This document shows, piece after piece, positions 1-64,000 of a DNA stretch of 64,000 bases. The notes below the pieces were generated by a model that made no database searches, was not told the origin of the DNA, and worked only from the letters and a program-made list of their open reading frames with translations. Origin of the DNA: Oikopleura dioica (Eukaryota > Animalia > Chordata); contig OU015566.1 of the NCBI GenBank assembly GCA_907165135.1, positions 5,766,001 to 5,830,000 of the forward strand, written 5' to 3'. Numbering within the stretch: position 1 is the first letter of the stretch; each line of letters starts with the position of its first letter. The position numbers and the translations under genes are program-made.

Positions 1-57
1 AATACTCCAGCCTATCAGTGCGCGCCTAATTCCATATTGTAGAGCAGGTTCCATTGA

Positions 58-535
58 TGATTTAAAAAAAAAAACTTCGCGGGCCCGGAAATCGTCAAAA
101 AACCTCTTATCTAGTTTTGTAGAGCTCGTCAAGACGAGTCGAATGATATATCAAAGTCAATTTCAGCTCGTAATCACATATCCTGCCTAGTTATCAGCGA
201 AAAATTAAAAATTTAGTGTATTTTGTTGTCGCTCGTTCCTAATTTCTGGCCCATTTCCAGTCCCATTTCCATTGGAAAATGAAATATACTGATAAACTCG
301 GCTGGGTAGATGATGACGGGCTGAAATTTTTTGGAACATTTTCCGGGGTCAAACGTTACCGCAGCTATTCTAGAACAAAAACGGCGGCGGTCAGAAAATT
401 TTTGATAAGCCACCTTCTTATCACTTAGAATTTTCAGGACTTTGATATATCATTTGACTCGTCTCGACGAGCTCTACAAAACTAGGTTAGAAGTTTTGAG
501 ACGATTTCCGGGCCGGCGAAATTTTTTTTGAAATC
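58..535. mobile_element. MITE-like element with ~100-bp terminal inverted repeats
   Basis: 58-158 (..cttcgcgggcccggaaatcgtc..tagttttgtagagctcgtcaagacgagtcgaatgatatatcaaagtc) is the near reverse complement of 438-535. No coding capacity; TSD not resolved. Confidence 0.75.
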
Positions 536-2019
536 AGCATTCTATCTAATCATTGCCCGAAGAAGCTCGAAAAATGAAGCAAAATTGAGTACTCATACCT
601 TTCCGGGGCACGTAAACCCTAGTTATCCCCTTAATTATAATTAAAAAAGAAAAAACTAAGGACCTTTATCAAAAAAATGATGAAAATAACTAATTTTAGA
701 AAGGTTTCTGACTGACAATCATTTTTTCTTTTGAAACTTACCTTTGAAGTCGTTCCGTTTTCTTTCTTGGTCGTCTTCCAGTTGAATCAGTTTTAGGAGC
801 AACGTTCCAGTAGGAGCCAAGCGAATTGTCCGATTGCTTGATTTGAGCAAAGAGACTTTGTTGGTTAAGACTTTCGTTTGATGATTGTCTTTCTCTTCTT
901 CAATTTTCAAAAAATTGAAAAAAATTTGATTTCCAGCTTTTTTTTCGTCTGTCTGCTCTTCTGAGAAAATTGAATTCAAAGCGAGCGAAATTTTCCGCTT
1001 AAACGGAACAGAACTCGGCAGGGTACGTCAGCTGACCTAGCTGATAAAATCAGCTGATTTTATGGAATTATAATTTCAAAAATCTGATTTCACACAAGAC
1101 ACAATTTTTCATGCCTTGGGTCCAACGTGGATGGATGAACATTCGCATGTCTAGCGATGATCTTACAAGAAACTACGAACTTAATGACTATACCGAGATT
1201 CTTTTCTCTAAAGATGTAACATCTGAGATGGTATGGAATCCACTGAAGGAAAGCCTCAATCAAGTTGAAGATCTGGGGGACTTCGCTCATCGATTGTTTT
1301 TCTGGTGGCAATTTCATGGATACCCGCGCCTTCCTTTGAACCGGTATCTATTGCTCAACTGACCTACACAGGTAACGCATCGAATTACCCGGAAATTGTT
1401 GCTGCTCAAATCTGCCCAGATAAATCTCGTGACAAAATATTCGATTTCATAAAACATAGTCGAGGAATCGAGGAAGAGTTTAGGCGCCGCAGTTCGATAT
1501 AATTCCTATTTTAAATGACTGAAAATGCTCTAAGCTTCAATTTGATAGCCCACGAGCATGCCATTCTTATAAATTTCGTCAATTTTCGGCTCTAGAATCG
1601 CAACCGGAAGTGATTTTCGGAAGCATGTCAGTGTTCAATTTCTATGATCATCATAGTAGTAGTCAAATGGGAAGAAAATGGGATGAGAAAATTTCTTCCC
1701 TGCTTGATTTCGAGGCCGTTTTGTAGCTGCACGACCTCAGAAATGGGAATCAGGCTGGAAAATGGGATGAGCCTTATTTTACGCGCCTGATTTTGAGGCC
1801 GTTTTGTCGCTGCGCTTTCCTATTTTTGCCCGGATTTCTCTCTTCTTCGTTACTGAAAAAGGGCTCTAGGAAAATGATGATTTCTCGCCATAATTATGAT
1901 CGTGAGCGAGTGAAATTCAAATCCAGGGTAGTTCGGACACTGCTGAATCAGAATCCGAGAAGAAATTTAAGATTCATAATGTGGATGAGTCACAATCACC
2001 AATATAAGAAAGCATGTTT

Positions 2020-3338
2020 TTAAACTTTCAGAAGGCCATATCTCCGAGATTCGTGAGAGATAGAACTCGAGAAACATACCAAAATGCTTCATTTTTAGTA
2101 CTCTTTCATAATTGACTCAAAACAAGAAAAAAATTTTTTTCGACCGTCACCAAAATCTGAAACTTCCCTTAGCATTTGGTTGAAGACGCTGTTTTTTGTC
2201 CAGAAATCGAGTGCTGCGCCATGTCTTCGAATCAAGAAGTCAAAAAATTCGAGCCGAATGAAAAATTCTTTCCCCTGTGCTACTCTCCTTGAATAAAAGA
2301 AAATTCTGAGCCACTCACGAAAATGATAGCAAGGAAGAAAAACAGCAGCAGCAACATCGCAATTTCGCCAAGAGTCAGCTTCAAAGTCTCGTAAACGATC
2401 CAAAGACTCGGCCACCGGTTGCGCAGTTTTTTCAGCGAGCTGATTACTGAACAAAATTTTTATAAACAAAATCAAAAAAGGGGGGTCTTACATCTAATAG
2501 AACGAAGAATCGAGACGATTTGGCCGACTCCGCTCATGATTTCCGTGTTTGTTAGAATGAAGCTCGCGAGAATCATTGTTAAATCGACGATGTTCAGCGA
2601 CGACTTGAAGAATGTTTCCGGCATTACAATGTACTTGAGCAGCATTTCCATCAAAAACAGGGCGAGAGTGACGTTTTGGACCAACTGGATGAGCACCATT
2701 CCTGCTTTTATGTTGTTGCCTTGGAGAAATTGCATATTTTTCTAAGAAAAACTATTGGATTTACCTTGGAGAAGAACGTCGACGTAAATCGAGAGAAAAT
2801 TGAGAACGATTGAGATCATGGTTATTAGATTAAAGCTGACTGAATGGACGATTTCGGATAAAAATTGCCGGAACAGCTCGCGGTCGTCTTCTTGGTCAGA
2901 TCGGACGATTTCTCTAGACAAAGAATTGATGTTTTGATCGCCAAGAGAACGATTTTTTACCTAAAGTCAGTGTAGACATTTCGAATGTCGTCGGCCTCGG
3001 CATCGCCATTGAGCGGAAACGAGAATATTCGCTTGACTTCTGGCGGCCCATCTGGCAGTCCCGCCGCTGCTTTATCCGCCTTGTCCTTTTTGTTGAAGAG
3101 CGCTTGGACCGTTCGCCCGCCGATTTGCCATTTTCCTTTGCTGCTTGATTTGGAGAAGTCGGACTCGCTCTCGGTGGCGATATTGAACTGAACTGACTCT
3201 TTTGAGTTTATCGAAGCTTCTACTTCTTTGTCGTTATCTTGCCTCTTTTTGAGAATATTCTTGAAAAAAATTTGAAAAAAAAAATAGTTAAATCTGGCTT
3301 ACTTTTAACGATGGCTGCTTTGCAAGCTTTTTACTCAT
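2020..3338 (-). CDS. Single-domain voltage-gated (CatSper/Nav-repeat-like) ion channel subunit, multi-exon; 3' end unresolved
   Basis: Spliced translation gives S1 FLSEIVHSVSFNLITMISIVLNFLSI, S2 VQNVTLALFLMEMLLKY, S3 FFKSSLNIVDLTMILAS, S4 LRSIRLISSLKKLR and S5 GEIAMLLLLFFFLAIIF. Possible pore helix AFWYVSRVLSLTNLGDM near 2030-2080. The start may extend upstream of 3338. Confidence 0.65.
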
Positions 3339-3682
3339 TTTTATGTCTCTTGAATCTGATCTGATTTCATAGAAAACATTTTCATGTTCCCAGCTGCTCT
3401 AGAAGATTCAGGCTCCGTGGAGAGAGATTGTTGCTCTTTTTGGAGCGTTCAAGTGAATCTGGGCTGGTCACTTTAATCAAGTTATTTTTAAATCTTGTCA
3501 AGGTACTGAACGCACCGTTTCTTTAGAACGATATCAAATAATAAATTTCTCCCGTAAACATGAATTCTTCTGCTTGTAGATTGCGGCGCTAACTGATTCT
3601 TTTTTCATCATTTCAAGCGAACGAAGAAAAGAGAAAACCAACAAATTTTTAAAGAAAAATTATTGCAGTAAAAATTGGGGAG

Positions 3683-4741
3683 ATGATTTTCAGATTTTTT
3701 GTATCGGTAGTCACTGCGTCATCCATTTATCCAGGTAAGCATCCAGGTCAACCCTAATTTTTCTACGAACTAGAGTCAGAGAAAGTATTTTGCTATTGAA
3801 CAAGACTTGTACTATTTCGTTTCAGCTCGACAACTCCCAATTTCCTCACAGAATTCTGGCAATGACTTCAGTCTCTACGTTGAATCACGTGACCAATGCC
3901 CCGATGAGGGTAAGTTCTACTGTGAAGATGAAGATTCTTCGAGGGTTTGTGGGGAATGGAACTGTCCAGATGGCGTTTCAGAATTTTCAAAATGCACGGT
4001 TTTTGCCAAAAACTTTCTCGAGGCGGAGACTCAAGAATATCACAGGAAAGGCTTCAATTTTGATTTTTCCAAATTAGACACAATAATCATCTCCGCTATC
4101 AAAAGTTATATTTATCAGCCTTAAATAGAACGTGCAATTGTCACACAAATGTTGGACCCTTTAATGTGTTTACCGGATGTAAGTGGACAACGGAAAAGAA
4201 AGAAGTTACATCGACAGAGTTGACAACAACAACATTAACAGCGATAAGAACAACATCAACGGCAGCATCAACAACAACTTCATCGACAAGAGTATCAACA
4301 ACAACTTCAACATCAACGACATCGACAACGACAACTGCAACGACGACAACTACAACGACAACGACAAGGACGACGACAACTACGACATCGACAACGACAG
4401 CATCGAGATCAACTACGGCAACAGAAACATCAACGACAGAAACCCTCCCAGAGAGGTCAGGAGGAATGCTTTCCGATGTTGAGCTTCTTGGAAGCACCGA
4501 AAACCAGCTACCAATAGAATATGAAGAAGATGAGGAATATCTCGGAGAAAATGAAAGATATGAGCCGGTTTCAAGAAACTATCCCCGAGCGTATCCTTTA
4601 GCAAGTAGGACAAAATACCCCAGAGAGTATCCGAATGCAAATCAACATCTGATGAAAAAGGTTATCAGAGAAGGTAAAGATTTTATCTCAAGAAACAAAA
4701 AAACATTTCAGATGGAACATATGTTCATAGTTTCGAACTGA
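3683..4741 (+). CDS. Secreted Cys-rich plus Thr-rich (mucin-like) protein
   Basis: Signal peptide MIFRFFVSVVTASS at 3683 (GT donor ~3735), Cys-rich exon (ORF 3807-4124), then a Thr/Ser-rich stalk and acidic tail (ORF 4166-4741). Confidence 0.7.
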
Positions 4742-5040
4742 TGCAGAAAATACAGAAAATGATGTTCGAAGAAGGCCTTTTTTCACTGTATTTTTGAAAT
4801 TCTTAACTATTAGAAAATATTCTTTTTTATAATTTTATTTTCTTTTTCATTTTCTGTAAATTTAATTAACAGTAATTAATTAAATCACTAAGTAAAGCCT
4901 CTTGTTACAACTTTTGTGAGTTCATACTGTCATCGAAGCGATATTTTTGCCGGCAGATTTATTTGCTTGCGATTATGATAACCTGGATTAAATTGTTTGG
5001 TTGAGACTAAGATTCCTCAGTAGATTTTCATTGCGGAAAA

Positions 5041-6396
5041 ATGCTGCTTTTTCAATTTTTTATAAGTTCCTTTTTTGCGTTTGAAATTTCGAAGCGGGAT
5101 GCGTCGAATTTTCTACGGAAGAAAAGGTCGAATTCTGGATTTGAGGAAATGAAACGTGGTGACTTTGAAAGAGAGTGCATCGAGGAATCATGTGACTCTA
5201 ACGAGTTTCATGAGATTTATGATGATTCAGAAATTTCAGAGCCGAAACTGGTAAAAATCAGCTTCAGATTACATTCTCTAATTCTCTAGTTCTTTTACAT
5301 GGTTTGCCGTAAAATGAACGAAGAAATTGAAGACAATGATATCAGTCACGAGTTTCTTCTGCAAATAAGATATTATGACGGGTTGGGTTTATAAAATCTT
5401 AACAAGCTAAGAAACTGAAGTTGAGAAAATCTCAAACTCGAGCTTGCTTTGAAGGCAAGCAGAACTCAACCTTTGTGACTACCAGTGTCGCTAATTTGCT
5501 TGAACCCGAAGAGGTTTATTTCTTAATGAAATGAATCGAAATGAATATTTTCGGGTGACCCTCCATTCGTCAGGAAAATCCGCTTATTTCCTGACGAATG
5601 GAGGATGAGAGTTTCTAGAACCTCCAAACACATGTTTTCCTTAAGGAGATTGACTATCAAAATTGCGAATTTAGGTGACAAATTCATTCTTTTTATAGTA
5701 ATTTCGGATAGAAATCAGTTTTTTGAACATATAATTGGGAATTTACTCAACCCTAACCCTTTTTTAGAAAGAATAATAAATTGATAAATCAAGGGAAAAT
5801 CATCAGAAGACGAGTTTCTAGAACATCCTCCATTCGCCAGGAAAATCTGCAAGTTTCCTGACGAATGGAGGATTTCCTGACGAAAGGAGGGTATCCGATA
5901 TTTTCTAGAACGAATTTTGCGAACACAAATTGTGGTTTGTCCCTTATCATGAATTGGGACTTCATTATTGGGAAGCAAAAGAAAAATACGCTTTGTTGGC
6001 CAAGAAATACGAGTTAACCGTCGGTTTTCCTTCATTTTTCAGAAATCAAGAAGAATATAACGTCTATAAGAAATCTGTCCCTCTTCGTTTAGAATTCCTC
6101 GGTTTGATTCAATTCACAGAGTGACGATCGATTTATCTTTAGGCTATGAAGAACAATTAAGAAGCAGGAACAAATGGATTAATGCTGATGGCTCTCGGGT
6201 AACTTTCACAAGCTGGGATATTAGGACGAACCAACCCGACAGCAATACAAATGAACCCTGTGTTGTTAAAGGATGGGATGGAACCCGAGATTGGGACGAC
6301 ATCACCTGTCATAACACCTTTAGAGGTTTTTACTCCTGTCGATTTGAAACTTGCTGTCCACATAACAACAAATGCTTCCGTAACTACTTCGCATAA
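5041..6396 (+). CDS. Secreted Gla-domain plus C-type lectin domain protein
   Basis: Signal and propeptide ending FLRKKR, then Gla motif SNSGFEEMKRGDFERECIEESCDSNEFHEIY. Exons 5041-5250, 5290-5344, 5407-~5512, ~5909-6100 and ~6143-6396 join in frame. CTLD has QPD and WDD motifs (NQPDSNTNEPCVVKGWDGTRDWDDITC). Confidence 0.75.
5560..5890. repeat. Two intronic 18-bp-arm hairpins
   Basis: cctccattcgtcaggaaa-N9-tttcctgacgaatggagg at 5560-5604 (perfect) and a one-mismatch copy at 5827-5871, followed by an extra half arm. Each copy lies next to gagtttctagaac. Confidence 0.8.
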
Positions 6397-6625
6397 ATAA
6401 AATCAAAAATCAAATTTCCATGTTTGTTCGCCCCTGAAATTTTCTTTGGGCATATTTATGCAAAACAATAAATGCGCGTTGAGCTTACTAAGTTTTAAGC
6501 TGACTGACGACAAACAAGAACATTCTTAAGATTTCATGTTTTGTGTCCCTTATTCCGAAGAAACAAACCCTCTAGCTCCCTTCAAAGTATAAAAGCAAGA
6601 ATTGCATGTTCAGCAAGAAAGAAAA

Positions 6626-7844
6626 ATGAAATTTTTACTCCTTTTCCTCGAAGTTTGCGATGCCGGCCCGCAGTTTTTTGACTTCTGGAGTAATGCTGAC
6701 GTCTTTGCTCATAGAATCGGAGCCCGAATAAAACAGGCAGGAAGGAAGTGATTCATGAAACACTACAACGACTAATGTAAAATTATGAAATTCTATCAAC
6801 CTAGTGGAACTTGCGATTCAGCGATCAGCAATCCTACTTATCAAGAGATTAATATTGTGCATTTTCAAAGAGATTTCAGTACAGCGGCGAACATGAAAAA
6901 CCTATTGGGAATGCTTCGAGATTGGAAAAAATCCTATGCCTGCATTCCAGATAAACTCAAGGTCCACCACAAGTCTCTCGCAAGAAATCTTGCCAGCAAA
7001 AGCGCCCTTAGCAACAGCCCAGAGCACCAAGACGAAGAGATAACTTTCGAGATTTCAGACGATTCGATGAGTTTTTTCCAAGCTCAAGCCCACTGCAATC
7101 TTCAGGGAAAACGACTAGCTGATCCTTCAACTGATGTTGATCTTCAAATGATGATCAATAAGATGTCTCTTCTCCCTATTGGAACGAGCTGCTGGTTCCA
7201 GGATAAAAGAGCTGCGTCAACAGACACTTTCTGTGAAAATCAATGTTGTCACATAACCCTGGCTGCTGCTGGTGCAATGGCTTATTTTGGCCCCTCGCCA
7301 GAATGTGTCGTGGGAAATAGGGCTATCTGTATGTCAGGTCAAGCAACAACTACAACTTCAATAACGACTACACTCAAAGAAGACCTTCCGATTGTGGTAA
7401 GAATTAGTTGTTACAAATCTATGTTTTTCATTGTTTGAAATTCAAAATTATTTATTATTTATTAATTATTTATTCAAACGTCCTGCGAAAAAGGAGTCTG
7501 GACTTCTTTTCAAATCGACGTTCTTTTTGATTTTACGAAGCCGATGTTTCCGACAATCAACTTTTGGAAAAACAACAGAAAGAATGATGGCTATCACTAC
7601 GAGTTTACTCCTCTTGGAAACTCAGACAAACCAGCATATATTGGGGTAGGTGTATAATTCAGAAAAAATCAACTATTTTTTTTTCTTTTAGAAAGATCTT
7701 TATAGCGGCGTGCCTCTTGAAGTTTTGGCAAGTAAGACCTTCGATGGGAAATACGGAACAGCGTCTGGGCATCAAATAAGAAATCTTGTCTACACGCGAT
7801 ATTGTGATCACCTTCGCTGGCCAGTTTCGCCTTTTTCCTGCTAA
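6626..7844 (+). CDS. Secreted protein: helical N-domain, CTL-like domain, partial beta-sandwich module
   Basis: Signal MKFLLLFLEVCDA at 6626. ORF 6785-7438 contains MSFFQAQAHCNLQGKRLADP (CTLD helix 1). Later exons encode CEKGVWTSFQID..DLYSGVPLEVLAS..ASGHQIRNLVYTRYC. One splice acceptor (~7475) is not resolved. Confidence 0.6.
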
Positions 7845-8002
7845 CGTTTTTTGGGGAAATTTGTCACTCTAAGCCATGCTCCACTGTGTATTTTGGTCGA
7901 AATATTAAAATAAACTAATAATTCAAGTCAAAAACATGTCAATTGAAACACAAATTTATTCTTCTTACGTTTTAACGCTGCCTTTTACTTTTGTTGGTAA
8001 GC

Positions 8003-9067
8003 CTATTCGAGTGTTTCCATGACAGGAGCCCAGAACGTCAGACTGTCCCTGATGAGCTGAGAAAAATTAAGAAATGAGTTTTTTTCCTAAATCATCGTAC
8101 CTGCATGGTCTTTGTCGCTTCTTCATAATTTTCTTCGTTTAAGTTGTCAAGGTCGGAAGCGGCATCATCAAGTGCGCTCTTGGCGATTCAAAAATTGCAA
8201 AATAACGCGAAAAAAATTAACATAATTCACTCACCTGAAGGCCTCCCGAGGATTGGCCATCCTCTCAAAAAGGAAATTCGTGTAATTGAGAGCAATATTA
8301 AGTCGTAAAGGATGAGCGCACTACAATCATTATATTAAAAAAAACAATTTTCGAAAAATGTTTTACAGCGAGTTCCGATTTTGCTTTGTCAAAGCCGACT
8401 TTGTAAGCCTCTTGAGAAGAAAGACTCATCCTTTGTTGCTCGTGACTCCTTGAAATTTCTATGGCAGGAGTTTCTGCCAAGTATCTTAAATTCGCATTAA
8501 GAAAACCAGAAATCAATCGCCGTATAACTTTTCCTGAGCACAAGCACTTACCGGTAAAAATCACCTTGCTCCATATACATGAAAACCTTAGTTTCTTCGG
8601 TAAAGGTTTTAGAAGAGGGCTCAAGAAATTTCTTCGTAAGGCCGACAGCCTCAAAGGATATGTCACGCAGTTCGGTCTTGACCTTCTCAATGCATTTTTC
8701 GGCGATGTCCTGAATAATGCGTCAGTTTCTCAAGGAAAAAAAGGATTTTTCTTTCGTACGTATTTGAATCCACGAAATTCGGTTATCAACTCCTTCTTGA
8801 TGATTTGGTCGAGGGTTTCAAAGCTTGATCGACGAGGACCAACGGCGTTCTTGTAGGCAACCTTGAGAAGATTTCGATGCTTAGGCTCATCAATCTCAAT
8901 CTTCCCTTTTGGGATATCAACTAATATCTTTAATTATTTGAAATTTAGCGATGACTTACACATTAGTAAGGTAGCCTTTTGATTGACCCGGCCATGTCGT
9001 CGTATCGCTCCGACCGTTGATGAAGCTCAGCTTCATAAATGTATTCAGGGTATTTTTTCCAATCCAT
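8003..9067 (-). CDS. Divergent 14-3-3 family protein
   Basis: Spliced translation: ERYDDMA, RNLLKVAYKNAVGPRRSSF, EKVKTELRDIS, KVFMYMEQGDFYRYLAE, IALNYTNFLFE, AKSALDDAASDLDNLNEENYEEATKTMQLIRDSLTFW. All are collinear with 14-3-3 helices. Confidence 0.9.
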
Positions 9068-9324
9068 TTCTCAAAACTCAAGTAACTTTAGAGAATCAAC
9101 AACGATTAAAATTTAAAAGCCAATTTATTTTTGCGCTGCTTATATTACATCAACCGGAAACAAGCTAGTATACGGCATACTGTATACCTGACATACAAGT
9201 ATAGTCAATGATGGAGTTAATTCCAAAAAATAGACTCTTTCCTGTCTATTTTATGGAGAGTCCCTACTTTTATCAATAAATTTTCATTCTAGTGAATAAA
9301 CAGACAAGGCTTATTTTCACAGAC

Positions 9325-9931
9325 GGTATGGCCCAAGCCGGAAGAAACCGTCATTTCCACGATTTTGGTCATTCTTCTAATTATTTTAAGGGTGTTAACT
9401 CTGGTTTTTACCATCGTTAGGGATTCTCACGTTGTCGGCATACTTTTGAGCCGATGTATAATTAAACATGTAAAGAAAAAATTCTGCGATATTTTTTTGT
9501 TATTCTTCATTTTTTATGTGTACAGAATACAATATTTACAATTATAAATCAATAAGAGAAAATACTAAAAAGCAGAACGTGAGATAGTGTCTGAGTAAAC
9601 TTGAGTTTCTTTCATAGATGGAGCTTGGACGGTTGTTGGAACATGCTGGAAGTCCCTTGGTTTCTTCAAAAAGGCATACTGAAATTTTGGCTTAGTAAGA
9701 GACAAAAGGAGTTAAAAATTAGTGAGAGCAATGCGTGCATGATTGATGATAATTTTTCCGAATTTTCACTTTTGCTAGTCACGTGAAAATTCAAAGAACG
9801 AACGATAATTTTTCTAGCTTTTTTTCTACGAGCTGGAAAAATTCTTCGGGCGTACAGTTTAATGGACATTTTCGAAATCAAATCACTGATTTTCTTTCAA
9901 CATTAGAGCTGTAGCAACCCTGTTTCGCTAA
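9325..9931 (+). repeat. Dispersed ~550-600 bp repeat, copy 1 (copy 2 at ~18098-18631)
   Basis: Long shared blocks, e.g. gcagaacgtgagatagtgtctgagtaaacttg and aattcaaagaacgaacgataatttttctag..attagagctgtagcaaccctg. Confidence 0.85.
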
Positions 9932-9945
9932 AAAGAGAGAGTGAA

Positions 9946-10330
9946 AATCTGATAGCCCGAATCAAACAACATGGCCAAGCAAGTGGAAACACTACCATCT
10001 TTTCGCACATCAAAGAATGTGAGCAGTACAAGGTCGGTCTCAATGCGCTACCGGGTGCAAACAAACCTTTAGTTAAAAATTATTTCCTCCGCACGAGATT
10101 TTCGGTACTTAATCGAAATTTGCCTTTTTCAGAAAAAAAACGAACTGAAGCACTTGAAATTGAATTACAATCCCCAATTTTGAACAAACAAGTCGCTCAC
10201 AAAGCCGTTCTCTTTGTGTAAAATGACGGGGGCTTTCACATGCGCTTCGGTGCCCATGTTCCAAATATTTCTACCTTCTTTTCGTGTTCTGAAGAAGAGC
10301 TCTTTGCTCGAAAACGTTAAACACAAATAA
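9946..10330 (+). mobile_element. 5'-truncated Penelope-like retroelement (GIY-YIG C-terminus plus 3' region)
   Basis: ATG-less frame 9946-10221 reads NLIARIKQH..TIFSHIKEC..FSVLNRN..RTEALEIELQSPILNKQ, the typical C-terminal half of the PLE GIY-YIG endonuclease. A hammerhead motif follows. Confidence 0.8.
10284..10324 (+). ncRNA. Minimal type I hammerhead ribozyme
   Basis: gtgtt CTGAAGA a gagc-tcttt-gctc GAAA acgt TA aacac: stem I gtgtt/aacac, core CUGANGA and GAAA, stem II gagc/gctc, palindromic stem III, UA cleavage site. There is one extra A before stem II. Confidence 0.7.
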
Positions 10331-10534
10331 ACTGATGGAAACTCATATTTAAAACGTCAACACATACAATAATAATAATAATAAATTTTCAAGATTCACA
10401 AAAATGACGAATTGCCACTTCGGAATCGGATTTAATTCAAGGAGATGCATTTTCACCTGCAAAAACGTGTAAACGATTATTTTTAGTGTTTTTTTTTATT
10501 CTTTTGTTTTATGAAGGAGAGAAGAGCATTTGGG

Positions 10535-12539
10535 TCAATAACCGTTCCAGAAAATGGTTTGATTAATTCCACACTGTTGATCAACTGGGACTTCTGTGTC
10601 GATGCGGCAAGAGAAATTGTTATCAAGGAAGCATGGGCCTTCATGCCATAATTCATTTCCAGGCAAGAAGTCACTGCGGATTTCGGCGCAGGATTCCCTG
10701 CCGAGCTGATTAGCTTTCCAATTGTAAAAAGGGACTTGGGCGCCGGTCGTAGTCAACCAGTTGTTGTCATCTCCCCGGACAATTCCGAGCCATTCGCTTG
10801 GACTTCCTTTTGCGATTTTAAAAGCATTCAGCTCAGCTATATTGTTGAAAAAAGGGAGGGTTCCTCCAATTGCATTGCAGCTAGCTTCTGCATCATTAAA
10901 TGATTCACGTAACCACATGCGTCGGAATTCAGTGCAAGTTTTCGTTGCCTGGCATTGTTCATCAACCGCGACAACGGTATCGATTCGGCAGGAAAAGTGT
11001 TGCTCAAGTTCACATCTTTGAGGATTCCAATTATTTTTTAACTCGACGCTGACCTCTCCACAAGCTTTGGGATCATAGATCCAGGAAAATCTATATCGAA
11101 AAAAGTGCGCCCCGCCTATCCATTCATTTCGATAAGATTTGCGTGCTTTATAGTCTTCGAACTCGCCTATATTAAGAAAAAAGGGGAGATGCCCTCCGAT
11201 TGCGTTGCAGCTTTCTTCTGCAGCGTCGAAATTCAGCTTTGACTCGCCCATGTCTCGAAACTCAGAGCACAGTTTCATTTCAACTGGACATTGTTGATCA
11301 CCGGGAATTGTTTTTTCGACTCGGCAGGAGTAGTATCTCGGCAAACTGGAACCTCTAATGCAGGCTAAATCGTACCATTCAAGCGTAGTGGAGCTCTCAA
11401 CGCAGTCTTGGTTGCCGGACAAATTGTCGGGCTGGCCATCGCCGAGAGCCCAGGCAAAAACGGATATTTCAGTGTTGGCAGTACTAAACCACTTGTTATC
11501 GCTTCCGCGAACGATTCCGAGCCACTCTTTTCGATCTGGTTTGAACGCGTTGTATGATGCTAGCTCATCAGCGTTATTGAAAAATGGCAAATGCCCTCCG
11601 ATTAAGTTGCAATTATACTTTGCCTCTTCAAAATCGACTTCAACATCGCCCATATTGATAAATCCAACGCAAATTTTCTAAATTATCATTCACTTGTACT
11701 TTGAACTGAAGACTTACTGGTGGTGGCTCAGTTTGCGGCTCAGTTGGTGCTTCTGTTGGTGGCTCAGTCGGTGGCTCAGTCGGTGGCTCAGTCGGCGGCT
11801 CAGTTGTTGGCTCAGTTGTTGGCTCAGTTGTTGGTTCGGTTGACGGTTCGGTGGGTGGTTCTGTTGGTGATTTCTTCGGCGTTTTATTGCATTTAAGTTG
11901 TTTAAATTTTTCATTGAAAAGAATTTTTCTCTGACGTTGAATGAGTCTTTTCATTCTTAAGGCTTTCTTAGGGCTACCATCGCTGCAGACGAAGGCGTAG
12001 TGAAAGCTTTTTACAGACGCGTAAAAGTTGTTGAGGGATAAGCAAATATCCTGGCTATCGTAGTCTGGGTTGATGAAATCGTTTGGGTCACCGGAACCAG
12101 CATAATCGGTGCATGACTCGTCAACAAGTCCGAGTAAATCATCGACTTTGTTGTAGAAGTCGCGCAGTCGGTTAGCCTTCTTTTGCGGGGGGATGTTGGT
12201 GTCAGCATAGGCGGACAAGACATCATTGTAGAGTTGATTGTAGGCGACGGTGACTTTGCTCCAAGAGGTTTGCGCGACGGACTCGGCAGATGCGATTGCC
12301 AAGATGACCAACGCGAGAAGCTAAATTGAATCATTTATAGCTTTGATTTATACCGTTTAAATTATACGTCGCGAAATTTCAACTTCATAATGAAAAATTC
12401 AAGCCTCGAAATTTAATTAAAAATTAAGGTACTCTGACAGCGTTTTCTACGAGATTTTTCAGATTTTTATTTTAAAAGTTTCTCTTATTTAAATCTCTTT
12501 TATAACCACCAAAAAGGCTCGTATTTGTCTTACCTTCAT
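10535..12539 (-). CDS. Secreted multi-C-type-lectin protein, left palindrome copy
   Basis: Micro-exon ATGAAG|gtaag at 12539, signal LLALVILAIASAES, helical N-domain, PTEP repeats, and three CTL-like domains (first with QPD/WYD). ORFs 11640-12311 and 10535-11653. Confidence 0.85.
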
Positions 12540-13403
12540 CTCAGGCTGAGATTCTCAGCTAATTAAGAAAAAAGCTTTTTTCTCGAATGATGATTTGAAG
12601 AAAATTGATGTTGTATTTATGCCGTCAAGTGCGAGCCATTTCACACTTACCCACTTAAGAATAAGCGATTACAATTGTAAGCTAAGAGTTTCACCAGATG
12701 AGGATTTGTGGAATTGAACTAAGGGCTTAGCCTGAGTAATGACGCTGTCTTGTTCATGGAACTTGTTCGGGACTTGAATTACAACCAGATTTTATCGTTA
12801 ACAAAAAATTCATCTGAAATACCAATATCTAGACCCCTGCATGAGATATTTTACTTTGAAAAACTTGAATGCTTGGATGCTATGGTAGTGGAAATAACAG
12901 TCAGATGCAACGTTTCTTCCCATTTATCAATGGGCTCAGCTCCGATCCGATTGATTTCAAAAAACTCCAGAGAAGTTAATTTTCCGATGAAAAAATTTGA
13001 AGTCATCGATAACTAGAGTGACTCGTGGACTTGGGGCTGTTTGGAAAATGTGAATTGTACGCAGAGTTGGTAAAAAATACTTCCGAGCCATTTCGTACTT
13101 CAATCTGGTCTAGAATCTAGACTCTAGATATTGGTATTTCAGATGAATTTTTTTGTTAATGATAAAATCTGGTTGTAATTCAAGTCCCGAACAAGTTCCA
13201 TGAACAAGACAGCGTCATTACTCAGGGTAAGCCCTTAGTTCAATTCCATAAATCCTCATCTGGTGAAACTCTTAGCTTACAATTGTAATCGCTTATTCTT
13301 AAGTGGGGAAGTGTGAAAAAGCTCGCACTTGACAGCATAAATACAACATCGATTTTCTTCAAATCATCATTCGAGAAAAAAGCTTTTTTCTTAATTAGCT
13401 GAG

Positions 13404-15309
13404 ATGAAGGTTAGACAAATACGAGCCTTTTTGGTGGTTATAAAAGAGATTTATATATTATCTTAAAGAGAAACTTTTTTAAATAAAAATCTGAAAAATT
13501 GAAATTAAATTTCGAGACTTAAATTTTTCATTATGAAGTTAAAAATTCGCGACGTATAAATAAAAGCTATAAATATTTCAATTCAGCTTCTCGCGTTGGT
13601 CATCTTGGCAATTGCATCTGCCGAGTCCGCCGCGCAAACCTCTTGGAGCAAAGTCACCGTCGCCTACAATCAACTCTACAATGATGTCTTGTCCGCCTAT
13701 GCTGACACCAACATCCCCCCACAAAAGAAGGCTAACCGACTGCGCGACTTCTACAACAAAGTCAATGATTTAGTCGGACTTGTTGACGAGTCATGCACCG
13801 ATTTTGCTGGTTCCGGTGACCCAAACGATTTCATCAACCCAGACTACGATAGCCAGGATATTTGCTTATCTCTCAACAACTTTTACGCGTCTGTGAAAAG
13901 CTTTCACTACGCCTTTGTCTGCAGCGATGGTAGCCCTAAGAAAGCCTTAAGAATGAAAAGACTCATTCAACGTCAGAGAAAAATTCTTTTCAATGACAAA
14001 TTTAAACAACTTAAATGCAATGAAACGCCGAAGAAATCACCAACAGAACCACCCACCGAACCGTCATCCGAACCAACAACTGAGCCAACAACTGAGCCAC
14101 CAACAGAAGCACCAACCGAGCCGCAAACTGAGCCACCACCAGTAAGTCTTTAGTTCGAAGTACAAGTGAATGATAATTTAGAAAACTTGTGTTGGATTTG
14201 TCAATATGGGTGATTCTAAAGTAATTTTTGAAAAAGCAAAGGCTAATTGCAACTTGATCGGAGGGCATTTGCCATTTTTCAATAACGCTGCTGAGCTAGC
14301 AGTGTACAACGCGTTTAAAGCAGATCGAAACGAGTGGCTCGGAATCGTTCGCGGAAGTGATAACAAGTGGTTCAGCACTGCCAACACTGAAATATCCGTT
14401 TTTGCGTGGGCTCTTGCCGATAGCCAGCCCGACAATTTGACCGGCAGCGAAGACTGCGTCGAGAGCTCCACTACGCTTGAATGGTATGATTTAGGCTGCA
14501 GTAGAAAGCAGTACTACTCCTGCCGAATCGAAAAAACCATTCCGGGTGATCAACAATGTCAAGTTGAAATGAAACTGTGCACTGAATTCCGAAACATGGG
14601 CGAGTCAAAGCTGAATTTCGACGCTGCAGAAGATAGTTGCAACGCAATCGGAGGGCATCTCCCCTTCTTTCTTAATAAAGCTGAGTTTAATGACTATTTA
14701 GTACGCAAATCTTATCGAAATGAATGGATAGGCTGGGCGCACTTTTTTGAAAATAGATATTTCTGGATTTATGATCCCGAAGCTTGTGGAGAGGTCAGCG
14801 TCAAACACGAAAACATGTGGAATCCTCAAACATGTGAACTTGAGCAACACTATTCTTGCCGAATCGATACTATTGTCCCGGTTGATGAACAATGCCAGGC
14901 AACGAAAACTTGCACTGAATTCCGACGCATGTGGTTGCGTGAATCATTTGATGGTGCTGTAGCTAGTTGCAACGCGAACGGAGGAACCCTCCCTTTTTTC
15001 AACAATATAGCTGAGGTAAATACCTACAAAGTCTCAAAAGAAAGTCGAAGCGAATGGCTCGGAATCGTCCGGGGAGATGACAACAACTGGTTGACTACGA
15101 CCGGCGCCCAAGTCCCTTTTTACGATTGGAAAGCTGATAAGCCTGGTGGCAGGGAATCCTGCGCCGAAATAAGCAGTGACTTCTCATTGCCTCAGTGGAA
15201 TGAATACCCATGCTACCTTCGTAATTATTTCTCTTGCCGCATCGACACAGAAGTCCCAGTTGATCAACAGTGTGAAAATAATCAAACAGTTTTCTGGTCC
15301 GGTTATTGA
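13404..15309 (+). CDS. Secreted multi-C-type-lectin protein, right palindrome copy
   Basis: Micro-exon ATGAAG|gttag at 13404; ORFs 13596-14153 and 14206-15309 joined by a phase-0 GT-AG intron. Fewer PTEP repeats than the left copy. Confidence 0.85.
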
Positions 15310-15446
15310 CCCAAATGCTCTTATCTCCTTCATTAAACAAAAAAAAAATAAAGAAAAAACACAAGAAATAGACTATTTCAAATAGTCGATTACAAGTTTT
15401 TGCAGGTCAAAATGCATTTCACAGTGATCATCACAGTGATCATAGT

Positions 15447-18066
15447 TAGGCCACGCGCTTGAAAATTTTAGGTCCGAAAAAGCCTCTTTTAACCCTCTTA
15501 ATCTATTAAACTAAGTGTAAGGAACATTTTATCTGCTTACACGAAAAGTCTAACTTCACCAGAAGATGGCGTAAATTGGCACCAAAGTGTGAAAAAAGTG
15601 CCATTTTTTGTTTTTTCTAGATTTGACCCCCGCCGCAAACTATCTGGAACACGTTTTAGGGCTTGTTAGAAAGCTTATGAATTTCTCTATCGACTAGACC
15701 AAAAATTTTTTACGCCACGTGACCCATTACGTCACAATTCACCCGGAGGACCCTACGAGTAATCTGCTGGAAGACCAATTATTGCTGGAAGAGTATTCTT
15801 CTAGATGCGTCTTTTCTTGCACAAAAAATAATCCTTAATATAAATTTTGTTTGATCATATGACCTTTCGGAGGACCCCTGGAGGATTCTTTTTGCTTGAA
15901 AACCCATCTCATGCTGGAAGACCCCGACAAATGAAAAACTTTTAGTTTGAATTTTTGAAGAAATTAAAGAAATAATCTTTTCAATTATCACATGACTTTA
16001 CATAAAAGCCTTCGAGAATTCGAAAAGACCAATTTATGGAAATATTCTTTTTCTTTACATAAAATGATAATCCTCCGTATTATTACAAGCCGCGACGACC
16101 TTTTCCTGTCGAGAAAATACGGCAAACAAGTTTAAAGAGAAAAACTCAAGATGAAAAGCACATGGTTTTTATTCTTATTTTTCTGCTGCACTTTCTCCGG
16201 TCGACCACCAAATGAAAAATCAGGCCTCGGACTAACCCTGAAAAATTTTCTACATATTTATAATGGACCAGGAGCGAAATTAATGAAGGATTTATATCCC
16301 CCGAAGACGCTACGACCTTGAAAAGACTTACTGATAGATACACTAAAGATATCGCCAGGTAAAATATTACTATTACTGAAAAATTAATTTTGAATACAGT
16401 TGGATTGTCACAAATGCAAAATCAAACCTCATCTGGAACGAAGTCCTCAGAAACACTTACGAATTGAATATCGGTAAAGGACGAGTAGCCACAAATGTAG
16501 CACGTATGCTTGCCAAAATTGGAAAGAATGAGAATGAAATGACATTTTTTGGAACTTTGATTGATCGGACATCAAGACGAAGATCTGATCCTACCGGAAC
16601 CTGCCATATTGAATTAACAAGAGGAAAAGATGACTCGGAGAAAAACCCTTGAAACTACTTGTAAGAATTATTTACAAGAAAAAAATTTCATTTTTAAGTT
16701 GTTTGTGGTGGTAAAGAAGTCTATTACCTGGACAATCGTGAGAGAGGATGCCCTCCTAATTATGACCCAACAATCGGAGGACATCTTCCTTGCAACCTTG
16801 GAAAAGCAAGCGGGCATCTTCGAAGATTCGAAAATTTCATAAATCTACCTGCTAATGAGTGTGAAAAATATGCATTTTCTTGCATCAAGAGAGAATATGA
16901 AGGCCCTATTTTGAGACCGCCTGTCTCAGAATACACTGAAAACGATCCTGAACTTGACGAAGAACCTAAGAGCGATGGAGAAGCTGAAAAGACTAATGAT
17001 GATGATAAAAGAATGGATGATGACCCGGAAAAAGTGCATGAAACGGAACCTTTCGAAAATACTGACAATGATTATTTTTCTGAGGGAGGTGATGTTTATG
17101 ATGATCCCGATTTTATATCAGATGATGAAAGTGAAAATGAAGAAGATACAGAAGATACAGAGGTTTCTGATCCTGAAAATGCTCAACCAACGACTTGCTG
17201 CTCATTATTCAAGATGATTCGACCACCAAAGGATACATACTCACCGTTACTTGACATCCCCTTTTATATCAAATGCGCTGTTTAATCATTTTGATAGTGT
17301 TACCCAAGAATTTAAGGGTTTTTCTCCGGCATATGATATTTTTGACTGCAAATCTGTTTCAAAAGAAATATGTTCTGTCCCAGATGTATTCTGAATAATT
17401 TGAAATCTAACTTTCATAGCTTTTAAAAATAAATAACTCTCGTGAAAACTTTGGTAATCTTTAATTTTTTTCTTGGGCTCTTCCAGCAGAAAAAGTCCTC
17501 CGAGGGTCCTCCAAGAGGTCATGTGATGAAAAAATATCCCTGTTAAAATTAATTCAAAAAAAAAAATTCCGGGGCTCTTCCACCAGACGTGCTCTTCCAG
17601 CTGAAGAGGTCCTCCAGGGGTCCCCCGAAAAATCATGTGATCAGATATTGTTATATAAGAATCTCTTATTTACTTTCGTAAGTATATCATCAAAGACTCC
17701 AGATTCATTCTCTTCCAGCAATTTTCCGTCTTCCAGCAAGGAGAAAAATGGTCCTCCGGAGCTGTTGTGACGTAATGAGACACGTGGCAAAACTTTTTTA
17801 CCTATCATTAAAAAGAGAATTTCTAGAGCTTTCAAATAAACCTAGAAATGTTCTCCTAAGAGTTTGCGGCGGGGTCGAAAACCCCAAAAAACCCAAAAAC
17901 ACCCATTTTCAGCACTTTAGCGCCATTTTTGGCAGTGTTCTAGTCGGATTACGATCATGACATAATTGTATAAAATGATCGTGTGTCCCTACTGATTCAT
18001 TTCGGAGGGAGAAAATTTGATGATTCAGACTTTCACGTGACAGTGAGTTTTCAAGCGCGGGGCCTA
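15447..18066. mobile_element. Non-autonomous hAT-type DNA transposon carrying a cargo gene
   Basis: 19-bp TIR taggccacgcgcttgaaaa / ttttcaagcgcggggccta (1 mismatch) and 8-bp TSD atcatagt at 15439-15446 and 18067-18074. Subterminal regions (~500 bp) are imperfectly inverted with repeated gctggaag/cttccagc and ggaggacc motifs. Confidence 0.9.
16151..17285 (+). pseudogene. Cargo gene inside the hAT element: signal peptide, Cys-containing domain, acidic tail; two apparent frameshifts
   Basis: MKSTWFLFLFFCCTFSG at 16151; two short GT-AG introns (~16349-16399 and ~16661-16698); final exon VCGGKEVYYLDNRERGCPPNYD..ECEKYAFSCIKRE plus a D/E-rich tail to 17285. Frame breaks near 16300 and 16630. Confidence 0.55.
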
Positions 18067-18097
18067 ATCATAGTGAATAAGCTGAAAAGGCTTTTCT

Positions 18098-18631
18098 ACA
18101 TGACCCTAGCCGGAACAAAAACTGTCATTATCGCGGTATAATTATACATGTATGGCAAAAATCTTACGTGAATTCTTTGTTATTCTTTTGTTAATATGTG
18201 TACAGAATAAAATATTTACAGGTATTAATCAAAAATTCAAAAGAGAAAATACTAAAAGGCAGAACGTGAGATAGTGTCTGAGTAAACTTGTGTTTCCTTC
18301 ACGGAAGGAGCTTGGACGGTTGTTGGAACATGTTGGAAGTCCCGTGGTCTTTCCAAAAAGGCGTACTAAAATGTTAGCTTAGAAAATAGTAAGAGAGAAA
18401 GAATGAATTAAAAATTTGTGAGAGCAATGCGTGCATGATTGATACGAATTTTTCCGAATTTTCACTTTTGCCGGTCACGTGAGAATTCAAAGAACGAACG
18501 ATAATTTTTCTAGCCTTTTTTCTACGAGCTGGAAAAATTCTTCGGGCGTACAGTTTAATGGCCTCTTATGAAATCAAATCACTGATTTTTCACCATTAGA
18601 GCTGTAGCAACCCTGTTAACTGTTTCGCTAA
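18098..18631 (+). repeat. Dispersed repeat, copy 2 (see 9325-9931)
   Basis: Collinear similarity with 9345-9931. Both copies end in attagagctgtagcaaccctg. Confidence 0.85.
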
Positions 18632-18664
18632 AAATTTTACCGCGATGAAATGTGGTGTGTGGTG

Positions 18665-21600
18665 TCACATGGAAATAGCTGGAAGTTTGGCTGGGTAAGC
18701 CTTGCGTCTACTAACTGATTGGTCGTCTACAAGCCGCTCGCTCAGCAGCGCCACCAGTTGGTTTGCGTCCGGCCTCAGTCGCGGGTCGCTCTTCCAACAA
18801 TTTGTCATGAAAGTGTAGACTTCGGGAGAGACGTTCTTCGGCATGCCAAGTCTTAAAGCACTCCGTAAATATTTAGTCAAAGGTCAAAAGGAAAAATAAA
18901 TCTCCAGCTTCTACATACTGTATGTTACATACAGAAGAATTCATTGAGTGGAAACAACAAAGACTACCAAATAGTCGTTCAAGCTTACCTGTCATATTTG
19001 ACGTATTGACTCAGTTGATCCAAATCAACGTCATTGTACGGCAGTCCACCAAACGTACACACTTCCCACATGACAACGCCAAACGCCCAAATATCGGCCT
19101 CGCGCGAATGCTTCTGGCCATTTTCGAATACTTCTGGCGCCCACCAGCGCCATAAATTGCGGTCGTTGGATTTGATTTGGTTATTGCATACTTTGCCTAT
19201 TTTGGGAATGTTTTCTTCTGTCAGGTAGATTACGCTCGCTTTGAAAAAGAAAATGGTAAACAAACAAAAAACTAATTTGTACCTTGCAAGTTGCCGTGAA
19301 TTATTCCTCGGCTGTGCAAATGCGCCAGGCCTTCGACAATATTGACCAGGATTTTCATAATTTGATAATTGGACATGTTCGAAACAGCATTGCCTGTAAG
19401 TCGAGTTTGGCGGAGATGCTCGTCCAGCTTTCCTTTCTCCGCTAATTCGTAGCCCATGAATAGCTTGTCGACTTCGCACCAGGCTCCGAAATATTTCAGC
19501 ACATTTTGATGACGCATTTCGGAAACTAAAATTGTTGTTTGTTCTCGATTTCTGAACACTCCTTACTTTGTGTATCAATTCTAATGCGTTTGTTGATTTC
19601 TCCAAAGGTCTTATCAGTCGCTAATTCAACATTGAGCACTACCGCCACTGCATGTTTGGTGTCGCCGTCCTTCCGCAAGAGCACTTCCCGGACACTCGCA
19701 ATCTTTCCAGATTTAATAACGCCTTTGAGAGTCACTTCATGGTCCTCCAGTGTATGGTAAATTGGGTCTTGAAGTCTGAAACAAATAAATTAATTCGAAA
19801 ACTCAAATACGTTCGCGTTCATAGTCGATCTCGTAAAAATCTGTTCAAATATTTAAAACAGCTTCAGCAAGTGTTTGAAGTTAATTTGACTCTTTTCTGT
19901 CAAGGTCAGTCTTGGCTACAGTTATTTACTTGTCACTGACTGGGAGATGAGCTTGAGCCATTGGAACGACCATTGGAGCGGGAACACCACGGCTCGAAAC
20001 GGCGGGAGAATCAGCTGGAGGTGGAGATGGATCTCTTAAAATTATGATGACTAGGAATCAAGGAGGAATAATCACCTCATTGGAACCGGAACTGGAACCA
20101 CTTTCGGTTTCGGTTCTTCAGATGTAAACGCTGTATTTTCGTACTGTTCCTGGACTAGAGTTTCGTTGACTTTGACTTCCGGTCTTCCGATTGGCTCGAG
20201 TGGCTCCATTACTGGCTCATCATCATCAGTTCCTTCTTCCTCGACATTATCAGATTCCGGCACCCAGGCCTTTTCACAAATTATTATTCGGAAAATCATT
20301 TCTATCTTACCTCATTGTCGTCATCATCGCGTCTCGCTCTGCACCACAAGACGAAGAAAACGATCGTTGTGATCAGGAACATGCCTGTTAGAGCGCTCAT
20401 CACATATGTCAAGATTTCGAACAGCTCGCAGTCATCATCCCCGTCTGTCGTTGGAGGAGCATTTGTTGTGCATACGCAAGGCTCACATTGTCCCGGGGTT
20501 GCTAGAGAAATTGGTCAAAAATGAGTCGAAAAAACACTTGTCCTGGAAATTTGATTTCATGAATTCCCAGTGGCTTTATTTTTGGTACTAAACTACTTGA
20601 TGAACTAATCGGATAGGATTTTGATGGTGGTATGGAAATCATTTTTGATGAGAGTCTGCTGATGAGGCTTTGAATCAGTCTTTCTGTAAAAATTATTTTA
20701 TATATACTTGGCGAAAAAGTAGGACAGGTAACGATAGGACATGTTACTGTATCAGAAGCCGTTGTCGTCACTACTGGACAAGTGGTTTCTGGACAGACAG
20801 GGCAAGAAACTGCCTCTGGTGCTGTCGTTGACACCACTGGGCAAGTAGCTTCAGGACATGCTGGACATGACACTGTCTCTGATTTTTGAGTCGTAACCGT
20901 TGGGCAAGTAACTATTTTCAAAATGAGTGTCAATCATTATTCAAAAATAATAATGATCAAATTAATGATCTGCTAATCGATAATTTACTTGGTGAAAAAG
21001 TCGGGCAGATGACCTCAGGACATTCTTGAGTTGTAGCCTCGGGGCAGGTGACGGTAGGTTCTGTTGGGTAAGTTACTTCGGGGCAAGTGTAAGTCGGGCA
21101 AGTGACCTCGGGGCAAGTTACGATTGGCTCGGTCGGGAAAGTTATTTCGGGGCACGTGACTGTGGGGAAAGTGATCTCGGGACATGTTATGGTCTCTGGA
21201 CAAGTAACTGGGGTCTCAGTGGTCAGTTCAGGACAAGTCACAACCGGTGCGCAAGGTTCTAAAAAAGACAAGTTCAAAATTCAAGCGTAATTTTGAACAG
21301 CAGCATTACCACACGTGATAGCTTCAGTGGAAGCTTCAGTAAACACTGGAGTCGTTGGTTCCACAGTTGTTGTGAACATTTTTTCTGAAAAGCGCAGTTG
21401 GCACACATGCAGTGAATACATATCGATCAGCAAGATAGTATTCAAGCATTATAACAATAAGCAACACACAAAAAATAATAGAGCAAACTCAAACCAAACA
21501 AAAACATTATCTTTGAAATACCTTCAATATTGAAAACTCCCAAAGAAAGATCATCTTCTCGAGCAATAACCGCGCCATTTTCAAGAAGCAAGACTTGAAC

Positions 21601-23450
21601 GACCAAATCCACCGTGTCCGAAAATGTAGTGCTGCTTCCTCCTGTTTTGAGAAGCTCAAAGCTATCGGTGAAAATGTATCCCGGAGTCTTGGAAAGGAGA
21701 ATGACCTCCTGGCCAGCTGGAGGAAAGACTGGAATTGAAAGTTTAAACACCGACTGGTCCTCTGTATTTCGAACGTAGCTCGGAGCATCGATATATTCAT
21801 AATTGGCGGTGTCATCAGGAGTAGTGATGATTGTACTCCAGTCAACATCTGGGTCTTCAATAGTGACCACTACTGTCAAGTAAGAAGTTCTATCCTCTCG
21901 GTCGTCCTGCACAGCTTTCAGCGTGAACTCATGTTTTCCGGGAGAAAGAGCAGTGGCGCAGGAAATCGCCGAGCCTGAGAGCTCAAAACTCGCTGATGGA
22001 AGCAGCTCATAATCAACATTTGTGTTGTCAATCTGTCGGTCACCATCGACCACGAAAAGATCAGTATTCATAGTTAGCAATGTTTCTCCAGTTTTGCAAT
22101 TTTCGTAGGATTGAAAAATCTCAAACTGGTCACCAATGGTACTGATACAGTCAAGATATGATTGACAGCTTTGATCTTCGACAAAAATCGCTGGCAAATC
22201 GTCCACATCCTGGATCCCAACGAGGTCTTGAAAGTAGGACTCAATTTCAGTAGGATGCTCACGTGCATATGCCTCATACTGGAAATATAAGTTGGAACTA
22301 ATATTAGCATCAGCTAAGAGAATATTCTGAAATGCTCCTTCGATGTTCACATCGTCGATTGTCAGGATTTCTTTTTTATTGACATCATCGACGAGCGTAC
22401 TCCCTGGGTACGAGATCCAATCAAATTGAACATCTATCGTACAAAATGGAGATTGTGGGGCGAATCTGAGCCAGTTGCCCGAATCATCCTGCGAATACCA
22501 GCGTTTTGCCATTTCAGCAAGACTCGCCTCTTTGGTAGAACTTTGACCGAGTTCAATTTTCGGGCCAGAAACAATTTTAGGATTTCCAAACTCAGTAGAA
22601 GTTGTGCTTATACCCCACATATCAGCGGCCACTTTTTCACTAAGATCCGTGCTTGAATAGAGACAAATGCCATTAGAAATTCTACACTCATCTCGGATCG
22701 CACAAAAGACGTTATCATAAATATCCAATTTGAAAAGAGGATCGAAGCCATTATTGATCAGACTTGATGTTGGCAGACCAAGATGTTCGAGAATCCTGTT
22801 GCTTGGGGTGCTATCGAGAAGAGAAATTTCCCCGGCAAGTGGCTGGGAGGGATCGGGGAAGATGAATACTTTGTAGTAAATGAAACAGTTGCTAGTTGTT
22901 TTGAGTTTGATCATATGTCGAGGGCCTCCAATTAGTTTCATATCCACCGCATTGCTGAGCTTCAAACTTCCGCTGTCGACGTAAAAGTAATTTTGAGCCA
23001 GTTGCGCTGGCTGAATTTCTGTGCAATGTCCACTTTCACTTCCGAGAGCAGGATTGTTCGTACAGTAAGAGATTCGTCCATCCACCACGGACTCAATATT
23101 AAAGGTATTAAGGTCAAGATCAAACTTGTCCGCATAGAATCCTTCGTGCATATCATTGTAATTCTTGAAGACTCTCGCGATTGAATTGGCCTTATTCATA
23201 ACAGATCCATATAATGTCGGTGTTCCACTTGGTGGGTTTGTACAAGTACCGAAATCGGGGTCATAAACAGGGGCAGCCACGCATTTTGCGTCAACTCCTT
23301 CTCCTTTTTTTGATTTCATTTTTCGGTCAATACAAAGAGGCTTCAGAATATTTTATGAAACTTTCCTTGTTCAGCAGGATATTGAGTAAATGTACAAGCC
23401 GGCGGATCTTGGCCAAAGGCGAGGCTTATCAGCCCGCAAAATAAAATCAT
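18665..23450 (-). CDS. Cadherin-ectodomain receptor tyrosine pseudokinase (RET/Cad96Ca-like architecture)
   Basis: Signal MILFCGLISLAFG at 23450; long exon (ORF 21442-23319) with cadherin-type motifs IQDVDDLPAIF, VVDGDR and LTVVVTIED; Cys/Pro/Thr repeat exons 20500-21400; TM LTYVMSALTGMFLITTIVFFVLWC; TK fold with WWAPE, ADIWAFGVVMWEVCTFGGLPY and CWKSDPRLRP. Confidence 0.75.
20700..21400 (-). repeat. Coding tandem repeats (T/V-T-C-P-E-x-T) in the receptor stalk
   Basis: ORFs 20502-20933 and 20957-21277 contain many VTCPE/ITFPT/TVSCP units, split over similar exons each ending TFSPS. Confidence 0.85.
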
Positions 23451-24705
23451 CTTCGTTATAAATCTCTCTTTATCAAAAATCTACTCTTCCATGTCTCCAA
23501 AAATGCGGAATTCGAGCAAAAAAAGCTGACCGGTTCACACTTTCCTTGAGCACAAATAGGGGCTTGAGCTTTCGGAAACTTGGCTGAGTTTAATAATTGA
23601 ACAAAACGGACGAATCTCTCCTGCATTACGCACATATTTGCGAAACTGCGTTTTCAAACTGACGCGTGCCAGGCAAAAGTCAACAAATTTGCAACAGAAA
23701 ACTTCTTTCGAAAAGGCAAACAACTTTTTGATCTTATAAACACTCAATAATGAGTCTCCTCCTTGGAATTAAAGCTTCTTCGTTAATCAAGTACTGAGCT
23801 CAACATCCTGTGTAGAAAACCTGTGTCAGGGTCTGAAATATTTTAAATGAAAAGCCGCTTAGCCGAGAAGCGATTTTGATATCAAATATTTTTGAGAAAA
23901 AATTTAAATTTTGAGTTTTTTTTAATAGAAAAATGCTTTTAAAAATTTCTGATTGTGATTTTTGAACTGTTAATTTTTTGTGATTTTTTTTGTCAAGAAT
24001 TTTTTTTTTGAAAAGTTCTGAGAAAGCAATTTTCATAATTTTTTTGAAAGATTGATGAATCTGGAAGCCTGTGAAAATGCTTTAATCGTTCATATAATTG
24101 CCAATATAATTTCCGCATATATTTGCAGATCATTGCAGATTAATTAAAGGGCCGTAAAAGCGCAAGTCGGATGACGCAGCTGATTTTTTGGAACATTAAA
24201 ATTTCTTAAAATTTACGGTTTTTTTTTCAGACTGGCGGAGTCAGCAGAAACTGTGAAATTTTCACGAAAAAAAAGCGCTGGCGGTATCGATTTTTAATCA
24301 CTTGGCGGCGCGTGAAATTCAAGTTTTTGTTCATTAAATTTCACACGATGCCTAGGGTACTTTCGATTTTTGCGAGAAAGTAAATACGCTCAGGAACATC
24401 AATTGATCATAAAAAAGAAGGAGGGAAATGGTGTGAAAAATGAGTATGTTTGAGCTGCGCCAAGGGTTGCGTTTGATGGTTATCGGGAAAAGCGATCGCT
24501 GTAAACCGGTAAAACGCTTGTAAATCTCGAGTCTGACCTGGTTCCCAGTATTAAACCTTGGCAACTGGGTCGGCGGGGCCATCTGCGAAGGATAATAAAG
24601 AAGAGTAGATAAGCCAGGAGAGAATTTCTCGAGGAAAACAATCAAAATATTGAGAAATATAATATTTCAAATATTTAAACCTAAAACAACTTGAGATTCA
24701 AATTG

Positions 24706-24870
24706 TCAGCTCCGCTCATCTCAGCTCAGATTGAGCCAATCGAGCCTCTAAGCTCAGGAAAACCTAACCCTAACCCTAGCCCAACTTGAGCTTCAAATTG
24801 TAAGCTCCGCTCAGCTCAGTTTGAGCCTATTAGCTAAGTATACCCTTAGTAACCCTAACCCTAACCCTAA
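24706..24870. repeat. Tandem ~80-bp units with AGCTC pentamers and (CCCTAA)n
   Basis: tcaaattgt(c/a)agctccgctca..gagcct..aaccctaaccctaa occurs twice. Related CAGCT arrays lie at ~25795-25830 and 47036-47172. Confidence 0.75.
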
Positions 24871-26296
24871 GCTTGTTTCTCATCTTTTTCATCTTTCCCT
24901 CGTTTTTTTTTGTTTATTTCATCAATAAAAAAGTCTTAAGAAAAAGTGCCAGAAACACAGTGTTTCCCTTAGCAGACAGACTCGCAAGTCCTTATCCTTC
25001 ATTAAGGCATTTGCAATAAACAAGTCCTCGACCAAAATCGATGTTGTCCTTTCTTTCTTTGCTCCATTTGGTGTTTGATGCAAGTGACGAGGCGGCGGAG
25101 CGGAAACTCTTCAATCAAGCGCCGAAAATAGCGGCGTTCTGAAGCTGATCGCAGAATATACAAATATGAGTCAGAAATACCAATCTGACAAAGATTCATC
25201 TTCGGATGTGTTCTTCTTTCCGGCTTTGAGCGGGTAAACTGACAAGTGTGATGTAAATCGTAAAATATGGGTTGAAAAAACAGGTGTTTTCCTTAATTTT
25301 TCACTAGAATTGGTCATTTTTGGCCCTAATTTTTGATAAAACCAAGAAATTTGGGGCCAATAATTTCAATTTTCGAAAAATATTTTTCGATAAAATTCCC
25401 TGTATCGACCGATTTCCTCTTGACCCAAATCACCGTCCCTAAAAAAATGACATAAGGTTCTTCTTAATCATCCCCTGCTAAAAACCCCTCCAGACAAGTC
25501 TGCAAGCACCATTTTTTCGTGTATTGAGCCCCTACGGAGCTCTGCTTGACAATTATTTTCATCCCTTGCGCACACAATTATGTCAGACTAACAACAATGG
25601 GCGACGACTTGTTTTTCCAAAGGACTCGAACAGGGGATAACAAGAATGATTATCGAATAGAGTACAATGGTACCAATCAGGTGCGTGGGTACTTCAGCAG
25701 GATTTAAAAATAAGTGGGAAAAACATGTGAAAAAAGAACAGAATCCCGAACGAAGTAAAGGCTGATCTGTCAAAAATCTTGGCTCATGTGATCTGAGCGA
25801 GCTAGAATTGAGCTGAGCTGACTTTTGAGCCCCCTGAACTTTTGATCTGTTCATTTTTCCTCATATTTTCCTCAGAAAAAGTCGAAAATTCTGTTTTCTT
25901 CCTTGATTTCAAAAAGCGAAAAGAGATATTTAAGACCTATTTTCTTTCTAACCCTAACCCTACGTTGGAGTATCTTTTCATGAGTCTTTAAAGAAGAAGA
26001 TACTCATCCCTTTTTGTTTGCCCAATAAAAGCCTACTAACTCTACTCGAGCTCCAAAAGAAACATCCTCCCTGTCAATTTTCTCTCCCCGCGCGACTCTC
26101 CAAATTTCCGCTACGCGGGAGGTCATTGTCGATAAATAAAAGAGAGAGAGGATGAAAATTTGAGCAAAGAAACGACAGCGCCACGCAGCGGAAAATTTCC
26201 GCGCTGCGCCCTTTATAAGCTTTTCTGACGGCGGGTCACTCAAACTCTCCCATTTTTATCGAGATCCAAATCAGAGAAAAAGAAAAAAAATTGGGG

Positions 26297-29200
26297 ATGA
26301 AAATTTTGCATTTTTTCGTTTTTACGCTGCTTCAGCCCGCAGAGACTAAGAGACACGGGAAGAAAAGAAAACACAAAGAAACAGAGGTAAGAGAAAAGTT
26401 TCAAAGAAAAGGGTTAATTTTACAAAAAAATCTCTAAAAATTTTTACATATTTGGCAAAAAAGTTTTTGAAGCATATTTTTAAGCAATTTTTGTATTCAA
26501 TTTTAGACAAAATAGACAAAAAATTTTGCCCAAAAATACCCTTTTTCATCTTCTTTGATTGAAAAATGGCCATAATTTTGGGAAAAAGATAAATTTCAGA
26601 GCAACAAAATCCCGAAATTCATTAAAATCTCCCTTTTCCAGCAACCTTTCAAAATTTATAAGCTTATTTTAGCCAATTTGGTGTAGTTGCGGCGTCCGAA
26701 TCATCCACGCTTCTCCCTTTGGTTCTCCCTCCCACTTCGCTGGCGCCGAGTTTCCATGCTCAGAACCATCCCTTCTTTCTCCAGACCGACCAGAAGACGA
26801 GCCCTACAAAGAATTCAACTCGACGCACTGCCTTTCGCTCTCCGGAAGCTGCTTCAGAACCGTTCGTTTCGTTCGAAAAAGCCACGTCCCCGACTTTTCC
26901 CGCAGCACCGACGAGAGCGACTACCATGTTCACAAGAAAGCGTACGGCTGCGTTCCTGATGATTTCTTCGCGAAAATGACCAAGTGCCACAGCAAAGCGA
27001 GCGTTTTGACGGAAAGCGCGTGCTGCGAAGGGAACAATTGCAACGCAGAAGAATCGCTCGGGCCCACTGGAGCTGAACAGCGAGCTCAGGCAAGGGTTGA
27101 ATCTCAAGTGCCCTTTTTATTCATAAATACCGATTATCGCTGAAAATCAGATTTCCCCCCACTCCAAAAATGGATAATGGTATATAATAATCAATGCTAT
27201 TCAATACTCAAAATCATGGAAGAGAAAATAAGGGTATCTCTCTGCAAACTTTTTTATGAAAATTTGCTAATGTAATTTCCTTTTTTAAATAATAAATTTC
27301 GTAATTATTAATTAAGAAATTTAATTAACAAATTTTCATAAAAAAGTTTGCAGAGAGATACCCTTATTTTCTCTTCCATGATTTTTTGTATTGAACTAGA
27401 TCTTAAACATCAAATTGATGGATAGCCCGCCCGTTAATAACAGTACTAATTCCTAATCCCGACGTGTGGGATGCTTAAAAATACACTTGCCAAATCCGTC
27501 ACGAAATAGGGCGATAAGCTACAGTAGATAAATATACACTTCTTTCGCTTTCCCCTTTACTTGACACTTTTTCTTTTTCTATTTTGAAAAATTGAAATGT
27601 TCAACCTTGAAAAAGATGCGTTTGCGGCAAATGTACATGATTTCTGGCGGCATTGTGCTCGGCGTCGTGCTCATGCTGATGGTTCTGCTGATAATGCTCT
27701 GGAAGCCGATAAGCAGGAAGATCTGCACTCAAGTGAAATACTACAATTACTGCCAATGGTCCCTGAAAGGTCAAAATGCTGCTCAGCCCGACCCAGAAAA
27801 CCAGAAACAAATCGTCGTTGGAGGAAAAACTTGGACGCCTGATCAAAAACATGAAATTGTCAGAAGAGATTCGAACAGAAGCGACTCTGGAATACAGTCA
27901 GAGCCAAGCCCTAACACTACTGTATCGGTAAGATATTTAATTCTTCAGTCATACTCTCAATTTACAGTAGAGCCCTATTAAAAGACCACCCTAAAAGCCG
28001 AAAAATCTCCATTTTAATTCACACTTTTGATTTGACTTAGATTTTTCTTCATGGTTTCGTCAAAAAATCGACTTTTTGTAAGTCAAGATTTTCGACAGCT
28101 TGATGAGAGAAAATCGGCTATTAACACCTTCTTCTTCTTTCATTCAACCGAAATTAATCCGAATTTTCAGGTCGTGCCCTTGGACTTTTCAGAGAATTCG
28201 GGCTCAGGTGCAGGTCCGGCCAACCTCGTTCAGCGCACGATTTCACGCCAGATAACCCTTTTGGAGATCAAAGGAAAGGGCAGGTGCGTCACATGCTTCA
28301 GATGGAAAATTCTGAATAATGACCTAGAATTCGTGCGATTTTTTTAATTCATCATTTCAGGTACGGAGAAGTGTATCACGGCCGGTGGCAAGGAACAGAT
28401 GTCGCGGTCAAGAAGTTCTACTCCTGGGACGATATTTCTTGGGCCAGAGAATGCAGCGTAAGTTTTCATTCGTTTTTTTTCCCACAGGAAGAAAGACCCT
28501 CAATTAACCCAAAAATTAGATCTATACGACCTCGATGCTCCGCCACAGCAATATTCTTGGCTTCGTCGCCGCCGACAATAAAGGTAGAAAAACTCCCCCT
28601 AATTCCCCATTTCCTTTAATAAAATTTTTAAGACAACGGTCACACGACTGAGCTTTGGCTGATCACCGACTACCACCACAACGGATCGTTGTTCGACTAT
28701 CTTCATTCGCATGTTTTGACGATGGAGCAGTGCATGACCATGATTTTCTCAGCGATCTCGGGGCTGGAATTTCTACACAAGGAGATCTTCGGAACTCGTG
28801 GGAAGTGTGCCATCGCGCACCGGGATATCAAGAGGTAGGATATTTGTTTTCACTTTCGCCGAAATTTCCAAGATTCAAATCAAAAGCAAAAGTACTTTTG
28901 AAGCAAAATGATTTATTAGTCTCAAACTTTCTTTCAGCAAGAACATTCTGGTCAAATCAAACGGCGAATGCGTAATCGGCGATCTCGGCCTCGCGATCCG
29001 CTACGACTCCAAAACTCACCAGCTCGACCTTCCAACTTTCACCTCCGACCCAATCGTCGTGGGAACAAAGCGCTACCTCGCTCCAGAAATCATCACTCGA
29101 ACTTTGAATCCTGAAAATTTCAGCGCTTACGCCCGTGCGGATATTTACGGATTGGGACTGGTCTTCTGGGAGATTATTTCAAGAACAAGGCTTTTCGAAA

Positions 29201-29492
29201 ACCACGACGTTGCTCCTTACAAGCTGCCTTTTGAAGACCAAGTTCCAGGAGACCCGACGCTTTCAGACATGAAAGCAGTCGTCGTTGATCGCGCTTATCG
29301 ACCTGTTTTCAGCAGCGCTCTAGGTAAACGGTTTTTCTGCCTCTTACAGTGATTAACAGAGGCTTTTCAGAAACGCACACGATCGGACGAGACCTAATGC
29401 GCTTAGTCGAAGAGTGCTGGATGGAAAGCCCCGAAGCGCGACTGACGCCAATGAGGATACGTATGACGGCGCAGAAACTCATGAAGTTGTAA
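26297..29492 (+). CDS. TGF-beta/activin type I receptor Ser/Thr kinase (ALK4/5/7-like)
   Basis: Signal [12 protein letters not shown], ectodomain ending [12 protein letters not shown] box [21 protein letters not shown]45 loop [13 protein letters not shown] (ALK5-type DNG), HRDIKSKN, DLGLA and GTKRYLAPE. Catalytic motifs are intact. Confidence 0.92.
27200..27395. mobile_element. Intronic MITE, ~195 bp
   Basis: Perfect 57-bp inverted repeat at 27210-27266 and 27329-27385, extended by ttcaatac/gtattgaa, with an AT-rich core. Confidence 0.85.
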
Positions 29493-30305
29493 ATTTTAAT
29501 TTTGACTACTGTAGAAATTGCACCCAAATTCCTGTTACTTACTGACACGCTTTAAAATTTGCACATTGAATAAACAAAGATATTTTTTTATTAATTTTTT
29601 TTTTAAAAAGTCTTCTTTTTTCTTTGATTTTTGAAATTTTTTATGATTCAAAATCGAGAGATCGTCCAGTCAAATCTTCAATTGTCGTTTGAACTTCTAT
29701 CGAGGAAGAAACGGAACTGACGCATTTCTGACCAAGAAGAGGCTTTTTAGGGACTTTTAATTTCGCTTCGGCCGGAAATTCTAGTGCGGCAAAAAGCCAC
29801 TTCCTGAAGTTTGAGGGACGGAAGCCGGGTCACTTTTCTAGGCGCAAATCGGTCTAGATTGTTGACGTTTCCCGCTGGCATGTCGCAGCTGATTTCGTAC
29901 GAAGGAGTGTATGAAGGGAGAGCAAGTTGCTTTTATCAGTGAAAAGGAATTGAGGAAAGATTTAAGTACCTGGGAGTAAATTTCTTTGTCGGGAATGCCT
30001 TCTTTCGGGACGTAAGAAAGAACTTGGTAATTTCTCTGGCAAATGGTGACGAAGGAAAGAAATTTGTCAAGGGATTCGTTTTTCTGTTTTCTCTGCCTCG
30101 ACATTTTATTGAATAAAAGAAGGAAAGTACAGAGGAATTTAAATGCACTCTATTGATTGATCTTCTATCGCGCTCTTCAAGATGAGTGGGATAAAATTGT
30201 CTGCTGGATTTCTAACTATTGATTATTAGGTAGAAAAAAATGTTTTATGTCACAACTTATGCAACACAACTTATGTAACACAAAAATCCGGAGAGACATT
30301 CAAAA

Positions 30306-33300
30306 ATGTCAGAGCAAATCAGCAAGACTGACAGATTCTCCCGTTTCAAGCTCCCAAGCGTGCTCATTCTTCCGAAGAAAAACTACTGTAAATGATTTTT
30401 GAAAGAGAGAACGAGCCGATTCAAAAAGCGATTTTAAAAACAAGAGTCAGGGTAATAAAAAACAGCTTTAATTTTTTCTGAAAGTTTAATTTTTTAATAG
30501 TGTCTCGACTGCGACTGCATCGGCGTCTTGAGAAAAAAGGGAAAAGAGGTTTACTTGTTCAGCGACGAGATTTTGGCCACTCGAAGCATTCACACTCAAG
30601 AAGCAGATTTGAAAAAGGAAAAGACATGGAAGAGAAAGGTCAGCAACAAGTTTAGCTTCAAGCGACACGGATTTTCCACCATGCGACAAAAGTTGACATA
30701 TCTTGGAAGCGGCTCTCTTTTTGGATGACGATTGTGCTCGTTGCGAATTTGATCTCACTTGAGAAGTCCCGAGACGTGGCGACTTACTTGACTTCGACTT
30801 GTCATCGAAGCTACAAGAAATGCGTCAAAACCGAAACGATGGATTTATGCGGACATCTGATGAAGCAATGCTTTCAAACGAAGGAATTTGTCGACCCTGA
30901 GCAAGTTTCCAAAATCAAAGCCAAAAAGGTCAAAGCTGTCAAATTCAATCAAGAAGAAAACGAAGTGAATTTGCTCCGCTGCCAGAAGAAACAGTTCTAC
31001 GACCAAAAAATCTGCCGCCATCTTTGTTCGACGACGCTTATTTTGCAAGCAAAAGGAAGACGCCCCTCAATGTCGCCATGCGAGTCGATTTGCTTTGAGC
31101 TGACTAGATCGTTTGATTCCGCAGGAAAAGTTTGCCCGACTCAGAAATGTTGTCCGAAAGGCTGCCCTTGTCCTTTTTACCAGTGCGAGAAACTCGAGTT
31201 GCGACAGAAGTTGATTCCTCTTTTCGATTTGGGAGGAAAATCAGCAGCGACATCGACTTCTCTAAATCTAGCGTTGACTGATTCAAACGGGGATGTGGAG
31301 TCAATAACTGGTCGATGGGACGATCGAGCTGAGACTGAAAATCGTCAGTTTCCAATTATTCTTTCTGAGTTCGGCCGACTTGCGGATTCAACGAAAGTAA
31401 ATGCTTCGACATCAATGTTTTCTTATGATTGTTTCTCAATTAGTTACCTAATTACGAAAAGTATACAAGCGGAAATGAAACTAGACAAGTCAACTGGGTC
31501 CACTTTTCTCGACGGCGAGCACTACTTGGTCGATGCAATTGGAAACTTGATGAAAATTAACGAAGATGGTTTCGCTTCAGTTTTCATTCCAAATGGCATC
31601 CAAAACAGAGGAATGTAAGTTACGGTTTTTCCCGGCCTAAATCTTCTTCAACTTGTTTTAGAGGCTTTTTTGTTTTCCACTTTGGCTCGTCAATCGGGAC
31701 CCATCAAATTGAAATTCGCCGAAAAGAGAAAGATACAAAGATTTTTCCCGTAGTAGTAATCTGGAAGGGGTCGGAGCACGAGAAAAAACGTATTTTTAAT
31801 GAAACCTTTTTCGACCACGAAAAGCTCACCGACCGGGAGAGAGGAGAAGTGCTACTACTACGCGCCCGGCTACAACCTGAATCGCTTCGAGGAAGCACAA
31901 GGCTTCATCGCGAGCAAGCACTTCAACGCGAAAGTCTCTTCTATAAGCTTCAAAGGGGTCTTCTCGTTGATGAGTGTGCAGATGGGTGAAAACTGGATAA
32001 AGCTCTCGACAACTGTTGCTTTGAACAAGATCAGAAAAAGCGAAGAAATGGAAAAAGGATGGAAAAAGGACGAAATCGCGATTCCGGCTCAGTTCAGAGA
32101 TTTGAATCCTGTTCATGTGAGTCCGCTCATCGATGTTGGCAGAATGATGCTGATTCTGGTGACGAGGAGCATTGAACTCTCCAATACTCTCTACTCCGTC
32201 CAGGGTTCTTAGCTTTAATTTCGATACTTTGAGGTTAGGGTTAAGGTTAGGTTTGTGTAAGGTAGGGCTAACCCTAACCCTAAGCAATCCTAACCCTAAC
32301 CCTTATCCAGAGTCTGGACTCGGCAACAGGTATAGAAAACCTGAGTCAGGGTCTGTGAACTCGATAATGAAGAGCAGTTTACTGACTTTCAGACCCTGAC
32401 TTAGGCTTTCTATACAGGTTGCCGAGACCAGACTAAACTAGACTGAACTTCGAGAAAGAACCTTGACTCTGTTCTCTTGGAGGTTGAGGGAAAGTTACTG
32501 GTCATTGGCAAGGAGTGGATCGGCTCTCTTGTCAGATACGAAGAGAGGTCAGTCTGCTTCTCGAAGTTATTTTCCAATTACGACCCCAACTACACAGATC
32601 AAAGTGGAATCAACAACGACGAATGCGAGTACTTCGGCAACGGAATCAGCAGCAATGAAAAGATTTACATCCAGAACTACGTTTTTGATTCAGTGTTTGA
32701 AATTGTTCTCAATTTCGAAACGATAGAACTCGAAATCATACAACGGAGAACTGGCAAGAAAATGCACGTAACAAGCAATCCCTATTTCGCTTTCCACGAC
32801 GATATCTTCCCTGCTTTCGCGAAGAACGCTGCTTCCCAGCGACAATTCCCTCGCCCAAGTTTCTACTACAAAACGATCATTCCGGACAATGAGTTTTCCT
32901 GCCTCGAAGAAATCAGTCACATCTCAACAATTGAAATGCAACTCAACGGAACAGAAAAATTCGACCTCAGCATCAATTTCGAAGAGTGCGGCTCGGAAGA
33001 CGAGAAAATTCTTGAAGCCAAGTTTCTTGATGAAACAGCTCTTTTTTCCTTTGGCATTTCGGAGAAAAACTTTCTTTTGATTGAATCTGATTATTTTCAA
33101 AAACGACGGATTTTACAATCTCGTTTGTCCGAGAAGACTGAATTGGGACTGTATTTCCATTCGAGCCACTCCTCGAACTCATCTTATTTGGAATTTTTTC
33201 AGGCAAAGTTTTATTGATTAGCTTCTCTTTGAGCGTTTTTTTTTCTTTTCTTTTGAGCTTGAGGAGAATGGGAGGAGAATATCAAGAATCGAGATGGATC

Positions 33301-34539
33301 CGCTTCAGAATTCGGAAAAAAAGAAATTGAACATTTTTAAATATGACCGGCGCTCGAAGATCAGCAACTTCATTTACTCGCCGGACAAATCGACCAAGAT
33401 TAATGTTATATTGCCAAGAGAACCAGGGAGTTCATACTCAAAGCGAAGTATTCCGCCCTATTCTTTGTCCCCTTCTGGAATCGATGATGTTTTCTTCAAC
33501 GCTCCAACCGCTTATGAAAACTTGCGCAAATCTCTGTCTCAATATATTGAAGGCTCTCAGCAAGCGCTGATTAATGGTCAAGTCCATATCTTTGGTGGCG
33601 AAACGGATCCCTTCAAAGTAACTTCAAAATCATAAAGTCAACCTTTGAATTTTTTACAGATTGCACAGCTAGTCGGATGCCAATTTAGCGAGTTATCTTT
33701 GCGACTTTCTTCGAGATTTCTTCATGGTCATTCGGCGACTTCTTTTGACGGTGGCAGTCGAGGTCTGTTCCCTTATATAAATATACAGTGTGTTTTTCAA
33801 ATGGAATTTCTAGCGATCGTTTGCTTTGACACAAAAGATGAAATAAACTGCGAGTTATTCGATGGACTATTATTAACTTCAGCTTTTCCGACGAAAGAGG
33901 AACACTTGTGGGGCGGATTGGACATTTACCAGGGCCGCCCAACTGCGATCGGGGGGAGAGGAGTCGAAGGATCGGTTGAAACTTTCACCGAGAAGGGTTG
34001 GATTCCACTTGCAAAGCACCCAAGGTAGCTGAGTCGAGCACAAAAAATAAACGAAAGGTTTAAGATCGATCATCGATTTCTCCACAGTCGGGCTGCCTTC
34101 AGGAAGTCTTTTGACAATCGGAGGGAGAGACATGGCCAAGGGTTTTTTCGGCTTAATAGGCGAGCAGATGGATGAAATTTGGAGACTTAGAAACAACGAG
34201 TGGTCTAAAATCGGCTTTCTTTTAAAAGTAAATACAAATTTGAATCGCAAAGAAGAAAAAATTTCAGACGATTTCTGCTTCATCAGCGATATTATTTGAA
34301 AAGTCAGTCTTTGTTTTTCCGGGCACGCTTGAAGCTGTGAATCGCAAGTTTCCGATTCAGAAGATCACCTTAGGTCAATGTTTCAAAACCTTCAAAATAA
34401 CGCAAAGAATCTATTTTATTTGGAACTTTTTGTAAAAGACTCGGAAGAAAATGTGCTTTTAGTAGATGTGATTGCTGAGCAAGAAGAAAGAACTTTGTTT
34501 CCGGTAGTTTTTGTTTCTCCTGTTGATTACTGTACTTAG
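30306..34539 (+). CDS. Cys-rich plus kelch-like beta-propeller protein, paralog A (multi-exon; 5' structure uncertain)
   Basis: ORFs 30528, 30725, 31799, 32477, 33294, 33645 and 34111. Motif CPTQKCCPKGCPCPFYQC; kelch-like GQVHIFGG, RPTAIGG and LLTIGG..IWRLRNNEW; C-terminus LFPVVFVSPVDYCT* (stop 34537-34539). Confidence 0.7.
32232..32304. repeat. Intronic head-to-head telomere-like repeats (TTAGGG)n..(CCCTAA)n
   Basis: ggttagggttaaggttagg followed by ctaaccctaaccctaagcaatcctaaccctaaccc, able to form a hairpin. Confidence 0.8.
32311..32434. mobile_element. Small MITE (~120 bp), ~45-bp TIRs
   Basis: gtctggactcggcaacaggtatagaaaacctgagtcagggtctg is near-perfectly inverted at 32390-32433. Related copy at 55639-55756 and half copy at 23795-23836. 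Confidence 0.8.
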
Positions 34540-36130
34540 TGGAAAGAAAGCGCCCGCAAAAATATTTATCAATTTATTTTCTCGGGTCTATGAAAATTTT
34601 TCTGACAAAAAATTGTTTTGAATTTTTGAAAAAAAGGATCGAGTTTTGGGAGTACCGAATTTCGGGTATAAAATTGACTAAAAAACACAAAAAAATGATT
34701 TCAAACTGTGCTTGATTTTGAAAGGACGTACATTTTCGATAACAGGGTTGCATGCAAGGTCATTCAACTTGAATTAGCCGATTCGCGCTGACAGATAGAG
34801 GTCGCAAACGTAGCAGTATTCATTATCTGACTCGCCGCTTGACATTGTTTTCAAAAACGATTTTTCAAAGACGGCTTCTTTCGTTATTTCTAACACCCTT
34901 CAACGGTTGATGAATTATTAGAAGTAACAAATATGTTAATTAGTAAGTAATTCTTACGATAGATAGAGAAATGGAAATTTTCTGTCACATACCTTTTCTG
35001 AAAATGCAAGAGTGCTGACGCAGGGCTCTTGCAAAGGAACTCATATTCAGCGAGAAAAATGCATTTGGTCATAATCAGCTCTTTGAGGAACAATTCGAAA
35101 GGAAGCGGAATGAGTGCTTCTCCAGGGAGACAACTTGTACGGCATACTTGAAAACCAAATGAATTTCCATCTGCAAGCGCACCCACGTTTCGTTGAATGA
35201 ACCAAATACTTCTTCGTTTGTTTTCAAAACGCCTTAAGACCTTAAAGCCAACAAGCTTTTGAGTTAAAAACTTCGAGGAAATCTCGGTCCCGAAATAAAA
35301 AAAAATTAATGAGGCGACAAACTTCTGAACGAGACGAGAAAAAAAACTTTATGTAGAAAAAACTCGTGCTCTAACGGGTTAATCTGGGCCTTTCCTTCAA
35401 ACAAGCGAAGTTATGATCATATCAAGCGTGTGCTCCTTATTCAAGATCTAGTTTGTTTCCAGATATGCGTCAGCTTAAAATTTTGAGGAGCTTGGCAACG
35501 CATAATTATGAAAGATATTTTATGAACTTTAGAAACCACGTCAAGGTTCCTTTATCTCGGCCAGTACATGTCATAATCAAAATTTTCTTATCAGTAAAGT
35601 CTCTATTTATAAATTCCGGAGAGAAAAAAGTCAAAATCCGTTCTTAATTGAAGCTTCTAATTTAGGGCATTTCTGAAAAATTCTTTTCCTTCATCCCTTA
35701 CCCATATAAGTTATATTATATAACTTATATGATATAACTAAGTCCCTGGCAGTCCCCAATAGGTACTCTCAGCTCCTAGCCCTAATCCCTGACGAAGAAT
35801 AGAGCTTAAAAGAGGAAACGGGCGCATCGATCGAGAAAACATCGTCGAAAACCCGGTTCCACCAATTCTTAGTTTCAGTAACTACGGAATCTAAGAAACC
35901 GAATGTAAACAACTCGATATTGCAAAAATTCAGTAAAATCTATATTTTATTTTCGGGCTCGACTAAGAAACTATGATCCGTTTTCCCCAAATTTATACTT
36001 GAAAAAGTATTCTATAAAAATTAAAAATGTAAATAAAGATAGTAAATTTTTAATAGAAAATACTTTACAATTTATTTAGTTGATCAAATTAGTTATTTTT
36101 TGATTGCACAAATCATCATATTACACCAAG

Positions 36131-37194
36131 CAGGGGTCGAAATCCGTTTTAAAAATTGAAAGTCTAGGCTAGGCTGGGCTGGGCGATTTTCCAGCCTTTT
36201 TAGGCTGCTAGTCTGGGCTGGGTATTTCGGGAAAATGAAAAGTCTAGGCTGGCCAAGGCTGACAGACTTAGTCTGTTTTAGGCTGAAAGTCTGCAACCTA
36301 AAAATTCATAAATTTGGTCAAGTCTGCGACTTTAGTCTTGAGACTTCCTTTTCTAGGCTCGTTTAAAATGGCCCATTTTAAACAGGGTTAATAGTCTAAT
36401 TAATAATAGACTCGTTATTTGTCGAGGATTTTTCTCAAATAAGCACTAGGTTACCTAGTCTTGGTAGAGAAATGTCCGAATTTTTCAGAAAAATGAAAAT
36501 TTTTACATATCGCTAAGTTATTCGTAGAGAAATTGCCCGTCAAAATCCTCGTGGCGGTTAAAACCATAGTTGGAAAAAACACGTGCGCGTGCGTGCGTGT
36601 TTCGAAGAGCCCTTGATTAGCGTACACGCCCACTTCTCTTTTTTAAAGCGCACGCACGCGCACGCAAGTTTCGGGTGTTTTTTCCAACTATGGTTAAAAC
36701 GCCACGCTCGCCCAAAGGATAGCAGTGGGTTGCGCAGGTAGTGCACCCCTAAAGGGTGCGGCAGCGCCTGTTTTGCCCAAAATCCCGATTAGCCCACATC
36801 CCGTTTCGCCCAGAATCCTTGATCGCCCATTGTGGGCAAAACGGGAAAATGTGCGGACCGGGAAAATGTGCGATTCAGGATTGGGCAGTCCGTAATAATT
36901 ACTACTAGAATATTAAAAATTGATCATAAAAAATGAAAAATATTCGCCGGCATTTCGATAGTCTAGATAAAAACTAAAAAAAAGTCTGGAAAAGGAAAAT
37001 TTAAGTCTCCGCAAGGCTGACAACCTTAACAGCCTAATTTGATTTAGTCTGTAGTCTGCAGACTTTTAAGTCTAGGCTGGGCTGAAAACGAGCCTAATTT
37101 ATGATGCGATTTTTTGGTAGTCTGTTAGTCTGGCAGCCTTAACCTAGACAGACTAAGACTTTAGGCTGGACAGACTAGTCTGTTTCGACCCCTG
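36131..37194. mobile_element. Non-autonomous hAT-type element with nested hairpin
   Basis: 12-bp TIR caggggtcgaaa/tttcgacccctg; 8-bp TSD acaccaag at 36123-36130 and 37195-37202; subterminal agtctaggctgg repeats; internal inverted repeat at ~36551-36706. Confidence 0.9.
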
Positions 37195-37364
37195 ACACCA
37201 AGCGTTTCTTTGCGTCATAAACATAAAATAAACGAAACCCCGTTTCTGAAAGCACGTTTTCGGAAAGCAGCCCTCATGGTGCGCGCGCGGTGCCACCATT
37301 TATTGACGGTTTTAACCTCTTGACCAGCGAGCAACTCCACCTAGCGCGCGTCTACTCCACTGAC

Positions 37365-37377
37365 CCATATATAAGAA
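37365..37377 (+). promoter_or_regulatory. Candidate TATA box
   Basis: catatataagaa lies ~55 nt upstream of the ATG at 37427. Confidence 0.45.
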
Positions 37378-37426
37378 ACGCGGAGTTGCTAGAAGGTTTA
37401 TAGAGAGAAGAACTGCACAAAAGAGA

Positions 37427-40400
37427 TGAAGCTTTCAGTAGCTGTCATTTCTGCAGCTCTTGCTGCCAGAGAACCAGAGTAAGTAAAGCTCCTGAAGAGT
37501 TCGTTTTTTATATAAATTTTTCGATTAATTTTTCAAAGAAGGCACCAAGTACCTCTTATATGGGATCATAAATCTTATCTTTCCTTTAGTGCAGGTCGTC
37601 GTCTTGCAAAAATCACCGAAAAAGCCAACGAGCTCCTTGGCTACTCTGAGGACTCCAGCGCGTCGGACAGGAAAAAAGAGCAGGTCGCGAAATGGATCGG
37701 AAAAATGCTCGACTCGATGAACAAAATCGACGTTTCAGCTTGCCCCGTCCCCGGCGTCGACGAAGACCGATTCGCCGTCGACGATGACTTCAGCGAACTC
37801 TGCGAGGGATCTGGAAAACTTCCATCGATGATGCGCTCTTATGCACGAAAATTCGGCTGCGACGATGGATTCCCGAAGAAGAAATTTCTCGACAGATTCG
37901 TGAGAAAATCTCACAAGCTGAAGAACGTCATCCGAAAAGCCGGAAAATGCCCCGGCGGAGTTGTGCCAGACCCAAGCGATCCAACTGATGCTCCTGTCAC
38001 TAGTTCTCCGATCGCCAGCGCTTGTCCTGAAAACTTCTGGGCCGATTGCGACGATCTCGACAATACAGAAATCTACTTCACCAACGAGTGGACCTGCCGA
38101 AACTGCTTCCGAGTTAGAGCAACGTACGGCCAAAACACCAATTTCAATTCTTACTTCAGCGCGGCTCGAGGTAACGTGACTTCCAAAATTAGCAATATTT
38201 TATTGTAAACATTCAGGCGACTTCGTCAGCGTAAGATTTACGGAGCCCGTTGTTTGGCAAACATGGAACCATCCCGTCAGTGCTGTCACCGAAGTTGGCA
38301 ATGACAACACTTTCAAAATCGACTTCAAGCCAGATGGAAACTTCATGTCTGGCATGCTCTTCGAAGGAAATCTCCAGACTTCGGACGACGATCTTTTTGT
38401 CGACGGAAACTGGATCATCGAATCAGCCCAGCACTGTCGCTGCCGACCTGGAACAACGACAACTCCAACAACTACTCCGGACACGACTCCGGATACGACT
38501 CCGGAAACTCCGGAAACTCCACCACCATGTGTCGATCCTTGCGAAGACAGAGACAACTGTGATACTCTCGTCGATAGCTGTGAGATTCATCCAAGCGGTG
38601 GAAACGTCCTCGGCACCGTCGATGGCGACGCTATCTACACTGCATCCGTTGATGTTTTCTGCCACAAATCCAGCGGGCACGGATGGCAGAACGTCGTTCA
38701 CATGACTCGAGGAGGCAGTCGAGACCAATTCGGAGACCGATATCTTGCGATCTTCCAGCACGCCGACGGTAGTCTCAAGCTCAATGGACCAATCAAGGGG
38801 AATGCCTTCAACGAAGTTGAATACTACGTTGACTGTGATGACCAAACCTGGACCACGATCAAAATTGAGCAGAGAGAAATCGAAGGCGACTTGCTCCAGC
38901 TGACAATGTACCAAGACAGAGTTGCTCTCGGAAGCAATTTCATCAACCCACTGAGCGCTTATTCCGGCCCAATTACTGTCTACGGGTCTAACCCGTTCCA
39001 CAGCTCCGCTAGTCTTTTCAAAATTCGAAATTTCTGGCACACATCTGAGCCCTACATTGGTCCCCCTTGTGTACCTGTCGACCCCTGTGTCGGTCTTGAC
39101 AATTGCGAGACTTACATTGACAGCTGCATGATCGCTCCCTTCGCTGGAAACCAGATCGCGACGACAAATGGCTACGAGCAATTCAAAATAAGTGCGGAAG
39201 TTCGATGCACTGACCGACGCGCTCCAACGTGGGAGAATGTTTTGCATGTCAACACGGGCACTAGTCGCGAAGTTTTTGGAGATCGCTACTTCACAATTTG
39301 GAAGAAGCAAGGATCTGTCAACGAAATTCGAATCGTCGCTCCTGTTCTTGGCAATCCCAATGATGAGTTGAACGCTTACGTCAACTGCGAAGAAGGATGG
39401 CATACATTCGCTGTCCAACAAACTGCTGTCGATAGACGACAGATGAACGTTGAAATTCTCTTCGACGGAGAAGTAATCGAGAGCCAACTCGTTCGAAAGC
39501 AGGATGTTTTCAACGGCTCCTTGAATGTTGAAGTTGCTTCTGACTTTGGCTGGCCAGCTGCCACTGATCACTACGTCCGAAACTTCATCCACCAAGATTT
39601 GTCTTGCCCAGATCCTTGCTTCGGTGAAGAAAACTGCGAAACTTTCGTTGACGCTTGCGAAATTTTCCCAAGTGCTTCAAACCAGCTTTCCACAATCCAG
39701 GCTTCCGCTAATTTCAAGGCATCGATCGACATTCAGTGCAATCACAACATGGACATGGGTCGATGGTTGAACATCTTCCACATGAGCGCTGGAGGCGAAG
39801 CTGGTAACCCAGGAGATCGATTCTTTGCTGCTTGGAGACAGCCAAATGACCAGCGACTGTATTTTGCTCGAGGAGTTCCACATGGTGGATTCGCTGAGTA
39901 CAAAAACGTCGACTGTGTTGATGGAGAGTGGAACACCTACACTCTCGAACAACGACAAGATGAAGACTCTCCCGACACCGTCAGAATGACTTTCTCAATT
40001 GACGATGAAGTTGTCACAAACAACGTCTACCCGACCAGCGATGTTTTCACTGGATCCGTCGATGTCTTCTCCTCAAGAAAGTCTAACCCTGCGGATGTTG
40101 CTTCTGAATTTGCCGTACGAAATTTCTTCTACCAAACCTTCGAAGAAGTCGAGCCTCGAGTATGCGAAGATCGATCTGACCCATGCGACGGTCTCGAAGA
40201 CTGCCAAACTTTCATCGACTCTTGCATTGCCAACCCATCGGCAAGCAACAATCTCGGAAGCATCGAAACAACTGAGAACTTCAGAACCTCGATTGATATC
40301 CAATGCAATCACGGTATGGACATGGGAAGATGGCTCAACATCTTCCACATCAGCGCTGGAGGCGAAGCCGGAAGCCCAGGAGACCGATTCTTTGCTGGAT

Positions 40401-42973
40401 GGAGAAAGCCTAATGAACAGCAATTGTACTTCGCTCTCGGTGTTCCAGAAGGAGGATTTGCTCAGTACAAAACTTTTGACTGCGTCGATCAAGAATGGAA
40501 CACCTACGTTCTCGAACAGCGACAGGACTCATCTAACCCAAATATCGTCGTTTTGACTTTCTCGATTGACGGAAATGAAATCGCATCATACAGTTACGCA
40601 ACTTCTGCTGTTTTGTCCGGCACCAATGTCGATGTTTTCTCATCCAGAAAAACTGCTCTCGTTGATGTCGCATGGAACTTTGCTGTTCGAAATTTCTACC
40701 ACCAATATTTCGCCCTTGACGTTCCAGCTCCATGCACTGCTACCGATCCTTGCCAGGACGAAGACGATTGTCAGACCTTCATCAACTCCTGCGAGGCCTT
40801 CCCTGCGGCAAGCAACCAGCTTGGATCAATCAACACCAGTGTCAACTTCCGAACTTCTATCGATATTCAATGTTCCCACAGCATGGAAAACGGACGATGG
40901 CGAAATATTTTCCACATTAGCGCTGGAAATGAAGCCGGAAGCCCTGGTGATCGATTCTTTGCTGCATGGAAGAGGCCAAACAATCAGCAATTGTACTTCG
41001 CTCTCGGCGTTCCAGAAGGAGGATTTGCTCAATACCAAACGCTCGATTGCGTCGATGGCGAGTGGAACACTTACGCTCTTGAACAGCGACAGAACGAAGT
41101 CAATCCAAACATGGTCGAACTAGTCTTCACCAAAGATGACGTCGAAATCGCCTCATACAACTACGAAAGCGCCGCCGTTCTCTCCGACACAAACGTCGAT
41201 GTTTTCTTGTCCCGAAAATCACGAAATGATGATGTCGCCTGGAAATATCCAGTCCGAAACTTCTTCCATAAATCTTTTGATCTCGTCTCCCCTGCTCCAT
41301 GCACTTCAAGCGATCCTTGCGACGGTGTTGATGACTGCCAGACCTTCATCGATTCCTGCGAGAGCTTCCCTTCAGCTGGAAATCAGCTCGGATCTATCAA
41401 CACCAGCGTCAACTTCCGAACATCCATCGATATCCAGTGCAGCCACAGCATGGACAACGGCCGATGGCTGAACATCTTCCACATCAGTGCCGGAAACGAA
41501 GCAGGAAACCCCGGAGACCGATTTTTCGCTGCTTGGAAGAGGCCAAACAACCAGCAACTTTACTTTGCTCTCGGTGTTCCAGTCGGCGGTTTCGCCCAAT
41601 ACAAAACTCTTGACTGCGTTGATGGCGAATGGAACACTTACGTTCTTGAGCAGCGACAGGATAAGAGCAATCTCGACACAGTTCAAATTGTCTTCTCTAG
41701 AGATGGAGAGGAGATTGCTTCCTACACATACGATGCCGCCATTGTTCTCTCTGACACCAACGTCGATGTTTTCTCTTCCCGAAAGACGAACAACAATGAT
41801 GTTGCCTGGCTCTACCCCGTCCGAAATTTCTTCCACCAATCCTTCGATTTCTGCGAAGATCCTTGTGCTGGCGAAGAAAACTGCTCTGTCATCGTCGACT
41901 CTTGCGAAATCAATCCTTCCAAAAACAACCAAGTCGCAACCGCACCTGCTGCGTTGAACTACAAAATGTCAGCTGATGTTTTCTGCGCTGATTTGTACAC
42001 CGTAAGCAACCCGTGGATTAATATTGCCCATGTGACTGGAGGAGATGATCACAGCTCACCCGGAAGTCGAAACTTTGCGATCTGGAGACATCCAAGAGAA
42101 AACAAGCTCCACTTCCACACCAACAACCCCAACGGCAACCACAATGACCACTCTGACTACACACCGTTCGTTTGCACCCCTGGCGAGTGGAACACATTCA
42201 CCATCGAAGTTAGACAAGCTGAAGAGGCCCCATTGGCGCTCAGATACACTGTCAGCATTGACGGCGCTGAAGTGAAAACCGGACTTTACTCCTCAACAGG
42301 AGCCTTGACTTCTGGAGATCTCCAATTTTTCGTTGGGGATCCTTGGTACAACGCAGCTTCTGGCTACTTCGTTCGAAACTTCATCTACCAAACGTTTGAA
42401 GACCGAGTTGTCAGTTGCGATGATCCATGCGAAGGAGAAGAGAACTGTGTTTCCGTTGTTGATTCTTGCGGCGTCAACCCAACGAAGAACACTGAAGTTG
42501 CCACAGCGCCTGCTGCTCTCAACTACAAAATCTCAGCTGATGTGTTCTGCGCCGAATTGTACACAGTTAGCAACCCATGGATCAATGTCATTCACGTGAC
42601 TGGAGGCGATGACAGGGGCACACCCGGAAGTCGAACCTTCGCTATGTGGAGACACCCAAGACAAAATAAACTTCATTTGCATACGAATAATCCAAATGGC
42701 AACCACAACGACCACTCAGACTACACCCCATTCGTTTGCACCGCTGGCGAGTGGAATAACTTCTCCGTCGAAGTCCGTCAAGTCGAAGGCTCTCCCTCGA
42801 CCCTCAGCTACGTCGTGAGCATCGATGGAACTGAAATGAAGACTGGCACTTACTCCTCGACCGGAGCCTTGACTTCTGGCGATCTCCAGTTTTTCGTTGC
42901 TGATCCATGGTACAACTCTGCTGATGGTTACTTCGTCAAGAACGTTGTCTACCAGACATTTGAAGAGATCTAA
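37427..42973 (+). CDS. Giant secreted protein (~1800 aa) with 8 tandem ~185-aa Cys-bounded beta-rich modules (oikosin/house-protein-like)
   Basis: Signal MKLSVAVISAALA, helical N-domain (ORF 37705), a Trp-containing domain, PT linker, then 8 repeats starting xDPCxxxxxC in ORF 38345-42973. aataaa follows the stop. Confidence 0.85.
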
Positions 42974-43461
42974 GTCGCCCTGAAGAACTACCCTCTGTTT
43001 AAAAATATTTTTACTTCTTTTAAATATTTGCTTGCTAACTATATATTCTCCTTTGAATAAAACAAACTCAATCAAGAAAAAAAGTATTAAATAGTCATTT
43101 AGCATTCCTGAAAGATTTTTTTTATTCCAATGTTTATTTTATTTTATCAGGGCAGATATTGATAAAGAAAGAAAAATACTAAATGAACTCTAGAAATTAT
43201 AGGTGGTTTTGAGATTCGAGAAGGAATTTGGTATTGAAAGAAGATTCATGGTAGATTCGGAAGTGCAGTGAGAACTTTCACAATTACGGTCAATTAGGTG
43301 GTTTTTTTTTCGTTTTCGATGAAGGTTTTTTTCAATAATCGGTAGATATAAAAAAATCAAAGACGATGGCACGAGACGAAAATGGCCCTGAAGTCGTTCA
43401 GGGGTGTTATTAGGTGGTTTCAATTCGATGAAGGTTTCAAATATTTACAAAGTATAAGACT

Positions 43462-46400
43462 TTAAATGAAGAACACTTCATTCTGGAAGCGCTCCAGGAC
43501 TTGAACTCGTAGTTTGTGATCGCCGTCGATTCTTCTAAATCCGTTGGCTCTGAGCTCATGTCCGAGGGCAGTTCCTTTCCAGTGATTTCGGGCTCGCTCG
43601 GTCAGAAGATTGGCGAGGAAGACAGGCGTGGTGTGGGAGGTGCTGCAATCAACGATGAGAACGGTCAAAAATGAAAATTTAAACTTACGATTTGTTGCAT
43701 CTTTGAGTAGCCATGCTCAGCGCGTAAGTCATGTTCACCATGTTTTGGAGCTCGATGCCATTGTCGTCGTGGAGGACGCTGTAGAAGGTCGGGTTGGCGC
43801 AGCCGATAGCAGAGTGCGACATAAGATGGAAACTGTATGAGTCTACAAATGCTCTTTATTGACATTCAATCAAAAACGATCGAACCTGGCGTTCCATTTC
43901 CAAAGCCACTGACGCAAGTCCCAATTGGCACATTTTTTCCCATTCCAGTCTCGTCCTTTTTGTCAGCAGCAAAGAATTTCTGGTGGCTTGAGCGGATCGC
44001 GCAGATGAATGTGATTCCCGGCTGGTAGTCCGCTTTCAATTCGGCCAACGCCTCGCGGATTCCTTAAACAAGTCTTTAATTTCTATAAACAAAAACCAAA
44101 ATACCCATGAGCTCGTTCTTCAGAATCGCTTGGAATGCTCCTTCAGAGCCGCCTCCTCTGTAAATAATGATACGCTCTGGTAGCGCATTACTATTCCCAT
44201 CTCTGTATTTTGAGAGGAGAGCGGCCATCGCATCCTTGAGCACTCGCTTTGCAACGATGTTGAGACCTGGGTGCTGGACATCGACGTAGTTTTTGTAGCC
44301 AAGAGCTCCTTGTGCCGTGCTTGCCACAAAACCAGCGATCGTGGGGTCGGCTGAATCTTTCTCCGCATGGCTCAATCCGTAGCCCATGACCATTAATGGC
44401 ACAGGGCTTTCGGGAAGAGGGATTTGGATTTTCCAATTGTGACCGCCCAACTTCTTGTTGATCTAGAACTCAGAGTTGAAATATTAAAAGCGGTGTTTTC
44501 GTTTACCTTGTACCAAATATTCCTGAGTGATATTCGATTGTTCTCCATGACAGTTATGGGGAGAATGCATTGCGTCATCACCGAGTGATTGAGCTCCGCC
44601 GCGACTTTGACAAGACTGTAGTCATCCTTGTTGCGTCCACAGCAGACCAAAATGAATGCCAAGTTGGCCCAGGCTTTAGGATCCGCCTTTTTCATTCTGG
44701 CGCACCAGCCGTCAAAATCAAGCCCAGTTTCAAACCATTCTGAAAAAAGCGGCGCGCCCATCGGTACTCCTAGCTCAGTTCCGATTTTGCAGAGATGTTG
44801 TCCAGCCTCGTTCCAGTAGCGTCCAAACTCATTTTGATTTTCGCCAATGACGACGCGCATCCAGTTGCGATTGACCGGAGCAGCGGGTTGCTCGAACTGA
44901 GAAATATTCCAGCTGTTATCGTCGTTTGGCTTGACGTCGATTTCTTCTCCTTGATTCGCGAAAATCTTTGGCGTGACAAGAACGTGGCCTTCAGCTTCCA
45001 TCACCGTTTTTGAGAGTCGAAGTCCGTATGTCTCCAAAACTTGTCGGTCGAAGAGCTCCTTGTTTTCAACAATCTCTTGGATTTTAGCTTGTCGATCTGG
45101 AGCTGGCTCGGCTGTCGCACGGATGAAATCAGCTTGAGTTTTTTCGCTGATGAGACCTTTCGGTCTTTGTCCGCCTAGAAGACGGACATTTTCAAGGGGG
45201 AATTTCACGACTTGATTTCCTTTCGGCGCTTTTTTGTGCTTTGCCGTGGTTTCTACGACGACGTACTGGCCGTTGAGATGATTGAATCCGGCGCGGCGGA
45301 AGTGATCGTACATATTTTTGACACACTCGTTGCGTGAATCGTACATCTCAGTATGCGCAATCGGATATCTGGAGAATTTGGAGAATTTGTAGTATTGTCG
45401 ATCGCCTCCTATGACTTCGATGTCAAGATGCTTCAAGCTCTCTTCAAGCAGATGATGTCGCCCTTCGTATTCCTCAAACAGATCGGTCATCAGACTTTGA
45501 CGAAACATAAGAGCGTGCGCCAAGTCCAAATTCAGAGTAAGAGCATTCTTGCCAATCGACTTCCAGTGACTGATCTTAGCACTTTGGCAGATACCATGCC
45601 ATACTGTTTTGCCTCCTGGGATGTTTCGCTTGTCACTGTCGGTGTTGACAATGTCGCAGAAGGCTGCGCGGCCTTTTGAGAGATACCTGAAGATTTTTTA
45701 AGTTCAAATCAATTCTTAGATCTTTATGAATGTGTTTCAAATCAGGTATTATTATCTAACTTACTGTGCTCTTGCGGCTGGAAGAGTTCGCATAATGATT
45801 TCAACTGCTTGAATGACATCTGAAGGCGGGACATCAACGTTAAGCCCATTGATATAATCACTGACAGTAGATAAGCTTATACCAAGTCGAAAGAGAAATT
45901 TGCCCTCCACATGATCTTTCTTTCCATTTTCTCGCGGGACATCAGCGAGTCCGAACTCAAATTCGTTCCTTCGCTTGTCTTCCTGGACCCAGCCGACATC
46001 TTCAACTCGAAAAAGTCCGATTCCACGGAACTCTTTGTAGAGCAGCATGCAGCTTTCGCCGTCAAAAGCAATCGGTGCGCCGAGCATTCGTCCGAGTTTT
46101 GCGATGACGGTCCTTCTTTCCTTTTTCTTGAGCTCAGGTGGGCGGCCCTTCGAGGCTTTGACGGTGCAGCTTAGAAGCTCGTAGACGTAGAAACGAGAGC
46201 TTGGATTGATTTCGATACGGTAGGCATTTGTTTTCAGAGGAATTTTGCGACCTTCTGAAAGGGAGCCATTCATCTTCGCAATTGGAAGGTCCTCAAGTTC
46301 CTTTGATCTCTCGCGAACTGTAAATTAAATTTTAACAGCTAAGAACAACATAAAAAGTGACTTACTTTCTTGCTTTTCTCTTCGCTCCTCGTGATTGGCA

Positions 46401-48360
46401 GTGTCGCGAACGATATCCGCCTGGATTTTGAGTCGATCATGCGCACGAGCTACTTCGGCTTTGTAGCTGAGCAGCTGGTCCTCGCCCTGGTAATGCATTC
46501 GGGCGATCTTCTCCTTCGTCTCTTGCCGTTTTTCATCCTTAAAAAGTTTCTATTTTTAAAGAATCAAGGATTTCTCCATCAACCAGAGCCTAATGTTCAA
46601 ATAAACATTTGACTTTACCTTCTAAAATGCTCAGAAAAGTCTGTTTTTTTACTAACAACCCTTGCAAACCCGATTTCGGGAAAAAGTGAAATCGGGAGAC
46701 TTTAACGGAGTGCATCCACTTTATTATTTATCATTTATGGTCCCTTATATAGATATTCGAAATATCAATACGGATACCCAGGATAGTCGGAATTTAGGTT
46801 CCCGGAATTTTTTTTGAAATCATCTTTGTCTTGATAGTGAATTCACTTAAAATAACTGTGAGCGAGCGCGAGTGAGCGCAAGCAGGGACCTAGGAATTTT
46901 CTGGTGAGTGAGCGAGCGCGAGCAGAGGTTCTCGAAATTATGATGAGTGAGTGAGCATGAGCGCTCGCTCACTCGCTCGCGCTCGCTCGTGGCTCGCGCT
47001 CACTACTTTTTCAAACACTGATTTTGAGGTGAAGGCCAGCTCAGCTCAGCTCAGCTCACTTTGACCTCAGCTCAGCCAGCTCAGCTCAATGGTTCTTCGA
47101 AAAGAGCCAGCTCAGCTCAGCTAGCTCAATTTTAACCTCAGCTCTGCTAGCTCAGCTCAGCTAATTGAGCTCACAAAGATCAAACTATTTTTGATTGGTC
47201 TTTTTTTCAAAAACTTCGACGTATTTTCTATTCATGCTTTCCTGTTGGTCAATAAAAATAATACGAGTTTTCTTTGAGGAAAGAGAGAAATTAAATGAAT
47301 AAGGGCTTTCAATGTAAAAATAATAAAGTACAGATGGTAAATATGTGAGAGACTGGTCTAGGGGTGTGCAAGGGCAGGGACTCCCTGTCCGTCTACGCTA
47401 GAAGGTGGAAACATCGGCTCACCCACATAAATATAATGTGTATGTAACCACTGTATAATATTTCGGAGGATTCCTTATGGACCATAAGTTATGGTTAAAT
47501 GACAGAATAAATTTTTTTATGTCAAAAAAGTGCGATGTTGCTTGTGAGATGCTGGTCTAGGGGTGTGTGAAGGCAGAGGGTCCCTGTCCATCTCCTCAAG
47601 AAGGTTGAAATTCGCTTCAACACATTTTTTGGCATATTTTCTTAGTAAATAAAAATCATCAAATCATCAAAGTTTTTCAAAAAGTCTTCAACATCAAAGT
47701 TGTTCAGCTTGAGCTGCTCTATCATCCTATCATGACAGATTTTGAAAAAAACAGCGATTTGAGAAGGCCGCTTTTTGCGACTGGGCCCTACTCATAGCAA
47801 AATCCTGGTGTCTTCGCTCGCGCTCGCTCGCTCACGAAAAAATCAAGAGGGTCTGCTCGGGCTCGCTCACTCATGTTAAAATTCTGAGAGCCTCTGCTCG
47901 CGTTTACTCGCTCACGAGAGTTTTGACCATTATTTCAAACACTGATCATTACAGTTCTGAAATACGCTACCGATCAAGACTTAATTTAAGATGAATTATC
48001 AAAACAAGCGCCGGGCCATTTTCGATTCCAAAATACATACTGTAAATATGATATAGAGCTTGCTTATTGTTTATCTAAAAGCAGATGATCTCTGGCACAA
48101 TGCCAGAAAAAGGCTACATAAGATAGCAGACTGAGTCTGTTTTAAATGGAGGGAATTTTAAAAGACGATAAAGCCAAAATCAATGAGTGCATTACCCTTT
48201 CGTTTCTTGGGCCACCGCCTCGGCCACGACCTCGTCCTCTGCCACCGCCGCGTCCTCCTCGGTGATACTGCCCGCCATCTCTCGACTGCGACCGGCTTCG
48301 ATCGTGGTAGTCGCGTTGGTGGTGTCGCCCTTCTCGCTCTCTGCGGCCGTATCCACTCAT
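43462..48360 (-). CDS. Divergent Argonaute/PIWI-family protein lacking the slicer tetrad
   Basis: RG-rich exon 1 (MSGYGRR..RGRGRGRGGG), N domain (GRKIPLKTNAYRI), L1 (VWHGICQS..LNLD), PAZ (VKFPLENV), MID (YSLVK..TQC..YKINKKLGG) and PIWI (GYGLSH, IIYRGGGSEG, PVFLANLLTERAR), ending VFFI*. Confidence 0.92.
46855..47944. repeat. Repeat cluster inside the 1.66-kb Argonaute intron
   Basis: GAGC/GCTC-rich blocks are inverted between 46855-46960 and 47810-47920; tttcaaacactg ends at 47009-47020 and 47933-47944; CAGCT array at 47036-47172; ~65-bp direct repeats at ~47348-47412 and ~47547-47612. Confidence 0.75.
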
Positions 48361-50492
48361 GTCCCGGGAATCGCTCACTAAAAATAAAATTATTGGAAAA
48401 ATGAACTTTACATCCGTCAAGGCGAGCTAATTGTGAGACAGAAAGCGTTTTTAGAATCTTTTACAATTTGGGAAGTTTTTCCCTATTTTAACCAGGTTGA
48501 TTTAGGAACTTTATTTTGTCTTTTTTGTGTTTACTTGTTCCGTTCTATCAACCCTGGTTGTTTTGTTAATTAACGCTTTTTATTCTCACTAGCCCGATAT
48601 TTAGTTCTTTTTTTCTCCCAGTAAGCTACTTTTCTCGTAACTTACCAGTTGGGCTCGCAGCCTTCCAGTTTCGCGATCTTCAAAAATTGAAACACAACAA
48701 CTTCAATTTGAAGACGCGGAAGTGGGAGTCCAAACTGATTTGTTTAAAAATTCAGTAGCGCTCCGTGGGGCCCCCTCTGTCGCCCGAAAACGAGCTCTAT
48801 TGACAATTGTTCGCGGGCCTGTGGCGAGGAGCAAACGAATACGTGGATGATTCGGGCGAAAAATCGATCCCTATTGGCCTTTTCAGTGGGTGGGGGTGAT
48901 AAGGTCAAGTTGATCTGGTGCGGTAGGGCCTGTACTAAGCTCTACCGCGACCACACTTACTGCTGATCACACGGTATGTAATGCTCGACAGTTTCATTTG
49001 ATCTGTGTGGTAATAAAGAATGCTTTGTAGCTGTGATTATTGAGCTTTGAATCGATCAGCTTAAAACATTTCCTTTTTAAACCGCTTTACGTTATCGTAA
49101 ATTGGCGCCGGGCTGGCGCCATAAAATCCGGGATTCCCTCTAATGCTCGTTCTACGCACCGACACCATTTGAAATGTCAGCGCGTCAAGGCAATTTACGT
49201 GCTAATTGAGCTCTGCGAAGATTACCTTGAGAAGGATCACGAAACCAATTTCCAGCAAAAAGTTTCATTTTATAAAAAATGACAGCTCTATGTTTTCGCT
49301 TCGGACAAATGTAGAACTTTGATTCTGGTTCAAATAGAGAATGGAAAAAATAAGGGTGGCTCTCCTTTATATACGGAAGGAAGCTAATTAAAATGGCAGG
49401 GAAATGAGCTTTGGGAGCTCCCTGATGCAATCGACCCGGAGCTCGGTCGATCAACGGATCACTGTATGTTCTTACTGTATTCTTGAAAAAAAGAACAAAG
49501 TTTTTTTCGGGCTTTGAGGTTTTAAAACGCTTTCTCTTGATTATTTACCTGTTCCTGAAGAGATTCTCGATCGTAACTACCGTATGCAAAAAGCGAAACT
49601 TGAAAAGGTTCTCTTATACTTTGTTAAAAGTGCTGATGAAAATCCCCCACGTCGTCGTTTTTATAGGGCGGGGACGAACGCTCACCACAAGAGGTCCGCC
49701 AACGAAGTGAGTTGTAGTTTTCCGAAAGTCACGTTGATGCGGATGCGCTCGTCAGGTGCGGTAGCTTAACATCCGCTGCTGATACGCACAACGCTCCTGA
49801 TTAGCGTTTTCTCAAGTCCCCTGATCGCTAACTTTTTAGTCTTGGAATCAAACAAAAACTTATTTATTTCCTGCTTTTCTGCGTTAGATTTGTCTTTGAA
49901 AGAAAGAATGAGTTTTATTGAAGAAAATATTTGTTTTATACTGCAAATGCATTAGCCTAAAAGGGCTTTTCTTGAATAATAGATGATAAAATCCGCGGTA
50001 ATGCGCTTAAAAGCCATTAGCAATATGCCAGATCTGCTTCGCAGGATTCAAGATATGGTTTCAGTTATTACTGTATCATCTAAAAGAGACTGTAACTGGG
50101 AATCGATAACTGACGGAAATAGAGTGCTTGACCCCTATCGCAAACTAACTTAGCTTACTGGGAGAAAAAAAGAATGCTTGCACTAGTTGGCTTTGTTGTA
50201 CTAGCCAGAACTCAGGCCGGCGTTCGCTGATACGCACTAGCCTCACTATTTCCTGATGCGAAAGCGCACTAGATTTTTAAATGTCACGTAATGGCTCCAA
50301 ATCGTTTTCTCTCTCCGGAAGCATTAATCGAACCCGCCATCAAATATTGAAAAATTGAAAGAATTGTATTGTCAGGAATTCAGCACACAATTTGCTTTCA
50401 AAAGAAGGAGGTAAGAAGGAAAATGTACAGTTATAAACTTGGTTTTGGCTTTGCTTTTTCTTTTTGTTTCGTGAAGTAGGCTTCTCCGACCG

Positions 50493-51407
50493 TTACATCT
50501 CGGTCATGATTTGTAGAAATTGAAACTCGGGTTTTCTTCGTTTGTTGTAGCGTTTTACACTTACCCGCGGGTAGTTTATGTGACCAAAGGTCAGGTATTT
50601 GCTAAAATAAACCATGAGAATAAGTGGATAAATACGGTGATGGATAAAAGCAAGCCTACTCCATGAATGAAGTCATACTTAGTGTAGACATTTCTGTAAA
50701 GGTCTTTTTTAGTTTCAAGGTCGATTTCAAGCATCCACTCCGTTGTCCTGTCTGTTTCTTTTTTCAAGTCGATCCGGCGGGTTTTCTCGTTGATTCCAAG
50801 ATAGAGTCCGTGCTGCTCGCCCTGGATGGTGACCACCACATTTCCATCGCGAAAATCAATTGGAGTGACCTTGATGTTTGCTAGAAAAGAGGGTTAGAAA
50901 AGGGCGAAGAGGGAAGAGATGATGGGATACTGTTCAGGGTAAATGGATCCAGGTCTACGTCGACTTTGCCAGGTTGAATTCTGAGAACGGCCATCATGTG
51001 ATTGTTGAGGATTTTTTGTCCGACGGGGCCATAGAGATTGCTAAAAGATATAAGATCAAGTATACTTCTGACAGTCTTTATTATCTTTTGAATAAGCAAA
51101 AAACTGGACGTATACATATTTTGTTCGGAGAAGGAGTGGTTTATATTACTGTGTTTATAATTATATGCGAAATGGTAAACCATTATAAAATTATATAAAT
51201 ATTAATAGGAGGAAATTCTCCATTGTTGATTTCAATGATTTATGAGCTTCAATTATTTTCATGAAGATAAATTATAAAAAATTATAAATTTAAAGCTGGT
51301 TATGGTTCTCAAATGAAAACTTACCTGTAATTGAGAGTGATGAAACTGTCTATCTCCGGAAGATTCTTTCGCCTTGAAATCCTGTTGTTTTCGTCCCTCG
51401 TCAAAAG
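50493..51407 (-). CDS. Divergent fibroblast growth factor family protein (start unresolved)
   Basis: Spliced core NLYGPVG..LRIQPGKVDVDLDP..NIKVTPIDFRDGNVVVTIQGEQHGLYLGINEK..YRNVYTNKYLTFG..EFQFL matches the FGF beta-trefoil pattern (V.I.G...GLYL.MN.KG; YN.Y.S..Y.A). Confidence 0.65.
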
Positions 51408-52043
51408 CTGAAAATCTCATTATCCTCTGTACCGCTTTCACTTACCACTGCTGAAGAACAGCTTTTTCTTTAATTTTGACAAGTACAGTGGGCATGGCTG
51501 AAAATTGCTCAAAAGTCATCAAAAGAAGAAAAAGTCGCAAAAAGGGCATGTTTTTTAATAAAAAGAACGTGAAATTGAAAAGGAAAATCTCAAGTTGTTA
51601 ATTTTGAAGCTCGGAAGAGCGCCGGAGCCAGCTTTATAGGCAGCTTCTGGTGCTGGAGGCGGCGGAGATTTCTGAGCGCGACAAGTGGTGCTCCGTTTTC
51701 GCACTTTGGTCAGAAGTGGAACGCTCAAGCAAGTGCAAGCTTTAAGGAGAAATAAGACGATATGTTCTCCCGAAAAGGCTCAGCAAGTCGAAACGTGAAT
51801 AATTGCATTTTTATATTTCAATAAATAGCTGATTAACCTTTGCCCGCCAAGGTACACCACAACTCGGGATTCCCGAGTCGGGAATCGGTCAAGTAGTTGT
51901 TCACTGCGCTGGACATTGAATTTTTTTGAAAATTAAGGATACGCTGAGGAGGCTTGATCGATTATCAGGCGTTTTAGAGATTTTAGGCCTGTTTCTGATA
52001 GACCTTAGCGTCGGTAGACCCTTATTTTTGCGAAAAGTCCATG

Positions 52044-52318
52044 CACCATATATGGTGTCGAGCTTCAATTGTTGATGCACCATATATGGTGTTTTTGGCG
52101 GGTACCCCAGGTTTTTCCCAGCGATTTTGCCGAAAGTTTACCTTGATCAGCTTCACTGATCCTCAATTTATGAACTTCTTTGAGAGAGTTTTCGATTGAA
52201 GGAACTCTAGTATCATCATCGGAACACCATTATTGAACAAGAAAATTATTTTCTAGCAAAGATTTTTAAAAACCAAATATGGTGCAGAGCTATAATAGAG
52301 GAAGCACCATATATGGTG
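52044..52318. promoter_or_regulatory. Cluster of four CArG boxes
   Basis: CCATATATGG within the palindrome caccatatatggtg at 52044-52057, 52078-52091 and 52305-52318, plus CCAAATATGG at 52273-52282. Confidence 0.5.
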
Positions 52319-52552
52319 TTCTTGGCAGGTACCCCAGAAAATCCACTTTTGGAGAGCTAAGGTTAAAAATCGATTTGGAAAATAGGTCAAGAAAAATATC
52401 TACAGAAAAAAGGAGTAGCCGAAAGTGATGACATGTTGGAAAAAAATCCAAAGCTGTAGTTTTATCATTTTGATAAGGAGGACCTTTTCACGGCTGAGAG
52501 AATTTTAGGTTAACTTACTCAGTAGGGATTGTCTTATTTATTCACAAGAAAA

Positions 52553-53680
52553 ATGAGAGTCGAAGGGAGCAAGAATAATGAAGCTAGTACAGTGGGAAAT
52601 GAGCAAGGTCAAGAAGAAACTGGAGGAATGGATGGGAGATGCTCACTGAAAAAATGGATGTTTGGAATTTCAATTGCTATCTTTACAATCGTCATGATCT
52701 TGATTGGGCTGAATTTTTTCATTCCGCAGTGCTACAGCTACCAGAGAAAATGCAAAACAGAGGACGGAATTGTCTGGTTCGCAGGTCAGAATGACCAAAA
52801 ACGCCTTTTACAATTATTTTCTGTAGGCGCTTGGAAAAAGACTCGCGACGAGAGCCGAAAATACTGCGAAAAAGCAGGATTTCAGCTTGCAAATATTTCG
52901 ATTGCTGAAAAACTTTTCGAAGAAAGGAGTACTTTCTTTCCTTCAAGAAGAATTTTAGACGGCTCAAGAAATTTTTGGATATCAGGCAAGCGACATCGTA
53001 ATTTTTCTTCCAAATTCAAAGATATTGTTTATTAATTATTGTTCTTAGATGATGAATACAGCAGAAATTTCACGAAAATAAAATCTGGATATATCAGTAC
53101 GAGTCCAAGCATGGCGTACGACAGTAAAAATTACTGTATTACTTTCATCAGAGAAGATCAGGGACAGGGTTCTGAAGAATTGGACTTAACCAATTTATTG
53201 AAGTGCATTTTGGATTACAAATAAGATTGCTGTATTTGGCCTACCGGCCAATCAAAACCCAGATCCACACAATCACTTCCATAAATTGGTTTATAATTGG
53301 TTCATTAACCCACCAAATGATTGCCTATTACGAGTGTAAGCCCAGCGAAAAATATCAGTATCAAATGATGCTGACAATGGGAAACGCTTGTCCAGACGAA
53401 TATCCGGCTTTTGCGGCAACGATGAATTCAATAGCGGAGCAAGTTGTCAATCCAGAAGTTTGGAAAGTCTTGAATGTCCCGGAAATCCGATATAAATCCC
53501 TCCGAAACGTAATCATAAACATATAACTATGGTTTTTTATTTTTTCAGCATCGGATCTTGGATGCCGCCTTCTGTCCTAAAGATGATTGCTGCGTGATGT
53601 CGTCAACTAAAGAAATCAAACAATTCGAGAAAAATGAAAAATTTTTCCCTCTGTGTTTCTCCGAAACCGCCAAGTCTTAG
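52553..53680 (+). CDS. Type II membrane C-type-lectin-like protein, tandem copy 1
   Basis: Short N-tail, TM FGISIAIFTIVMILIGLNFFI, CTL-like KTRDESRKYCEKAGFQLANI..NFWISG, and a second degenerate domain ending FFPLCFSE. Confidence 0.7.
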
Positions 53681-53945
53681 CGTTATTGAAATATAATAGC
53701 AAGTAAAAAGTTAGTTATTTTATGTTTTTTGGCAAAGAAATAGAGAGACCGTATCACTGATAAGCTATCAGGGTGCCTTTAAAATTTGCGTCGACGATAT
53801 TCATATAATCAAATGAATCATAAGATGAAGTTATCGCTGAATTCACTTTGAAGTTCTTTTTTATCAATTTGATAAGAGCGTTTTCATGGCTGAACGATTA
53901 TTGCTTGAATGAATTTTCTATCGACCAAGCATTTTGTTGAAAAAT

Positions 53946-55229
53946 ATGAAATTAGAATCGACAAAAAGAACCGCGGTTGATCCTGCGGTTCTCCATGTAG
54001 AAGCAGAACAACAGAAGAAAAAGAGAAAATGGCTCATTGGAATTCCCATTTCGCTGGTTATCGTTGTGCTCATTTTGGTCGGCTTGAATTTTCTCTTTCC
54101 TCTTTGCTTCTGCCAACAACGAAAGTGCAAGACATATGATGGAATGGTCTGGTTCGCTGGTAAGAAAAGAAGTTTATTATCATCTTTCAACCTTTGCTTT
54201 CAAGACAGCGGGCTGAAAACTCGTGAAGAAAGTCGAAAATTTTGCGAAAATTTGGGCTTTCAACTGGCAAATGTTTCCATCGCCGAAAGCCTTCTCGGTG
54301 GGTGGGGACATCTTTTTGATTCTCGTCGAAATTATTGGATTTACGGTAGGTCTTTAAATGTTTTTACCTTCAATTTTTACCTTTCAGATCGCGATTACAA
54401 GCGAAATATTACAAGTGGTTTCAATAAAATGAGCTCAAGCATGGCATACGACAGTCATCACGGATGCATTACTTTTCTCAGAGCAGACCAGGCACTGGTT
54501 TCATAGTCAAAAATGAAAAGAATTCTCAATTTTAATTTATTAACGACCCCCGGAAATTGATTCTTGAAGAATCATTCTTCGGTTCAAAAAACGATTTTGA
54601 GGCTTCATTTTTTGGGGATCTATCTCGATTCCTTCACCCTCAAAATCGCATTTGAAAATTGGACTTTTCGCCGAAAATTGACGAATTTGGCCTTATTTTG
54701 GCAAAAACAATGATTTTTCTTGGTCAAAAATTCCTCTTATCAAGTTTTGAAGCAAGTTTAACCTGAGGACGCATTAAGAACCAAAAATATGGTGTTTTTA
54801 AAAGTTTCAATTTTTCGGAGGGAAAAGCTGACGGGGGGGGGGGGGGTCTCTAACCACGTAAAAAAGGCTGCACATTACGACTGCAAAAAGAGCGATAAAT
54901 TCGACTATCACATGATGCTGACAATGGATCAAGCATGTCCAGACGATCTCCCATCAATGATGTCAACAATGCAATCATTAGCGACGCAAGTTTCCAACGA
55001 AAAAGTTTTGAACGCTTTGAACGTCCTTGAAATCCGATTCAAATCTCTTCGAAATGTAACAAGATGAAAAGTATGATCTCCTTATTATTTTCAGACTCTG
55101 GTCTTGGATCCTATTTTCTGCCTCAGAGATGAATGTTGTGCTATTTCGAGCAACGAGGAAATTGAGGTAAAACAATTTGATCCGAGTGAAAAGTTCTTTC
55201 CGCTGTGCTACTCTTACACTGCTCAATAA
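53946..55229 (+). CDS. Type II membrane C-type-lectin-like protein, tandem copy 2
   Basis: Collinear paralog: TM IGIPISLVIVVLILVGLNFLF, KTREESRKFCENLGFQLANV..NYWIYG, MMLTMDQACP..IRFKSLRNV, ending FFPLCYS. Confidence 0.7.
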
Positions 55230-55638
55230 AAACAACGTGAAGCACAGAATGAATTTTTTTGACTGTTTTTTGATTAATTGAGAACGTTACATGTCAAGCT
55301 GCAGGTTTTTTCTTTTACCCAAAAAGTCTTCCAAAGATGCTACGCTTCTTGACAGGATTTTCGCTTATCAAAGTTCTGTGACAAATTATCTACTGGTAGC
55401 TTTTTTCTTGATAAATTATCAATAAAATAAAATGATTCTTGATTTTCGAGAACTATCGATGAGCTTCAACAGCAGCCGCGGTCTCTCGTAAAATTTGAAC
55501 CGCGTCCTCCTCGTTGATTTCATCGATATTTTGAGCGATTGTTAGATTGACAAAGTCCTTCTTCGTCAATTGGTCATTCTGATAGAATTGCAATGGTTAA
55601 TGCATTTGAAGGCTGAATTACCAACAACACAGCTTGAG

Positions 55639-55756
55639 CTGAGCTCGGCAACCTGTGTTAAAACCTGACTCAGGGTCTAAAATCCCCCGTTGCGCCTTTT
55701 ACCGAAGAACTTCTAGTACCCTGACTCAGGCTTTTTCCACGGATTGTCGAGCCCAG
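55639..55756. mobile_element. MITE related to 32311-32434
   Basis: ctcggcaacctgtgttaaaacctgactcagggt is inverted with accctgactcaggctttttccacggattgtcgag. Confidence 0.7.
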
Positions 55757-55829
55757 AGCTTGAAAAAAGGGCGAACTGACTTGTAGGGTGAATGATTTGT
55801 CCTTGTCGCAAACTTGGCTTGTCTTTTTA

Positions 55830-56808
55830 GTCAAGAATAACTGTAAGAAACGCCCCTGAACTATGGCCACATTCCATCAAAATTGAAACTGCTGTATCAA
55901 TAACGCGCCGTTTGTCGCCGCAACGTCAGAACTTAAGTTTACTAGATTTACGTTTTACGTTTGCTTGGAAGTAAAAGACTCGGTCGTATCGAACACAATT
56001 TCAAACGCAAACGCTATAAAAAGTTATTATTTCGGCCCTGAGATTCTTCCAAAGGAGCAATGTCCGTTTGAGCATCTTCTCATTTCCATCGGAAGTGCTC
56101 AACCACAAAAGCCACAAGAGAAGTTTAAGTTGTTAGAAATGTGCGCGAGTAATGACGATTGTATGAACAATGGAAAGTGCGTGTTTTTCAGCGATAGATG
56201 GATGTGCAGATGCACTTTTGACTTTTCCGGGGATTTCTGCCAGGTAATTGAAAAAAAATTTTGAACAACGAAATGTTACATTTGAGCTTTCTAGGATGAA
56301 TTCTGTTATCATGTGGCGCCCCGGGGGATATTTTGCCCAGGGCCAATTGCCCCCTGGGTTAGGCTCCGTAGAGAGGGGTTATCATTCGAGCCTATGATTC
56401 GAGCCATCCAATATCTCTAGAATCTTGCCTAGTGGTTAGGGTTAGGGACAGGGGGTCCGGGGCGGAGCCCCCTGATTAGGCCTTAGGTGGGTGGGTTCCG
56501 GGGTTAGGGTTAGGGTTAGCGCGAATGATTTCCCTTTACAACAGTTCAACTTCAATCAGAATGGGACACTTATCATTGCATTTTAGTTAAATGCTTACGA
56601 CCCTGGCTTCACAAAAAATGAAGAAATTCCCACCGCTGCCCAGCAGGATAAAATAAACGCTTATATTTTCTACCTTCTTGCTGGCCTTATCGCGATCATA
56701 ATCCTGCTCCTCTACAAAATAACCTCGCTAAGCCGAACTGTAACAACCCGAAACTTCACGATCCGACAACTGAGCTACCGTGGCCCTTCCTCAACCTCTA
56801 CTGTATGA
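55830..56808 (+). CDS. Single-EGF-domain transmembrane protein (5' end unresolved)
   Basis: EGF CASNDDCMNNGKCVFFSDRWMCRCTFDFSGDFC. The last exon has TM AYIFYLLAGLIAIIILLLY and a short tail (stop 56806-56808). Confidence 0.6.
56432..56520. repeat. Intronic TTAGGG-containing element
   Basis: ggttagggttaggg..gggggtccgggggcggagccccc..ggttagggttagggttag. Confidence 0.65.
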
Positions 56809-57164
56809 CCTAGTGACTTATTTATTCCGACACGACTTTTTTAATAAAACAAGGTGAAAAAAATCTTTCTTGATTTCCTGAAATGGCGGATATTCGTGGT
56901 CGTGGCTTGAAAAACTTCAAAATTCAGCCTTTCTGCTGAAACAAGTCTGCTACTCTCGACATTTTTCTTGACAAGGGAAAGTAAATCGTCTGGATTTCTG
57001 CTTGATATTTTTGAAATATCGACGCGCTTGGTGAATGTTTGAGTAGTCGCTAAAAGCCGCTTCATTTTTTTCTCTGGATTGATTCTTTTTTTATTTCCGC
57101 TTTATATTTTCTCTTTTTGAAAAAGTGCCAATTTGAGCTCATGAAATCAAGGAAGAGTACATGT

Positions 57165-57760
57165 TTTATTTTCACATCAAGCAGCATTTGCTCTTTTTCT
57201 CGGTAGCAGTGCTTCTTACTCCCTCTTTGAAATTGGTCAAGCTTCGTTTTTTCTTACGAATGCTATGAAAAATAGGCAAGGTATTTTTATTTATAGCGTT
57301 TTACCTTGTGTTTCCAAAGAAAAGAAGCTCGGAATCATCAACTTTAACTTTGTCTTTCTTGTTTAAAATTCCATCAGCTTCATGGCCGTTTTTAGCGGAG
57401 TCTTTCTTTTCTTCATGCCCAAGTGAAGGTTTTTGAGGTTTTATCTGAAAAGATAAGAAAACGTTAGAATATTTGGCCCACGATAGAAGTTCCTTTGTTG
57501 ACCGATTCGTCTTGTGTCATTCCATCGGGGAAGGCAACTGACTGGTTGAATTCAGTATTGTCTTGCCAGTTTTTCTCTAAGTCCATTTTTGCGAATAGCG
57601 CGATCTGACTTTTGTAGACCGGAAGCAAGGATTGATTCGTTTTTTCATTGATAAAATAGAGGCTACTCAAACCTGTGGACAATATTCAACAACGCGAATG
57701 AATTGGCTATTACCAATGACAGTTTGACAGGAGACTGTCAGGAGTACTTTTGAGTGAAAA
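57165..57760 (-). CDS. Small protein ending in a polybasic region and CaaX motif (CCLM)
   Basis: Spliced exons ..MDLEKNWQDNTEF..|KPQKPSLGHEEKK..LLFFGNTR|LAYFHSIRKKKRSL..EKKSKCCLM*. No family recognised. Confidence 0.45.
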
Positions 57761-57784
57761 TTTCTTTCTGTTTATTCTCAGTAT

Positions 57785-60700
57785 TTAAGATTTACAGTTG
57801 TTCAATGGGCTCAAAATCACAGCTGGATATACAGTATGAGCATTTTGGTCTGCAAAAATATCAACTGAAATAATATTTTCTTCTGAATCTCGTTCATGGT
57901 AGCCATTGAAAAAAAGGGATTTTAAAAATAAGTAGTAAGTTTATCATTCAGGCGACTGAAGATAACTTTTTGCTGATAAAAATTAAGGAACCGTTAATAA
58001 TGGACCGTTTCCTATCTCAACACGTTGAATAAAGGTAAAATCATAATGCATATAGCCAGGAAAAATAAAGATTGTGTCGTCGACAAATAACGCGGACAAA
58101 GAATGAACAGCCTTTAAATGTATAAGAATAATCATTTGATAATAATACGTTGTCTAAAAACTTAGAAACTGAACCTCAGACAAAAGTCCAACCAAGGACC
58201 ACTTATTATTCCTCAGCATCCATATGTCTTTTAAATATATGCTGCGATCCTGATCGTCAAATCCTCCGATAGTTAGCATTGATCCTGATGGAAGTCCTAT
58301 TGCACCGGCTTCTACAATTCTTCTGAAGGGCAAAAAAAATAAAAAAAAGGTCAATAAGGAGCCTACATTGGATATGATGACACTAACCGAAAGGGATAAG
58401 ATTATATGTTTCTTTGGATCGAAATCAGGCATTTTGATATCTATTGATTTTTAAAAAATATGAAAAGGAAAAAGACGGTTATTTTTTTAAATACGTCAAT
58501 GTCATCCCCTAAATGATTTTCATCCATTTTTTGTTAGTGTTTCTACTTGTCCTTTAGCGAACATTGCTCCAACTGCAGTTGGTCGTTTTTTATATAAACC
58601 CATTGTGCCTCTCCAGTGACTTTCAACAAGAGTTAAAAATAGTCTTTCACAAAAAGTAAATCATTTATTTTGAACTCTGCTGTAAACTGTTTGATGCATC
58701 TCTTTTGAAACATAACCATCAAATTCTTCGCAAAATGAGCCAGTCAGAAGAAGTGCTGAAAAGAATCAAAATATTTGAACCTTTCAATTGCAAATTATTT
58801 GTGTAGATTAGATAAAACCTTTATTGCCATTCTGGTGTCCTACTACTAAATGGCCATAACTATATGAACCCAATAAACGGACTCGTAGTTTTTTGAAAGT
58901 GCATCCATCCAATCGCAAAATCTATTTAAAACTATCATTTTTTCGTAAAATCTCCTTTACCCTGTCCGTAAAACTGTCAATATGAGATCCTAGTCCTCCA
59001 AAGATGTGAAGTTTGTCCAGAATAATAGCATGTTTGGAATCATAAATATACTGAGCAAAATTGTATCCCTTCTGCGTCGGATAGAAAATTGATAATTTAT
59101 TATAGACTGACCCATCGCCACGTAATGCAAATGGTTGATAACCCCTTTCACCATGAGGCAGAAAAATATTTATCTGAGTAGATTTCACAGGATAATATAT
59201 AAAATTTTTGATTTTTGGGCAAGCGTGAGTTTTGTAAATCCGTATTCTTCGTCTTTCGTCATTTTGAAACCCTTTTATTCCAAGCTTAACCTGCGACTCT
59301 TTTCTCTCGCTTTTCTGGGTAGAGTTAATGGAAAAAATCTTCATGAAAAATTTATACTCGTACGAGTCCTTAGTGATTTCGAAGAAAATTGACTCACTTG
59401 CATCACTTGAATAGAGGTTTACATCCAAGCTAACAAAGTCTGATGAAACAGAGCTGAAGATCATCCTTTCGTGGAAAAAACTTGAGTCAATCCAAAGGGA
59501 ATCGTTTTTAAAGAGCCCAAAGACAAGAAATTTTTCGCCATCAAGGAATAACAATTGAAGAAAAGTTTGATCTTCGACATTCCTTTTAACCTCCTTCAAG
59601 AAATATTATCGATGATATTTTCTCATTTTACCTGTAAATTCATCTGAAATGTTAGGGTTTCAGTTCCAGTGAATCTCATAGTGAGAGTTGAAATGTGTTC
59701 GATTTCTTCTAGTGAGCCAAAGAAATTATCCGGAATTATTGTTTTAGGAAAAGGACGGGAAATCGAACTCGCTGACCGACTAAATTGTCGCTGGTTGACG
59801 GCATTTTTAGCAAAAGATGGAAAAACATCATCGTGAAATGCGAAAAATGGGTTGCTTGTTACATACATTTTCTTTGCCTCTTTCTGTATAACGAAGTCTA
59901 ATTCGATTTGGTCTTTTTATTACGGATCGCTTACAATCTTCTTAGTCTGTTGTCAGATACGTTGCCCTTTTAGTCCTCTCGATTGTGCTCAGAATTTTCG
60001 AGCCTTGTTTTTGGGAAAATGTCGGAAAGCTAACAAAGCAAACTTTTTGATATTTCATTATTTGATCCTTTCCGAAATCATACTTTATTTCCAAAGTAGA
60101 ATCATAAACATAACTCTGGATGAAAAACGCTTCATCGTTAATAATACCATTCACAAAATACTCGCATTCATCGTTCTGATTACCAGTTTGGTCTGTGTAA
60201 TTGCGATCATCTGCAGTAAATAACTTAGAAAAGCAAATCGATTTTTCTTCATAGTGGCTTAAAGATCCAATCCACTCTCTACCAATAGTGAAGAATTTTC
60301 CGTCCGCCTCTAGGAGCAATGAGTATTGTGTGTTTGAAAGAATGACGCTTCTTGTCACTAGAATTAGAATGAGCCGACGAACATCAATCTAAGCGCGGAT
60401 TTAAAAAATTCAGGTTAAAATGAAGGGTCAATCAGTTGCATTATTAATCCTTTTCATTGGAATCACATGAACAGGGTCCAAATCTCTATATTCCGCTGGC
60501 AAAGCAATCTCATCTTTTCGCCACCCTAGTTCCATTTCTTCATTTCTGCGTATTCTATTCAAAGCGACAGTTTTCGAAAGCTTTATGTATCTTTCGCCAA
60601 GCCTTACACTCATCAGAATAAAAACCCCTTTGAAGGTGGTTGAAGAAAGCTTTGCGTTAAAATGATTGCTAGCAATAAAGCCCTGGGCTTCTTCGAAACG

Positions 60701-63240
60701 GTTCAAGTTGTAATCAGGCGCGTAGAAGTAGCATTTGTCAGATCTCCCAGTAGGAGAGCTACAAAAGATCAAAAGTCATATGATTAAATATTATATCTTC
60801 CGAATTTTGACTCTTTACAAATGACAAGAACATCAAAAATCTTCCTGTCTTTGTCTTTTAGGCGTATCTCAATTCGATGAGGTCCAATTGAAGATCCAAA
60901 ATGAAAAACGAAAAATCCCCTGATAAAATTCAAAAAGTTACTTGTCGGAATTTTAACAATACAAGGCTTACATTCCGCGTTTTTTATTTGGGATGAAAAT
61001 TGTCGGTTCACCTGTTTCTTTGACCATCATCAGATTACCAATTACATCGACCAAATAGTGCTCACCATTGAGAAAAACTGCGCCGGTGGACTTTCCCGTT
61101 TTAAAAATAATTTTAATGATCAAAAATGAAATCGATAAAACGTGCATAAGGGAGAAATGACGCGGAAGAATTAACTCTAACCTCATCGTTCTCTGTCTTT
61201 GTCAGATCAGAAAGAAAAAGTGGAGATTTTTTTATTGTGCTTATTTGTCCCTGTCGATTTTTCCATCGAGGAGTGATAAGCTCAACAGATAGATTATCAT
61301 CTGTAATATTGCCTTATAAGAAAAATTACTCCTCAGGGTGTCAATTAACTTATATACCTCTGATTTCATCAACGTCAACCTTTTTTGATTGATCTATCTT
61401 GAAGATAGGAAACATTTTTTGATTTGACTCCAACTTCTCGCACTGATAGTAAGGACAAGGACATCCAGTTTTGCAGTATTTCTCAGTCGGGCAAAGTTCT
61501 CCCGCCGAGTTTTGAGATCTCGTCAATTCGAAGCATATAGACTCACAGGGCGACGTTGGGGCTGTTTTCGTTATTCCCAAAACAAGTGTATTTGAGCAAA
61601 GATGTCGGCATATTTTTGTATTGTAAAATTTTTTCTTCTGACAGCGGCGGAAATTTACTTTATTCTCTTCTGAAGAGAACACAAGAGGTGCAGATTTCAT
61701 TTGGTCGATAAAAGAAACTGGCTCCGGAATAATGAATTCTTGAGTTTCGTAGCATTGCTTCATCAAATGACCGCAGTAATCCATTGATTCGATCATAACG
61801 CATTTTTTGTAGCTTCGGTGACAGGTAGAAGTCAGGAAAGTTGTAACGCCTCTTGATTTCTCCAAAGAAACAATATTTGCTAAGATGAATGCTTATGATT
61901 ATCAGAATAACTAGTTTCTGTGAAAAAAAAATCGCAAAATTATAAAATAAAATTATTACTTCTTCCTCGAACGTTATTCGTAATTTATTACTTATGATAA
62001 GATAAAAGGCATTTGTTCATTACCTAGGAGCATAACTAGGTAAACTTGATGAAAAATGAGCTCTTTTTAGAGCTTATAAATCAGGGAGTATAATACAGTT
62101 TTAGAATCCTCAGAAGCTGGGGATCATTTTGACTATTGACACTTTGGGGTTTTGCTCATGCCCGGAGGGGTTTTAGGCCTTCCAAAGTCCCAAAATTTGA
62201 CCAATCTCGGTTAGAGGCTCATAACTTTCCTTCTCCCCACTTCTGGAGCAAGCCCACTGTATGAGCTTGTAGAGGAGGCTCTGCCGGTTCAGAAAATGTA
62301 TAGAAAACCACCGGACACCCCCCATTCTAGAGGCTCTAGAAGGTCTGGAAGTTTGGGAAGTCACAGGAAAATCAGTACTTTTTTACGAAAATAGAGTAAA
62401 AGTTCAATATTTTCATCGGACATTGTTAGAAAAACGTTTTTACTGACTTTCTGACGCACAAAATTTACTCTGGGTTCATTTGAGGTCACGTGGGGTCATA
62501 TTGTGAGAAAAAATTGAATTTCGTAAAAACTCACCCCAAAACGACCCCAAACTAAATTTTGTGCGACATAAAGTCAGTAAATACGTTTTCTTACGATTTC
62601 CGATGAAAATATTGCACTTTGACTCTATTTCCGTAAAATAGTACTGATTTTCCGTTGACTTCTTCAACTTCCGGGCCCTCCAGAGCCTCTAGAATGGGGG
62701 GTGTCCGGTGGTTTTTTATACATTTTCTGAACCGTCAGAGCCTCCTCTACAAGCTCATATAGTGAGCTTTCTCTAGAAGTGGGGAGAAGAAAAGTTATGA
62801 GCCTCTAACCGAGATTGGCCAAATTTTGGGACTTTCGAAGGCCTAAAACCCCTCAGGGCATGAGCAAAACCCCAAAGTGTCAATAGTCAAAATGATCCCC
62901 AGCTTCTGAGGATTCTAAAACTGTATTATACTCCCTGATTTATAAGCTCTAAAAAGAGCTCATTTTTCATCAAGTTTACCTAAGCATAACAGTTATCCAA
63001 AAAAGTGAACCTAATGTAAGGTAAGTGCGCTGTTGAATATCTGTGGCAAATCCGTGCTCAGTTAAGCTCAATTTCTCGGTGATTTTTTTCTTCATGGTTT
63101 TCTTTTTTAAATCGTGCTTTTGCGTATGAATACTGCGAGTAGAAAGAACTTCTTCGGTAAATAAATATACTTTTCCTTCTTTCTGCTTGAGAATGCCAAT
63201 ACAGTGGCAATCGAGACACTTTTTTAACGTTAAAATAAAG
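57785..63240 (-). CDS. Cys-rich plus kelch-like protein, paralog B of 30306-34539
   Basis: ORFs 61350, 60968, 60428, 59942, 59623, 58922 and 58154 are collinear with paralog A (e.g. CHRSYKKC, CPTEKYCKTGCPCPYYQC, KCYFYAPDYNLNRFEEAQGFIAS). Exon ~63030-63240 (CLDCHCIG..STRSIHTQ) matches 30501-30705. C-terminus YPAVILSPLNNCKS*. Confidence 0.7.
62037..62982. mobile_element. Foldback-type non-autonomous hAT element
   Basis: ~430-bp inverted arms beginning taggtaaacttgatg / catcaagtttaccta; 8-bp TSD agcataac at 62029-62036 and 62983-62990; ~90-bp spacer. Confidence 0.92.
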
Positions 63241-64000
63241 CTCGATCAATACACTTGAACCTGAATCTTTGGCTGTGATATATTTTGGCCATTTTTTCCG
63301 TTGTCTTCTTCAATTATCATTGTTTCTCTCAAAAAGAAACGACTTTGGTAGGGCAAAGTTTACTTCAATCAAGTTCGTTGCCGCCTTTCACATTTAAAAG
63401 CTGTCACTATTGTTCTGCTTTGATGGTCGACGAAATGCCATGCGGACTAAGTTTTCAAGTTTTTCGCGGTTTCAAGTGCTTTTCAATATGGTATTGTTTA
63501 TGATCCTAACGTGCAGGAAGACCGCTTCGAAACTGATAGTTAAGTGGCACAATAGTCAAAGGAAGCATGAAGAACTTCTACTACTTCATTGAAGAAGAAC
63601 GAGAGCTCTTGTATCATTACCGCCTCTTCTTAATAGTCTGAGCGGCTATAGAATAGATTCATCGCCACAAGCAAAATCCTGTGTTTGGGTTAATACCGTG
63701 TAGGCTAAAAAGTGCGTTGGCGAAATGCGTGGTAGCTTCAAAATCCTGGATCCTGAAAACGGATCTTTCGCGAAATCGACGATTGCTGAAAAATGAAGTT
63801 TTTGAAAATCAAAAGACCGCCAACTGAAGACGAATTTCAAGGAATGTTTCAAAAGAGAATATTTCCTCAATTTATTTACTTTTCGAAACGTTTAAAAGCT
63901 CTCTTACCTTCAGGAACAATTGAATCCCCACAATTGGTGACTTTCCAAGGGTCCAAGCTCAACAGTAAAAATTTCTTTTTGTTGGCTCGTGTTGGCTATA

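What the first reader, a model, noticed from the sequence alone, without database searches (positions are those of the whole stretch)
18665..23450. RET-like cadherin receptor whose tyrosine kinase has lost every catalytic motif
Splice phases allow one gene: signal, cadherin-like repeats (YYKVFIFP recalls RET CLD1 VYLKVFLSP), a Cys/Pro/Thr repeat stalk, TM and a TK domain. The Gly loop reads KSGKIA, the VAVK lysine is V (VAVV), HRDLAARN is HGNLQASV, and DFG is replaced (KIGKV). The C-lobe is well conserved. Known receptor pseudokinases (PTK7, RYK, ROR, EphA10, EphB6, ErbB3) do not have cadherin ectodomains.
Basis: partly seen in the sequence, partly recalled or inferred. Interest (0 to 1): 0.7.

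Follow-up and report, generated by a model that had tools for sequence, protein, structure and literature searches.

The report
Cadherin-like receptor with dead kinase
This is a real 13-exon gene of the planktonic tunicate Oikopleura dioica for a cell-surface receptor with a cadherin-like outer part and a tyrosine-kinase-like inner part; the kinase has lost its catalytic residues yet is very strongly conserved, and the gene belongs to an undescribed tunicate family, not to RET.

Summary
The window (O. dioica OKI2018_I69, chr1) carries one minus-strand gene of 13 exons, 23450-18252. It is identical to the public but uncharacterised model chr1.g1533 (1285 aa). The order of parts is signal peptide, about 600 aa of beta-sandwich modules, a Cys/Pro/Thr repeat stalk, one TM helix, an acidic juxtamembrane region and a full-length tyrosine-kinase-like domain.

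The kinase-like domain lacks two of the three loop glycines, the beta3 Lys, the HRD Asp (HGN), the catalytic-loop Asn and the DFG Asp (Lys). It is not decaying: against the Norwegian ortholog it is 95.7% identical, with dN/dS about 0.03. The ectodomain is only about 50% identical.

No Pfam cadherin or RET domain is detected. Predicted structures match cadherins almost exclusively; aa 397-513 match one EC domain at Z 9.6, rmsd 2.6 Å.

"RET-like" is not supported. The kinase forms a 100/99 clade with ascidian proteins that have Pfam cadherin repeats and degenerate kinases. That clade lies outside the RET and core FGFR clades (AU p 0.035 for each).

The most likely role is a non-catalytic adhesion or recognition receptor that signals through partners. 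No RNA reads could be examined. The scan had not noted this family before.

The parts
18252..23450 (-). Whole coding span of the gene. It has 13 exons: 23450-23366, 23303-21522, 21384-21310, 21258-20989, 20911-20708, 20501-20311, 20269-20076, 20034-19930, 19775-19567, 19525-19283, 19238-18989, 18851-18716 and 18365-18252 (stop included). It equals the public model Oidioi.mRNA.OKI2018_I69.chr1.g1533.t1, 1285 aa.
   Evidence: Every exon piece translates to an exact substring of P0006. Boundaries were solved: all introns are GT..AG except intron 1, which is GA..AG.
23409..23450 (-). Signal peptide (MILFCGLISLAFG, then QDPPAC...).
   Evidence: Read directly from the sequence. A homologous N-terminus with the ACTF..Y.AEQ motif occurs in metagenome copy P0003.
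22849..23226 (-). Ectodomain module 1 (aa 55-180; contains GGPRHMIKL and YYKVFIFP). Predicted cadherin-like beta-sandwich.
   Evidence: AF2 model of aa 55-400: mean pLDDT 61.5, about 80 in this module. In a search of all PDB representatives almost all top hits are cadherin domains, including RET CLD1 2x2u (Z 6.3, rmsd 3.4 Å over 91 aa) and Fat4 EC1 (Z 5.8). All Z values are below 8.
22201..22848 (-). Ectodomain modules 2-3 (aa 181-396). Beta-rich and poorly modelled. The stretch ends in a cadherin-type linker, DVDDLPAIF.
   Evidence: Searches give low pLDDT. Foldseek hits are protocadherins mixed with Ig Fabs, E about 3e-5. The linker motif is invariant across the family and recurs in ascidians as DYDDLPPVF, DVDNHPPQF and DDDNHAPQF.
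21850..22200 (-). Ectodomain module 4 (aa 397-513). This is the best-supported cadherin (EC) repeat, with VVDGDR and DDREDR acidic motifs.
   Evidence: pLDDT is 75-83. VIA-align gives Z 9.6, rmsd 2.6 Å over 96 aa and 23% identity to mucin-like protocadherin EC2 (6oae); other matches are PCDH15 EC11, cadherin-6 EC2 and CDH23 EC1. All 50 top Foldseek hits are cadherins, E 4e-8 to 2e-6.
21523..21849 (-). Ectodomain module 5 (aa 514-622). Second tandem EC-like sandwich, proximal to the membrane.
   Evidence: aa 397-622 align on two consecutive EC repeats of many cadherins (Z 8.2-9.2). There is weak collinear BLASTP similarity to the last ectodomain module of Ciona P0030 (E 0.016).
20708..21384 (-). 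Stalk (aa 623-806, exons 3-5). A Thr-rich start is followed by TCPE(V/I)T-type Cys/Pro/Thr repeats.
   Evidence: Sequence. TRF period 69 at 21037-21189. A similar CP/T stalk occurs in the Norwegian ortholog. The paralog g625 has only a short stalk, and ascidians have Thr-rich mucin stalks.
20311..20501 (-). Exon 6: small Cys cluster (GQCEPCVC), TM helix (aa 835-858, 20415-20344) and the stop-transfer sequence CRARRDDDD.
   Evidence: Sequence. It is 96% identical to the Norwegian ortholog, with dN/dS 0.025.
19733..20269 (-). Acidic, Pro-rich juxtamembrane region (aa 870-983), with the conserved DP(I/V)YHTLEDH motif just before the kinase fold.
   Evidence: It is 70-81% identical to the Norwegian ortholog, with dN/dS 0.06-0.10.
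18746..19732 (-). Tyrosine-kinase-like pseudokinase domain (aa 984-1238, exons 9-12).
   Evidence: Pfam PF07714, 139.8 bits, E 1.3e-40. The best solved single-domain relatives are FGFR1-4, with E from 1.6e-30 for the window protein and 2e-27 for the paralog. It is 95.7% identical to the Norwegian ortholog, with dN 0.028, dS about 1.07 and dN/dS about 0.026.
19691..19717 (-). Degenerate Gly-rich loop IKSGKIASV (aa 989-997).
   Evidence: Alignment A2 against kinases with GKGSYTQV.
19634..19651 (-). beta3 strand AVAVVL (aa 1011-1016). No lysine in or next to it (VAIK Lys lost).
   Evidence: Alignment A2: the VAIK Lys of the hemichordate kinases aligns with Leu1016.
19284..19298 (-). Catalytic loop HGNLQ (aa 1115-1119), continued by ASV in exon 11. 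The HRD Asp is Asn, and the loop Asn is lost.
   Evidence: HMMER alignments to FGFR4/FGFR1 (paralog P0001) and to EGFR (window protein); alignment A2.
19186..19194 (-). KVC (aa 1135-1137) at the DFG position. The Mg-binding Asp is replaced by Lys.
   Evidence: KIGKVC aligned with KIADFG.
18252..18365 (-). Last exon (aa 1249-1285, YAFLERPRDFQH...SRSAF, plus stop).
   Evidence: Exact match to P0006. It is conserved in the Norwegian ortholog at 84%. The paralog's C-terminus (LYEFLV) resembles its YAFLE start. It was co-duplicated with exon 12 in a 3'-end fragment at G000:C4:5.674 Mb.

Best explanation
The locus is one intact, expressed-type gene (public model g1533) for a type-I membrane protein.

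The outer part is a chain of about five cadherin-like beta-sandwich modules on a Cys/Pro/Thr stalk. The inner part is a tyrosine-kinase fold that cannot bind Mg-ATP productively or transfer phosphate, because the beta3 Lys, the HRD Asp, the catalytic-loop Asn and the DFG Asp are all replaced, the last by Lys.

The gene belongs to a tunicate-specific family of cadherin-ectodomain receptor pseudokinases. There are two paralogs in this genome, with orthologs in Norwegian O. dioica and in Ciona, Clavelina and Styela. The family descends from an active receptor tyrosine kinase of the FGFR/RET/Tie-type group, but it is not an ortholog of RET or FGFR.

Inferred mode of action: the fast-evolving ectodomain binds a ligand or a counter-receptor on another cell or surface. 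The extremely constrained dead kinase, TM segment and the flanking Tyr motifs (DPIYHTLED, YAFLE) act as a docking or allosteric module for an active partner kinase and for adaptors, as in PTK7, RYK, ROR and ErbB3.

Shown here: gene structure, domain order, loss of motifs, purifying selection and family membership. Inferred: cadherin fold (prediction only), lack of nucleotide binding, and the scaffold/co-receptor role.
For: - Gene model: 13 exon pieces are 100% identical to CAG5104779.1. That model was made with AUGUSTUS using RNA-seq intron and exon hints (PMC8008620).
- Same architecture elsewhere: paralog g625, the Norwegian model CBY33160 of 1173 aa, and ascidian RefSeq models.
- Dead motifs. 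The same substitutions (HGNLQAS, KIGKVCNN, no beta3 Lys) occur in the paralog at 67% identity, in the Norwegian ortholog, and partly in a 40%-identical metagenome copy that keeps IIHGNLQ.
- Constraint: kinase exons have dN 0.028 and dS about 1.07, so dN/dS is about 0.026; the TM exon gives 0.025.
- Cadherin fold: all top Foldseek hits are cadherins. One EC domain matches at Z 9.6, rmsd 2.6 Å. An unbiased search of 48,161 chains returns almost only cadherins. A DxDD-x-P-x-F linker is shared with ascidians. The ascidian relatives have two Pfam Cadherin hits each (E 1e-14 and 3e-21).
- Phylogeny: Oikopleura plus ascidian clade at 100/99. RET forms a separate clade at 97/99 and the core FGFRs another at 100/99.
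Against: - Transcription and the exon joins therefore rest on public gene models and on conservation.
- One Norwegian haplotype annotation splits the gene into an ectodomain protein (CBY21602) and a kinase protein (CBY21601).
- No cadherin Pfam hit or any sequence match to a solved cadherin exists for the Oikopleura ectodomain.
- The structure models are shallow (6-7 sequences), with mean pLDDT of 49 and 61.5. Only aa 397-622 are well modelled.
- Ectodomain homology to the ascidian proteins is not significant by sequence (hhalign E 0.08, BLASTP E 0.016).
- The tunicate clade sits on a very long branch (2.66 substitutions per site), so its deeper placement is unsafe.
- The non-catalytic mechanism is inferred from sequence alone. 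Some proteins classed as pseudokinases turn out to have unusual activities.
Confidence: 0.72

Rival explanations
1. The family is the highly derived tunicate ortholog of RET. In this reading RET kept a cadherin-like ectodomain but lost its Cys-rich domain and its catalysis in fast-evolving tunicates.
For: - Overall plan resembles RET: cadherin-like modules, a Cys-containing membrane-proximal part, TM and a TK fold.
- RET CLD1 (2x2u) is the second-ranked structural match of module 1 (Z 6.3).
- No RET_CLD1 or RET_CRD match and no clearly RET-like kinase was found in this genome; the best RET-kinase matches are 38-49% identical.
- The long tunicate branch could mislead the tree.
Against: - The kinase lies outside the 97/99 RET clade.
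- The AU test disfavours RET plus tunicates (p 0.035), though equally so for FGFR plus tunicates.
- The best solved relatives are FGFRs, with no RET among the top 60.
- No RET-specific Pfam domain is found in any family member, including the less derived ascidian ones.
- The RET CLD1 match is tied with many ordinary cadherins and is below Z 8.
- The genome searches for RET domains had no positive control.
Confidence: 0.13
2. There are two adjacent genes: a secreted or anchored cadherin-like protein ending in the hydrophobic ORF tail at 21442, and a separate cytoplasmic pseudokinase. On this reading the single model is an annotation fusion.
For: The big ORF runs on for 26 mostly hydrophobic codons to a stop at 21442. 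One Norwegian annotation splits the locus into CBY21602 and CBY21601. No reads were examined here.
Against: - There is a canonical phase-1 GT donor at 21521.
- Every later exon is in phase, with GT..AG introns of 41-350 nt.
- The read-through tail is not conserved: the Norwegian ortholog stops after 3 codons, and the paralog has no such tail.
- The stalk and TM exons between the two halves would be orphaned. The TM exon is under dN/dS 0.025.
- The kinase half has no start context of its own.
- Four independent gene models (OKI g1533, OKI g625, Norwegian CBY33160, three ascidian RefSeq models) give the fused architecture.
Confidence: 0.05
3. The domain is not dead. It retains an atypical catalytic or nucleotide-binding activity, for example with a Gly-loop lysine standing in for the beta3 Lys as in WNK, or another chemistry as in SelO or POMK.
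For: Extreme purifying selection (dN/dS about 0.026) shows that the fold matters. Two lysines sit in the Gly loop (IKSGKIAS). The alphaC Glu (SEM) appears retained.
Against: Four independent catalytic elements are lost together: the beta3 Lys, the HRD Asp to Asn, the loop Asn, and the DFG Asp to Lys. A Lys at the DFG position would repel Mg and occupy the phosphate site. The ascidian relatives have different, also degenerate, residues at the same positions (HCH/HGK; DVE/DYE/DFQ), so no alternative active-site pattern is conserved.
Confidence: 0.08
4. The locus is a decaying pseudogene or a lineage-specific annotation artefact with no function.
For: All catalytic motifs are lost. The ectodomain is only about 50% identical between cryptic species.
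Against: The gene has 13 open, in-phase exons. The kinase-like domain is 95.7% identical across lineages whose synonymous sites are near saturation. The paralog and distant relatives keep the same architecture.
Confidence: 0.02

Closest known systems
Uncharacterised ascidian cadherin/TK-like proteins (Ciona intestinalis LOC100187099 XP_026691335; Clavelina lepadiformis LOC143459998 XP_076813458; Styela clava 'mucin-17-like' XP_039263307)
   Same: Closest kinase relatives: 31-34% identity and a 100/99 clade. They share the plan: signal peptide, cadherin repeats, Thr-rich stalk, TM, acidic juxtamembrane region and a degenerate kinase. They also share the D-x-D-(D/N)-x-P-x-F linker followed by Cys residues.
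   Different: Ascidian ectodomains score on Pfam Cadherin (two repeats each in Ciona and Clavelina); the Oikopleura one does not. Ectodomain similarity is not significant by sequence. Ascidians keep an Asp at the DFG position, and two of them keep the beta3 Lys; Oikopleura has lost both. None of these proteins has been studied.
RET receptor tyrosine kinase
   Same: A cadherin-like ectodomain in front of a single TM helix and a tyrosine-kinase fold of the same broad RTK group. RET CLD1 is among the tied structural matches of module 1.
   Different: No RET_CLD or RET_CRD domains are present. The kinase lies outside the RET clade. RET is catalytically active and signals with GFRalpha/GDNF-family ligands; here every catalytic motif is gone.
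Drosophila Cad96Ca (Stitcher) type: cadherin repeat plus RET-like active kinase
   Same: Combination of a cadherin repeat with an RTK kinase domain.
   Different: Cad96Ca is active and has one cadherin repeat. Genuine Cad96Ca was not in my tree; proteins named 'Cad96Ca-like' by NCBI (Oppia, Montipora, Ptychodera) do not group specifically with the tunicate clade, apart from a weak 76/58 link to the hemichordate group.
Receptor tyrosine pseudokinases (PTK7, RYK, ROR1/2, EphA10, EphB6, ErbB3, STYK1)
   Same: Type-I receptors with a conserved but catalytically impaired TK fold that signal as co-receptors or scaffolds. The set of eight human members is reviewed in PMC13259870. This is what the gene most probably works like.
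   Different: From established knowledge of these families, their ectodomains are Ig (PTK7), WIF (RYK), Ig/Frizzled/Kringle (ROR), ephrin-binding with FN3 (Eph) or L-domain/furin-like (ErbB3), or almost none (STYK1); none is cadherin-like. Most keep several catalytic motifs; here all are lost. No orthology to any of them was seen. STYK1 was not tested.
FGFR1-4 kinase domains
   Same: Best-scoring solved single-domain relatives of the kinase-like domain, with E from 1.6e-30 for the window protein and 2e-27 for the paralog.
   Different: O. dioica has three canonical FgfRs with Ig ectodomains, described elsewhere (bioRxiv 10.64898/2025.12.09.693154). This gene is not one of them, and the tree puts it outside the core FGFR clade (AU p 0.035).

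Membership tests
RET | Four RET-type cadherin-like domains (Pfam RET_CLD1/3/4) | tested here: not met
   No RET_CLD Pfam hit at E<=1 in the exons or in P0006, P0001 or P0293. Structurally, RET CLD1 is one of many tied cadherin matches (Z 6.3), which does not discriminate.
RET | Cys-rich domain (Pfam RET_CRD, PF22540) between the CLDs and the TM | tested here: not met
   No hit in the protein. No hit in the genome six-frame search either, but that search had no positive control. The stalk is made of TCPE-type repeats instead.
RET | Kinase domain orthologous to RET | tested here: not met
   The ML tree places it outside the 97/99 RET clade. The AU test of RET plus tunicates gives p 0.035. This is marginal, and a long branch is involved.
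RET | Catalytically competent kinase (VAIK Lys, HRD, DFG) | tested here: not met
   All are replaced.
Cadherin superfamily | At least one extracellular cadherin (EC) repeat recognisable by sequence profile | tested here: not met
   Pfam Cadherin is absent at E<=1. A profile search of PDB sequences finds no cadherin.
Cadherin superfamily | EC fold (seven-strand Greek-key sandwich) in tandem, with acidic Ca-binding linkers | tested here: inconclusive
   Predicted only. aa 397-513 match EC domains at Z 9.6, rmsd 2.6 Å, and aa 397-622 match two tandem ECs. The linker DVDDLPAIF and the DGD and DRED motifs are present. Model depth is 6 sequences, and Ca binding was not tested.
Receptor tyrosine pseudokinase (functional class) | Type-I membrane topology with an intracellular TK fold | tested here: met
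   Signal peptide, single TM and a full-length PF07714 match.
Receptor tyrosine pseudokinase (functional class) | Loss of at least one of the beta3 Lys, the HRD Asp or the DFG Asp | tested here: met
   All three are lost, plus the loop Asn and two Gly-loop glycines.
Receptor tyrosine pseudokinase (functional class) | Maintained by selection (not a pseudogene) | tested here: met
   dN/dS is about 0.026 over 279 kinase codons against the Norwegian ortholog.
Receptor tyrosine pseudokinase (functional class) | No phosphotransfer or nucleotide binding | not testable with these tools
   Needs biochemistry.
Tunicate cadherin-pseudokinase clade (undescribed) | Kinase-like domain monophyletic with Ciona LOC100187099, the Clavelina protein and the Styela protein | tested here: met
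   100/99 support. These are the top single-domain hits among 1.84 billion representatives.
FGFR | Ig-like ectodomain and a kinase within the FGFR clade | tested here: not met
   No Ig Pfam hit. The kinase lies outside the 100/99 core FGFR clade, and the AU test gives p 0.035.

The most novel reading that the evidence does not exclude
The family is a species- or self-recognition receptor. A very fast-evolving cadherin ectodomain has a mosaic history (gene conversion or exon swapping between the two paralogs). It is coupled to an almost frozen dead-kinase signalling module. Divergence of the ectodomain between cryptic O. dioica species (about 50% identity against 96% for the kinase) would then contribute to gamete or cell recognition barriers. 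Alternatively it would reflect an arms race with a pathogen or symbiont ligand.
Probability: 0.12. Interest if true: 0.8.

Novelty: new variant of a known kind. Interest (0 to 1): 0.55.

Why it matters
Receptor pseudokinases are a small, much-studied class, and the characterised ones do not carry cadherin ectodomains. Here a chordate lineage has a conserved family that joins a cadherin-type adhesion or recognition module to a kinase fold stripped of all catalytic residues, and that fold is under very strong constraint (dN/dS about 0.03).

This gives a natural test case for purely non-catalytic signalling by a TK fold. It also adds a lineage-specific receptor to the otherwise reduced RTK toolkit of larvaceans. 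The steep contrast between ectodomain and cytoplasmic evolution between cryptic O. dioica species points to a recognition function that can be tested in a tractable organism with a very small genome.

The family's ascidian members (Ciona) are equally unstudied and are experimentally accessible.

Tried and rejected
2. Pfam on each exon and on the full public protein gave no ectodomain family.
3. ESM Atlas features gave only sub-threshold bacterial SGBP/RibLong/cadherin-like clusters at 0.84-0.86. I treated these as a weak lead only.
4. A profile search of PDB sequences with the ectodomain alignment gave only a chance eS4 hit.
5. hhalign of the Oikopleura against the ascidian ectodomain profiles gave E 0.08, collinear but not significant. 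BLASTP pairs were not significant, except E 0.016 for the last module.
6. Searches of the window's genome for RET_CLD1 and RET_CRD found nothing. The controls were silent too, so absence is not shown.
7. Literature searches for an Oikopleura or tunicate cadherin pseudokinase, and for the RET status of Ciona, found nothing relevant. The Ciona protocadherin paper is about another gene.
8. I tried to polarise the 12 kinase sites that differ between the Okinawa and Norway orthologs, to choose between gene conversion and late duplication. The result was uninformative.
Searches used exon references or the identical public protein by its id. In scripts the exons were handled piecewise. The one exception was a local check that concatenated exons using hand-set bounds; it did not match, because the bounds were off by a few bases. 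The bounds were then solved junction by junction.

Full report
**What is there**

The window is G000:C4:5766001-5830000 of a 64.3-Mb, 19-scaffold genome. This matches the Oikopleura dioica OKI2018_I69 assembly (PMC8008620). On the minus strand between 23450 and 18252 lies a gene with short introns.

I first built the model by hand from the three-frame translation and splice phases. The word search then returned the public protein CAG5104779.1 (Oidioi.mRNA.OKI2018_I69.chr1.g1533.t1; P0006, 1285 aa). Each of its 13 exon pieces is encoded exactly by the window.

The solved boundaries are 23450-23366, 23303-21522, 21384-21310, 21258-20989, 20911-20708, 20501-20311, 20269-20076, 20034-19930, 19775-19567, 19525-19283, 19238-18989, 18851-18716 and 18365-18252. 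All introns are GT..AG (41-350 nt) except intron 1. For that intron GA..AG is the only solution with an AG acceptor. Non-canonical introns make up 11% of introns in this annotation.

The public model instead splices to a last exon at 18365-18252. That exon is conserved at 84% in the Norwegian ortholog, and the paralog's C-terminus (LYEFLV) resembles its YAFLE start. It was also co-duplicated with exon 12 in a gene fragment 110 kb away.

**Protein anatomy**

- Signal peptide.
- About 600 aa of ectodomain.
- A stalk of Thr-rich sequence and then TCPE(V/I)T-type Cys/Pro/Thr repeats (69-nt period).
- A small Cys cluster, then the TM helix ILTYVMSALTGMFLITTIVFFVLW followed by CRARRDDDD.
- A roughly 125-aa acidic, Pro-rich juxtamembrane region ending in DPIYHTLEDH.
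- A full-length PK_Tyr_Ser-Thr match (aa 984-1238, 139.8 bits, E 1.3e-40).
- A 47-aa tail.

**The kinase is dead but strongly constrained**

Alignments to FGFR and EGFR and to related kinases show the following.
- The Gly loop reads IKSGKIASV, so one of three glycines is left.
- The beta3 strand AVAVVL has no Lys.
- HRDLAARN has become HGNLQASV.
- KIADFG has become KIGKVC, so the Mg-binding Asp is a Lys.
- The 22-residue activation segment has no Tyr.
- WWAPE, DIWAFGVVMWE and CWKSDPRLRP are conserved.

The same substitutions occur in the own-genome paralog g625 (P0001, 976 aa, G000:C4:2.56 Mb, 67% identical in the kinase). They also occur in the Norwegian O. dioica ortholog (CBY33160, P0293). 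A 40%-identical metagenome copy keeps IIHGNLQ.

I fetched the Norwegian locus (L038) and computed Nei-Gojobori values exon by exon.

| Region | Result against the Norwegian ortholog |
|---|---|
| Four kinase exons | dN 0.028, dS about 1.07, dN/dS about 0.026 (95.7% aa identity) |
| TM exon | dN/dS 0.025 |
| Juxtamembrane exons | dN/dS 0.06-0.10 |
| Tail exon | dN/dS 0.22 |

A decaying pseudogene is therefore excluded.

**The ectodomain**

No Pfam family is found at E<=1. No sequence match to any solved chain is found either. The ESM Atlas gave only sub-threshold leads.

The exhaustive HMMER search of 1.84 billion representatives with the paralog found ectodomain relatives only among Oikopleura-type sequences.

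An AF2 model of aa 1-640 from a 6-sequence alignment is poor overall (pLDDT 49) but reaches 70-83 over aa 420-620.
- All 50 best Foldseek PDB hits are cadherins or protocadherins, with E 4e-8 to 2e-6.
- VIA-align matches aa 397-513 to single EC domains. The best is 6oae at Z 9.6, rmsd 2.6 Å over 96 aa and 23% identity. PCDH15 EC11, cadherin-6 EC2 and CDH23 EC1 follow at Z 8.2-8.4. Residues 397-622 match two tandem ECs.

A separate model of aa 55-400 (pLDDT 61.5, pTM 0.61) was searched without a Foldseek prefilter against 48,161 chains. It returns almost only cadherin domains. These include human RET CLD1 (2x2u; Z 6.3, rmsd 3.4 Å over 91 aa). All Z values are 6.5 or less, below the level at which such matches can be trusted singly. 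Foldseek mixes protocadherins with Ig Fabs for this half.

The family-invariant DVDDLPAIF linker, the VVDGDR motif and the DDREDR motif are cadherin-type calcium-linker signatures.

I conclude that the ectodomain is a chain of about five cadherin-like sandwiches. Two of them are well supported. This rests on prediction and motifs only.

**Relatives and phylogeny**

The best single-domain kinase hits in the exhaustive search are three ascidian proteins: Ciona intestinalis LOC100187099, Clavelina lepadiformis LOC143459998 and Styela clava 'mucin-17-like'.
- The Ciona and Clavelina proteins carry two Pfam Cadherin repeats each (E 1.2e-14 and 3e-21).
- All three have the same plan: signal peptide, cadherin-type modules with DDDNHAPQF, DVDNHPPQF or DYDDLPPVF linkers, a Thr-rich stalk, a TM helix, an acidic juxtamembrane region and a kinase fold.
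- Their kinases are also degenerate: HCH or HGK for HRD, DVE, DYE or DFQ for DFG, and WQALE for WMAPE. Clavelina and Styela keep the beta3 Lys.

I made a maximum-likelihood tree (LG+C20+F+G4) of 36 kinase domains. These came from a named set of RET, FGFR, Tie-, Mer- and Kit-like and other RTKs.
- Oikopleura plus ascidians group at 100/99, on a long stem of 2.66 substitutions per site.
- RET forms a separate clade at 97/99, and the core FGFRs form another at 100/99.
- The tunicate clade is weakly (76/58) sister to a hemichordate group. That group has mucin-like ectodomains and kinases with HGD and DIG.
- AU tests marginally reject both RET plus tunicates and FGFR plus tunicates (p 0.035 each).
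- By sequence, the best solved relatives are FGFR1-4, with no RET in the top 60.
- The genome gave no RET_CLD1 or RET_CRD match, but those searches lacked a positive control. Its best RET-kinase matches are only 38-49% identical.

The family is therefore a tunicate-specific offshoot of the FGFR/RET-type RTK group, not RET. A strongly derived RET ortholog cannot be fully excluded (about 0.13).

The recent survey of O. dioica FgfRs names three canonical Ig-type receptors and does not mention this family. I found no paper on it.

**One gene or two**

The 26-codon hydrophobic read-through after exon 2 is not conserved. The Norwegian ortholog stops after 3 codons, and the paralog has no such tail. 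The stalk and TM exons, all in phase, would be orphaned if the locus were split.

Fused models exist independently for g1533, g625, CBY33160 and the three ascidian genes. One Norwegian haplotype annotation splits the locus into CBY21602 and CBY21601.

The OKI models were made with RNA-seq intron and exon hints.

**An unexplained mosaic**

Between the Okinawa and Norway orthologs, the ectodomain and stalk are only 48-55% identical (pN 0.31, pS saturated). From exon 6 onward identity jumps to 96% in the TM and kinase parts.

The g1533 ectodomain is nevertheless 66% identical to that of its own-genome paralog g625. An ectodomain tree groups the two Okinawa paralogs at 100/100 against the Norwegian and metagenome copies. 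In the kinase, by contrast, g1533 is 96% identical to the Norwegian gene and 67% to g625.

Two explanations remain.
- An old gene conversion or exon swap of the ectodomain between paralogs.
- A duplication after the lineages split, with a very fast-evolving g625 and fast ectodomains.

The 12 kinase sites that differ between the orthologs do not decide between them.

**Mechanism**

Shown here: type-I topology, loss of all catalytic motifs, very strong constraint on the TM segment and kinase fold, and fast ectodomain evolution.

Inferred: the ectodomain binds a ligand or counter-receptor. The dead kinase, together with the conserved Tyr motifs (DPIYHTLED before the fold, YAFLE after it), serves as a docking or allosteric module for an active kinase and for adaptors. 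This is how PTK7, RYK, ROR and ErbB3 work (class reviewed in PMC13259870, listed). A Lys at the DFG position together with loss of the beta3 Lys predicts no Mg-ATP binding.

Exons were searched by reference, and the identical public protein was used by its id. Scripts handled exons piecewise. The one exception was a local concatenation check with hand-set bounds, which did not match because the bounds were slightly off; the bounds were then solved junction by junction.

**Verdict**

The gene is a new variant of a known kind, namely a receptor tyrosine pseudokinase with a cadherin-type ectodomain. It belongs to an undescribed tunicate family that already sits unnoticed in public annotations. 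Interest 0.55.

Noticed in passing
L010:1537-1979 (= G000:C4:~5674535-5675013, + strand), about 110 kb before the window gene: Partial duplicate of the 3' end of the gene. It holds an exon-12-like piece (93% aa identity, MTNCWKSDPRLRPDANQLVALLSERFVDGQS...) and an exon-13-like piece (KKPRDFRHVPTTVQAPSVKETQVYLDTISRSAF). It lies just downstream of a multi-C-type-lectin ORF. No other family exons are present, so it is probably a gene fragment.
   Followed up: partly
window 21523-23303 versus L002 (G000:C4:2562108-2563856) and L038:3001-4596: The ectodomain of g1533 is closer to its own-genome paralog g625 (66%) than to its Norwegian ortholog (about 50%), although the kinase shows the opposite (67% versus 96%). 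This points to gene conversion or exon swap, or to strongly unequal rates. The breakpoint lies between the stalk exons and exon 6.
   Followed up: partly
window 23304-23365: Intron 1 of the gene is non-canonical (GA..AG, 62 nt). The other 11 introns are GT..AG, and four of them are exactly 41 nt long.
   Followed up: yes
P0120, P0151, P0168 (Saccoglossus, Ptychodera, Glandiceps proteins): Hemichordate receptors with a Thr-rich mucin-like ectodomain, a TM helix and a kinase with HGD...SLS (loop Asn lost) and DIG instead of DFG. NCBI names them MuSK-like or Cad96Ca-like. They are a weak (76/58) sister group of the tunicate pseudokinase clade and possibly a second undescribed group of impaired RTKs.
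   Followed up: partly
window 21442-21522: The intron-2 read-through frame stays open for 26 mostly hydrophobic codons (GISKIMFLFGLSLLYYFLCVAYCYNA*). Intron retention would give an anchored ectodomain without a kinase. The tail is not conserved in the Norwegian ortholog or in the paralog, so it is probably chance.
   Followed up: yes
I did not examine whether it affects the 3' UTR.
   Followed up: no

What the first reader, a model, noticed from the sequence alone, without database searches (positions are those of the whole stretch)
43462..48360. Highly divergent, slicer-dead Argonaute with an intact guide-binding pocket
The catalytic positions read G (GYGLSH for GADVTH), G (YRGG for YRDG) and N (FLANL for YYAHL). 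The MID 5'-phosphate residues (YxxxK, TQC, KINxKLGG) and the hydrophobic C-terminus are kept. The N-terminus has RG repeats plus a charged helical exon. Non-slicing, fast-evolving Argonautes recall the nematode WAGO class and suggest a lineage-specific small-RNA pathway. dsDNA-triggered silencing (DNAi) has been reported in O. dioica, so a role there is a testable speculation.
Basis: partly seen in the sequence, partly recalled or inferred. Interest (0 to 1): 0.75.

Follow-up and report, generated by a model that had tools for sequence, protein, structure and literature searches.

The report
Slicer-dead larvacean Argonaute family member
This is an intact eight-exon gene for a divergent Argonaute that has lost all four RNA-cutting residues but keeps its guide-binding pocket. 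It belongs to a previously uncharacterised larvacean-specific family in a genome where most Argonaute genes are likewise "blunt" and RNA-dependent RNA polymerase genes are present.

Summary
On the minus strand, 48360..43462 holds an eight-exon, all GT-AG gene of 983 codons with ArgoN, L1, PAZ (shown by fold), MID and Piwi domains. The catalytic DEDH positions read G, N, G and N. The MID 5'-phosphate residues (YSLVK, TQC, K|INKKLGG, R of ERAR) and the hydrophobic C-terminus are kept.

It is neither a pseudogene nor an ordinary AGO or PIWI orthologue. It belongs to a strongly monophyletic family (100/100) with three paralogues in this genome and relatives in larvacean transcripts and marine metagenomes. 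Every member has lost the tetrad and carries an RG/RGG N-terminus.

The family profile matches human AGO2 far better than PIWI proteins (385 against about 150 bits). A syntenic orthologue is about 63% identical, against 81-95% and 85% for two other genes. pN is 0.25 and pS 0.81, which fits fast evolution under constraint.

Eight of the twelve Argonaute loci here lack catalytic residues, and three RdRP loci keep DLDGD. The WAGO comparison holds as an analogy, not as membership. Expression of this gene, its guides and any DNAi role remain untested. The scan noted another slicer-dead Argonaute elsewhere in this genome (s1-346168).

The parts
48196..48360 (-). Exon 1: ATG at 48360, 55 codons, arginine/glycine-rich. 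RG tract at 48211-48261. Ends in phase 0 before a GTAATG donor.
   Evidence: The start MSGYGR matches the N-termini of family proteins P0128 and P0131. The orthologue L046 has the same RG-rich exon just upstream of its exon 2.
48378..48379 (-). Candidate trans-splice acceptor: AG after a T-rich tract, 17 nt upstream of the ATG. Inferred only.
   Evidence: Sequence. A family transcript, L031, begins with the 3' part of the spliced leader.
46550..48195 (-). Intron 1, 1646 nt, filled with dispersed short repeats (about 46817-47020 and 47021-47250, plus GAGCGAGC-type arms at 46860-46990 and 47814-47920).
   Evidence: dozens of copies at 80-94% identity across the genome. The partial RNA read matches fall only here. 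The orthologue has a short intron 1.
46366..46549 (-). Exon 2: highly charged, family-specific N-terminal extension (29 of 61 residues are D/E/K/R).
   Evidence: tblastn of P0113 and P0125 starts here. 45% identical to the orthologue.
45765..46317 (-). Exon 3: Argonaute N domain.
   Evidence: Pfam ArgoN, E 6.2e-08, 33.6 bits, above the cut-off.
44507..45686 (-). Exon 4: L1, PAZ, L2 and MID. Holds the 5'-phosphate residues YSLVK (44606-44620), TQC (44567-44575) and the K566 equivalent (44507-44509).
   Evidence: Aligned to human AGO2 residues 191-563. AlphaFold model with mean pLDDT 87.5. The top 47 Foldseek hits are all AGO-clade, E about 1e-22, over about 408 alignment columns.
44105..44462 (-). 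Exon 5: first half of the PIWI domain, starting INKKLGG. Catalytic positions read G (44376-44378, for D597), N (44259-44261, for E637) and G (44154-44156, for D669).
   Evidence: Pfam Piwi, E 4.3e-22. Alignments. Coordinates.
43886..44062 (-). Exon 6: PIWI domain, continued.
   Evidence: Pfam Piwi, E 1e-09. 79% identical to the orthologue.
43689..43842 (-). Exon 7: PIWI domain, with the family-invariant NPTFY..LHDDN block.
   Evidence: Pfam Piwi, E 7.5e-06. Alignment. 86% identical to the orthologue.
43462..43642 (-). Exon 8: end of the PIWI domain. N at the H807 position (43609-43611), R812 equivalent kept (43594-43596), C-terminus ...EVFFI, stop TAA at 43464-43462.

Best explanation
The locus encodes a functional, non-slicing, AGO-clade Argonaute of 983 residues. 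It belongs to a larvacean-specific family whose common ancestor had already lost the DEDH catalytic tetrad and had gained an N-terminal RG/RGG-rich, charged extension.

Shown:
- The gene is intact and has the full N-L1-PAZ-L2-MID-PIWI architecture.
- All four catalytic residues are lost.
- The residues that anchor a guide's 5' monophosphate are retained.
- It is under purifying selection but evolves fast.
- The family is monophyletic, and relatives are expressed as spliced-leader trans-spliced mRNAs.

Inferred:
- It loads a 5'-phosphorylated small RNA guide and recognises complementary targets.
- Because it cannot cut, it silences or marks targets by recruiting partners, most plausibly through the disordered RG/RGG N-terminus. 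Such regions are methyl-arginine/Tudor-type or RNA-binding interaction surfaces in other Argonautes.
- It acts in a lineage-specific small-RNA pathway, beside the canonical AGO pair and the single PIWI of this genome.
For: Gene model: 8 exons, all GT-AG, in frame, 2952 nt.

Domains: Pfam ArgoN, ArgoL1 and Piwi. The exon 4 model has pLDDT 87.5 and matches human AGO1-4 over its whole length.

Catalytic and pocket residues: read against AGO2 and family alignments.

AGO clade: the family profile scores 385 bits against human AGO2 residues 33-819, 267 bits against plant AGO10, and about 100-150 bits against PIWI-clade structures.

Family: only 100 proteins among 1.84 billion match exon 4 at E<=1e-3. 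The best are metagenome or transcript proteins at 56-58% and about 40% identity, followed by arthropod, priapulid and tardigrade 'argonaute-2-like' proteins at about 25%. In the careful ML tree the family is monophyletic at 100/100 with a stem of 1.21.

All family members read S or G, then G or S, then S or N at D597, D669 and H807.

Constraint: the syntenic orthologue on metagenome contig L046 has the same exon structure. pN is 0.25 and pS 0.81 (saturated). Identity is 45-86% by exon, against 81-95% for the adjacent FGF-like gene and 85% for an M28 peptidase.

Expression of the family: P0113 sits on a 3655-nt contig with an uninterrupted 989-codon ORF. The contig begins with a 21-mer that occurs 53 times in this genome (0 in the control), consistent with the spliced leader.
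Against: No read from three oligo-dT RNA-seq runs and one single-cell run lay on any exon at 88% likeness or more. I could not tell whether those runs come from the same cryptic lineage, so this is inconclusive, but it leaves expression of this gene unshown.

Pfam does not detect a PAZ domain in this protein. Several PAZ 3'-end pocket positions look changed by eye, so 3'-end anchoring may differ.

Exon 5 alone scores better against PIWI-clade structures (45 bits) than against AGO2 (28.5 bits), which I cannot explain.

The guide type, the partners and the role of the RG tract are all inference.
Confidence: 0.7

Rival explanations
1. It is the effector arm of an RdRP-amplified, WAGO-like secondary siRNA pathway. 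It would be loaded with RdRP products, possibly 5'-triphosphorylated, and would mediate the dsDNA-triggered silencing (DNAi) reported in this species.
For: 8 of 12 Argonaute loci lack catalytic residues. Three RdRP (PF05183) loci have E values of 2e-87 to 2e-52, and two of them show DLDGDEYF. DNAi is documented in O. dioica (PMC5345011). In the tree the family lies in the same loosely supported assemblage as nematode WAGO-like/CSR-1 rows and insect Ago2.
Against: There are no small-RNA data. The family does not pair with the nematode rows, and the assemblage (90/86) gathers the long branches, so attraction is possible. In Branchiostoma, animal RdRPs did not appear to produce siRNAs (PMC6396948). 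Co-occurrence of genes is not a pathway.
Confidence: 0.18
2. It is a guide-independent or regulatory Argonaute: a decoy, scaffold or RNA-binding protein that uses its RGG region and no longer works through loaded small RNAs.
For: The tetrad is gone, PAZ is not recognisable to Pfam, and the L1-MID part is only about 20% identical to AGO2. RGG regions bind RNA on their own (general knowledge).
Against: Y529, K533, Q545, K566, K570 and R812 equivalents are conserved, as is the buried hydrophobic C-terminus, across a family whose other positions have diverged to 35-60% identity. That is hard to explain without 5'-phosphate binding.
Confidence: 0.07
3. It is a decaying paralogue (pseudogene in the making) left over from an Argonaute expansion.
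For: Catalytic residues are lost, evolution is fast, no exonic RNA reads were seen, and intron 1 is swollen by repeats.
Against: There are 983 uninterrupted codons over 8 exons with canonical splice sites. The same structure and open frames exist in a deeply diverged orthologue whose synonymous sites are saturated (pS 0.81) while pN is 0.25. The family-invariant blocks are retained.
Confidence: 0.03
4. It is a PIWI-clade derivative that works with Tudor proteins through its N-terminal RG repeats in a piRNA-like germline pathway.
For: N-terminal RG repeats are typical of PIWI proteins (general knowledge). Exon 5 scores higher against sponge, silkworm and mouse PIWI structures than against AGO2. 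The ending ...FFI is hydrophobic, like PIWI tails.
Against: The whole-family profile gives 385 bits to AGO2 and about 150 bits to PIWI. ArgoN, L1 and L2 Pfam hits occur in this gene and its relatives. The exon 4 fold ranks 47 AGO-clade chains ahead of Siwi. The genome has a separate bona fide PIWI with DDH and the QYAHKLA motif at C5:12.81 Mb.
Confidence: 0.02

Closest known systems
Human AGO1-4 / canonical metazoan AGO clade (PDB 4ola, 6mdz, 4kxt and others)
   Same: N-L1-PAZ-L2-MID-PIWI architecture. The family profile aligns over AGO2 residues 33-819 at 385 bits. The 5'-phosphate pocket residues, the RCxxSxS...ERAR block and the hydrophobic C-terminus are shared.
   Different: All four DEDH residues are replaced. 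Identity in L1-MID is only about 20%. There is an added RG-rich and charged N-terminal extension. The genome has its own canonical AGO pair (C5:9.44-9.45 Mb), which groups elsewhere in the tree.
Nematode WAGO (worm-specific Argonaute) clade
   Same: Catalytic residues lost, lineage-specific multi-copy expansion, fast evolution, and RdRP genes in the same genome.
   Different: No specific grouping with the nematode rows (Heterodera, Meloidogyne, Aphelenchoides, CSR-1) in the tree. Guide chemistry is unknown. This is a chordate lineage, so any likeness would be convergent.
Arthropod siRNA-class Argonaute-2
   Same: These are the nearest named sequence neighbours of exon 4 and of the family, at about 25-27% identity. 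They are fast-evolving, have low-complexity N-terminal repeats (general knowledge), and lie in the same loose assemblage in the tree.
   Different: The arthropod proteins in my set all keep GADVTH, YRDG and the YAH motif and are slicers. The grouping has weak support.
PIWI-clade Argonautes (Siwi, EfPiwi, MILI/MIWI)
   Same: N-terminal RG repeats. Local similarity in exon 5, including KLGG..W, IAGFVAS and IIxYR.G.
   Different: Much weaker overall profile match. AGO-type N and L1 domains. A distinct true PIWI exists in the genome.
Protist Argonautes with RGG N-termini (Trypanosoma brucei AGO1, Toxoplasma Ago). Recalled from memory, not tested.
   Same: An RGG-rich N-terminus on an AGO. In Toxoplasma, arginine methylation is reported to recruit a Tudor nuclease that supplies cleavage.
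   Different: No sequence relationship was tested here. This is offered only as a lead for how a blunt AGO with an RG tract could still destroy targets.

Membership tests
Eukaryotic Argonaute, AGO clade | Argonaute N domain and linker L1 | tested here: met
   Pfam ArgoN scores 33.6 bits against a cut-off of 30.9 on exon 3. ArgoL1 scores 21.5 against 22 (just under) on exon 4. Relatives carry ArgoN, L1 and L2 hits. The exon 4 model aligns over L1 of AGO2.
Eukaryotic Argonaute, AGO clade | PAZ domain | tested here: met
   Pfam gives no PAZ hit on this protein. However, phmmer aligns exon 4 across AGO2 residues 191-563. The AlphaFold model (pLDDT 87.5) matches AGO1-4 over about 408 columns, E 1e-22. 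PAZ is detected by Pfam in relatives P0126, P0128 and P0131. The integrity of the 3'-end pocket was not assessed.
Eukaryotic Argonaute, AGO clade | MID domain with a 5'-phosphate pocket (Y529, K533, Q545, K566, K570, R812 of AGO2) | tested here: met
   YSLVK, TQC, K|INKKLGG and ERAR align to these positions and are conserved in the family.
Eukaryotic Argonaute, AGO clade | PIWI (RNase H-like) domain | tested here: met
   Pfam Piwi on exons 5, 6 and 7 at 79, 38 and 26 bits.
Eukaryotic Argonaute, AGO clade | Closer to AGO than to PIWI proteins | tested here: met
   The family profile gives 385 bits to AGO2, 267 to AGO10 and 150 or less to PIWI structures. The fold search ranks AGO chains first. 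Caveat: exon 5 alone prefers PIWI, and no full-length PIWI set could be put in the tree.
Slicer-competent Argonaute | DEDH catalytic tetrad | tested here: not met
   G, N, G and N at D597, E637, D669 and H807. The orthologue reads S, H, S and N. Most of the family reads S, N, G and S.
Canonical miRNA-class AGO orthologue | Groups with the conserved metazoan AGO1-4 type | tested here: not met
   The canonical type in this genome is the tandem pair at C5:9.44-9.45 Mb, which reads GADVTH and PAPAYYAHLVAFRARYHL. It groups with priapulid and centipede rows, apart from the family.
Nematode WAGO clade | Monophyly with nematode worm-specific Argonautes | tested here: inconclusive
   The nematode rows and the family lie in one 90/86 assemblage of long branches but are not sisters. 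The deep forks are open.
Nematode WAGO clade | Loading with RdRP-made 5'-triphosphate 22G RNAs | not testable with these tools
   There are no small-RNA data. RdRP genes are present, but that is only context.
PIWI clade | PIWI-type sequence signature (for example QYAHKLA) and overall profile | tested here: not met
   This gene reads VFLANLLTERAR. The true PIWI at C5:12.81 Mb reads PAPCQYAHKLA with DDH.

The most novel reading that the evidence does not exclude
Larvacean tunicates, which are chordates, have independently built a nematode-like system. It would consist of a radiation of non-slicing Argonautes (this RG-tailed family and at least five further blunt paralogues) fed by cellular RdRPs that keep their catalytic motif. 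This system would be the machinery behind the unexplained dsDNA-triggered gene silencing (DNAi) of Oikopleura, in a way that recalls fungal quelling.
Probability: 0.18. Interest if true: 0.85.

Novelty: new variant of a known kind. Interest (0 to 1): 0.6.

Why it matters
Vertebrates and most deuterostomes are described as having a few conserved AGOs plus PIWIs and no RdRP-driven amplification. This compact chordate genome carries twelve Argonaute loci. Eight of them have lost catalytic residues, including a conserved, expressed family with RG-rich tails, and three RdRP loci sit alongside them.

That gives concrete candidate genes for a lineage-specific small-RNA pathway and for the unknown mechanism of DNAi, which is the standard knock-down tool in this model organism. 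It also offers an independent case for asking why Argonaute radiations so often discard slicing.

If the gene turns out to be an unexpressed or redundant paralogue, the finding reduces to one more divergent Argonaute.

Tried and rejected
1. RNA evidence. One run search and one read-laying run on 43300-48600 used three oligo-dT runs and one single-cell run at 88% likeness or more. There were no exonic reads, only partial matches to intron 1 repeats. This is inconclusive: synonymous sites between cryptic lineages are saturated, so reads from another lineage would not map. I had no second call to calibrate on a housekeeping gene.

2. PIWI references for the tree. I used an alignment query that combined P0113, a nematode protein and PIWI exons of this genome. 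It returned nematode WAGO-like/CSR-1 proteins but no animal PIWI, so the only PIWI-clade row in the tree is one exon of this genome's own PIWI. The AGO-versus-PIWI call therefore rests on profile and fold comparisons.

3. A closer, named orthologue. The search with exon 4 (216-688 aa length window) found only three metagenome proteins at 56-58% identity. No protein encoded by the window itself turned up in the databases searched. The only NCBI O. dioica protein found (P0130) is the orthologue of a paralogue, L039.

4. dN/dS. Synonymous sites are saturated, so only pN and pS are reported.

5. Single origin of all divergent Argonautes of this genome. The AU test gave p 0.041, which is borderline, and the group was chosen after I had seen the tree. 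I draw no conclusion from it.

6. Literature. Searches for Oikopleura, larvacean or appendicularian with Argonaute, Dicer, WAGO, slicer or RdRP found only Henriet et al. 2015 (PMC4402516). That paper states that several Oikopleura proteins fall in the Ago subfamily and one in Piwi. Its supplement is not held.

7. The joined 983-residue model. Every search used single exons by reference, and the window's row in the tree is exon 4 alone.

Full report
**Observation**

The finding's coordinates are the exact ends of a coding sequence on the minus strand. Three-frame translation and inspection of the junctions give eight exons:
- 48360-48196
- 46549-46366
- 46317-45765
- 45686-44507
- 44462-44105
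- 44062-43886
- 43842-43689
- 43642-43462

All introns are GT-AG. Six of them are 42-78 nt and one is 1646 nt. The exons join in frame to 2952 nt, which is 983 codons plus TAA.

Pfam run exon by exon finds ArgoN on exon 3 (above its cut-off), ArgoL1 on exon 4 (0.5 bit below its cut-off) and Piwi on exons 5-7.

- G for D597 (GYGLSH)
- G for D669 (YRGGGSEG)
- N for H807 (VFLANL)
- retained Y529/K533 (YSLVK), Q545 (TQC), K566/K570 (K|INKKLGG, split by intron 4) and R812 (ERAR)
- a hydrophobic C-terminus (EVFFI)

The glutamate finger E637 is also lost. It reads N in PGLNIV. The whole DEDH tetrad is therefore gone.

Exon 1 is arginine/glycine-rich (16 R and 16 G in 55 residues). Exon 2 is 48% charged.

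**Is it a real gene?**

The long intron 1 raised doubt about exon 1, but three lines support it:
- Its start, MSGYGR, matches the N-termini of related proteins.
- The orthologous contig L046 has the same RG-rich exon immediately upstream of exon 2.
- Intron 1 is long only because it is packed with dispersed 200-230 nt repeats that have dozens of copies in the genome.

L046 is a 16.5 kb JGI marine-metagenome contig. It carries the same gene with the same exon pattern, next to the same FGF-like neighbour. That neighbour lies at window 50672-50997 on the minus strand and is 81-95% identical.

Across 823 aligned codons the two Argonautes are about 63% identical, ranging from 45% in exon 2 to 86% in exon 7. 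pN is 0.25 and pS is 0.81, so synonymous sites are saturated. Both copies are open throughout.

An M28 peptidase on the same contig is 85% identical to its best match in this genome.

On these two comparisons the gene is constrained but evolves clearly faster than its neighbours. This argues against a pseudogene.

**Family**

HMMER read all 1.84 billion representative proteins with exon 4 as the query. Only 100 scored E<=1e-3. The best hits are unnamed metagenome or run-assembly proteins at 58% and about 40% identity. After those come 'argonaute-2-like' proteins of scorpions, ticks, centipedes, priapulids, tardigrades and insects at about 25%.

One of the 40% group, P0113, is 989 residues long. 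It sits on a 3655-nt contig with no introns. The first 21 bases of that contig occur 53 times in this genome and 0 times in the reversed control. This fits the 3' end of the Oikopleura spliced leader (the leader sequence itself is from memory). The contig is therefore a trans-spliced mRNA from a larvacean.

Searching with P0113 brought in seven further relatives at 41-72% identity. The score then drops sharply to ordinary AGOs at 27%.

All members share four features:
- a long RG/RGG N-terminus
- the charged segment
- invariant blocks (ISHWK, NALTLN, NPTFYQVLHDDN, RCEKSISE.APVRLASLRAERA)
- the ending FF[IL]

All of them have lost the tetrad. They typically read S, N, G and S. The syntenic orthologue reads S, H, S and N. 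The variation among small residues at these sites shows that they are no longer under catalytic constraint.

Within this genome the family has three loci: this gene, C5:11.87 Mb and C2:11.26 Mb. The single NCBI O. dioica protein recovered (P0130, 'unnamed protein product') is the counterpart of the C5 locus at 69% identity, not of this gene.

**Clade**

A profile of seven family proteins scores as follows:
- 385 bits (E 7e-114) against human AGO2 over residues 33-819
- 267 bits against Arabidopsis AGO10
- about 100-150 bits against PIWI-clade structures

An AlphaFold model of exon 4, built with a 41-row alignment, has mean pLDDT 87.5. Its 47 best Foldseek matches are all AGO1-4 or AGO10, over about 408 columns. 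Siwi follows after them. This also shows a PAZ fold that Pfam missed.

I built a careful ML tree on the exon 4 region (56 rows, 389 columns, LG+C20). The rows were single exons of this genome's paralogues and database proteins. The tree gives these results:
- The family is monophyletic at 100/100 on a long stem (1.21).
- It has three sub-clades: this gene with its orthologues, the two other paralogues with P0130, and a set with no member in this genome.
- It lies apart from the canonical AGO pair of this genome.
- It falls inside a 90/86 assemblage of long-branched sequences: insect Ago2, nematode WAGO-like and CSR-1, mite, tardigrade, and the other divergent paralogues here. Long-branch attraction cannot be excluded there.
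- It is not sister to the nematode rows.

Holding all divergent paralogues of this genome together with the family is borderline rejected (AU p 0.041).

One oddity remains. Exon 5 on its own matches PIWI-clade structures better than AGO2 (45 against 28.5 bits).

**Genomic context**

A Pfam Piwi scan of the whole assembly finds twelve loci. I read the three catalytic columns (D597, D669, H807) on an HMM alignment.

Loci that keep the catalytic residues:
- the tandem canonical pair at C5:9.44-9.45 Mb (D597 and H807 read; D669 was not read cleanly, because the codon spans an intron)
- one AGO at C4:12.24 Mb (D/D/H)
- the single PIWI at C5:12.81 Mb (D/D/H)

Loci that have lost them:

| Locus | Residues at D597 / D669 / H807 |
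|---|---|
| This gene | G/G/N |
| C5:11.87 Mb | S/G/S |
| C2:11.26 Mb | S/G/S |
| C4:10.26 Mb | S/N/E |
| C2:8.46 Mb | S/D/K |
| C1:8.85 Mb | D?/P/Q |
| C2:9.88 Mb | ?/T/S |
| C5:14.63 Mb | L/P/K |

The genome also has three loci matching eukaryotic RdRP (PF05183, E 2e-87 to 2e-52). Two of them show the DLDGDEYF catalytic motif. Two further loci match Dicer_dimer.

Another first-stage note in this scan (s1-346168) flagged a slicer-dead Argonaute elsewhere in the genome. That agrees with this picture.

**Mechanism**

Shown: this is a complete Argonaute scaffold with an intact 5'-phosphate pocket and no catalytic tetrad. It is conserved under purifying selection in a family that is expressed in at least one relative.

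Inferred: it binds a 5'-phosphorylated small RNA guide, pairs with targets, and acts without cutting. It would do so by recruiting other factors, with the RG/RGG tail as the likeliest docking or RNA-binding surface.

Untested: whether the guides are Dicer products, RdRP products or something else, and whether the pathway is the one triggered by dsDNA (DNAi, PMC5345011).

**Literature**

In the library available, Henriet et al. 2015 (PMC4402516) report one Piwi and 'several' Ago-subfamily proteins in Oikopleura. The text I could read does not comment on catalytic residues. I found nothing on a slicer-dead Argonaute radiation or on RdRPs in larvaceans.

**Limits**

- Expression of this gene was not shown.
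- The PIWI clade is represented in the tree by one exon only.
- The deep branching order is unresolved.

**Verdict**

The gene is a genuine, constrained, non-slicing AGO-clade Argonaute of a larvacean-specific family. The WAGO parallel is a reasonable analogy, strengthened by the genome-wide pattern and the RdRP genes, but it is not a demonstrated relationship or pathway.

Noticed in passing
Own genome G000: C4:10.26 Mb (L038), C2:8.46 Mb (L041), C1:8.85 Mb (L032), C2:9.88 Mb (L033), C5:14.63 Mb (L040), C5:11.87 Mb (L039), C2:11.26 Mb (L042), plus this gene: Eight of the twelve Piwi-domain loci in the assembly lack one or more of the D/D/H catalytic residues. Only the tandem canonical AGO pair (C5:9.44-9.45 Mb), one AGO at C4:12.24 Mb and the single PIWI (C5:12.81 Mb) keep them. 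L032, L033 and L040 form a second clade specific to this genome (99/98).
   Followed up: partly
G000:C1:11201149-11202963 (L047), C2:7457815-7459549 (L048), C2:320849-322571: Three loci match the eukaryotic RNA-dependent RNA polymerase family PF05183 (E 2e-87, 1e-57, 2e-52). L047 and L048 show the DLDGDEYF catalytic motif. They lie on chromosome-scale contigs and contain introns.
   Followed up: partly
G000:C2:6656899-6657132 (L049), C1:13630138-13630326 (L050): Two loci match the Dicer dimerisation domain, which suggests two Dicer-like genes.
   Followed up: no
window 46817-47250 and 47800-47920 (intron 1 of the gene): There are two adjacent dispersed repeat families of about 200 and 230 nt, with dozens of copies at 80-94% identity across all large contigs, flanked by GAGCGAGC-type inverted arms. 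RNA reads from other loci match them partially. They account for the unusually long intron.
   Followed up: partly
window 44106-44462 (exon 5): This exon alone scores higher against PIWI-clade structures (EfPiwi, Siwi, MILI; up to 45 bits) than against human AGO2 (28.5 bits), although the family as a whole is clearly AGO-like. I have no explanation.
   Followed up: partly
window 50672-50997, minus strand: The upstream neighbour is a small FGF-like gene (weak Pfam FGF hit, E 0.007, on the L046 copy). It is 81-95% identical between this genome and metagenome contig L046 and marks the only conserved synteny around the Argonaute.
   Followed up: partly
window 38345-42973, plus strand: This is a single 1542-codon open frame made of about eight tandem Cys-containing modules of about 185 residues. 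It has a weak 3-keto-disaccharide-hydrolase (concanavalin-like) Pfam hit and runs convergent with the Argonaute's 3' end.
   Followed up: no
G000, 53 sites, for example C1:8116674 and 8117211, C4:8484321 and 8484791: The 21-mer CCGATTTCGATTGTCTAACAG, taken to be the 3' end of the spliced leader, occurs 53 times, often as closely spaced inverted pairs. This is consistent with multi-copy SL RNA genes.
   Followed up: no
L046 (JGI metagenome 3300009436 contig) compared with the window: Synonymous sites between this genome and the metagenome larvacean are saturated (pS 0.57-0.81), and only two adjacent genes are syntenic. This fits deeply diverged cryptic lineages with scrambled gene order.
   Followed up: partly
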